From: a virus | Taxonomy: Duplodnaviria; Caudoviricetes | DNA length: 34,864 nucleotides | IMG/VR virus record: IMGVR_UViG_3300020045_005593 | Span: 1 to 34,864 of that record | Reading direction: 5' to 3' (one strand) | Shown: positions 1-34,864 of the stretch, one piece after another | Layout of the letters: the number at the start of each line of letters is the position of its first letter | Position numbering within the stretch: position 1 is the first letter of the stretch | Position numbers and translations under genes: made by a program | The notes under the pieces: generated by a model | Told to the model about the DNA's origin: nothing | The model's input: the letters and a program-made list of their open reading frames with translations, nothing else | Databases searched by the model: none

Positions 1-68
1 GCAAATAAATTATATTGAGCGTTTCCAATAAAACCACACAATAGCAATAAAATTATATATTTTCTCAT
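1..68 (-). CDS. 5' end of a secreted/fibre-region protein, runs off the left edge
   Basis: ATG at 68 overlaps the TGA of the upstream gene (ATGA). Reads MRKYIILLLLCGFIGNA-QYNLFA, a Sec signal peptide followed by Gln. Confidence 0.75.
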   Translation of the reverse strand, partial: MRKYIILLLLCGFIGNAQYNLF

Positions 69-1729
69 AATGACCCTGCTGTTAAATATTCGTTTGAAAC
101 TCCTGTATTTACAATAGTATGACTTAATTTTTCAGCCATTGTCGTTCCTGTATTATTTATTAAAACAACCGACCCGCCTAAAGCATAAGTCAATGTTACG
201 CCTGTTTGAGTAGAAAAAGAACAATTAAAACCACTCATTAAACCGTTTGGTAAAGTTACAGTACATGATGCCGTTAATAGAATTATTGTTCCGTTATCTG
301 AATTAGCTAACGTTGTATTTGTTGATATTTTACGAACTGTTAATTTAGTCAAGGCCAGTGTTCCGCTATCGTTTGGAATAGAAATTGTTTGATTTGCTGT
401 TAATGTTTCGGTATCTAAAGTATTAGAATAAATTCCGTTATAAAATTTAATAGTTCCAGTATCTAATATCTCTAAATCTGAATCAGTTCTAATATTGTCA
501 CTAAATGTTTTATCCCCTAAAATAGTTTGATTAGTATTTAAATCAACTACATCAACAACATTTGCGGGCGTATAGCCCAAAGCCGCTATAATTGACGCAC
601 TTGAAACAGCGACACCTCCACTTGCGACACCTCCAAATTTTTGCGCTTCAATTATTTTAGAAGTAGTTGTATTTGTCAAATCCGTAGCGTTATTTCGTAA
701 AATAATATAAGCTCTTACTATTCCATTTGCAGCAATATTTGGTTCAACAACAAATGACCTCGTAACTATTGCGGCCTCTGCATCTGCTAAAGTAGCGTAT
801 GTTTGTTGTCCGTATTGTATTCTAGTTTGCCCTGTTTGAAACAATGTAACTGTTTGAATAGTAAAACGATTTGAAGGAACGCTAGTCAATACATTTGCTA
901 AATCATAAACTGATGGATTTAAAACCGTCAAATCTCCGCTTTCAGTACCATTTTGTGTTCTATATCTAAATGTTAAAGCTGTACCTGATGCAATTGATAA
1001 ATTATTAGGGTCTTTCCAATTATTAGCAAAATTTACACCTAATTTAAATATAATTCCCGCGCTTTTATTTAATGATAAATTTGCACCATTTTCAATATAT
1101 TTATTTCCTGATATATTTAATGCTCCAATTGCTTCCATTAAGTCGTGCAATTGATTAGTTCCTGCATTGGTAGGTGCTGAAATGTTATTGACTAAATTAA
1201 TTGTGGTTAAATTGCTGTGTATTACTGCCCCCAAAGCAATTAAATCGCGCCTTTGAATATTTGTAAATGGTGTAGCTTGCATAACTACTGAAGCACTCGA
1301 ATTTATTGCAACGTATGTAATATTAGAAGTAAGTAAATACGTTGGTGTAATTCCTGTAAATGCGGGAAAATTAATTATTTTACAAATAGGATTTTCAGGA
1401 TCGTCAAAATTAGATATAATCCCAATACCCGCCGTAATATTGAATTTTGTAGGATCTGCGTTTGTAGTTACCAAACCGTTTTTTATCAATCCTGTAGATA
1501 GGTAGCTTTTTAACTTTAACGAATCAATAACGGCTAATGAAATCGGTATGTTATTAACAGATGCTTTTCCATAAGTTCCGTCTGATCCTTGTGTTACTAA
1601 AGTATTTGGATTTGTAACTGTTTGAGTAGAATTATTTTTTATTCCGTAATCAAATTCCTGTTCTTGTCCAGTACTTGTTTGTCCATATCCTACAATGGAT
1701 ATTAATAAAAATAAAAGTATTTTTTTCAT
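65..1729 (-). CDS. Tail fibre-like protein with N-terminal signal peptide
   Basis: Probable start MKKILLFLLISIVGYG-Q at 1729. T/N/S/G-rich, with fibre-type motifs IIAALGYTP and NQTILGDKTF and a C-terminal TIILLTASCTVTLP domain. Lies downstream of the tail tip genes. Confidence 0.65.
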   Translation of the reverse strand: MKKILLFLLISIVGYGQTSTGQEQEFDYGIKNNSTQTVTNPNTLVTQGSDGTYGKASVNNIPISLAVIDSLKLKSYLSTGLIKNGLVTTNADPTKFNITAGIGIISNFDDPENPICKIINFPAFTGITPTYLLTSNITYVAINSSASVVMQATPFTNIQRRDLIALGAVIHSNLTTINLVNNISAPTNAGTNQLHDLMEAIGALNISGNKYIENGANLSLNKSAGIIFKLGVNFANNWKDPNNLSIASGTALTFRYRTQNGTESGDLTVLNPSVYDLANVLTSVPSNRFTIQTVTLFQTGQTRIQYGQQTYATLADAEAAIVTRSFVVEPNIAANGIVRAYIILRNNATDLTNTTTSKIIEAQKFGGVASGGVAVSSASIIAALGYTPANVVDVVDLNTNQTILGDKTFSDNIRTDSDLEILDTGTIKFYNGIYSNTLDTETLTANQTISIPNDSGTLALTKLTVRKISTNTTLANSDNGTIILLTASCTVTLPNGLMSGFNCSFSTQTGVTLTYALGGSVVLINNTGTTMAEKLSHTIVNTGVSNEYLTAGSL

Positions 1730-1744
1730 TGGTGTAATTTTTAA

Positions 1745-1752
1745 CAAATATA
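1745..1752 (-). promoter_or_regulatory. Bacteroidota sigma-A -7 element TATATTTG
   Basis: Exact TAnnTTTG about 16 nt upstream of ATG 1729, just after a terminator. Confidence 0.7.
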
Positions 1753-1753
1753 C

Positions 1754-1790
1754 AAAAATTCCCTAACAAATTAATGATAGGGAATTTTTT
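1754..1790. terminator. Bidirectional intrinsic terminator
   Basis: AAAAATTCCCTA...TAGGGAATTTTT inverted repeat with A/T tails, at the end of the 1834-3540 cassette. Confidence 0.75.
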
Positions 1791-1833
1791 AGTAGCAAGT
1801 TACTACTAGTCTGGCACGACATTACAAATTTAG

Positions 1834-2340
1834 TTATAATTTTTCAATTTCTTTGATAATCAAAGTTGAATAATATTTACTATTTTCAATTACATTTTTA
1901 CCAGTAAGATTAAATTTTTTATAACTCTCAACCACTTCTTTTATTGTTTCAGTCGTTATGGTTGTGAATAAAACTTCTCCAAGTATTTTTTCTTGTTCTT
2001 TAATTGAGTCGATAATTTTTTGACATTCCTCATAATTTTCATCAAACTCAAAATATTCTAAAACAAATAATACACTTAAAATTCCATACATAAACATATA
2101 TTTTCTATAATGTAATGTAGTTGTTTTCATTTTTTTTAAAATTTCTCCAATCAATCCAACCTCACTACTCAAAATATTAGGATTTTGTTTTAAATACTCA
2201 ATCCCGTATTTCTTCGCTTGTAAATAATAATCATACAAAGCAGGAACACGATGTTTCATAATTATATTTTGTGAAAACTTTGGCTTTGCTACGAATAAAG
2301 CCGTTTCTTTTATTGCTGTTTTAAAATCTTGTTCGGTCAT
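1834..2340 (-). CDS. Hypothetical protein; C-terminal half has a UVR-like motif
   Basis: 168-aa ORF, ATGA-coupled to the upstream gene. ENYEECQKIIDSIK resembles a UvrB/UvrC helical motif. Confidence 0.6.
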   Translation of the reverse strand: MTEQDFKTAIKETALFVAKPKFSQNIIMKHRVPALYDYYLQAKKYGIEYLKQNPNILSSEVGLIGEILKKMKTTTLHYRKYMFMYGILSVLFVLEYFEFDENYEECQKIIDSIKEQEKILGEVLFTTITTETIKEVVESYKKFNLTGKNVIENSKYYSTLIIKEIEKL

Positions 2341-2918
2341 ACTATCTTTTTATTAAGTAATTTTTCAGCTTCTTGGATTGTGATTGTTTCGATTATTTGA
2401 GCCCATTGGCCGTCTTTGAATACGCACCATTTGCCCCAACCTGTTGTGTATAATTTATTATTTTCAAAGTAAAAACAACTTCCAACCCTAGCTCCTTCGG
2501 TAAAAATACTTCCATTTTCAGAATCTTCTAATTCGTTAAAAGATATTTTATCCTCAAACCCTCTCTTATTAGCCTCACAAATCAAAGCCGATTCAATTTC
2601 TTGTAGGGTTGCTTCTATAAGACTATTTTCGTGGTCTTTATTTGCGATATAATCTTTTTCTCTAAAATATTCATTATGTAGCCATCCATAATAATAGATT
2701 CTATTTCTATCTTCTTTTCCTACTTTTTCAATTTCAGTAATAAATATCAAAGATTCGAAATCTATACTTCCTTTATACCACTTCCCAACTTCCAACTCCT
2801 TTTTAAAAGCATCTGGAAACCAAGCGCGCAAATCAGCACTTACAAGTTGCTCGTTTCCTTCTTCATTGTTTTTCAGTAATTGTGTGAGTTGTAGTTTTGT
2901 AATCTTAAACTTTTTCAT
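2337..2918 (-). CDS. Hypothetical phage protein (EVGKWYK motif)
   Basis: 193-aa ORF with ATGA overlaps at both ends. Confidence 0.7.
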   Translation of the reverse strand: MKKFKITKLQLTQLLKNNEEGNEQLVSADLRAWFPDAFKKELEVGKWYKGSIDFESLIFITEIEKVGKEDRNRIYYYGWLHNEYFREKDYIANKDHENSLIEATLQEIESALICEANKRGFEDKISFNELEDSENGSIFTEGARVGSCFYFENNKLYTTGWGKWCVFKDGQWAQIIETITIQEAEKLLNKKIV

Positions 2919-3046
2919 AATTTCTCTTCTTTTTTTAATTCTTCAATTGTTCTTTGTTTTGCGTAATTGCGTACTTCTTTGATTAGTTTGGCATCGTCCA
3001 AACACTGTACGCTTATTTGAATTTTGCCGTTTTTTGATTTTTTCAT
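2915..3046 (-). CDS. Small basic protein, possibly ribbon-helix-helix DNA-binding (43 aa)
   Basis: Not in the ORF track. MKKSKNGKIQISVQCLDDAKLIKEVRNYAKQRTIEELKKEEKL fills the gap exactly and ends in an ATGA overlap. Confidence 0.6.
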   Translation of the reverse strand: MKKSKNGKIQISVQCLDDAKLIKEVRNYAKQRTIEELKKEEKL

Positions 3047-3048
3047 AG

Positions 3049-3540
3049 TTATTTAATTTTTTGACGTAAATCAGAAATATTAACCGATAATGAAGTGGTT
3101 ATTTTATTAGGTAATAATAAAAATGCTTCTGGGAAATTTTCCTCAACTCTTTTGTAAGTTCTTAATCCAAATAATGCAACTTCAATTTCGGAAAATAGTT
3201 TTTTATACTCTTTTTCTTTGTCTTTAATTTCATTTAATGAATTTTTAATTAATAATGCATCGGTTTCATTTGGCTGAAATGATGATTTAAAAGCAGGAAT
3301 ATGGTTTTTTGTATTTAAATATTGATATTCGAAACCGTTTCCAGATAATTGAAAAGATTGTCTTGTTTCTACATAACTTGGATATTTTTTATAAAAATCC
3401 TTAATTTCTTTAGGAATCGTACCTAAAATAATGTTTTCAAGTTTTTGTTTTAAATCTTCTTTTAATCCTTTTAATTCTAATCCTTGTTTTTGGATTAATT
3501 TTTCGGCCACTTCGGTAGCAATTGCTTTTGTAATGTTCAT
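3049..3540 (-). CDS. Nmad5-like (nucleotide-modification-associated domain 5) protein
   Basis: 163 aa, helical, with C-terminal LRTYKRVEENFPEAFLLLP resembling the Nmad5 signature. Recognised from memory only. Confidence 0.5.
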   Translation of the reverse strand: MNITKAIATEVAEKLIQKQGLELKGLKEDLKQKLENIILGTIPKEIKDFYKKYPSYVETRQSFQLSGNGFEYQYLNTKNHIPAFKSSFQPNETDALLIKNSLNEIKDKEKEYKKLFSEIEVALFGLRTYKRVEENFPEAFLLLPNKITTSLSVNISDLRQKIK

Positions 3541-3569
3541 AATTTATATTTTTTAGTGTTATTAAAGTA

Positions 3570-3593
3570 CAAACGTACGATTTATTTCGTACG
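3570..3593 (-). promoter_or_regulatory. -7 element TACGTTTG overlapped by inverted repeat CGTACGA-N6-TCGTACG (operator candidate)
   Basis: caaacgta at 3570-3577; cgtacga tttatt tcgtacg at 3574-3593. Confidence 0.65.
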
Positions 3594-3597
3594 AAAA

Positions 3598-3630
3598 CAA
3601 AAAAAACACCCTAATTTTAAGAGTGTTTTG
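3598..3630 (-). terminator. Intrinsic terminator after the tail-tip genes
   Basis: Minus strand AAAACACTCT-loop-AGGGTGTTTT followed by a long U tract. Confidence 0.7.
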
Positions 3631-3649
3631 TTATTTGTATTTAGATTAA

Positions 3650-4327
3650 TTAAAAATAGAAGTCTATTACAATTCTAGCGCCTGCAGGAACTGTTTTTTT
3701 GAATGTAAATGTAGATCCTGCTTGTGTAAATGTATTTAAATCGCTTTCGAATCCTGTCATTTCTTTGTGTTGTGGCGCATCATTTATCCATCCCCTCAAT
3801 GCAGTAGCTCCTATAGGGATTATATAATCTTGTCCAGAACCTGCATATCTAACACAGTCCATGCCTTGCACTAAATCTTGTAACGCTAAAAATACTGCAT
3901 TTTCACTTGGTGAATAATTTGTAACTCCTTCGGTAATTGTTTGGCTAATCATTGCGGCTGGCGGGTCAACTATAATGGGTATTTCAACCCCTAAACTCCA
4001 ATTAATGCCGTTACCTATAATAACATTCAATTCCTCTGTACAAACAATATCAGGATGTCCACCTGTTTGAGAATACGTTCCTTTACCGGCTAAAAACCAC
4101 TCATTTGTAGTTGTATTTGGTAAAGTTTGTCCATCGGTAACAGATATTGGTAAAAAAGCTATTCCTGCGGTACTTTCAATAATTCCAGCAATATAAGTCG
4201 CTAAATCGTTAATAGTTCCTCGTCTTAAATCAGTACCTACTTCGTGCGGTATATTATCTGTTAAGCTGAATGTAGCTTCGACTAACTGACCTACTCTTAT
4301 TGTGCTTATCAATAATGGATCTATCAT
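3650..4327 (-). CDS. Minor tail / fibre-attachment protein
   Basis: Likely start MIDPLL at 4327 (ATGA overlap). N-terminal domain is paralogous to that of 4324..4857. Confidence 0.65.
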   Translation of the reverse strand: MIDPLLISTIRVGQLVEATFSLTDNIPHEVGTDLRRGTINDLATYIAGIIESTAGIAFLPISVTDGQTLPNTTTNEWFLAGKGTYSQTGGHPDIVCTEELNVIIGNGINWSLGVEIPIIVDPPAAMISQTITEGVTNYSPSENAVFLALQDLVQGMDCVRYAGSGQDYIIPIGATALRGWINDAPQHKEMTGFESDLNTFTQAGSTFTFKKTVPAGARIVIDFYF

Positions 4328-4857
4328 AATTTTATAATTTTTAAAACCACACAATAAGGTTGCATATTTTTATTAGTTCCAGATACTCCAACTGTTTCTG
4401 TTCCAAACATATCACCAGCAACCGTGTCGCCAACATATGGGGTTTCGGGATATTTATTACCTCCGTCAGTTGAAGAATATTTTAAACCGTGACTATGTGC
4501 AACTACGACCGCATCCCTAGAACCTCCGTAAGCCCCTATGTTGTTTTGAACAGCACCGTAACCAATTGTAACAAGTCCGTCTAATTCAGTGGCTAATCTA
4601 AAACCTGTCAATAAATTTATTCCTAATCCGGCTTCGTCAATATTATTGTCTATATATTCCTGTGTAACAAATAGTTCCTTTATTTCGTGTTGTAATGCCG
4701 CAGAATGTATATTTACAAAATCAATAAGATTTTGAAAAGTTGCATTTTTAAGTGTTTGGTCTCCGATTGTTTCAAATGGAAATATATCGGTCAATCCAAT
4801 CGCGTCTGGAGACAATTGGTCAACTCTTACAGTCGTTATGTCATTTGGATCTATCAT
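4324..4857 (-). CDS. Minor tail protein with tail-collar-like C-terminus
   Basis: GAYGGSRDAVVVAHSHG...GVSGTNKNMQPYCVVLKIIK matches the HxH/NxQPY pattern of collar and short-fibre proteins. Confidence 0.7.
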   Translation of the reverse strand: MIDPNDITTVRVDQLSPDAIGLTDIFPFETIGDQTLKNATFQNLIDFVNIHSAALQHEIKELFVTQEYIDNNIDEAGLGINLLTGFRLATELDGLVTIGYGAVQNNIGAYGGSRDAVVVAHSHGLKYSSTDGGNKYPETPYVGDTVAGDMFGTETVGVSGTNKNMQPYCVVLKIIKL

Positions 4858-5366
4858 AGTTGTTTTGTTCTAATTATTTGTGTTGCAGTTGGGTCTGTAA
4901 CAATTAATTCATTTGGATTACCACTGTTTAATACATCAGTGCCTTTAGTTGTTGTTAATGGTATTCCAAAACCAATTAAAGAGCCGCTAAAAGATAAAAA
5001 TTCATCAACCGGAGTAGCTTCTGAAAGTTCGCTTATATAGCATTTACCGTAATCAATTATAGGAAAATCGCCTTCTATTTTCCATTCCAACAAAGCACGT
5101 GATCTTTTAAATTGTTTTAATTTATCATAAGAAACAACATTAAAATTACCGCCTGCAACACTTGTTACTACTTGCAACCCGCTAAATGAAATCGTATAGC
5201 TTTGCATATTTGGCCGTGATGTTGACCAACCACCGTTATCCCGCGTTGTTGTATCTATAAATTCGCTAGTTTCGCTAAATGGATTATCTTGCAAACAAGC
5301 AATAGGTAAATAATTACCTAATACTTTTATGAATAAAATTCTGCTTTCTCCTTTGTAAAAATCCAT
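4854..5366 (-). CDS. Second tail-tube-like protein (paralogue of the major tail protein)
   Basis: KGESRILFI..YLPIACLQDNPFSETSEFIDTTTR aligns with KGEKGIIYV..YKPVACLTSNSLNTTVSMITSNTK; both carry L.EWK and YG..YI..L. Confidence 0.75.
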   Translation of the reverse strand: MDFYKGESRILFIKVLGNYLPIACLQDNPFSETSEFIDTTTRDNGGWSTSRPNMQSYTISFSGLQVVTSVAGGNFNVVSYDKLKQFKRSRALLEWKIEGDFPIIDYGKCYISELSEATPVDEFLSFSGSLIGFGIPLTTTKGTDVLNSGNPNELIVTDPTATQIIRTKQL

Positions 5367-5370
5367 ACAA

Positions 5371-5378
5371 CAAATATA
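5371..5378 (-). promoter_or_regulatory. -7 element TATATTTG, 4 nt before ATG
   Basis: caaatata at 5371-5378; ATG at 5366. Confidence 0.6.
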
Positions 5379-5386
5379 TTAAAAAA

Positions 5387-7204
5387 TTATGAACGAATAG
5401 ACGGTTTTACAGTATTTCCATAATCGTAAGTTAATAAATATTGTAAGTCAGCAACTTCGCTTGTAAAAAACTGCTGTAGCTTTCCGCGCGTAATATTTGA
5501 ATCAGTATCATAGCTATGTTCAATAAACATAAATAAGCCGCTAATATTGTTTATTTCAATTATAGATAAATATGGTACGTATCCATAAATATCACCAGTA
5601 AAAGTTTTAATTGGCTTTTGCTGTATACGCATATCGTCCTCCGCGCTTATTCTTAATAAATATTTTTCCTCTAGCTTTCCTTTACGCGTCCAAAGTGTTG
5701 TAAGTGTAGTTTTATCACTTTTATAAATTGCACCTTCGAAAATATCTCCAATTGAATCTCCGTTGTAAACTTCTTGATTTTCTTTTATTATTGAACTTGG
5801 AGAAACTAAACGGCTAACTGTGTGAAACTCTCCTACTTTTCCATCGTAATTAAAATTATTAATAATTTGACAAGATTTAATTTCAACCTCTGTAGCTGTA
5901 ACTTGGTCAGATAAAACACCTCTTATAGTTGCATAAACGTTACAATTTGAAGGAACTGGCTCTGTTTTTAATGTCCATGTAAATTCGCCTGCTCCGCTTT
6001 GAGTAGTATTTACTATTGTTTCAGTATTTTTCCACGACCCGTCATCACTAGCCCAGAATCCATCTGAACGAACTATACTAAAAGCAAAATAAGATGTTAT
6101 ATTTGAACTTGAACTTAATTCTACTTTTAAGTCTATTTGACTACCTGCTAAAATTCCAATTGATTGAGAACGTAATATTTCACGATGAAAAGGATAATCT
6201 AAAATCCATCTAGTGTACATTTTCAATCCCATATCATCGTTTATATCATTGATTAAAATGAATCCATATAAATTACTAGCTTTTACCCAATAATCAAAAA
6301 TTAACGCTGTATCGTGATGTAAATTAGGATTTAATAATATTCCTGATTTAAAACCATATTTATAATTCAAACGATATGCGCTAATAGCTCCCTTTGTTTG
6401 TATTTGTTGATTTCCTCCACAATGATGTGGGTAATAGTTATCAATTTGCGAACCTATTTTTTTATATAGATTTTTAGTGAAAGTTGTATTTAAACTATTG
6501 TCTATAAAAGTTGCATTTTTAATAAATTCATTCGGGCGATAAATCCACCAATATCCATCTTGTTGAGTAATGCAAGCGGAAAACAAATTCAATACTGAAT
6601 TTAAAACTTCTTCACATGTCATTGTCGTGCCACCTCCCGCTGTTTCAGAATCTATTTTAAAAAAACGATCTGAATTTACATAAGTATCTTTTAAAATATT
6701 TGTTCCTGAATAATCTAAATAATGAATATCAACAAAAGTATTAATCGTCATTACTAATCCAGTTCGAGCTAAACATGCTGTTATAACTTCAAACATTGAC
6801 AATTTACCAGTATAATTTAAACCGTTTGCTTTTACAAATGCTAAATCTTTTAAACTACCTAGACCATCAATAAAATCTAAATCAACTATCCAAATATCAC
6901 GCACAAATGATTGAGTTACTCCGTCTGGTTTTAAAAATCCTTGAAATACAGTTCCGGTACTATTAGTAACTTTTACCGTATACGTTCTTTCGTCTGCTTC
7001 TGAAAATTCCTCAAATGTTAATAATGGATTAGCCTCCAATTGTAAATTTAATCCAGTTCCTCGAATGGTATCTAAAACATTGTCAACACTACCCTTGTCA
7101 AATGAAATTTTCCCAAATATTTCAGTTGAAACTCCGGTAAATCCAAGCTCAAATATCTGAACTAAATATCCTGTATAATTATTTTGTATGAAATATTTTT
7201 CCAT
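5387..7204 (-). CDS. Tail tip / hub protein
   Basis: 605 aa, beta-rich, immediately downstream of the tape measure gene. Confidence 0.65.
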   Translation of the reverse strand: MEKYFIQNNYTGYLVQIFELGFTGVSTEIFGKISFDKGSVDNVLDTIRGTGLNLQLEANPLLTFEEFSEADERTYTVKVTNSTGTVFQGFLKPDGVTQSFVRDIWIVDLDFIDGLGSLKDLAFVKANGLNYTGKLSMFEVITACLARTGLVMTINTFVDIHYLDYSGTNILKDTYVNSDRFFKIDSETAGGGTTMTCEEVLNSVLNLFSACITQQDGYWWIYRPNEFIKNATFIDNSLNTTFTKNLYKKIGSQIDNYYPHHCGGNQQIQTKGAISAYRLNYKYGFKSGILLNPNLHHDTALIFDYWVKASNLYGFILINDINDDMGLKMYTRWILDYPFHREILRSQSIGILAGSQIDLKVELSSSSNITSYFAFSIVRSDGFWASDDGSWKNTETIVNTTQSGAGEFTWTLKTEPVPSNCNVYATIRGVLSDQVTATEVEIKSCQIINNFNYDGKVGEFHTVSRLVSPSSIIKENQEVYNGDSIGDIFEGAIYKSDKTTLTTLWTRKGKLEEKYLLRISAEDDMRIQQKPIKTFTGDIYGYVPYLSIIEINNISGLFMFIEHSYDTDSNITRGKLQQFFTSEVADLQYLLTYDYGNTVKPSIRS

Positions 7205-9003
7205 TATCTCCCTCCTATTCTTAAGTTTCTTTCAGTAGTGTTGTTCAATACCCCAATTAAAGACGTTCCGGCTATTTCAAATACAACTGAACCATTTGCG
7301 CCTCCACTCCATCCCGTTCCGTTTCCTGATGTTGTTGATGTGTTATTAGCTGTTGAGCCTGTTGCTGTTGATGTTTTACTACTACCTCCTTTTGCTTTGC
7401 TTCCAATCGCGCCCCCTGCTGCTTTTAATAAAACACCTACTGCTATTGCAGCGATACCCGCGCCAATAGCAATTGGCCCACCTGTTGCAATTGCTAAATC
7501 TAAATTACCTTTGGCTACTGCTAAAACACCATATTTAATAAGTAATCCACCCATATCGGAAAGAAACGCGCCTAAACTTTGAAGTAATGAATTTCCAATA
7601 GCAGAAAAAACATTTTGACCGCTTGCCAAGGCCTCGCCAATTGACGTTCCTAAATCACTAAATGTAGCTCCTAATGAATCAATCACTAATCCGTTTACAT
7701 CTTCACTAAAATTAAATAATAACGCTTGTGTTGCCAATAATTCACTAGACACAACCTCTCTAATTCCTGTAAAAGCCGTTTTTATTGGCTCAGTATTTAT
7801 TGGAGAAACAACTAATCCAATAGGTATCAATTGAGATTGTAATCCTGATACTTGCGGAGTATTAAAAGTTTGTGCTACTTTTTTACCCCCGCCAGTTTGT
7901 TGTTGCTCTAGTTTTAAACTTGATGCCGTTAATTGATTTATTACGTTTTGTCTTTGGTCAATTGCTTTTGTTCCTTTTAATATTTCAGATCTATATTCGC
8001 TTTCGGCAAATTTAGAATTTCTAATTAAACCGTTTAAATTTGTAACAGCTATAAACTTTTGGTTATCCGCATAAAGTTCATCCTTTGTTGAATTTCCAAC
8101 TAACAAAGCTAATTCTTTTTCAAGTTTTAAAGTTTTGTCTTTTTGTTGAAGTAGTTTAGCGTTTGCTGAATATATTTTCAATTGAATGTCAGCACTAGCT
8201 CCGGCTAATTTTTCAGCGGTTGCCCTTGCTACTAAAGCTTTCGTAAGCTCCATTACAACACCTGTTAAATTAGAAGTCATTATCTGTTCCTTAGATAAAT
8301 TTCCAAAGTAACCAGGATATTGCTTTTGTAGATTTTCAACTGCTATCAATCGATCTTTATCAGATAAAGCCTTATTTTGTGATGCAGAAACCAAAGCTTT
8401 TAATCCAAAAACTTCACCTGCTGTTGCTTTTACACCTTCTTCACTAGCTTTTTTAATTGCGCCTCCAAATTCATCAAATTTACCTGTAACTTTATCAATA
8501 ATATCGCCAACACTTAAGCCTGATTGAGCTAACAAAGTGAAACCTGTAGTAAGCAAAGAAACGCCTAATAAAATACCACCACTACCCATTATAGACGATG
8601 CCATAGCTTTTAAAGCTCCACCTGTTGATCCTGTACTATTTTTTAAGTGTCCAAAAGCCTCTACGGTTGCTGTAATATTATTCCCAATACCAATAATCCC
8701 GTAGGGCGCATCTTGCGCTATACGTGAAAACTGCATTAAGGCATTGCCGCCGTTTGCAGTTTGTTTTACAAATTGCCCCCCAACTTGTGCGCCAGTATCT
8801 TTAACGGCCGTTTTTAAACTATTTAATTGACTTTTAGCGTCTTTTATTTGAGCTGTAATTTCGTGCGTATCTAAGCCAAGTTTTATCTTTTCAAGTTTAG
8901 CTTTCGAAAGTTCTTTAACGTCAAATTCAACTTCCTTTATTTTCTTTTGGAAGTCTGTTATGTCAGCACCAATTTGTACCTCTAATTTATTGCCTGTTGC
9001 CAT
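7204..9003 (-). CDS. Tape measure protein
   Basis: 599 aa, Ala/Gly-rich and helical with hydrophobic stretches; starts LEVQIGAD; follows the chaperone pair. Confidence 0.85.
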   Translation of the reverse strand: MATGNKLEVQIGADITDFQKKIKEVEFDVKELSKAKLEKIKLGLDTHEITAQIKDAKSQLNSLKTAVKDTGAQVGGQFVKQTANGGNALMQFSRIAQDAPYGIIGIGNNITATVEAFGHLKNSTGSTGGALKAMASSIMGSGGILLGVSLLTTGFTLLAQSGLSVGDIIDKVTGKFDEFGGAIKKASEEGVKATAGEVFGLKALVSASQNKALSDKDRLIAVENLQKQYPGYFGNLSKEQIMTSNLTGVVMELTKALVARATAEKLAGASADIQLKIYSANAKLLQQKDKTLKLEKELALLVGNSTKDELYADNQKFIAVTNLNGLIRNSKFAESEYRSEILKGTKAIDQRQNVINQLTASSLKLEQQQTGGGKKVAQTFNTPQVSGLQSQLIPIGLVVSPINTEPIKTAFTGIREVVSSELLATQALLFNFSEDVNGLVIDSLGATFSDLGTSIGEALASGQNVFSAIGNSLLQSLGAFLSDMGGLLIKYGVLAVAKGNLDLAIATGGPIAIGAGIAAIAVGVLLKAAGGAIGSKAKGGSSKTSTATGSTANNTSTTSGNGTGWSGGANGSVVFEIAGTSLIGVLNNTTERNLRIGGR

Positions 9004-9316
9004 TTTTGAAACTCTTTTAGGAAACGTTCTTTGTGTTCTTCTGATACGCCTTCATTTGCTTTTTTATCTCCATTCAAAGGTAAGAATAATTCTTTACGCT
9101 TTACCATTTTTTTAGGGTCTTGATGTGGCGCAATATAACTTGTCCACATTAATTCTCTTAACATTTGCCATTTATATAAATCTTTCCTTTTATATGCAAA
9201 AAGCCTGATTTGAAATTCTGCCCACGTCATGTCGTAAACGAAATCCAAATCAGGACAATTAAGCTCTCCTAAAGCGAAAGAAATTACATCTTCGCTCCAG
9301 TTTATTTTGTCGTTAC
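8982..9316 (-). CDS. Tail assembly chaperone, -1 frame extension (gpT-like part)
   Basis: The -1 frame is open from the A9 run: SNDKINWSEDVISFALGELNCPDLDFVYDMTWAEF... Confidence 0.8.
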
Positions 9317-9646
9317 TTTTTTTTTAGTTTCCGGCTGTGTTGGTACATCTTTAATTAAAGAATTTACAAACGCAGTATTAAAACTTTGTAAAACTTCAAC
9401 AGTACTATCATCTATCCAATTTATAACGTCTTGTAATACAAAATCAGGGTCTTTTCCTTCACGTACGTATCCATAAGAACAAGAATGATACATCATTAAA
9501 GGCAGCCATTTAAAAGGATTTGCAACTCTTAAACGGTCAAAATCTGACATGTCCGTATTTGTTTCGTCTAATAGTCTACCTAAAAAACCTAAACCAAAAT
9601 AGAAATCTCTATATTTACCACCTATATGTAAATTTATTTTTTTCAT
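9302..9646 (-). CDS. Tail assembly chaperone (gpG-like)
   Basis: 114 aa between tail tube and tape measure, ending KKKVTTK over a slippery A9 run. Confidence 0.8.
   Translation of the reverse strand: MKKINLHIGGKYRDFYFGLGFLGRLLDETNTDMSDFDRLRVANPFKWLPLMMYHSCSYGYVREGKDPDFVLQDVINWIDDSTVEVLQSFNTAFVNSLIKDVPTQPETKKKVTTK
9317..9325 (-). other. Programmed -1 ribosomal frameshift site (A9)
   Basis: ACT AAA AAA AAA GTA; a -1 shift joins the next ORF without a stop. Confidence 0.8.
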
Positions 9647-9648
9647 AA

Positions 9649-10095
9649 TTATATTAATTCAGCTTTCCAATATCCAGAACCTAAATGAATGAATCTATAT
9701 GATATGTTTGCAGCTACTGAAACATTTGTACTTTGACTAGATACGCCATTCGGAGACAAAACCGATGTTCCCGCTTGGTTTCCTCTTACCGCAAAAGCAT
9801 TAGCGTTATTAGCGGCAAATACAAGTACTTCTTTTCCTATTATATCAGTAGTTGGCAGTACTACTTTGTCAGTAGCTCCGGTTGTAGTCACGGTGTTTAA
9901 ATCGTAACTTAAAATTTCGTATAAGGAAACGTCTGTAGCCTCAACACTTCCTGCTGTTTTTACTGGTGCTTGTTGATCTACATAATCAACAACGGCTTTT
10001 AAATTAGTTCCAACATCTGTTGGAGTTATTCCTGCGGGCGTAGTTTCGTTTGTTATTTGGCTATCAATTTGCGCCTTTAATGCTGTATTTGTCAT
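9649..10095 (-). CDS. Probable tail decoration / short fibre protein
   Basis: N-terminal helical LKAQIDSQITNETTPAGITPTDVG..L..VVD and C-terminal beta domain with VVLP motif; sits between tail tube and chaperone. Confidence 0.6.
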   Translation of the reverse strand: MTNTALKAQIDSQITNETTPAGITPTDVGTNLKAVVDYVDQQAPVKTAGSVEATDVSLYEILSYDLNTVTTTGATDKVVLPTTDIIGKEVLVFAANNANAFAVRGNQAGTSVLSPNGVSSQSTNVSVAANISYRFIHLGSGYWKAELI

Positions 10096-10110
10096 TTTAT
10101 TGATTTAAAG

Positions 10111-10152
10111 TTAAGCAAATTCACTGCTAAAAACATTATTGAAAACGCTAGT
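10111..10152 (-). other. In-frame extension after the UGA stop (TSVFNNVFSSEFA), readthrough candidate
   Basis: GCC TGA ACT AGC GTT TTC AAT AAT GTT TTT AGC AGT GAA TTT GCT TAA. Confidence 0.55.
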
Positions 10153-10596
10153 TCAGGCGTTCGGATCTACTAAAACAATAGCTCCATCTCCGTCAATGGT
10201 CGCGCTAAACGTAGATACTTCGTCACCACTTCCAAAAGTCGCATTTAAATCAGTAATATAGCCACTACCGTAGTATTTTACACTTGTTGCATCGTCAATA
10301 TTAGTGTCTAATTTCCACTCAACTAATGTTTTGGCTTGTTGAATTAAGAATAATGCGTCATGTGATTGTTTGGCTGTATCCCCCCCAACAGTCGTAGTGT
10401 CGATATATTCACCTTCGGCATCAATACTATAATCAAATGATCCCGGTGTTTTCTTTGTTACGCCCGGATAACATTTAGTATTTGATGTTATCATTGAAAC
10501 AGTTGTATTTAAACTGTTTGAAGTTAAACAAGCTACTGGCTTATAGGCAGCACCTGTATAAACGTAGATTATTCCTTTTTCGCCTTTAATGCTCAT
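10153..10596 (-). CDS. Major tail tube protein
   Basis: 147 aa with YYGSGYITDLNATFGSGDEVSTFSATIDGDG, typical of siphovirus tail tubes; canonical position. Confidence 0.88.
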   Translation of the reverse strand: MSIKGEKGIIYVYTGAAYKPVACLTSNSLNTTVSMITSNTKCYPGVTKKTPGSFDYSIDAEGEYIDTTTVGGDTAKQSHDALFLIQQAKTLVEWKLDTNIDDATSVKYYGSGYITDLNATFGSGDEVSTFSATIDGDGAIVLVDPNA

Positions 10597-10635
10597 TTTG
10601 ATAAGTTTTTAAATTATTATGTAAATATACTATTT

Positions 10636-11037
10636 TTATTCTAATGTTAATACAACACGTATAAAATTTCTATAAACTGTTTGTGTTGATGTGCTTGCGT
10701 CTAAATTACTAGGAAATTCAAAAGTACGATTTAAAACAGTATATCCGGTAACTTCTATATTTTCAATTAATGCTAAAATAGCCGTTTCCATGTCGTCATT
10801 AGCTAATCTACTACCAACATTTCCAGCACCATTATAAATACAAACTAAATCCAATAATGTAGCAACTTCCCAACGATATGCGCATTTATTTGCTTTATCA
10901 ATACTTTTGTCTTGTGTTGAAATAATTACGTATTTAGTAGGATTTAATTTTCCCGTCACTTGTGTATCAAAACAAGAATATGAAGCGTTAATTGCGTCAT
11001 AAATAGCTTTTCTAATATGTTTATTTGGATTTACCAT
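10636..11037 (-). CDS. Tail terminator / completion protein
   Basis: 133 aa directly upstream of the tail tube; IRKAIYDAI..FD...P.KYVII pattern. Confidence 0.7.
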   Translation of the reverse strand: MVNPNKHIRKAIYDAINASYSCFDTQVTGKLNPTKYVIISTQDKSIDKANKCAYRWEVATLLDLVCIYNGAGNVGSRLANDDMETAILALIENIEVTGYTVLNRTFEFPSNLDASTSTQTVYRNFIRVVLTLE

Positions 11038-11449
11038 ACTTGTTTAGTACTTTTTCTAATTTTTCTAAATATTCTTTTCGTCCGCGTAATAATGATGGGT
11101 ATAAATATGGCCTAGCTCTTAAATTTACTTCTTTAACTCCTTTGCCCTTAAATAACCAAGCCTGTTCTTTTAGTTCGTTAGGAACTTGAACTAATCCACC
11201 CGTACCAAATTCTACATAAGCCGCATAAGGTGCTACCGTTCCGCCTGCTTCAATTTTCCAATGTGTTTTATCAACTTCTCGAGCTTTTATAGATTGTCCT
11301 AATTTACCAAAGTTTGCCGGAGCTTCACTCTTTGCGTAGCTTTCAATTTTTCTTGCAACTAATTCAGTAACTCCTTCAATATCTTTTTCAGCTTCTTTTC
11401 CGTACTTTCTTAGGTTTGATATAACAGTATTAATCCCTTTGAGTTCCAT
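11021..11449 (-). CDS. HK97 gp10-like tail completion protein
   Basis: AP...GKLGQSI, YAAYVEFGT, ARPYLYP. Likely start MELKG at 11449. Confidence 0.88.
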   Translation of the reverse strand: MELKGINTVISNLRKYGKEAEKDIEGVTELVARKIESYAKSEAPANFGKLGQSIKAREVDKTHWKIEAGGTVAPYAAYVEFGTGGLVQVPNELKEQAWLFKGKGVKEVNLRARPYLYPSLLRGRKEYLEKLEKVLNKYGKSK

Positions 11450-11756
11450 ATATTTCAATATCAATATTATTCAAATCCATATTCAAAATAGAATCAATAT
11501 TATAAATTAAACCGTTGTATTTAATGAAATTATCTTTTACTGATAAATCAATATCGTAGCGATTACGGACAGTAAATACAGTTTGAACAAAGTTATCATT
11601 TTGACCGTTTTCATTCTGTCTATACGCTCGTTTAGTAGTTACATTTGCCCATACTGAATAAACCAAAGCAGTAGTTACAGTATTACCACCATAACCATCA
11701 GGAACTGTTGTAGTTTTCCATATTCCTATTGCTTTTGTGTATTTACGCGCTATCAT
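11430..11756 (-). CDS. Head closure protein (SPP1 gp16-like)
   Basis: PDGYGG, VWANV, FTVR, YNGLIYNIDSI. Confidence 0.85.
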   Translation of the reverse strand: MIARKYTKAIGIWKTTTVPDGYGGNTVTTALVYSVWANVTTKRAYRQNENGQNDNFVQTVFTVRNRYDIDLSVKDNFIKYNGLIYNIDSILNMDLNNIDIEIYGTQRD

Positions 11757-11917
11757 TTTTTATCTTTATTAAAAGTAATCCAAAAACCAACAAAAAATAA
11801 TTTTATTTCAATCAATAAAAAAGTATATCCGTAACCTTGTGGAATATCGCAATCAAAGGACAATACGAATCCTAAAAACTTTTTTGAAGTATAAAAATAG
11901 CTTTTTCTAGTTATCAT
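11753..11917 (-). CDS. Small hydrophobic protein (54 aa) between neck genes
   Basis: MITRKSYFYTSKKFLGFVLSFDCDIPQGYGYTFLLIEIKLFFVGFWITFNKDKK, with ATGA overlaps at both ends. Not in the ORF track. Confidence 0.6.
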   Translation of the reverse strand: MITRKSYFYTSKKFLGFVLSFDCDIPQGYGYTFLLIEIKLFFVGFWITFNKDKK

Positions 11918-12372
11918 ACAAATCTTCTATTTACGTCAATTGCTTGCATTACTGATAAAGGAATTAAAGTGCTGTTTTGTTGTGTTTCGCTTTCATAGAA
12001 ATACACTTTAAGTAATTGTAAAGCCGCATCGATTAACTCATTTGGTATATCATCAACATCGGTATAACCTAATGTTAAAACAACCGATCCGCTAACTGTT
12101 GGAACAATTGCGTTTGTTTGTCGATATTGAATATCTAATAAAGTAACGGTATTATCAATAGGATAATCATACACAATAACACTATTAACTAAAGCGCATG
12201 AATAATAAATTTTATTGCGAGTTTTAAATATATGTCCCGTTCTTTTTTCAATAAACGACAAAGAACTTTTAATCATACTTGTAATTTCCGCATCCGTTTC
12301 TGTTTGCAAAGTATCTATTTTTAAGTATAATTTTGCTTGTGCTAAAGAAATAACATCTGTATATGCTGTCAT
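11914..12372 (-). CDS. Head-tail connector (HK97 gp6 / SPP1 gp15-like)
   Basis: ISLAQAKLYLKID...D.EI..MI....FIEKRTG and IP.ELIDAALQLLKVYFYE. Confidence 0.88.
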   Translation of the reverse strand: MTAYTDVISLAQAKLYLKIDTLQTETDAEITSMIKSSLSFIEKRTGHIFKTRNKIYYSCALVNSVIVYDYPIDNTVTLLDIQYRQTNAIVPTVSGSVVLTLGYTDVDDIPNELIDAALQLLKVYFYESETQQNSTLIPLSVMQAIDVNRRFV

Positions 12373-12521
12373 TATTTTTTAGTTTTAGGTTCTTTAATCG
12401 CCACCACATACCAATTCATTGCTTTTGCATCTTCATCAGATAATTCAATTGTGTCGTCTATTTCGTAGTTTTTCTTTTCTGATATTTTAAAAAACGCTTT
12501 AATTACCTTGTACTTTTTCAT
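12372..12521 (-). CDS. Small conserved-type protein preceding the connector (49 aa)
   Basis: MKKYKVIKAFFKISEKKNYEIDDTIELSDEDAK..., the small-gene type that often follows major capsid genes; TAATG overlap. Not in the ORF track. Confidence 0.7.
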   Translation of the reverse strand: MKKYKVIKAFFKISEKKNYEIDDTIELSDEDAKAMNWYVVAIKEPKTKK

Positions 12522-12808
12522 AAATTAGATGTTAAATTATCCATTAAATCATTGATGTTTTCTAAAACTTCTTTGTTAAATTCTGTAGATTTTGCTCCAA
12601 ATGATTTATCAGAATTTATTTTTAATAATATATCTGAATAAATTTTTGTAAATAATTCACCGTCTTTTATGCCGCATATTTGCAAATATTTAAGATAACA
12701 TTCGATAAAAAACTGTTCACTTGTTGTACCGTAATTTGTTCTTTTACTATCTGTTTTTTGAAGCCATAAAGCCTGATTTATTTTATAATCAGAATATTTT
12801 AGTATCAT
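12518..12808 (-). CDS. Hypothetical protein
   Basis: 96-aa ORF with its own promoter and an ATGA overlap downstream. Confidence 0.65.
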   Translation of the reverse strand: MILKYSDYKINQALWLQKTDSKRTNYGTTSEQFFIECYLKYLQICGIKDGELFTKIYSDILLKINSDKSFGAKSTEFNKEVLENINDLMDNLTSNL

Positions 12809-12827
12809 AAGATTAATTTTTATTAGT

Positions 12828-12876
12828 CAAATATACAAAATAATTTGTTTTATATTAAAAAAGATTTATATATTTG
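12828..12876. promoter_or_regulatory. Divergent promoter pair
   Basis: TATATTTG on minus at 12828-12835 and on plus at 12869-12876 (TTTG at about 12844). Confidence 0.7.
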
Positions 12877-12921
12877 TATCAGCATAAACGTATGAAGATA
12901 TACGTTACTATTTAAAAACTC

Positions 12922-12949
12922 AAAGACCTCCATAACGGGGGTCTTTTTT
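12922..12949 (+). terminator. Terminator within the leader of 12963..13277
   Basis: AAAGACCTCC-ATAAC-GGGGGTCTTT followed by further Ts. Confidence 0.65.
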
Positions 12950-12962
12950 AATTTATAGTATT

Positions 12963-13277
12963 ATGAAAAACAAATTTAAAATTATCGTAGATATTTTATT
13001 TAAAAATAAAACCTACGTAGAAAAGCCAACAACGCCTGTTGTTATTGAAAAAGAATGTAAAGTTAATTCTTTATTAGGAAGAGTAATTGTTAATGACGAA
13101 AATTCAATTCCAGACGAAATTGCATTTAAAAACGCTGTTAACGAGATTTTTAAAGGAAATTTAATAATGGATTTTGTGTCTAAGAGAAAAATTCCATTTA
13201 TGAATAGCGATACTTTTTTAAGAAACGAAAAGAAAACAGTTTACGAAGTTGAGTTATTTTTAATTAAAAAAATATAA
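12963..13277 (+). CDS. Hypothetical protein (moron-like)
   Basis: 104-aa ORF opposite to the late operon, with promoter and terminator. Confidence 0.65.
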   Translation: MKNKFKIIVDILFKNKTYVEKPTTPVVIEKECKVNSLLGRVIVNDENSIPDEIAFKNAVNEIFKGNLIMDFVSKRKIPFMNSDTFLRNEKKTVYEVELFLIKKI

Positions 13278-13281
13278 CATT

Positions 13282-13488
13282 ATGGAAAATTTTATATTAA
13301 AGTTAGAGGAAAGTGGATATATAAAAGAAACTTTTTTTTATAAAACTGATAATGACGAAAATGATAAATATATTTGGGTAAAAGATAATATTGCTATATA
13401 TTTTGATTGGACTACTAAATTATGGTATAAATCTAATTACGATGAATTGAATTATAATAGTGGATTACCTTATGATAATGTTATTTAA
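13282..13488 (+). CDS. Hypothetical protein (moron-like)
   Basis: 68-aa acidic/aromatic ORF, very AT-rich. Confidence 0.55.
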   Translation: MENFILKLEESGYIKETFFYKTDNDENDKYIWVKDNIAIYFDWTTKLWYKSNYDELNYNSGLPYDNVI

Positions 13489-13490
13489 AT

Positions 13491-13519
13491 AAAAAACCCT
13501 CCGATTAAAGAGGGTTTTT
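13491..13519. terminator. Bidirectional terminator after the major capsid gene
   Basis: AAAAACCCTC-loop-GAGGGTTTTT between convergent genes. Confidence 0.8.
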
Positions 13520-13544
13520 AAAATTAACTAATTCAACCAAAAAA

Positions 13545-14693
13545 TTATACTGCTGTAAAATCTCCGTAGATGATAGCTGCTGGTTGTTCAACTGCTAATC
13601 CTACTTGCGCTTCGATACGTGCTGTAATGTTATTTGTTACAAAGTTTGTTCCTTCAGTTTCACTAAATTCCAAAGATAAGCCTTCTGTAACAATCTTATT
13701 AACGCGTGACCAATCACCAACATAATATTTATTAGCTGCCAACCAATTCGCTTTTAACAACGGAATTCCATTGATACGTAATTGACCGCCTTCTAAAGTT
13801 ACAATACCCGGCAAACCGTATCCTGCACCTGTTGATTTCTCAGTTTTCAAAATATCCCAATAATCAGCAGGACGCAACACAATTCCATTAACTGGGTAAT
13901 TTAACCCCTCTTGTTTTGCGATTTCGTTCAAAAGCATTTCAATTTTATTTTTTCCTGTGATAATCTCAGTTGATGCAGTTGCAGCACCAGCCAAAACAGT
14001 ATTAAAGATTGAATTTTCAGCAATTGCGTAATCTCTACGCAAAGCATTTGGAATAAATGAAGTTAAGAAAGGCAAGTTATTAGCCATCTTTTTGCTGTAT
14101 CTTGTGAATCCTGCAATAAAGTTTGTAGCTAAATCAACCATTGTAAAGTCGTAATCTCTTTGAGATTTAGAAGACCCTTCTGTTTGAGCGGCAATAGATC
14201 CTTCTCCAACTCCTTCACGTGGATATGTATAAGTACCACCGGCAATGTTAACGCTTCCAACCAAATCAGAAACGTTAACTAATTGACCTGGAATCATTAC
14301 AACATTGTTGTTATAAACTCTAGGCTCGTCTCCGGTTAGATTAGCTCCTAAAGTCATGTTTCCTACTACTTTAGTTTGTAGCGCATTTCCTTTTCTAACT
14401 TCTGAAATACCTTTGAAGTTTGTTTCAATTGATTTAACCAAAAAATCTTCGCTTTTAGTTTCTACGGCTTTTTCTTGCAGTTTCAAATCTAATTTATCAG
14501 CATGAGCTTGTACAGCTGCTAATTTAACCTCCAAAGCTTCGGTAACTGTTTTTAATTCTGACTCAAATTGCGTTTTATTTGATGCGCTTAATTTAGTTTC
14601 AAAAGCATCAATCGCGCTTTTTACTTCTGAGGCTGTTTTTGTTTCTAAGCCTGATTTAATGTTTGCCAATTCGGCTAATAATTTCTCGTCCAT
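13545..14693 (-). CDS. Major capsid protein, HK97 type
   Basis: Coiled-coil delta domain, EGSSKSQRD, GIVLRPADY, INGIP, YVGDW, FVTNNITARIEAQVGLAVEQPAAI. Confidence 0.95.
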   Translation of the reverse strand: MDEKLLAELANIKSGLETKTASEVKSAIDAFETKLSASNKTQFESELKTVTEALEVKLAAVQAHADKLDLKLQEKAVETKSEDFLVKSIETNFKGISEVRKGNALQTKVVGNMTLGANLTGDEPRVYNNNVVMIPGQLVNVSDLVGSVNIAGGTYTYPREGVGEGSIAAQTEGSSKSQRDYDFTMVDLATNFIAGFTRYSKKMANNLPFLTSFIPNALRRDYAIAENSIFNTVLAGAATASTEIITGKNKIEMLLNEIAKQEGLNYPVNGIVLRPADYWDILKTEKSTGAGYGLPGIVTLEGGQLRINGIPLLKANWLAANKYYVGDWSRVNKIVTEGLSLEFSETEGTNFVTNNITARIEAQVGLAVEQPAAIIYGDFTAV

Positions 14694-14694
14694 T

Positions 14695-15354
14695 TTATTT
14701 AAGGATTAAAGAGTTTGTAAATGATTTTAACGTGTCCAAAATAAGCGGCTGTTCAATCAAAGTGTCAGTTTCTGACGGCTCTTTAGAAAGTGCTTTTAAT
14801 AAGTTTTCAATTTGTTTTAAACGTTCGTCTGAATAATCCAAATTGTATGATTTTTCTATTAATGACAATATTCCATAGTGTGATTTAATTCCTTTAATAT
14901 CTTGAACTGTTGCCAACTCATTAGCCGCCCAACTAGATAAAAACGAATATTCCATTAGTTTATATTCGTCAATGATGTTTTTGTTTTTAATATTTCTTTG
15001 CATTACTTTATATCCAATGCTTAATTCAGCATTTAGACCAGTTTCATGCATTAACTTAACATCTGTAAACATGTCTTTTCCTAATGGTTTATTCATGTTA
15101 AATTGCGATGTAGTTAATAATCCGTAAGGATCTTTTGTGTCAATAGACAAAGGAACTCCAATCATCATAGTCGGATTGTGATCTTTTAATACACGAATGC
15201 GTTTAAAATTTTCGCTAACTGTTTTATCAAATGAACCAAACGCGCTTATATCTCCATCGCTATCAATGTTATTATAAACGTTAGCATAAGCAACTACAAC
15301 GCCTTTTTTATCGTCTAATTCTTTTAAATCGTAAGCAATTTGTTTAAATTCCAT
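14695..15354 (-). CDS. HK97-family prohead protease
   Basis: YANVYNNIDSDGD, LKDH, LSIGY, LMEYS...AAN. Confidence 0.93.
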   Translation of the reverse strand: MEFKQIAYDLKELDDKKGVVVAYANVYNNIDSDGDISAFGSFDKTVSENFKRIRVLKDHNPTMMIGVPLSIDTKDPYGLLTTSQFNMNKPLGKDMFTDVKLMHETGLNAELSIGYKVMQRNIKNKNIIDEYKLMEYSFLSSWAANELATVQDIKGIKSHYGILSLIEKSYNLDYSDERLKQIENLLKALSKEPSETDTLIEQPLILDTLKSFTNSLILK

Positions 15355-15358
15355 AATA

Positions 15359-15366
15359 CAAATATA
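15359..15366 (-). promoter_or_regulatory. -7 element TATATTTG, 4 nt before the protease ATG
   Basis: caaatata at 15359-15366; ATG at 15354. Confidence 0.65.
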
Positions 15367-15398
15367 TAAAATTATTTTTATTTAGTCTAAATAACTAA

Positions 15399-16130
15399 TT
15401 ATTTTTTTATTTTTCTTATTGGTAATCCGTTTTCATCTTCTTTTACCGTAAATACAACTTTACAACGACAATTTATAATGTTACCCGCTTTGCCTTTCAT
15501 GTCTCCCGGATATTCTAATTCTTCACCACCTACAAAAAACTTGTCAAATTCACCAACCTTTTGACCATTCATGTCTAAGTGATCAAATATTTTTCTACGC
15601 GTTCTATTATCTTGAACAGAAATCCACGTCTTTTCTAAAACTAATTCCGAACTTTGAGCCGCTAAAATAGTCGCGTAATTTGTTGCTGTTGTGGTTTCTG
15701 TTCTTGCAATTCTTAAGGCCTGAGTTTTATACCATCCAAATTTACGCTGCAAATTTCGTGTTATTTCAGCAATAGAAATATTATCTTCATATCCTTTTGC
15801 AATAACTCCAATAATAGACTCAATTAATGTTTGATGCACTGAAACAATTCTTAATCCCGCATTTGTATTAAGCCATTGTGAAATAATACTTTCAAAATCT
15901 ATTTCAGCTTTTAACGTCTTTTCAATTCGCTTTAAATGCGGTTTACCTAAAGTTGTATATATTTCTAAATACATTTCTTTAATTTGCTTTTCAGTCACAT
16001 TTCCATAAATCAAAGGCTCGAATGTTAATTTACTCATGTTATTAAACGGTATTCCATTTACGATTTTAAGTATATTACGTTTTATAATTCTATACGCTGT
16101 TATTTCCTGCCTTTGTCTAAGCTTGTCCAT
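15399..16130 (-). CDS. Minor head / head morphogenesis protein (SPP1 gp7, Mu gpF-like)
   Basis: RIARTET, KTW...DNRTR...H..MNGQ, YPGD...NIINCRC. Confidence 0.9.
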   Translation of the reverse strand: MDKLRQRQEITAYRIIKRNILKIVNGIPFNNMSKLTFEPLIYGNVTEKQIKEMYLEIYTTLGKPHLKRIEKTLKAEIDFESIISQWLNTNAGLRIVSVHQTLIESIIGVIAKGYEDNISIAEITRNLQRKFGWYKTQALRIARTETTTATNYATILAAQSSELVLEKTWISVQDNRTRRKIFDHLDMNGQKVGEFDKFFVGGEELEYPGDMKGKAGNIINCRCKVVFTVKEDENGLPIRKIKK

Positions 16131-16132
16131 TG

Positions 16133-16423
16133 TTATTTATAAGTCAAATTTGAAAAAGTTTTCCCAGATTCTGTCATTATATAATTTTTTTGATTAAAAT
16201 ACAATGGTATCGGTTCAAAATCATTAGTCATTACAAAAGCATAACAATTCTTTGTGTAGTTGTCAGACGTTGAATCTAAGTCGGCTACGTGATTATATCC
16301 AAAGACTTTTAAAAAAGTTTCTTGGAATAATTCTGGTTCTTCAAATCTGTGAATTATACTATACTGTATTCCTAAAGCATAATTCGTTTGATTGTTTTCT
16401 ATAATCTTTCTAAGTGCAAACAT
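16133..16423 (-). CDS. Hypothetical protein between portal and minor head genes
   Basis: 96 aa, MFALRKI...YIMTESGKTFSNL. Confidence 0.7.
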   Translation of the reverse strand: MFALRKIIENNQTNYALGIQYSIIHRFEEPELFQETFLKVFGYNHVADLDSTSDNYTKNCYAFVMTNDFEPIPLYFNQKNYIMTESGKTFSNLTYK

Positions 16424-16471
16424 TGTGTGTGTGTATTAATTTTCCCTACTCGTTAGCTTTTCGGTTTCCGC

Positions 16472-17848
16472 TTATTGATTATTAATTGCCATTTCAGTTA
16501 AGCTAGGGTCATCAATTCTTTTTAAATTAGAATTAATATAAATAATAGAAGTTTCCTCGCTTTCTATTGCTTCGTAATTTATAGCCTCTCTTATTTCGTC
16601 TGGAGTTAATGGAGCTTTAACCATCCAATCAATCATTTTTGCCGTATCCGTTTGCATTTCAGGCAATTCACTAATATCAAATTCAATTACGCTTTTTTCA
16701 TACCCTTTGAATTTTTGTATAAATTCAGTATTTAAATATGATGCCAGTAAATCTAAATCAGGCTTAATGTTATCAGTTATAGAACGTTTACGCGCTTCAA
16801 TTACTCCGTCAACTCCAAATCCCGTTCCACTTTTTTCCTCGTTTAATAAGTCAATTGGCCAATTAAGACAGTTACATAAAGTACGTTTATCATTGCTTAA
16901 ATAGTCAAACGGTTTTAATTCATCTGTTGTTAATGAAATACGCGTAAAACCTAATTTAGCAGATGCACCGGCAATATTAGACAATCTACTAGATGTATTG
17001 TCCATATCTAGCAACCGTTGCTTTAAAGAATCTCCCTGTTCTGATGTTAAAGGACTTTGTCCGTCTCCGGCATGAATAAACCCATAAACACCACTATTTT
17101 GCATTGTTTTAACGTTGTTATCGATTCCGCTATTAGAACTATTTATATTCCTAATAGCTGCCATTAATTCACTATATCCGTATAAATGAGATCCGTTTTG
17201 ATTGTAAAATGGATTAGCTCGTTTAATATGAATTATACTATCTACATTGAACTTAATAAACTGATTTCCTTGTTCTAGTATATAATAATCAATAGGATTT
17301 TCAACACTTAAAGAGCTTGCATTTGATTTTAAAACTATTTGTACCCAATGCGATGGAAGTATATATAATTGCATTGGAACGCCAGCGTTCATTCCGTCTA
17401 ATGGTGACATTTTATATAAATAAACATTTCCACAAACTTTTAGATATAATTTATACAAAAATAAAATATCGTTCCATGTTTGATTGGGATTAGGACGTAA
17501 TAAAGGCATTGGCTGTTCAATATCTTTGTGTGCCTCTTTATTTAATAAATCATATTGTTTTTTCTGTACAAATGTTTTATCAATTGGTAATCTTTTTAAC
17601 TTGTTATAACTATCATCGTCTTTAATTGGTTTAATTATGTAAGGAACTGCAGTTGTTTTACTTGCCATTTGATTAACAATAGAGTTTACGTCTGGATTTT
17701 CCCCATAACCTTTAACCAAAAGAGTTTCTAAAGTGCTGTTATATGTTGTAGTTATGCCGCCTACTTGTCGATATAGTGCCTCGTTAAAGTAATTCTTATT
17801 TGGATTTAAAAAAGCATCCAACGCTAAACGGAATCTATTTACTGCCAT
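16472..17848 (-). CDS. Portal protein, HK97 family
   Basis: LLRPNPNQT, GNVYLY, LYILPSHWV, IIHIK, LYGYS, LTPDEIRE. Confidence 0.93.
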   Translation of the reverse strand: MAVNRFRLALDAFLNPNKNYFNEALYRQVGGITTTYNSTLETLLVKGYGENPDVNSIVNQMASKTTAVPYIIKPIKDDDSYNKLKRLPIDKTFVQKKQYDLLNKEAHKDIEQPMPLLRPNPNQTWNDILFLYKLYLKVCGNVYLYKMSPLDGMNAGVPMQLYILPSHWVQIVLKSNASSLSVENPIDYYILEQGNQFIKFNVDSIIHIKRANPFYNQNGSHLYGYSELMAAIRNINSSNSGIDNNVKTMQNSGVYGFIHAGDGQSPLTSEQGDSLKQRLLDMDNTSSRLSNIAGASAKLGFTRISLTTDELKPFDYLSNDKRTLCNCLNWPIDLLNEEKSGTGFGVDGVIEARKRSITDNIKPDLDLLASYLNTEFIQKFKGYEKSVIEFDISELPEMQTDTAKMIDWMVKAPLTPDEIREAINYEAIESEETSIIYINSNLKRIDDPSLTEMAINNQ

Positions 17849-17884
17849 TGTAGTTAAATTTTATGTAAATATATGTAAATTAAT

Positions 17885-19183
17885 TTAGAAAGTGAAAAAT
17901 TTAGGCGCTAATTCAAAATACATCCTAAAAGCCAAAGCATCTGAATAATCTGGAGACCTACCTATAAACTCTTTTACTTTCTCTTTTGGAACTATTCTAA
18001 GTTTACCGTCTTGATCTATTTTATCACGTTTAACTTGTTCTAATTCCTTTATAACGTCATCTTGAACCGTGCAGTCAGGACAATTTATATATACTTCATT
18101 ATTTTGTATTTTAGCGGCTAATTTATAATAACATTGCGTTTTAAGATTTTGATATTCAACTATAACATTTTCTTCTTTTAATGCTCGTGAATTATTTACA
18201 AAACCTTTACATTTTAAAATATCAATTACACCGCCCCCAACACCGTCCTCATCTGCAATAATATTGCTATTTGGCACCTTCCATTTTGTTGCTAAGCCTC
18301 GTATCGCTTCAGCCGTTTCGGTAACTGAACTTTTAGACAATGAAAATATTTCAACTACCCTAAATCCAGACCATACGCAAATAACCATTTTATCACTACC
18401 ATAACGCGCTATATCTGCACTAATATACATTTGTCCTGCTTCGACAAAATCATTCGTAAAACAGTTATTTATTTTATCGTAATCAATAAGCTTTGCGGGA
18501 TCGTTGTCATACTCCCAATTTCCATAATAAAGACGTTGTTTGCTATTTTCATCTAATGCTAATAATGATTCTAAATAAGATGGTGGTAAATTAGGATTAT
18601 CAGTAGGTAATGACTGAATAAATTTTTTAGTATCACTTATAGTTCCATTTGAGTTTGGAATATAAAACTTTGAATAAGTCCAGTTTTTAGCCGGGTTACA
18701 GCTACCTAATATTTTAGGAATAAGGTTAAATTCATTCAATTTATAACGAATACGTGACGTTACAATTTGCCATGCTTTATAACTTATTTGATTGCACTCA
18801 TCTATAAACGCCCCTGTAATCTCTAACGATCCTAAGCTGTCAAAATTAGGGTCAGCAGGATATGAATATAAATCTTTAAGTAAAATTTCGCTGCCATTAT
18901 TCCAATAGATAACTCCATTTTGTCCATTAAAAGTAAATTGATCTGTTATCTTGAGCTGTGAGGCTAAATCAAAGAAAGTGTTTAAAGTGGTTTCTTTGAG
19001 TGTTTTTAGCTTTGCCCTTCCCATTAACCAACGAGTACCGGGATAGTTTTGACATTGTTCGATTAACCATAAAACACCTAATGCAGACTTACCACCTCCA
19101 GCAGCTCCACCGTAAAGAATTTCTTTGGTTGTGCTGTCTTTTAGATAATAAACAGCGTGTTCTTGTTTAGGTATTAGTTTCAT
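17885..19183 (-). CDS. terL: Terminase large subunit
   Basis: Walker A YGGAAGGGKS, Walker B AFIDE, CNP coupling motif, nuclease motifs ADIARYGSD and SPDYSDA. Confidence 0.95.
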   Translation of the reverse strand: MKLIPKQEHAVYYLKDSTTKEILYGGAAGGGKSALGVLWLIEQCQNYPGTRWLMGRAKLKTLKETTLNTFFDLASQLKITDQFTFNGQNGVIYWNNGSEILLKDLYSYPADPNFDSLGSLEITGAFIDECNQISYKAWQIVTSRIRYKLNEFNLIPKILGSCNPAKNWTYSKFYIPNSNGTISDTKKFIQSLPTDNPNLPPSYLESLLALDENSKQRLYYGNWEYDNDPAKLIDYDKINNCFTNDFVEAGQMYISADIARYGSDKMVICVWSGFRVVEIFSLSKSSVTETAEAIRGLATKWKVPNSNIIADEDGVGGGVIDILKCKGFVNNSRALKEENVIVEYQNLKTQCYYKLAAKIQNNEVYINCPDCTVQDDVIKELEQVKRDKIDQDGKLRIVPKEKVKEFIGRSPDYSDALAFRMYFELAPKFFTF

Positions 19184-19595
19184 TTGGATTTATTCCTGTT
19201 CCTAACGAAATAATTGTGGATTTTATTTCGCCTGAATGTTCAGTTTGAATTTTGTCACCGTATTTTTTAGGGTTTAGTTTAGATAACTCCCATTTTTTAG
19301 AATCTATTTTTAACCTTTGTAATTGTACCCAAGCAGAATCAATGCGTCCTGTTTCCGGATCTCTTTGTGGTTCTTCTAAATAATCTTTTTCAATACTATC
19401 AAACTTTAATTCAGTTCTTTCGTTAGTTGCTCGCGCGTATTGTTTTGATTTTTCTTCATCTTCTTCTATCCAAATAAAGAAAGTACTTGAAGATAATTTT
19501 ACTTCTTTTAAAGCATAACGCAAAGACTTACCACTTTCGATTATATCAAAAACGGTATTAAATATAGTTTCTTTATCTTCTTGTGAATATGCCAT
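19167..19595 (-). CDS. terS: Terminase small subunit
   Basis: N-terminal HTH (GKSLR...STFFIW), RLKIDSKKWELSKLNPKKYGDK; overlaps terL. Confidence 0.92.
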   Translation of the reverse strand: MAYSQEDKETIFNTVFDIIESGKSLRYALKEVKLSSSTFFIWIEEDEEKSKQYARATNERTELKFDSIEKDYLEEPQRDPETGRIDSAWVQLQRLKIDSKKWELSKLNPKKYGDKIQTEHSGEIKSTIISLGTGINPNETNT

Positions 19596-19613
19596 ATTCT
19601 ATATAAAAAATTG

Positions 19614-19685
19614 TGGAGAATAAAGGAATCGAACCTTTGACCTCTGCCACCTTAGGCAGCGCACCACCGACTGTGCTAATTCCCC
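19614..19685 (-). tRNA. tRNA-Ala-like RNA with non-canonical 6-nt anticodon loop
   Basis: GGGGAAT TA GCAC AGTCGGTG GTGC G CTGCC TAAGGT GGCAG AGGTC AAAGG TTCGATT CCTTT ATTCTCC A. All four stems pair; G3:U70 and A73 present; followed by CAA, not CCA. Confidence 0.8.
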
Positions 19686-19689
19686 TTTT

Positions 19690-19727
19690 AAAAAACCGCT
19701 TCTAACTCTATATCCGAAAGAAGCGGT
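19690..19727 (-). terminator. Terminator-like hairpin upstream of the tRNA-like gene and terS
   Basis: ACCGCTTCT...AGAAGCGGT followed by a U tract on the minus strand. Confidence 0.6.
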
Positions 19728-19760
19728 AAAAATTATATTAATTATGAAATGTAAAGATAA

Positions 19761-20117
19761 TCATTTTATTTGTAATTCCTCACCTGTTAATGCAAAATAT
19801 AAATTTTGTAGTTGGTGGACGTGTTTAATTATTCTTCCATTTTTATCACACATAAATAAATCGTTGCATTTCCAAATTAAATGACCTGGTATTGCATAGT
19901 GATTTTCTGTTATTAAATCATACCCAAACTTCAATAACCATTCTTCTGTCAGTGGAATTTGTTTTGGAGAATGTTTTTCTGTTAATTTTCTTTCAAATCC
20001 TATACTATTTGTAAAATATCCAAGTTCTATATTTTCATTCCTTTTTATTTCCAAAACAATTACTATTTGTCCGTAATAATCTAAAATATTGCCCTGTCTT
20101 AGTTCTGTGCTTTTCAT
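19761..20117 (-). CDS. Hypothetical phage protein (ELR.GN...IPLTEEWL...VHQLQNLYFALTGEEL type)
   Basis: 118-aa ORF with a motif pattern recurrent in Bacteroidota phages, as recalled. Confidence 0.75.
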   Translation of the reverse strand: MKSTELRQGNILDYYGQIVIVLEIKRNENIELGYFTNSIGFERKLTEKHSPKQIPLTEEWLLKFGYDLITENHYAIPGHLIWKCNDLFMCDKNGRIIKHVHQLQNLYFALTGEELQIK

Positions 20118-20206
20118 AATGAGTATTTTATATAAAGTGATTTTGCGTTTATTTTTTGATTAATGTTTAGACTTATGTAGTCTTCGTGTAACAATAGATA
20201 TTTCAT
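20114..20206 (-). CDS. Possible 30-aa ORF
   Basis: MKYLLLHEDYISLNINQKINAKSLYIKYSL with ATGA overlap; TAACTTTG promoter element at 20245-20252. Confidence 0.4.
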   Translation of the reverse strand: MKYLLLHEDYISLNINQKINAKSLYIKYSL

Positions 20207-20252
20207 AATTTTATTTATTTGAATTGTTAAGTATTATTTGCTTTCAAAGTTA

Positions 20253-20500
20253 TAGGTATTATATGCCCTATTATATAGGGGCATAAATACCGATAGACGT
20301 TTGCATATTTGACGGTATTATAATTGGTTTTATTAAGAATACCGATGTTATTTATGTTAATTGTTTGCATTATTATTATTTTTATGTTAAAACTATATGT
20401 ATTGTAATTAAAATAATTAGAATACCGAGCGAACTATCTTACAAATATGAGTATTTTTATATGTATCGCAATTATTTATAATTAAAATACCTATACCGAT
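20253..20500. repeat. Iteron-like (A/T)ATACC(G/T)A repeats in AT-rich DNA; putative replication origin
   Basis: Direct copies at 20286, 20338, 20421, 20486 and 20492; inverted copies at 20253 and 20313; hairpin TATGCCCTA..TAGGGGCATA at about 20262-20285. Confidence 0.6.
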
Positions 20501-20515
20501 ACTAAAGAAGTTTTC

Positions 20516-21583
20516 CTACTCTTTGAAGTCGTGAATGAAATAATTTCCACGTGTACCGTCTTGTACTATCCAAGTCATTTCTTTGCAATATTTAATCAAT
20601 TCTTTAATTTTAACATCTCCAATCGTTCCATATTGGTGTATGTGAATTTCTTTTAAACGCTCCATTAAAACAGTGTATCCAATTCCATTACCTTTGTATA
20701 GTCCAGTGAATATTTCTAGCAACATTCCGTATTTTTCATAATTTTTCAATGCTTTTTGAACTTTTCTTCCTGCTTTTGGTTCTTGATAGCATTCTAATTG
20801 TATCGTTGGTATTCCTTCGATAATTTCAAAACTCCAATTATCAGGCTTTTTATTACGTGTTGCCAAAGTTTCTACTAATTTCACAGACTCTTCTTCTTTT
20901 GATGACGATATTTGTATTACCGTTTCTGATTTATTTGTGAGTATAGTTCCAAGATGACCGCGCATTTTTTCTGACTGGCTCGGGTTTTGATGCAACACAT
21001 TTATAATATGAATATCGCGCTCGGTTGCCCACTTACGTAAATTATCAACCATATTTGCACTCTCTCTAATATCGTTAGTATCATAAACCAAATCGGCTAT
21101 GCCATCGATAATACAAACACCTACATCTTCCATAGCATATAATAGTGTTTCGGTTGCATTACATCGTTTTTCAGTACTTAAAGCATCAAAGTTGAACATC
21201 AATACGTTTTCTAATTTTTCGTTGCTTATAACGGTTTTTATTCGTTGCAAGATTAATGAAATGTGGTATTTACTTTGCTCGGTATCAATATAGATAATTT
21301 TATCTTTTCCTTTTTGAAGGTATGATGATAACACGCCTTGAAATTCGCCTTTGTTTAATATTGCTTCATTAATCAAAGTCATCAAGAAAGTTTTACCAAC
21401 CTTTGCTTTTCCGGTCACGCATGAAATGTTTTGCCTAGACATAACCATTTGATTATTGAAAAATAAAACGGCATCAGGTTTCGGTATTTCATCTGTTGGT
21501 AAAATTCTATATTTCAGAATTTCAGACAACGCCATTTTTACGTCTGGAATCTTTTTATCGTCTAAAGGGATTTCTTGAAACAT
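20516..21583 (-). CDS. RecA-like AAA ATPase (AAA_25 / RepA-type replicative helicase)
   Basis: Walker A GKAKVGKT, YIDTEQ, Walker B CIIDG, VLHQN...RGHLG; winged-helix-like C-terminus. Confidence 0.85.
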   Translation of the reverse strand: MFQEIPLDDKKIPDVKMALSEILKYRILPTDEIPKPDAVLFFNNQMVMSRQNISCVTGKAKVGKTFLMTLINEAILNKGEFQGVLSSYLQKGKDKIIYIDTEQSKYHISLILQRIKTVISNEKLENVLMFNFDALSTEKRCNATETLLYAMEDVGVCIIDGIADLVYDTNDIRESANMVDNLRKWATERDIHIINVLHQNPSQSEKMRGHLGTILTNKSETVIQISSSKEEESVKLVETLATRNKKPDNWSFEIIEGIPTIQLECYQEPKAGRKVQKALKNYEKYGMLLEIFTGLYKGNGIGYTVLMERLKEIHIHQYGTIGDVKIKELIKYCKEMTWIVQDGTRGNYFIHDFKE

Positions 21584-22053
21584 AGAATTGATTGGTTTAC
21601 AGTATTAGTAAAATGTGCGGTTACGGTGTCTAAGTCCCAAGTGTCCATAGTTTCTTTTAATTGCGAAGCATCGATGGACGGAAATAAATGTTTGTAGTTT
21701 TTATGGTTAATTTCATTTAACAACGGATCTACAACTCCTTTTGATTTGAAGTAATTTTGCATTTCCATTTGGTTTAACTGCAAACGTAGTAACTCTAAAT
21801 GATACCCAATAGGATGAGATAATTCTTTATTTATTTGAACATTCGCAAAGTCAACATCTTGATAGTGTTTTATAAAATCAGTCAAAACAATAGCGTATAA
21901 TTTAGCAAATAAATAATGCTCGTTTACGGTTGCTGTTGCGTTGCTGTTTAGGTCGTGAATTACTTTGTTTAGTGCTATTTTGTCGGTTTCATTTGGTTTG
22001 TGACTTTTTGAAATTGTATAGCTTAGACGGGAAATTGCATCTTGGATTTTCAT
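21562..22053 (-). CDS. Hypothetical protein in the replication module
   Basis: 163-aa ORF overlapping the AAA gene. Confidence 0.7.
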   Translation of the reverse strand: MKIQDAISRLSYTISKSHKPNETDKIALNKVIHDLNSNATATVNEHYLFAKLYAIVLTDFIKHYQDVDFANVQINKELSHPIGYHLELLRLQLNQMEMQNYFKSKGVVDPLLNEINHKNYKHLFPSIDASQLKETMDTWDLDTVTAHFTNTVNQSILCFKKSL

Positions 22054-22211
22054 AATTTTGAAATATGAGTTACTTCGCTAATTTTCCAGTTATGCCATTT
22101 CAAACGCGCGTCAAGTGTAGGGCGCGTAATTCCTATTTCTTTTGCGACTTCATCTTTTGTCGATGATGAAATTCGTTTCAATACTTTTTGAGTGCATTCA
22201 TATTTTGTCAT
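22050..22211 (-). CDS. Small Cro-like HTH protein (53 aa)
   Basis: TKDEVAKEIGITRPTLDARL; ATGA overlap. Not in the ORF track. Confidence 0.75.
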   Translation of the reverse strand: MTKYECTQKVLKRISSSTKDEVAKEIGITRPTLDARLKWHNWKISEVTHISKL

Positions 22212-22220
22212 AATTTTTAT

Positions 22221-22433
22221 TTAAAAAGGTAAATCATCATTGTCTGGACGGCAATCTTTTATCGTAAATTCATTTACTTCAAAAGATTTTAAAGAGCATA
22301 AAACAAATGCTTTTTTATTATATAGTTTTGCTAATCGTTTAGCTTCGTTTTCAGCTAATTCAATAACTGAATACCTTACTGTTGGCGTTCTTTCTCCTTC
22401 AAGAAACACCATAAAGAAATGTGGATTTGTCAT
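22221..22433 (-). CDS. Small protein ending in DDLPF
   Basis: 70 aa; AENEAKRLA motif; acidic SSB-like tail NDDLPF. Confidence 0.7.
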   Translation of the reverse strand: MTNPHFFMVFLEGERTPTVRYSVIELAENEAKRLAKLYNKKAFVLCSLKSFEVNEFTIKDCRPDNDDLPF

Positions 22434-22465
22434 AATTTGTAAATTTTTTTACGTTAATAAATATT

Positions 22466-22492
22466 AAAAAACCACTCGCTTTGAATGGTTTT
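22466..22492 (-). terminator. Intrinsic terminator
   Basis: ACCATTC-AAAGC-GAGTGGT followed by U tract. Confidence 0.6.
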
Positions 22493-22502
22493 GTAAATGT
22501 AG

Positions 22503-22928
22503 TTATTCTTTTCCTAATAACCAAGGTAAATGATTATTTATTTGTAGCTGGAAATCAATAAGCGAACGAACCAATAAATATCTACTATTCAATAATTCAA
22601 CACGGATTTGCATTTTTATTTGTGCCTCAGATTGTTTACCTATTTCAGTCTTAACCTCAACGCTTAAAACCCGTCCATGCATTCCCTCAATTTTCAAATC
22701 AGAAACCCCAGCCAACATTCCGATTTTAACGTGCAACTGATTAATTTTTGATATTTCATTTTGCACCCACTTTTTCCATACTGCTGGCATTTTTGGATCT
22801 ATGTTTATTCCAAAACCATTAGTAACCGCATAAATAATTAATGACGGGTTATGATGTTTTAAACAATATTTGTTATTAAAATCATTATAAATTGATTGTT
22901 GAATAACCGCCTCTGGTGTATCTTTCAT
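22503..22928 (-). CDS. VRR-NUC family nuclease
   Basis: E..IQ, GMLAGVSDL, VEVKT..GKQSEAQ, LVRS. Confidence 0.85.
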   Translation of the reverse strand: MKDTPEAVIQQSIYNDFNNKYCLKHHNPSLIIYAVTNGFGINIDPKMPAVWKKWVQNEISKINQLHVKIGMLAGVSDLKIEGMHGRVLSVEVKTEIGKQSEAQIKMQIRVELLNSRYLLVRSLIDFQLQINNHLPWLLGKE

Positions 22929-24592
22929 AATTTTTTTATTATGGTTATTGGAATAATTTCAGTTATTTTATAATGCGTGTCCAATTTCGACTTAACCGAC
23001 TTCAATAAATTATCAAATGTACGCATACTTTTTCTATCGAATGAAACCGCAAAAGTTTTCATTGGTTTTCCAAAAATTCCTTTTATTGAATCGTGAAATT
23101 GTCCATTACTCAATGACTTTAGATAACTCGCTTTTGTTACATATCGATAAATAAATAAATCAACTGTTTGATTAATAAGTATAGTGTATGCGAACGATAA
23201 ATCTTTTTTATTACGTCTGGCATATTTAACAATTTTACCCCCGTCTGGTAATGGATAATCATCAATTAACACGGCAACTGCGTTTGATAATTGTTGTTTT
23301 TGGAAATATACAACTTTTTCAAAGCCACATTCTGGGCATTGTAATAGGGATTTAGAATGTATCATTCCGCATTCTGTACATTGAATTACATTTTCTAAAG
23401 CTTCTTTTTTTGGTTTTGGTTTTTCATTTGTTCCGTAAAAATATGCTTCCCAGTCTACGAAATCCTGCCATTTTCCGTGAGCTTCGATGTTTCCTCCTAA
23501 GTCAATTAATTTAAATGTTTCTTTATAAATATCGTCACACACACGGCCACCACGCCCAACCATTTGATGATATAATGAAATTGATTTAGTCGCTCTATTC
23601 AAAATTATTGATTGTATAGTTGGTTCGTCAAATCCAGTTGTAAGGATGCTGCAATTCAATAATATTGCGTCAGGTGTATTTTTAAACCAATCTAAAATTG
23701 AATTTTGAGAATCGCACTCGTTTACACTATCAAATAATTTAACATTTGTATATCCGGAATCAATAAACTGATTATAAACCGCTAAATTCGTTTTTGTGGA
23801 ACTATTGAAAATTAATGTTTTTTCATTTTTACAAAGCTGTTCATATTGCAAAACAACGTTTGCTACTGCATTTTCACTCGCAAATTCCTCATCATCATAA
23901 TCGTTGGTTTTTGCATCAACTTTTAAATCTTTATGATGCACTTTTCCAAAATCATAATTTAAAGGAGTAACTAAGCGGTTGGTGTCAATTAACGTTTGAA
24001 TTGAAGTTCCAATTATTATATGTTCGTAAATTTCCGATAGCGTGAAAGTTCTTGAATACTCAAACATTTCAACATTACAACAAATATCAATAGTATCGGA
24101 TATTTTACCGCATCGAGTACATTTACAAAACGATACTTTTTTTAATACTGCTGGAGTTCCTGAAACGGCCAATATTTTAACTGATGGAAAATACTCGAAT
24201 ACCTCAGAAAAAAGTAATAAATGTGCTTCATCGCAAATAATCAAACCAATTTCTTTTACAAATTCAGGATCTATTTTTAATCGGTTAATCAATGTGCGTA
24301 CCATTGCCACGTATGACTTTGATAAGTGATTGAGTGACTTTTTAGAAGCTACAACCGTTTCAACTGTCATTCCTATTTTACGTAACGTTGTTGCGGACTG
24401 TTTAACTAAAATATCTCTATGCACTACAATTAATGATTTTTGGTTTGTTTCCAAATACCATTGTTTAGCGATAAATGAAAATATTGCAGTTTTACCCCCA
24501 CCCGTTGGAAGTTGGTATAATAAACGGTTTCTGTTTTTTAGTTCGCTTATTATTGCGTTGATTGAAATTTCTTGGTCTGGGAATGGTGTCAT
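22925..24592 (-). CDS. SF2 DEAH helicase with Zn ribbons (RadD/YejH-like)
   Basis: LPTGGGKT, DEAH, SGTP, LTTGFDEP, QMVGRGGR, CxxC pairs. Confidence 0.92.
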   Translation of the reverse strand: MTPFPDQEISINAIISELKNRNRLLYQLPTGGGKTAIFSFIAKQWYLETNQKSLIVVHRDILVKQSATTLRKIGMTVETVVASKKSLNHLSKSYVAMVRTLINRLKIDPEFVKEIGLIICDEAHLLLFSEVFEYFPSVKILAVSGTPAVLKKVSFCKCTRCGKISDTIDICCNVEMFEYSRTFTLSEIYEHIIIGTSIQTLIDTNRLVTPLNYDFGKVHHKDLKVDAKTNDYDDEEFASENAVANVVLQYEQLCKNEKTLIFNSSTKTNLAVYNQFIDSGYTNVKLFDSVNECDSQNSILDWFKNTPDAILLNCSILTTGFDEPTIQSIILNRATKSISLYHQMVGRGGRVCDDIYKETFKLIDLGGNIEAHGKWQDFVDWEAYFYGTNEKPKPKKEALENVIQCTECGMIHSKSLLQCPECGFEKVVYFQKQQLSNAVAVLIDDYPLPDGGKIVKYARRNKKDLSFAYTILINQTVDLFIYRYVTKASYLKSLSNGQFHDSIKGIFGKPMKTFAVSFDRKSMRTFDNLLKSVKSKLDTHYKITEIIPITIIKKL

Positions 24593-24600
24593 AATATTAA

Positions 24601-24700
24601 AAACAAAACCCGATTAAATCAAGGCTTCCACTCCTATCATCTTTCGGGTTGTTTAACGATGTTTCACGTTTTTATCTTTCTGTAGGTGGAAGTTCTACAG
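24601..24700 (-). ncRNA. Structured leader: two hairpins with complementary loops
   Basis: CUGUAG-AACUUCCAC-CUACAG and AACCCGA-..GUGGAAG..-UCGGGUU plus U tract; promoter TATATTTG at 24703-24710. Confidence 0.6.
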
Positions 24701-24714
24701 TTCAAATATACGAA

Positions 24715-25056
24715 TTAAATCAATATCTTATTAAAAAAACTCATTCCTTTTTCTTTAGCAATTTCTTTATTGTCGTAGAATCGTTTAGCAAAATCACTAA
24801 ATAAAACCAATTCAGATATATCCATTTTACCAATTGTTTCTGCAAGTTCAGCAGTTTTTTGACAAATGTTAATAGACATTTCAGGCTCTAATTTATACAC
24901 TTTTGCGTATTCTTGAGATAGGTCTTTCTCGGCTGCTTTTCTTAATGCGTTTGCGTGCATTTTAATCTCTCTTTTTATTGGATATTGGTCGATAAATTCG
25001 CATAATACTTGAAGTTGTATTGTAAGTTCGAGGCTATTTTTTAGTGGGTTTTTCAT
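24715..25056 (-). CDS. Hypothetical protein
   Basis: Likely start MKNPLK at 25056. Confidence 0.65.
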   Translation of the reverse strand: MKNPLKNSLELTIQLQVLCEFIDQYPIKREIKMHANALRKAAEKDLSQEYAKVYKLEPEMSINICQKTAELAETIGKMDISELVLFSDFAKRFYDNKEIAKEKGMSFFNKILI

Positions 25057-25067
25057 AATTTTATTGT

Positions 25068-25925
25068 TTAAATTCCACAATATCCAGAATCGCATTCGTT
25101 AAAATCTTCTAACGCAAATTCATATTGTAAATTCCATTTTTGTATTTTTGAATACTCCGTGTCTTGTCTCCAAGTATTTCCTTTCATAACTTTTGCCTGA
25201 TTTTCTTTATCTATAAACCATTGTAATTTTTCCGGGTGTAATTCCATCATTTTTCTTAATAAATGCGGTTCTTTATGCATACACCCCACACAGTTATTCA
25301 TCCATGCAAATTGAACTGGTTTATATTTCCAAAATTCTTCAATGGAATCTTTATAAATACCGTCTTCTATTAATGGGTAAAATGGTTTTTGATATTCAAA
25401 CTCTTTCCACTTATTTCTTCCGTTTGAAGTTTTTCCAACTATTCCCTTATGGGTTAAATATCCAAACGGATTTAAACGATTATTTGTATTTACAGCTCTT
25501 CGTGTTTCATTTGCTCTAAAACCAAAACGACACTCCCATGGGTCAATATTTAATGAATGCCAATATTTAAATAACGGATCAACTTTCATTTCTTGTGTGC
25601 AAAAACGCCTCATTGGTTGTGGTAAATTCGGTATTCCTGTTTTTCTATCTATTGTTTCCTCAAATGTTTTTCCAGTTACCCATTTTATTTTTCTTCCGGT
25701 AAATTGCTCTAAATCAAAAATAGTTTTAATAATGACATTGTCTTCTAACGTTCCTATAAATTCAATGCCTAATTCGTCTGAAACCATCTGACGTAATTTT
25801 TTATCAGGAAACAAACATTTAATTTCATTTGTTCTTACTAATGCAAACGCTCGATAATCACTAGGGTAATTAGCTTCTAAATAAGCGGAAGTTTTTCCGC
25901 CCGATATGCTGTTAAATGTTTTCAT
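25068..25925 (-). CDS. PAPS-reductase-like PP-loop protein, copy 1
   Basis: SISGGKTS, RFCT..MKVDP, GFRANETRR, NNCVGC, C-terminal CDSGYCG. Likely start at 25925. Confidence 0.8.
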   Translation of the reverse strand: MKTFNSISGGKTSAYLEANYPSDYRAFALVRTNEIKCLFPDKKLRQMVSDELGIEFIGTLEDNVIIKTIFDLEQFTGRKIKWVTGKTFEETIDRKTGIPNLPQPMRRFCTQEMKVDPLFKYWHSLNIDPWECRFGFRANETRRAVNTNNRLNPFGYLTHKGIVGKTSNGRNKWKEFEYQKPFYPLIEDGIYKDSIEEFWKYKPVQFAWMNNCVGCMHKEPHLLRKMMELHPEKLQWFIDKENQAKVMKGNTWRQDTEYSKIQKWNLQYEFALEDFNECDSGYCGI

Positions 25926-25926
25926 A

Positions 25927-26124
25927 TTAAAATTTTTTTTCTTCTTCACATTCATTGCCCCAATTTTCAGCAGAACAAGGATAAATAGATTTGCACACGT
26001 TACAATAAAATGTAAAGCATTCTGGATACGTTTCCTTTAAATACTTTTCTGTATTTTCATTAATTTTAGCCATTTCTCTAATTTCTTTATGGCTAATTTT
26101 TACTGTAAAATCATTTTTGTCCAT
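25927..26124 (-). CDS. Small Cys-rich protein
   Basis: 65 aa containing CNVC..YPC. Confidence 0.5.
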   Translation of the reverse strand: MDKNDFTVKISHKEIREMAKINENTEKYLKETYPECFTFYCNVCKSIYPCSAENWGNECEEEKKF

Positions 26125-26130
26125 AAATTT

Positions 26131-26394
26131 TTAATTTAAATTCATTTTACTTTCATAAATATAAAAAGTTTCAATTGTTTTAACCGGATAATATTTAACA
26201 ATATATTTTCCTTTTTGTATCATTTCTAATGATTTTATAATCAAATTAAACGACCTTTCATTGTAGTAATTTAAGCCTTTTTTTGTGCTTTCTGGACTTA
26301 ATTTTAATGTCCTTATTTTGTCGTAAACGGTAACAGAACTAAACCCTGTAATTGCTGCAATTTGCTTAACTGTGTAGGTGTTACTTGATTTCAT
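26131..26394 (-). CDS. HTH DNA-binding protein (MerR/excisionase-like)
   Basis: YTVKQIAAITGFSSVTVYDKIR. Confidence 0.7.
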   Translation of the reverse strand: MKSSNTYTVKQIAAITGFSSVTVYDKIRTLKLSPESTKKGLNYYNERSFNLIIKSLEMIQKGKYIVKYYPVKTIETFYIYESKMNLN

Positions 26395-26900
26395 AACTTC
26401 ACCCCAATTTTTACAAATCCACTATTACGCATTTCGCTAGGTTCATTATAAAATTCAAAGTCGCCTCTTTTATCACGTGTCATACGAACTCCAAGGACCA
26501 ACGAACCAATTACATAATCTATGCCTATTTCAGTGCCTAAAGTTGGATATCCATTGCCACCCCTAGAAATAATCCCAGCTCTTAACCCGGCATAATATCT
26601 AATTTGTTCCCACATTCCACTAGTGAAATTCAAACCGGCAGCACCTATAAAATCTACATAACCACCTTCTAAAGCCGCGAATGTTGAAATTGAAGCGCGT
26701 GTATAAATTGTTCCGTTGTATTCTATTTCAGCGCCTATTTGCAAACCTGATTCTTTAATTGACGCGCTTGGATCTACGACTATTGCAAAGTTAAACGAGT
26801 CAACTTTATTTAATCTGAAATTAGATTGAGCGTTACTTTTACATGTGATTGCTATTGTAACTATCGCTACAATTATCCAGAATTTTGTGTTATTTTTCAT
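26391..26900 (-). CDS. Outer-membrane beta-barrel-like protein with signal peptide
   Basis: Signal peptide ending SNA-Q; alternating strands (IGAEIEY, GAAGLNF, YYAGLRAG, GTEIGIDY); terminal GFVKIGVKL. Confidence 0.7.
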   Translation of the reverse strand: MKNNTKFWIIVAIVTIAITCKSNAQSNFRLNKVDSFNFAIVVDPSASIKESGLQIGAEIEYNGTIYTRASISTFAALEGGYVDFIGAAGLNFTSGMWEQIRYYAGLRAGIISRGGNGYPTLGTEIGIDYVIGSLVLGVRMTRDKRGDFEFYNEPSEMRNSGFVKIGVKL

Positions 26901-27103
26901 AATTTTTCTAATTTAAACTCAATTGTTAATAAATACCCTTCTTTGTTTGCTATATCCGATAAAGTTCCATCGCAAATATTTCTCACTCCTCTTTGCCATT
27001 CACTTACACGCTGGTATGGTATTTCGTGACGATTAGCAAATTCTTTAATAGTTCCGCAACCTGATAATTGTATTAGATTTCGGATTGTTTGTTGTTTTGT
27101 CAT
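26897..27103 (-). CDS. XRE/Cro-like HTH protein
   Basis: TIKEFANRHEIPYQRVSEWQRGVRNI. Confidence 0.8.
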   Translation of the reverse strand: MTKQQTIRNLIQLSGCGTIKEFANRHEIPYQRVSEWQRGVRNICDGTLSDIANKEGYLLTIEFKLEKL

Positions 27104-27110
27104 TTTGATT

Positions 27111-27857
27111 TTATTTAGTTTCGCAAAATATTCCGCAGTCGTAACTTTTAATCTTACCTCCTTTATCTGTTATCTTTAGCTCATCTAAAAAAATTCTTTT
27201 TCCTTTTACTTTTACCAATTTACATCCGATTCTCTTACTTTGTTCAGAACGTTGTTCAAATACATCTGGAAAAGTTTTACGAACTAAATTCCAATAAGTA
27301 GGCGACTGGCTTTTAACACATCCTATGCAATTTGCATTAGGAAATCCTAATTCATAAATTAACGGTCTTTTTATTCCGGCATCTGATAAAATATTAAAAC
27401 AATCTATTTTAGTTAATTTTTCATCAATTAAAAGGCCTATAACGTTTCCTCTTTCAAATTTAACGAATCTATCATATCTATTTTGTTCTTCTACAGTAAA
27501 GCCTAAAACGTGAAAATCAATTTTATTATTTTTTTCAAATTCGTAACGAGCTTGTTTTTTTAAAAACTTCGTACAGGGTGCTCCTGCAACTCCAGACACA
27601 TACTTTCTTTTATCGAAAACTTCAACTATTGAAGCATTAGGAAATTCTAAGCACTTTGCTTCTATTATTTCAATACCCACCCATTTAGAAATATCATTTT
27701 TAAAACGAATATTATCTTCGTGCTCTTCTTTTACTGGGTTGTTTATAGCTAAAATATTATGCGTATTTCCATAAATTTCAACTGTTTTTTTTAATGCAAT
27801 TGCCGAGGCAACTCCACAACTAAACCAAACCGCTATTGTTTTTTTATTGTTTTTCAT
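27111..27857 (-). CDS. PAPS-reductase-like PP-loop protein, copy 2
   Basis: WFSCGVASA, EHEDN.RF, GAPCT..LKK, GFT.EE..R, GFPNANCIGCVK, DCGIFC. Likely start at 27857. Confidence 0.8.
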   Translation of the reverse strand: MKNNKKTIAVWFSCGVASAIALKKTVEIYGNTHNILAINNPVKEEHEDNIRFKNDISKWVGIEIIEAKCLEFPNASIVEVFDKRKYVSGVAGAPCTKFLKKQARYEFEKNNKIDFHVLGFTVEEQNRYDRFVKFERGNVIGLLIDEKLTKIDCFNILSDAGIKRPLIYELGFPNANCIGCVKSQSPTYWNLVRKTFPDVFEQRSEQSKRIGCKLVKVKGKRIFLDELKITDKGGKIKSYDCGIFCETK

Positions 27858-27888
27858 AATTTCTATTTTTTTAGTGATTTTCAATATT

Positions 27889-27896
27889 CAAAGATA
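27889..27896 (-). promoter_or_regulatory. -7 element TATCTTTG
   Basis: caaagata, with upstream TTTG at 27913-27916 or 27919-27922. Confidence 0.65.
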
Positions 27897-27960
27897 ATAC
27901 AAAAAAGCATACCAAATACAAAATGTGTTTAAATGCGCTTAATTTATATTCATTATAAAT

Positions 27961-27993
27961 AAAAAAAACCCAAATCTTTCGAAATGGGTTTTT
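27961..27993 (-). terminator. Intrinsic terminator after the DUF3127-like gene
   Basis: AAAAACCCA...TGGGTTTTTTTT. Confidence 0.7.
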
Positions 27994-28000
27994 GTGGGGT

Positions 28001-28270
28001 TTACTTAACTTGCCAGCCTGATATTGAATTAAAATACTTCGCCTCACCTTGTGGATTAATCCATTCACGACCTCTTAAATTTATTCCTACCGTAACGGTG
28101 TCGCCTAATATCAAAGCATCGAGTTTGTCATTGCATTTACCTTGCCCAAACTCAATTAAAATCAATTGCGGATATTTCTCGTCTGTTTTAACTACTAATT
28201 CTCTTTTTTCGTAATTCGCGCTTACTGTAATTGGTGCGCCTAAATAATGTACTGTTCCTGTGATTTCCAT
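28001..28270 (-). CDS. DUF3127-like OB-fold ssDNA-binding protein lacking the acidic tail
   Basis: MEITG, KRELVV.T.EKYPQ, INLRGREW, YFNSI.GW. Confidence 0.85.
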   Translation of the reverse strand: MEITGTVHYLGAPITVSANYEKRELVVKTDEKYPQLILIEFGQGKCNDKLDALILGDTVTVGINLRGREWINPQGEAKYFNSISGWQVK

Positions 28271-28272
28271 AT

Positions 28273-28716
28273 TTAAAATTTAATTGTTATACTTGATTTT
28301 CTTGGCGTAGTTGAAACTTTTGGAACTTGATTTCCATAAGCATCAAACGCGTCTTGTTTTTGAGCCATTTTCAATTGTTCGGTTCGAGCATCGAGATCAT
28401 TTTTTATAGTTGACCAAATTTCATCATCTGAATAATTTATAGTATTTCCACCGTTAACTGGAGAAAATTCAACACCTAAAACTAACTGCTTTTCTTTGTC
28501 AATTATATGACTTCTAAACTTTGACATAGCAGCAGAAACAACTTGCTCCAAACGCGCTAAATTTGCCCCTAATTGCATAATATCAACGTCACCGCTTTCG
28601 AGTGCATTATCAATTATTGCCTCACCTGTTTTAATAGCATCTTTTTTTGTAAAAGTGCTATCGTAGAGAGCGGTCATTTGTTCCGCTCTCATTTCAAAAA
28701 ATTGTAGTTTACTCAT
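28273..28716 (-). CDS. Hypothetical protein in the recombination module
   Basis: 147 aa between Bet and DUF3127, ending KSSITIKF. Confidence 0.75.
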   Translation of the reverse strand: MSKLQFFEMRAEQMTALYDSTFTKKDAIKTGEAIIDNALESGDVDIMQLGANLARLEQVVSAAMSKFRSHIIDKEKQLVLGVEFSPVNGGNTINYSDDEIWSTIKNDLDARTEQLKMAQKQDAFDAYGNQVPKVSTTPRKSSITIKF

Positions 28717-29455
28717 TTTTCAATTGATTTAATTTTTCTTCCAATGTCAAAACCTGTGCGCTCGATGCGTTCAATTTACCTTCTTCAATCATATTCAAAA
28801 CCTCACCTAATCTTTCAGCGGTTGCTGTGTCAATTAGTTTTTTGTGTTGTGATTGGTTCATTGTCGGGATTTTGTCCTCTACAATCTCAACGTGTGGAAT
28901 ATCTTGAGTAATTTCTTGTTGTGGCATTTCGTCGCTTGTGTATGGCATACCTCCTAATTCGTCAGAAAAACACAATCTAAAAGCCTGGGAAATTGCAACT
29001 TTTTTTGTCATAAAATTAGCTTTTTGCCAAAATGCAGTCGGTCTTTTTTTGCCTGTTTTTTTACCGTTTTCCCATTCATCAGTAACCTGTACACATTCTT
29101 CATAAAACACCTCCCAAACAAAAGGATGTTGACGATCCTTTCTATGAATGGTCACGGTTGCTTTTAAATCGTTTGCCGCAACGCTCCCCGATGTTGTAGC
29201 GTGCCATCCGTCTAATTGTCCAGAACGCTCAGCACGCTTAATATAAACCTCGTACCCTGTAATTATGGAAAGTGTTTCTCCATATTTAGAAACGTGTATT
29301 TCTCTTTTAAAAGGATTTAAACCAAATGTTTTTGCAATGGTTAAAAACTGGGTCTTTTCATTGTCGTTTAGCTTTGTGCCTATTCCAAAAGCTGTTAAAT
29401 AATCAGACAAAATCTTGTCGCTCACTTGTTCTGTTGTTGTAATCTCGTTTTTCAT
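28709..29455 (-). CDS. bet: Single-strand annealing protein (Redbeta/RecT family)
   Basis: FL.IAKTFGLNPFKREIH, IITGYE...RAERSG, W....MTKKVAISQAFR..F...GG.YTSDEM. Confidence 0.9.
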   Translation of the reverse strand: MKNEITTTEQVSDKILSDYLTAFGIGTKLNDNEKTQFLTIAKTFGLNPFKREIHVSKYGETLSIITGYEVYIKRAERSGQLDGWHATTSGSVAANDLKATVTIHRKDRQHPFVWEVFYEECVQVTDEWENGKKTGKKRPTAFWQKANFMTKKVAISQAFRLCFSDELGGMPYTSDEMPQQEITQDIPHVEIVEDKIPTMNQSQHKKLIDTATAERLGEVLNMIEEGKLNASSAQVLTLEEKLNQLKNE

Positions 29456-29460
29456 AATCT

Positions 29461-29679
29461 CTAATTTTTATTTAATTCAAATAATTGTTTTACAGTGATT
29501 CCTACTAATGCTTTTGCAGGACGTATATTAATGCATTCTATGCTATTAATTTCTTTTTTAATGGTTAATAATACTTTGAAGTATTTTAATGTTTTATAAT
29601 TTCCTTGTGCGTATCTATTAATTAGATTCAATTCTATTAATCTTTCACGTCTGTTTCTAAGTGTTTGTAGTCTGGTCAT
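29461..29679 (-). CDS. Small basic hypothetical protein
   Basis: 72 aa, first gene after the 29701 promoter. Confidence 0.6.
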   Translation of the reverse strand: MTRLQTLRNRRERLIELNLINRYAQGNYKTLKYFKVLLTIKKEINSIECINIRPAKALVGITVKQLFELNKN

Positions 29680-29700
29680 AATTTCTATATTTTAGTTCAG

Positions 29701-29804
29701 CAAATATATAACTATTAATTGAATAAACAATATTAAAAACGTTATTTATATTAAATCTATATTACATAATTAATTTTGTTACTAAATAAAAATGTGTACA
29801 TTTG
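29701..29804. promoter_or_regulatory. Divergent early promoter region
   Basis: TATATTTG on minus at 29701-29708; TTTG(29775)-N18-TACATTTG(29797-29804) on plus. Confidence 0.75.
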
Positions 29805-29826
29805 TAGAAATAAAAACAGAAAAATT

Positions 29827-29955
29827 ATGAAACTCACTCAAAAACAACTAGACAATTCAATGATTATAACCAGAGCAATTCCTAAATCTCAAATTGAAAA
29901 ATCAGGAAGGGAAAAAAGACGTGAAAAAAGAAAATTAAATAGAAAAAATAAATAA
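29827..29955 (+). CDS. Small Lys/Arg-rich protein (42 aa)
   Basis: MKLTQKQLDNSMIITRAIPKSQIEKSGREKRREKRKLNRKNK; first ORF after the plus-strand promoter. Confidence 0.55.
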   Translation: MKLTQKQLDNSMIITRAIPKSQIEKSGREKRREKRKLNRKNK

Positions 29956-29958
29956 CAA

Positions 29959-30102
29959 ATGAAAAAACCAACAAATAACGAACGTAATGCCGGGAGAAAA
30001 CAAAAATACAATTCTCCAACGAAATTGAAACGTATTCCGATTATCGCAGAAAGCGCAATTGATGAATTATTGAAACCGTTTTTAAATCCAAAATCAAAAT
30101 GA
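29959..30102 (+). CDS. Small DNA-binding candidate with NAGRK motif (47 aa)
   Basis: MKKPTNNERNAGRKQKYNSPTKLKRIPIIAESAIDELLKPFL... Confidence 0.6.
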   Translation: MKKPTNNERNAGRKQKYNSPTKLKRIPIIAESAIDELLKPFLNPKSK

Positions 30103-30173
30103 AACAAAAACCTCAAATAATATTCCTTACAATTGTCGGGGTTTATTTTATTTTTAATTTAATATTTAGATAG
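30099..30173 (+). CDS. 24-aa hydrophobic peptide
   Basis: MKQKPQIIFLTIVGVYFIFNLIFR; ATGA-coupled, ends 2 nt before the next ATG. Confidence 0.5.
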   Translation: MKQKPQIIFLTIVGVYFIFNLIFR

Positions 30174-30175
30174 TT

Positions 30176-30412
30176 ATGGGATTAGTAGAAGAATTTAGAA
30201 AAGCTACCAGATATGAATATCAAGAGTATGCAGGTGCTCATCCATCAACTTGGGAAATGGACGAAGAAGATTTGGTTAAATGCGCACAAATAGCAGAAAA
30301 TTTCGCTATTGGTTTTGCGGAATGGATTGTTAAAGATGATCAAAATTTAGAATATTATACTAGACTAGGAAAAACAAAAGAACTTTTAGAAATTTATAAA
30401 AAAACATTATGA
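30176..30412 (+). CDS. Hypothetical protein
   Basis: 78 aa, FAIGFAEW...KELLEIYKK. Confidence 0.7.
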   Translation: MGLVEEFRKATRYEYQEYAGAHPSTWEMDEEDLVKCAQIAENFAIGFAEWIVKDDQNLEYYTRLGKTKELLEIYKKTL

Positions 30413-30597
30413 AAATCACTCAATCAATATTAGTATCAATTTTAACATTTGCATTTTTTTATCTTTTGTGTGCTTTTTATAGTACAACATTTGATATAAG
30501 CAAATGGACTGAATTCACAAGGTACGTGACTTGTTTCTTAGGAGGTCTTTTTTCTCCTACTTTTGGATTACTAAATTATTTTAAAGAAAAATTATGA
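30409..30597 (+). CDS. Small two-TM membrane protein
   Basis: 62 aa, two hydrophobic segments, ATGA overlaps. Confidence 0.65.
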   Translation: MKITQSILVSILTFAFFYLLCAFYSTTFDISKWTEFTRYVTCFLGGLFSPTFGLLNYFKEKL

Positions 30598-30758
30598 AAA
30601 AACAAACCAACGTCGAAAGATTCTATGAATGGATGTTATCGATAAACAACAAATTTTTACACGATAATAATAAAATGTGCCGTGCGTTTCATATCGTTGC
30701 TATGCGCGATGTTAACGATATTGAAGTAATTGAACCAATAATTGTAACACCTAATTAA
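30594..30758 (+). CDS. Hypothetical protein (54 aa)
   Basis: MKKQTNVERFYEWMLSINNK...; ATGA overlap. Not in the ORF track. Confidence 0.6.
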   Translation: MKKQTNVERFYEWMLSINNKFLHDNNKMCRAFHIVAMRDVNDIEVIEPIIVTPN

Positions 30759-30759
30759 C

Positions 30760-30930
30760 ATGACAGCACTTATAATATCAATAGCATTATTACTAATTTT
30801 ATGCGTATTACTTGCCAGAAAAGTAATCCGGCAAGAAGAAGAAATTTTTGATCTAAAAGTAAATATTTCAGAAAAAAATAAGTTATTAGAATGGCAGGAT
30901 GGTTTAATTGAGGAAATGGATAAAAAATAA
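30760..30930 (+). CDS. Small TM plus coiled-coil protein (56 aa)
   Basis: MTALIISIALLLILCVLLARKVIRQEEE... Not in the ORF track. Confidence 0.6.
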   Translation: MTALIISIALLLILCVLLARKVIRQEEEIFDLKVNISEKNKLLEWQDGLIEEMDKK

Positions 30931-30939
30931 ATAAAAAAA

Positions 30940-31242
30940 ATGACAAAGAAAGATCTTTTTGAAAAATACATGATTAATGAATCTCATTCTGAATGGGATA
31001 ACAGAATTGATAATTGGATTAGTGTTGAAATTTTTAGAATTATGCATGAAGGAAGACTACCAATAGAAACAGATACTTCTTTAAAATATATTATTGATTT
31101 TTCAGATAAAATAAGAAATCCTAAAATGTTTGGTGAAAATATAGGAAATAACAATTTTGGTAGTTTATATCTAACTTCAAAAAGAATGATATATAAATTT
31201 TCTAATTTAATCTTAGAAGAAGTAAATTCTAACGAAAACTAG
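30940..31242 (+). CDS. Hypothetical protein
   Basis: 100 aa, convergent with the lysis cassette. Confidence 0.65.
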   Translation: MTKKDLFEKYMINESHSEWDNRIDNWISVEIFRIMHEGRLPIETDTSLKYIIDFSDKIRNPKMFGENIGNNNFGSLYLTSKRMIYKFSNLILEEVNSNEN

Positions 31243-31651
31243 GCAATTTAAACCAAGCTAAAACACCTAATACCAATACTAAAAATAAACCGATGTATAG
31301 CAATGTATTATCTGTTTTTTCTGTTTGTTTATTATCTAAAATTTCAGATTTTCCAGACGTAGTTCCAATATTTTTTTTATTCAATTCAAAATCTTCAAAT
31401 TTTGATTTATCAAATTTTATTGAAACATTGAAATATTGCTTGCCATCTACAAAGAATGGCTTTGTATTATCAATTGGCATAAGTTCTCCTATGTCATTTA
31501 ATTTGATATTTTGAGTTAATATATATGAGCTGTCATTAAATAGATAATTATACTTTATTTCGTGGTATTCTTTGTTTGTTTTACGCGTCCCACATCCAAA
31601 TAGAAAAGATAAAATAATAATTGCTAAAATAGTGGAAATTAGTAGTCTCAT
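31229..31651 (-). CDS. Unimolecular-spanin-like lipoprotein
   Basis: Lipobox LFG-C and C-terminal [20 protein letters not shown]; directly after the endolysin. Confidence 0.7.
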
Positions 31652-32115
31652 ATCGGTTTAATCTCAAAATGCATCCAATCATAATTTTTTTCAATTCCTA
31701 AAGATAAAAAACCATTTCTATAAAATATGTCAATCATTTGTTTATATTCAGGACGCGCAAATCTTGCCGTTTTTTTTGTTTCGTGAAGTAAGTTACGTTC
31801 TGGATCTAAATCTATTGCGATACCCCAACTATGACGGCTGTAATCGTTACCGCCTCGCATTTTACGAAAATTAAAACAACCTCCATAAATATCAATTCCT
31901 AATTCCTGTATTTTTTCTAATCCGTAAACCTCTAAAATTTCTTTAAAAATATTGGTAAAATTAGTGGCTACCAATTTATGACAACGCATTGTTTTTACTT
32001 TTGTATTTTTATCCCAAGCCAAACGCATTGGGTATGGCAAATTTATCGTAGTTAAATAAGTGCCTTTTTCATTTGGATGTCCAAAATCTTTGATTGCTTG
32101 TGATGTTGTTATCAT
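31648..32115 (-). CDS. Endolysin, M15-family Zn peptidase
   Basis: [21 protein letters not shown]...DWMHFE. Confidence 0.9.
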
Positions 32116-32414
32116 ATTTTACCAAGTAAATAAATTATTATTGCAGCTACCAAGCCGCCTATTCCAGACGCAAACCATTTAATCAAACCCATATTATCCT
32201 TTAATAATGCGATATCGTCTTGATTCTTTTCAACATCATTCTTTACTTTTTGCAGCGTGTGAACCATTCCTATTCCGCCTGTATATTCATTACCTACTAA
32301 TGCATTGGTAATTTTATGTAGCGACTCGTTGGTATTTTCCCCAGATTCTTTCATTAACTTTAAATGATGTTCTATTCTGTCAAGTCGCGCGTTTGCTATT
32401 TTTTCTTCTTCCAA
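32112..32414 (-). CDS. Coiled-coil plus C-terminal TM protein (lysis-associated, XhlA-like architecture)
   Basis: 100 aa, TTG start, C-terminal [18 protein letters not shown]. Confidence 0.6.
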
Positions 32415-32731
32415 AACGGTAATAATATATAGGTTAAAATAATCGAATAATAAAGAAAATAATATATTTCATCTGTAAGGTAAATATACAAAAAATTTAA
32501 TATCACAATTGAATAAATGCAAGATAGGTATATCTTAGAAATTCGAGTGTATAAAAAATGAAAAAATATAAAATGAGTTCCACACGCACCAACTAAAAAA
32601 GTATCTATAGTGTCAATTGTTTTAAAATTATTTGCGTAAAAATCAGTTTTAACAAAAAATAATACACAAAATAACTCACACCAAATTAAAATAATTGGCA
32701 TTAATAGCATTATTTTGTGTATTAATCTCAT
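32396..32731 (-). CDS. Multi-TM membrane protein in the lysis cassette
   Basis: 111 aa with 3-4 hydrophobic segments and a basic tail. Confidence 0.6.
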   Translation of the reverse strand: MRLIHKIMLLMPIILIWCELFCVLFFVKTDFYANNFKTIDTIDTFLVGACGTHFIFFHFLYTRISKIYLSCIYSIVILNFLYIYLTDEIYYFLYYSIILTYILLPFWKKKK

Positions 32732-32737
32732 TTTAAA

Positions 32738-32956
32738 TTACGGTCTTGGGGGCTTTGGAGAAATAATGTTTTGTACTTCATCATTTTTCTTTGAATCCTT
32801 AACTAAAGCGGTTACTAAAATCCAAGCCAATGAGCCAAATAAAGTCCATCCTGTTTTATCCGTAAAATAACCAGCCGTATAGGCTTGTAAAAGCGAATCA
32901 ATCGCAAAAGGTAATCCGGTAACTAATCCGGCTAAAGTTGTTCTCCAATCTTTCAT
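32738..32956 (-). CDS. Holin candidate
   Basis: MKDWRTTLAG, two hydrophobic segments, charged tail KDSKK. Confidence 0.65.
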   Translation of the reverse strand: MKDWRTTLAGLVTGLPFAIDSLLQAYTAGYFTDKTGWTLFGSLAWILVTALVKDSKKNDEVQNIISPKPPRP

Positions 32957-32958
32957 AT

Positions 32959-33048
32959 TTATAAATTGTTTAAAATTACGTTATCTTTAGTAAAATACCC
33001 AAATAGCAATATTAAAATCACTATCAAAATCCATTTTACACACTTCAT
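32959..33048 (-). CDS. 29-aa single-TM peptide
   Basis: MKCVKWILIVILILLFGYFTKDNVILNNL; TAATG overlap upstream, ends 2 nt before the holin ATG. Confidence 0.45.
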   Translation of the reverse strand: MKCVKWILIVILILLFGYFTKDNVILNNL

Positions 33049-33428
33049 TATTTTGGTTCAAATTCAACCCCATAAATAGGATCAATTTGTAAATTATACA
33101 TTAACGCACAAAGTAAAAGATAGTCGTCTAATTCACTACCTATTAACTCACTCGGATACGCTTTTAACAATAGTTCCTTTTGCGCGTCATATTCTTCATA
33201 AGATTTTGTATAAGATTTTATTTGAGCTTCGCCATGACGATTTTTATGTACTTGAGTGCTTTCATTTTCAGTTTTTGGATCAAATATTAAACTGTCAATT
33301 GTCTCAAAAGTATACTCTTTTCTTTCTGCGTCGCGATTAGTTTGTTTTATTTCAATTTGAATAAATTCCTCTAGTTTTCCCTCACGGTCATTTACTAGAA
33401 TTGCCTTTGTTTTAGATATTACTTTCAT
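33048..33428 (-). CDS. Hypothetical protein downstream of the fibre-like gene
   Basis: 126-aa acidic ORF; position suggests a fibre chaperone. Confidence 0.6.
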   Translation of the reverse strand: MKVISKTKAILVNDREGKLEEFIQIEIKQTNRDAERKEYTFETIDSLIFDPKTENESTQVHKNRHGEAQIKSYTKSYEEYDAQKELLLKAYPSELIGSELDDYLLLCALMYNLQIDPIYGVEFEPK

Positions 33429-33445
33429 ATTATTATTTATTTAAT

Positions 33446-34864
33446 TTACCAAGTTTTACGCCCTGCGATTGTTTCTGAATAGTCTATAATACTATATAAC
33501 GACGTTAATTGATTATCCGTTAAACCGTCGTGTATTGCAATTATTTGCAATCTTTGACCGCTATAAGCCAAAGGCGATCCATTATAATTAAGAGCGCCTA
33601 AAAACAACTTAAGGCTTGGCAATAATAAAGGCGTACCGGTTTGAGTAGTTCCTATTTGAGTATTATTTCTAAAGAATTTAGTAGATACGGCAGATTGCCT
33701 AACGCCTGTCCAAATTCCCTTCGCATCATTTACACCTGTTTGAGTAACTTCTGCGCCTGATATTGAAATTTTTCTTTCGTAGTTTGAATTATATCGTCTA
33801 ACATTCATATAATAAGGCGTGCCAGATGCTGGATATACTCCAAATTCAATCGCATCATCCTTTGTAACATTTGTACCTACCGACATTGTAATCCCTGTTT
33901 TAACGTACCATAAATCAGTAGAGGTGTTTATAAAAGTGTCGGCGTAGCTATTGCTTCCATTTAACTGCCAGCCCAAGTCAGAATAAGTACCGGAACCTAA
34001 AATGTTTAATCTAAACGCCGCATTAGTATCTAATGGATTCCTTGCGTTCCATTTTTGCATAGTCGCTGTTGTTCCTTTTAGAGGATAGAGTGCTTTAATT
34101 TTCCACCAAAGACCTTTATTTTTTAACTGATAAATCAAATAATGCGAACTACTTACGGCATCTGTTCCTGAAACTCCTGACGCTGCTAAATAAGCCAATG
34201 CTTGCATGTCTCCTGTAGTATAATAAGTGTCAGCAACATTTGCGGTTGTAAAGCTTATAGAATTGCTAATTGAAGATTTATTATAAAAAATATCAATTGA
34301 TTTTATACCAAAATTTGAATAAGTATTATTTTGAATTAATCCGTATACTGCTTTTTCTGATAAGTCACCTATGTAAATTCCATTAGAATAACCTTCATAA
34401 TAAGCTATTGCGTTAGTGCTTCCTACTGGCTCAGTAAAATTAAATTCTGTCGCATTATTGTAGGCAATATTCAAACCTAAATCTGTAACCGCTATAGGAT
34501 TTGTAAAATTAGAAATATACGATACGGATGTTCCTCTTCCTATTAAATATGTAATGTCTCCATCTGGAGATCCTGCGTTGTTAGTCTGTAGAGCTATTGG
34601 AGTGTATAATTTTTTACAGTAAGACATTGCAAAAACATTGTTTGATCCCGAAGTACTGCCTAGCGTAGTAACTCTTGGAATATATACTAAATCTAAATAT
34701 AAAGCGTCGCTTAAAGCTAAATCAGCTATGGATGCACAATAAGGAAGTAATACCGTTTCTACTTTTGAGCTTTTTATAATTCCTCCTAAAATCGATGTAA
34801 CTCCATTAAACTCAATTATTTTTAATTGAGTTGTGGATTCAAAACAGTTTGCATATAATGCTGT
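33446..34864 (-). CDS. 5'-truncated multidomain fibre/adhesin-like protein: BspA-type LRR, Fn3-like, LamG-like
   Basis: Frame is open for 79 more codons from 34627 to the window edge (ANCFESTTQLKIIEFNGVTSI...VYIPRVTTLG). Fn3-like GLIQNNTY...KSIDIFYNKS..SN; LamG-like LNGSNSYADT...LFLGALN...GLTDNQL. Confidence 0.7.
   Translation of the reverse strand, partial: TALYANCFESTTQLKIIEFNGVTSILGGIIKSSKVETVLLPYCASIADLALSDALYLDLVYIPRVTTLGSTSGSNNVFAMSYCKKLYTPIALQTNNAGSPDGDITYLIGRGTSVSYISNFTNPIAVTDLGLNIAYNNATEFNFTEPVGSTNAIAYYEGYSNGIYIGDLSEKAVYGLIQNNTYSNFGIKSIDIFYNKSSISNSISFTTANVADTYYTTGDMQALAYLAASGVSGTDAVSSSHYLIYQLKNKGLWWKIKALYPLKGTTATMQKWNARNPLDTNAAFRLNILGSGTYSDLGWQLNGSNSYADTFINTSTDLWYVKTGITMSVGTNVTKDDAIEFGVYPASGTPYYMNVRRYNSNYERKISISGAEVTQTGVNDAKGIWTGVRQSAVSTKFFRNNTQIGTTQTGTPLLLPSLKLFLGALNYNGSPLAYSGQRLQIIAIHDGLTDNQLTSLYSIIDYSETIAGRKTW

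Follow-up and report, generated by a model that had tools for sequence, protein, structure and literature searches.

A predicted docking tag behind a candidate leaky UGA stop in the tail tube gene of a Flavobacterium-type siphophage

The tail tube locus and its fibre-like partner gene

The window, i.e. the whole stretch of DNA analysed here (34,864 nt), is an entire virus record, about 89% complete, from a Flavobacterium-type phage, and its genes follow the siphophage order from terminase to tail fibre. The features described below lie on the minus strand around the gene of the major tail tube protein. The TGA of this gene, the tag behind it and the following gene are together referred to as the cassette.

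10153..10596 (-): TGA-terminated gene of the 147-aa major tail tube protein (match to phrog_1407 major tail protein, E 9e-29)
10153..10155 (-): candidate readthrough site, a UGA stop that is likely leaky (constancy of TGA in relatives)
10114..10152 (-): hidden 13-codon F-x3-F-x3-F tail, TSVFNNVFSSEFA, a predicted docking tag (conserved open frame)
10111..10113 (-): TAA closing the extension (TAA in 53/53 in-frame cassettes)
9649..10095 (-): 148-aa gene with an N-domain and a tailspike/baseplate-type beta domain, a predicted short fibre or spike (fold matches)
9970..10095 (-): 42-residue N-domain with two helices, predicted to bind the tag and to trimerise (conserved amid swapped C-terminal domains)
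8982..9646 (-): presumed tail assembly chaperone pair (position, and A AAA AAG with the -1 frame open across it)

The tube gene is located between the tail terminator (phrog_176) and chaperone/tape-measure-like genes, and its product has no Pfam match. The initial annotation described an end at DPNA-UGA, followed by 13 codons of the same frame with three spaced Phe residues and a TAA, and these coordinates were confirmed. The closing TAA is followed by a 15-nt spacer and then by the ATG of the 148-aa open reading frame at 10095 (-). It was also correct that the tube UGA, unlike most UGA stops of the window, is not part of an ATGA overlap: among the 53 minus-strand open reading frames 15 end in TGA, and 13 of these 15 read ATGA, the two exceptions being the tube gene and a 75-aa open reading frame at 29889. 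The tag motif is found neither at the end of nor behind the stop of any of the other 52 listed minus-strand open reading frames of the window, and 61 of 200,000 shuffles of the 60 nt behind the tube stop produced F-x3-F-x3-F in an open frame that ends at a stop. A sequencing error at 10153-10155, a concern raised at the outset, was checked with contigs of two runs of one study (X1 and X2), which cover the stop site and whose eight differences all lie elsewhere. The tag behind the UGA is thus real as an observation.

The presumed chaperone pair contains A AAA AAG at about 9305-9320 (-), near the end of a 114-aa open reading frame, from which the -1 frame runs open into 8982..9248; this is likely the usual tail-chaperone frameshift. 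The window encodes a second tube-like gene at 4854-5366 (-) (phrog_1407, PF06199), downstream of tape-measure-like and hub-like genes, which ends in ATGA with a back-up TAG and carries no tag; a search for this gene in the fetched loci returned no matches. At 16443-16474 (-), where the portal gene has its 3' end, a DUF805b RNA motif scores above the Rfam gathering threshold, and the tail-fibre-like protein encoded at 65..1747 has a signal-peptide-like leader, as judged by eye.

The N-domain of the 148-aa protein has 187 representative homologues at E<=0.001 and belongs to no Pfam or PHROG family. Its model contains helices at residues 4-14 and 25-40 with pLDDT of about 55-65, which is low confidence. 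No solved relative was found by sequence, and a fold search gave generic helix matches only. An Atlas lead to the N-terminal domain of T4 gp9/gp10 (PF07880; score 0.84, 129 shared features) stayed under the bar, with no Pfam match. The predicted fold of residues 46-148 matches the tailspike Solidus gp83 (Z 12.1, rmsd 1.8, 86 residues aligned), TSP4 of CBA120 (Z 10.3, rmsd 2.6, 94 aligned), the KP1 baseplate (Z 10.1) and the Pa223 capsid spike (Z 7.8). Among 36 hand-picked longer N-domain homologues, 12 contain collagen repeats (three above the Pfam cut-off), and other modules include CBM_5_12 (4), BppL_N (4), fn3 (1) and lyase-C (1). Because of the collagen and the other C-terminal modules, the partner points to trimeric fibres. 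In P0127, P0147, P0209 and P0230 (L127, L154/L159) the N-domain is followed by a second insert 'NKSTNVTTD..KYPSVKAVKDYVD', a repeat common to such fibres. Signal-peptide-like leaders, again judged by eye, occur in L144 and L182 at about 2940-3001 and in P0207, P0220, P0222, P0225 and P0246.

Tags, tube genes and N-domain genes in related phages

Tube genes of relatives were collected in several scans, each comprising at most the best 80 matches, and distinct genes with a complete end were counted. The first 80 loci split cleanly into those with TGA, a tag and an extra gene, and those of the cassette-free type, where the tube gene ends in TAA and runs directly into the chaperone gene. In total, 58 of 194 distinct tube genes among the matches listed, from two families, hide an intact F-x3-F-x3-F behind the stop. 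In 53 of these 58, among the same matches, the tag is in frame behind TGA and closed by TAA, and in the other five it lies in the -1 frame behind G_GGA_AAC; no tube gene among the 194 listed carries the tag by sense codons. In all 58 tag-bearing cases among the matches listed the next gene starts with the same 42-residue N-domain.

The family of 147-aa tubes, to which the window gene belongs, comprises 133 genes among the matches listed. TGA, an in-frame tag and an N-domain gene are found in 46, while 86 (84 ending in TAA, two in TAG) have neither tag nor N-domain gene, and a single one, L367, has TGA without an N-domain gene. L367:2939-3100 is a decayed cassette, in which the UGA is kept, a TAA occupies tag codon 2, the 5' part of the partner is lost and most of that gene is deleted. 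Conservation of the UGA in relatives was borne out by the same TGA in 46 distinct related tube genes (among the matches listed) and in the GenBank record of phage 11b. A sense codon at the stop site, named in the initial annotation as evidence against readthrough, is present in none of the 194 tube genes among the matches listed.

The second family has tubes of ~300 aa, whose model best matches lambda gpV and T5 pb6, with low TM-scores and E of 1e-5 to 1e-4. Among the 61 genes listed for it, seven combine TGA with an in-frame tag, five carry a -1-frame tag, and 49 show neither arrangement. The five -1-frame tubes among these matches end in G_GGA_AAC-TAR, and GGGAAAC is absent from the 49 tag-free ~300-aa tubes listed. 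At the frameshift loci a distance of 7 nt separates the heptamer from a hairpin (z -2.6, -2.1 and -3.2 in the three that were folded), and one of its pairs shows a compensatory change among four aligned loci. The candidate -1 frameshift sites lie at the end of a 308-aa tube gene in L173:2897-2964, L174:2898-2965, L176, L201 and L253.

Tubes of the 147-aa family that bear the cassette share from 20% to 100% identity (median 67%), and at least 10-12 gains or losses of the cassette are required on the tube tree. This spread of identities and the repeated changes of label on the tree indicate that gain and loss affect the cassette as a unit. Moreover, near-identical cassette DNA is found behind both tube families, so that the TGA travels with the cassette; for this reason, and with many contigs sharing sample prefixes, the 53 TGA cases are not independent. 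In one tube relative (L063:3001-3702) a He_PIG Ig domain is fused by sense codons to the tube C-terminus in place of the cassette. A scan of genome contigs gave one locus only. Among cultured phages, Flavobacterium phage 11b, whose origin is described in PMC3111985, is the only one found to carry the cassette, with gp36 followed by TGA TSVFSDTFALTFE and then gp37, and it is absent from seven other cultured relatives checked (phi10:1, tant8-1, FpV9, 1/32, B40-8, lillamy9-1 and Harreka_1). A match to a 'structural protein' of lotta8-1 was dropped, as it lies inside a 635-aa protein with no tag upstream.

The comparison was repeated from the side of the partner, with 89 distinct N-domain genes in the loci, three of which are cut by contig ends, leaving 86 complete ones; the aromatic motif was defined with F/Y/H at the first position and F/Y at the two others, each spaced by three residues. 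The initial annotation had stated that F-x3-F-x3-F tails often precede genes of this kind, and an aromatic motif indeed stands directly upstream in 86/86 complete genes. Recoded tags account for 58 of the 86 (57 tube genes and L182), 53 of them behind TGA (45 and seven tubes of the two families plus L182) and five behind the frameshift site. The carrier family of L182 is classified as major head protein in PHROGs, whereas the B40-8 record names it 'major tail protein 2' and in the Atlas it is tail-like; a search of viral contigs for relatives of L182 returned only L182 itself. The remaining 28 tags are sense-coded, forming the ordinary C-termini of non-tube proteins and never of a tube. In a 234-aa family of such carriers (e.g. 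L133) the gene follows homologues of crassvirus AUX gp36 and tail hub A (THA), the THA match being weaker in L151 and L159 and not found in L150. Another sense carrier is a weakly Mu gp48-like protein beside Baseplate_J. Most of the 28 have no family, and by their position they would be low-copy proteins. The spacer from the tag to the next ATG ranges among relatives from a few to more than 100 nt. A cognate natural pair is seen in L096, with a 287-aa protein that provides the C-terminus and a 144-aa partner. No candidate plug for the 148-aa protein other than the hidden tag was found in the window.

Of 1,191 other stops, a single one, a TAA, is followed by the motif. This rarity, together with the retention of TGA and tag in independent contigs, in tubes of 20-100% identity and in GenBank phage 11b, leaves hardly any room for a sequencing error or a fresh nonsense mutation as the source of the TGA, or for a chance origin of the motif.

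Selection on the stop and the tag, and decoding of the UGA

The initial annotation asked whether the frame behind the stop is conserved as protein, and the 39 distinct tag DNAs among the cassettes answer in the affirmative. Phe is kept 39, 39 and 38 times at the three positions (with one Tyr), while the residues between them vary. In the Phe codons only TT is invariant, the spacer codons vary freely, the Ser of the tag is encoded by AGC or TCA, and frame 0 is free of stops in 39/39. These features argue against the possibility that the 39 nt are never translated and are kept either as a translation initiation region or RNA structure serving the following gene, or as a passive leftover from a donor gene that moves along with the fibre cassette. 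Such a role would be in line with the little synonymous change in several early codons (ACT, AGC, GTT) and with the movement of the cassette as a block. However, the tag and the following ATG are separated by anything from a few to more than 100 nt, no fold is shared, the same motif is also found behind a -1 slippery site with a hairpin, and the tag decays where the partner is lost (L367). An untranslated element is therefore very unlikely.

Two other routes to the tag were considered and rejected. An internal start would require a start codon, and ATG, GTG or TTG before the first Phe is found in 0/53 in-frame cassettes. Stop-hopping is not in line with the codons flanking the UGA, which are identical in 1/53 and synonymous in 4/53.

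The stop itself appears to be under selection. TGA is unchanged across 52 cassettes, whereas changes at 15 conserved two-fold sites numbered 80 in total, with 1-13 at each. TAA and TGG, each a single transition away from TGA, were never reached in these 52 cassettes. The zero change at TGA is strong and not extreme evidence, because a single change was counted at two of the 15 control sites. Among the stops of other genes in the same loci, TGA outside ATG overlaps is found in 12 of 690, as opposed to 53/53 in-frame cassettes.

The initial annotation regarded UGA followed by A as a leaky context. The +4 base is indeed A in the window, but across the 53 cassettes A accounts for 43 and G for 10, and the general leaky stop context named in the available part of a review is C+4 (PMC7026636). 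The case for leakiness therefore rests on the statistics of tandem stops and not on 'UGA-A'. A second in-frame stop is found behind 58 of 82 ATGA overlaps, compared with 44 of 364 ATGA starts without overlap; after clustering at 50% identity, back-up stops are present in 10/17 versus 4/47 protein clusters (p 8e-5). Since most UGA stops in overlaps have a second stop as back-up, UGA is probably leaky in the hosts.

No shared stimulatory RNA structure was found 3' of the UGA (z 0.24 in the window, and 0/7 UGA-type sequences below -1.2), and no SECIS-like hairpin was seen behind the UGA among the same seven sequences, nor an Rfam match of this kind. A tRNA-like gene is present in the window at 19614-19685 (-), with an Rfam score of 55.7 bits, a G3:U70 acceptor pair and a 6-nt anticodon loop, to which ARAGORN cannot assign an identity. 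The G3:U70 pair presumably marks it as Ala. The UCA anticodon is absent from its 6-nt loop. Any tRNA match is found in six of 50 related records, two of these matches being in cassette-bearing records without an ARAGORN call, and in the complete phage 11b there is none. A phage suppressor tRNA was thus found neither in the window nor in the 50 related records or phage 11b.

These observations bear on whether UGA is mostly read as sense, through an alternative code, a suppressor tRNA or selenocysteine, so that most or all tube subunits would be tagged. The rarity of TGA as a free-standing stop (12/690) and the odd tRNA in the window might point in this direction. However, TGA closes genes at ATGA junctions, and the long and structural open reading frames are intact under table 11. 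The window tRNA lacks UCA, only six of 50 related records have any tRNA match and phage 11b has none, and no conserved SECIS-like hairpin speaks for selenocysteine. Full decoding would moreover predict that a sense codon replaces the stop in some relatives, and this is seen in 0/194 tubes among the matches listed. A UGA that is mostly sense is accordingly highly improbable.

The locus thus combines the sequence marks of programmed readthrough, namely a conserved stop, a conserved open in-frame extension, protein-like evolution of this extension and no start of its own. From these marks, readthrough of the UGA is very likely. The interpretation given in the initial annotation is supported at the level of sequence, including by the -1 frameshift relatives, which were absent from it.

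Proposed mechanism and comparison with known systems

It is proposed that most ribosomes would stop at the UGA and yield the 147-aa tube subunit, while a few would read through and add a 14-residue extension. The UGA would be decoded by a near-cognate host tRNA, since neither a phage suppressor tRNA nor a conserved RNA structure was found; near-cognate tRNAs for UGA are those for Trp, Cys or Arg. The extension may be directed outward from the tube, as tube C-termini and Ig-type extensions are described to face outward (PMC8718954). The partner would be a trimer, with the three Phe residues bound by its N-domain, and docking of the tag to this domain is predicted with good confidence. In this way short swappable fibres would be hung on the tail via the tag, and their tips likely serve surface adhesion. 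The core proposal, that UGA readthrough adds the tag to few tube subunits and that the tag docks the fibre-like product of the next gene, is probable, and readthrough, docking and side decoration taken jointly still appear fairly probable.

The leak rate would set the fibre copy number. The ratio of tape-measure length to tube subunits is known from lambda and was applied to the 599-aa tape-measure-like protein. The resulting estimate of ~130 tube subunits, multiplied by a leak of a few per cent, would give about 1-7 short fibres per virion.

The tag might be read through and still not serve side fibres, for instance by acting in the first or last ring only, or by binding during assembly only. 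The sense carriers, which are of hub or baseplate type, make such a fixed position conceivable. On the other hand, the C-terminal modules of the partner (tailspike-type, collagen, CBM_5_12, BppL_N, fn3, lyase-C) are freely swapped, as is typical of exposed adhesins, and the cassette is dispensable, being absent from 86/133 and 49/61 tubes of the two families among the matches listed. A role of this kind is therefore unlikely, and decoration of the tail side by fibres remains the preferred reading.

Recoded tags are found on high-copy proteins and plain tags elsewhere, which suggests that recoding limits the copy number. A broader generalization, held somewhat more tentatively and yet favoured, is that Bacteroidota phages possess a portable three-Phe C-terminal plug and a 42-residue trimeric socket on swappable fibres, the plug being plain on hub and baseplate proteins and gated by recoding on tubes. 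A leaky UGA and a -1 frameshift would be interchangeable gates on the high-copy tubes, and the error rate of the ribosome would set the number of fibres per tail, which could change with the host or the growth state.

If correct, this would place UGA readthrough in a tail gene of a dsDNA phage, where known tail-tube extensions use frameshifts. It would also assign a role to a widespread unannotated N-domain and provide a rule by which the docking sites of fibres could be located in siphophages, myophages and crAss-like phages of Bacteroidota, and it suggests that standard annotation overlooks virion components behind stops. Natural controls are present in the form of cassette-free relatives, a decayed copy, the frameshift version and constitutive versions. 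The cultured phage 11b (gp36/gp37) makes the system directly testable and offers a route to measuring UGA leakiness in Flavobacteria.

The literature searched, which included few subscription papers, gave no account of the motif, of the N-domain or of a tail tube gene read through at UGA. Examples of programmed readthrough in bacteria and phages are few, and the table in the available part of a review lists Q-beta A1 and SacB of B. subtilis (PMC7026636), and the accessible text of another article describes frameshift extensions only (PMC5221750).

A close precedent on a tail tube is SPP1, in which one tube gene gives a major short form, gp17.1, and a minor C-terminally extended form, gp17.1*, in a ratio of 3:1; the extension is described as outward-facing and dispensable, with a proposed aid to surface contact (PMC8718954). 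A short major and an extended minor tube form from one gene are also proposed here. However, SPP1 uses a frameshift to add a whole FN3 domain, whereas in the window an in-frame UGA precedes a tag of just 13 residues, and the adhesin is encoded by a swappable gene of its own.

Frameshift extensions are also described for Tsh and Cps of the Listeria phages PSA, A118 and A500, for Lactobacillus phage A2 and for gp10 of T3/T7, with PSA tsh shifting at CCC_UGA (PMC5009743). As proposed here, recoding acts at the end of the gene of an abundant virion protein, by routes that differ from phage to phage. These systems add Ig-like or other domains in another frame, whereas the tag is found here in frame 0 (53) or -1 (5), among the matches listed, with the predicted role of recruiting another protein. 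The extension of the window, in frame 0 and 13-14 residues long, is thus unlike the frameshift-extended Ig/FN3 tail proteins, and a shifted frame is found only in the five ~300-aa relatives among the matches listed.

The A1 protein of phage Q-beta extends the coat protein by a large domain. This minor coat protein results from readthrough, at about 5%, of the UGA that ends a major virion gene (PMC7026636). The likeness lies in a UGA readthrough that yields a minor extended subunit, which is a prediction in the present case. Q-beta A1 belongs to the coat of an ssRNA phage, while the present case concerns the tail tube of a dsDNA siphophage and a short tag.

In crAss001 the tail hubs THA and THB dock the trimeric fibre gp22 by its N-terminus (PMC10172136). 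This short N-terminal docking of a fibre on hubs resembles the arrangement of the crAss-like loci found here, in which a sense-coded tag ends the gene after AUX gp36 and THA. Neither a Phe motif nor recoding is described in the available part of the crAss001 account (PMC10172136), and the tag-bearing protein and the N-domain gave no sequence match to the crAss001 chains, THB being tried with a five-sequence profile. While recoded virion proteins are already known, what is new here is a recoding that likely sets fibre copy number via a portable docking tag.

Follow-up and report, generated by a model that had tools for sequence, protein, structure and literature searches.

The window (the whole 34,864-nt stretch of DNA analyzed here) is an entire linear virus record, 89% complete and with a G+C content of 31%. 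Its siphophage-type terminase, portal, head, and tail genes all lie on the minus strand, relatives of its large terminase subunit (TerL) occur in genomes of Flavobacterium and other Bacteroidota (39 to 64% identity), and we infer that its host is Flavobacterium-like. The only tRNA called in the window, hereafter the element, lies upstream of the terminase genes, in a region with the following features, given from high to low coordinates:

19761..20117, minus strand: open reading frame (ORF) of unassigned function (phrog_10066), upstream of the element and stopping just short of the promoter-like site
19752..19759, minus strand: predicted promoter, a Bacteroidota sigmaA -7 box-like site (7 of 8 positions of TAnnTTTG)
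19728..19748, minus strand: conserved leader starting with CAUAAUU at the predicted transcription start
19690..19727, minus strand: intrinsic-terminator-like 9-bp hairpin plus U tract (z -3.1; 8 stretches)
19614..19685, minus strand: the element, a tRNA-Ala-derived tRNA mimic of 72 nt from G1 to discriminator A73 (ARAGORN, Rfam, fold, contigs)
19644..19659, minus strand: its short anticodon arm, a 5-bp stem with a 6-nt loop (loop at 19649-19654; sequence, fold, contigs)
19622..19638, minus strand: its T arm, with pairs 49-51 A-U throughout
19611..19613, minus strand: CAA trailer without an encoded CCA, the same as in host tRNA-Ala genes
19167..19595, minus strand: terminase small subunit gene terS (phrog_1482, E 7.7e-31; PF20901)
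17885..19183, minus strand: terminase large subunit gene terL, after which the portal, head, and tail genes come next

Elsewhere in the window, Rfam reported a DUF805b match at 16443-16474 (minus strand; 37.3 bits versus a cut-off of 35.6), flanked by the portal gene and an ORF of 96 aa with unassigned function. Two PAPS-reductase-like genes (phrog_424) lie at 25068-25955 and 27111-27884 on the minus strand, and a weak Nmad5 match at 3049-3540; together they possibly constitute a DNA-modification module, and these genes were absent from the element-carrying records with which the window was compared.

Scoring with ARAGORN and Infernal-type models, as the first-pass annotation of this sequence had proposed, returned a tRNA-??? 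call at 19613-19685 and an Rfam tRNA match (RF00005; 55.7 bits, cut-off 29, E 1.4e-9), and no tmRNA family in Rfam matched the element; a low-threshold ARAGORN scan yielded mainly noise. The minimum free energy (MFE) and centroid structures are identical, i.e., a full 7/4/5/5 cloverleaf (-24.3 kcal/mol, z -2.2) with a 7-bp acceptor stem, a 4-bp D stem, a 5-bp anticodon stem closed by the loop UAAGGU, a 5-bp T stem, and a variable region of 5 nt. The acceptor reads G1-C72, G2-C71, G3·U70, G4-C69, and A73, followed by CAA, and its stem is identical to that of some host tRNA-Ala copies. Both the GG of the D loop and the T-loop consensus are present, and position 21, usually A, is G. All 21 of the 21 base pairs are intact even though the element is only 74 to 80% similar to host tRNA-Ala, from which it differs by double changes in three stems. 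The anticodon arm is one base shorter than the canonical form, and the 7-nt loop with NGC that typifies tRNA-Ala is replaced by a 6-nt loop lacking NGC. The element is thereby confirmed as a real, maintained tRNA-Ala mimic with the structure described earlier, including its fully paired stems, its 6-nt loop without an Ala anticodon, the G3·U70 pair with A73, and its derivation from tRNA-Ala, and it is likely unable to decode, consistent with the loss of normal decoding that had been proposed. Two other details did not stand as proposed. The D stem GCAC/GUGC had been viewed as compensatory, but by hand count about 40 of the 119 loci carrying that stem are normal phage tRNA-Ala genes. Likewise, the 3' ACAA end is present but not unusual, since Flavobacterium tRNA-Ala genes are also seen without CCA.

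As a 1-nt deletion error had been raised as a potential origin of the short loop, contigs from public sequencing runs were examined. Contigs cross the loop in at least 4 of 8 runs from 3 studies, each time with 0 gaps, thereby ruling out assembly error as the cause of the 6-nt loop. They differ from the window at 0 (run X2), 5 (X3), 1 (X4), and 5 (X13) positions, and one contig equals the window over 126 nt; run X5 gave no match, X10 and X16 gave T-arm or leader pieces only, and no loop-spanning piece was among the matches listed for X1. In one contig (depth 8; 2 of its 5 differences displayed), G26·A44 is replaced by A26·G44. Positions 26 and 44 form a purine-purine contact in tRNA, and the paired G26A and A44G changes keep that contact. 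Another contig carries C27U (depth 3.7, weak), by which the pair is retained as a wobble. In contig X4-29, the element precedes a different downstream ORF from that in the window.

In collections from which near-identical records may be missing, exact copies of the element were found neither among 119 loci matching its D arm nor among 119 metagenome loci matching a 16-mer of its anticodon arm, where a loose T-loop filter retained 2 loci, both distinct from the element; its exact T-arm pattern had 0 matches in viral contigs. Annotated phages gave 17 distant matches (74 to 77%), 16 of them annotated as tRNA-Ala. With up to 2 mismatches, the D arm matched 0 of 401 Flavobacteriaceae-level genomes; at the genus level it matched 159 of 401 genomes, and the best 30 of those loci comprised 29 host tRNA-Ala genes and 1 different mimic array (L540). 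The leader motif had 0 matches in genome contigs. Broader T-arm patterns returned mainly ordinary tRNA and tmRNA ends and served as leads only.

Upstream of the element, the -7 box-like site accords with the TAnnTTTG consensus and its -12 to -5 position as given in passages of PMC9723704, and its spacing is conserved in relatives; a sigma-70 promoter scan is ill-suited to this host group. The terminator-like hairpin is conserved in 8 stretches (7 other contigs, one duplicate removed), its U tract ends 4 nt before G1 of the element, and it was missed by a simple terminator scan with a loop limit of 8 nt. As no promoter-like site was found between the terminator and terS in the window, the element would be expressed by read-through. 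terS is indeed close downstream, with its ATG start codon 18 nt past A73 rather than about 19 nt as first stated. This leader was found in 8 viral stretches. One contig carries an Ala-type mimic other than the element, 4 stretches go straight on to an ORF, and 3 have a second promoter-like site ahead of terS; in L011, L412, and L414 the same terminator leads directly, with no element, to terS or a terS-like gene. Collection of loci upstream of terS gave a mixed outcome: the structure is kept in some homologues, and presence is patchy, with Ala-type mimics in 2 of the 80 TerL-relative loci (L562, L588; upstream sequence of 200 nt or more is available for 68 of the 80) and, in the same slot, non-Ala mimics matching the T arm in 3 of the 80 (L577, L601, L608). 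terS is leaderless after a -7 box in 18 of 68 loci. Judged by these comparisons, the slot between the promoter-terminator leader and terS is optional.

The -7 box, CAUAAUU leader, and terminator form a conserved cassette that also lies ahead of terS in L412-L419, L563, L566, L587, and L032-L039, and a -7-like octamer recurs within the leader. The cassette may represent a promoter-terminator unit for late expression that depends on antitermination or, alternatively, a small RNA whose 5' end is complementary to A-rich sequence around start codons. The promoter or mimic before terS gives way to a different conserved leader, with two hairpins, in a large subgroup from freshwater (L612-L637).

A pattern combining the T arm with an Ala-like 3' end identified 118 loci in 30 of the 64 parts of the viral collection (120 matches, 82 distinct sequences), and by estimate one narrow pattern would recur in about 260 viral stretches. 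A script sorted the 82 sequences into 31 canonical tRNA-Ala, 3 other canonical, 41 non-canonical, and 7 unparsed; after hand curation (misparsed L735, L651, L754, L705, L692, and L640 removed; unparsed L746 added), 36 of the 82 were non-canonical, i.e., 18 with G3·U70 and 18 with A3-U70, the Ala share being biased since the pattern fixed the 3' acceptor strand. Body length ranges from 58 to 177 nt; the acceptor, D, and T arms are constant, and the anticodon region is absent, collapsed, or enlarged; no anticodon is common to the set members, and Rfam searches on 20 loci of the set gave only tRNA matches, where any. In a second phage group, which has nearly no structural protein clusters in common with the window, many members are flanked by a terS-like gene and terL. 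Both 3·70 states occur within one lineage (L642 versus L646, L698, and L699). Among 22 elements selected for G3, 64 of the 66 T-stem cells left free by the search pattern are paired, by several kinds of base pair, versus a mean of 47.7 and a maximum of 57 in 5000 shuffles (kinship uncorrected). L562 and L588 (2 of the 80 TerL relatives) and L755 (1 of 3 terS-like-query loci) were found independently of the RNA pattern, and all three retain G1-C72, G2-C71, G3·U70, and A73; in L562, these identity marks are retained yet pairs 4-7 differ. Across 49 whole records, RF00005 matched 7: 2 with Ala-type tRNAs, 2 with Gly-type tRNAs, 1 with a pair of other mimics, 1 with a Leu-type mimic, and 1 with a five-tRNA array.

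Twelve of the 18 A3-U70 elements have a D arm that we take to be of the Leu type. Those with A3-U70, A73, this D arm, and long inserts (94-177 nt) include L199, L649, L653, L656, L657, L669, L676, L691, L714, L727, and L753; they sit in phages of about 35 to 47% G+C. Leucyl-tRNA synthetase also mostly ignores the anticodon.

A 52-nt insert in the anticodon position is common to L588:2518-2622 and L665:1504-1608 (minus strand), with 2 differences, in different terS neighborhoods. No motif is shared by the inserts at large: the best 4-mer occurs in 10 of 22, a value matched by 59% of shuffles, and UAAG, considered as a shared motif of the variable region, was rejected on the same grounds (10 of 22, not above the best 4-mer of shuffles). 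These inserts bear on the explanation that the tRNA is a natural scaffold that stabilizes a cargo RNA placed at the anticodon or the D loop, with a nearly empty version in the window. The range of body lengths between fixed ends and the insert common to L588 and L665 are in keeping with it. Nevertheless, the missing common motif and the retention of empty versions, such as that of the window, make it very improbable.

A functionless relic, left by the decay of an ordinary late tRNA-Ala gene, would account for the patchy occurrence at TerL-relative loci, for G21 in place of A21, for the mismatches in the acceptor and T stems of L562, and for the poor folds of L588 (z -0.84) and L696 (z 0.16). 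In contrast, the element of the window has no broken pair and shows double changes relative to the host in three stems; the 26-44 swap, the same short loop in several phages, and the T-stem pairing across the set likewise speak for maintenance of structure, as had been proposed. We regard a relic as improbable.

More plausible, if still doubtful, and the chief rival of the decoy reading given below, is a cut-here signal acting in cis, in which RNase P and a 3' nuclease would excise the tRNA shape and thereby punctuate a read-through late transcript; cleavage would determine where the terS or downstream mRNA begins and how stable it is, and the Ala marks would merely be inherited. tRNA-processing enzymes read the very parts that are conserved in these mimics, and non-Ala acceptors occupy the same slot. 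In four IMG/VR cases of the window's phage group, the element lies 12 to 30 nt ahead of terS, and a U tract precedes 13 of 16 scored non-canonical elements (mostly one related group) versus 4 of 31 canonical ones, a linkage that fits a cis role just as well as a decoy (see below). However, closeness to an ORF is not enriched (within 30 nt for 4 of 18 non-canonical elements versus 14 of 31 canonical tRNA-Ala), so that spacing disfavors the processing signal for terS that had been suggested; relatives L011, L412, and L414 make terS from the same leader without any element; L588 and L696 have their own promoter-like site right before the element; and what follows it in the second phage group is not an ORF but other RNAs.

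Whether the element could still decode was assessed from the phage genes themselves. A working decoder would use a register with a 4-bp stem and an 8-nt loop and would either place Ala at CUU or CCU or induce frameshifts; opening the top pair yields C32, U33, and AAGG, the register that ARAGORN reported. Yet the arm is one base short in both registers, the 6-nt form is both MFE and centroid, and the set members share no anticodon. Moreover, in conserved columns of 30 window genes, CUU corresponded to Leu in 14 of 15 cases and CCU to Pro in 18 of 19, with Ala at 0 of 15 and 0 of 19, respectively. A recoding or mistranslating tRNA, one of the roles first put forward, was thus rejected because the phage genes show no matching reassignment, and we consider a working decoder of any kind extremely unlikely.

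We then computed EF-Tu binding from values in Table 2 of PMC3239215. The predicted binding of the element is -9.5 kcal/mol versus -10.1 for most host tRNA-Ala (range -10.0 to -10.3), and means were -9.1 for the G3 set (17 of 18 scored) and -10.15 for canonical tRNA-Ala (29 of 31); 9 set members were at -8.7, and 9 of the 17 scored share one T stem. Within this model, the weak prediction would show release from translation and not active avoidance, and relaxed selection explains the value equally well, as -9.5 is also the mean over all measured pair combinations.

The same table bears on a further possibility, namely, that the element is a private Ala donor for a tRNA-dependent transferase, comparable to the staphylococcal tRNA-Gly or the Gly-tRNA of Mom. 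Besides its Ala marks, the element carries A51-U63, the weakest EF-Tu pair measured at that position in the tabulated data of PMC3239215, and related phages pair mom with non-canonical Gly-type tRNAs in 3 of 3 cases. The EF-Tu shift, on the other hand, is 0.5 to 0.8 kcal/mol, under the outlier line of 1.3 kcal/mol from the class mean that passages of that paper use. No Mom was found in the window or 10 carrier records by a search that did detect it in 3 of 49 other records, the window (a record 89% complete) and 9 carrier records have no non-structural gene cluster common to all of them, and Mom of phage Mu did not use Ala-tRNA-Ala according to passages of PMC13219725. As no partner enzyme was found here, the donor role named in the first-pass annotation appears quite unlikely.

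Mom (PF25680) itself was present in 3 of the 49 TerL-relative records, and all three carry a Gly-type tRNA right after mom:

L761:1501-1572 (G851): Gly-type tRNA by mom
L571, about 2570-2640 (G809): Gly-type tRNA by mom
L762:1501-1571, minus strand (G831): Gly-type tRNA by mom

These tRNAs have G1-C72, C2-G71, and U73, marks that are presumably Gly-type, and retain UCC in a loop of 8 nt (or of 6 nt with one additional pair); 2 of the 3 have degenerate T loops. RF00005, a search that missed the G809 copy, detected no Gly-type tRNA in the other 46 records, and none lies within 170 nt of mom in Flavobacterium genome L509. The mom-linked tRNAs are likely private glycine donors for Mom, and the Gly-type marks kept in such non-canonical tRNAs suggest that charging can persist while decoding is lost.

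The reading that we favor, with somewhat less than even confidence, is that the element is a late RNA, likely alanylated and non-decoding, that serves as a decoy for tRNA-cutting or tRNA-modifying enzymes of the host. It would be transcribed late, by read-through of the terminator, and processed by RNase P, 3' maturation, and CCA addition, i.e., the route of the host's CCA-less tRNA-Ala; it would then be alanylated via G3·U70, excluded from decoding, and, in the weakest step, serve during infection as a decoy. G3·U70 suffices to let other tRNA bodies be alanylated according to passages of PMC3239215, and passages of PMC12409363 describe tRNA cleavage and modification as common anti-phage effects. 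The decoy role was reached by elimination together with the known frequency of tRNA-targeting defenses. Three further observations suggest it: the element retains the surfaces bound by tRNA-directed enzymes while its anticodon region varies freely; its occurrence is patchy, like that of an accessory gene; and it is located where trans-acting phage tRNAs are, its position after a terminator resembling the start of phage tRNA arrays (an ordinary one begins after a terminator in G815) and thus fitting a product that acts in trans. Against the decoy stand the 18 of 36 non-canonical elements with A3-U70 and the non-Ala elements in the same slot. The phage counters to tRNA nucleases published in the passages of PMC12409363 are working replacement tRNAs, and the word "decoy" does not occur in those passages. 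A broader version, which we advance as unlikely, is that Bacteroidota phages share widespread chargeable, non-decoding late tRNA scaffolds, the top half of which would absorb defense enzymes and the anticodon position of which would be an interchangeable slot, holding 0 to about 110 nt and moving between phage groups, the window having a near-empty Ala version.

Several known systems resemble the element in part. Canonical tRNA-Ala of Flavobacterium and Bacteroidota phages is alike in G3·U70, A73, the absence of CCA, the D-loop GG, and the T loop; in contrast, the element has a 6-nt loop without NGC, G21, an all-A-U T-stem base, and a phage late leader. The TLD-only tmRNA of mycobacteriophage DS6A is reportedly also a phage RNA that is an Ala acceptor and non-decoding. 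A TLD-only tmRNA is a tmRNA-type tRNA-like domain without a D stem, whereas the element has a full 4-bp D stem, descends from tRNA-Ala, and has no tmRNA match in Rfam. The non-proteinogenic tRNA-Gly of Staphylococcus, as presented in passages of PMC3239215, likewise has synthetase marks, a T stem with weaker predicted EF-Tu binding, and a normal host copy; the element differs from it in its smaller EF-Tu shift, its broken anticodon loop, and the lack of a detected partner transferase. Relative to the allo-tRNAs, irregular tRNA polycistrons, and Bacillus cereus tRNA-Other of PMC5389517 (in the passages considered), the element is 7/5 and not 8/4 or 9/3, and, unlike an allo-tRNA, it has no long variable arm and sits in a phage packaging leader. 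The T5 tRNAs acting against PARIS, described in passages of PMC12409363, are likewise phage tRNA genes with an altered anticodon arm in a setting of tRNA-targeting defense, but T5-type replacement tRNAs decode and restore translation, which the element is predicted not to do. Canonical tRNA-Ala, allo-tRNA, and TLD-only tmRNA were rejected as its class, each failing its defining test; by analogy, the element may work like other chargeable non-decoding tRNAs.

No account of this mimic set was found in the literature searched. The passages of PMC10690425 report tRNA-like candidates in viruses and do not describe anticodon loss; motifs of the set had no match in 6 supplementary files of that paper, whose 10,006 candidates may include the set. 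The replacement tRNAs by which phages are known to answer tRNA-targeting immunity still decode, so a maintained non-decoding tRNA would be a different strategy, either a decoy or a punctuation of late transcripts. Annotation tools label such genes as undetermined or miss them. The short members are easily made and assayed, and one change of the 3·70 pair separates a charging-dependent role from a structural one.

Two other loci carry unusual tRNA-like arrangements. At L540 (about 1430-1650, minus strand; Flavobacterium genome G382), two D-arm/T-arm units follow one another inside an Ala-type acceptor; this double tRNA-like element is followed by a normal-looking tRNA, and the array lies downstream of a terS-like gene. 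In a provirus, L639:756-1001 (minus strand) matches a permuted tmRNA (RF04321, 61.6 bits) and adjoins tRNA-like genes, including an Ala mimic.
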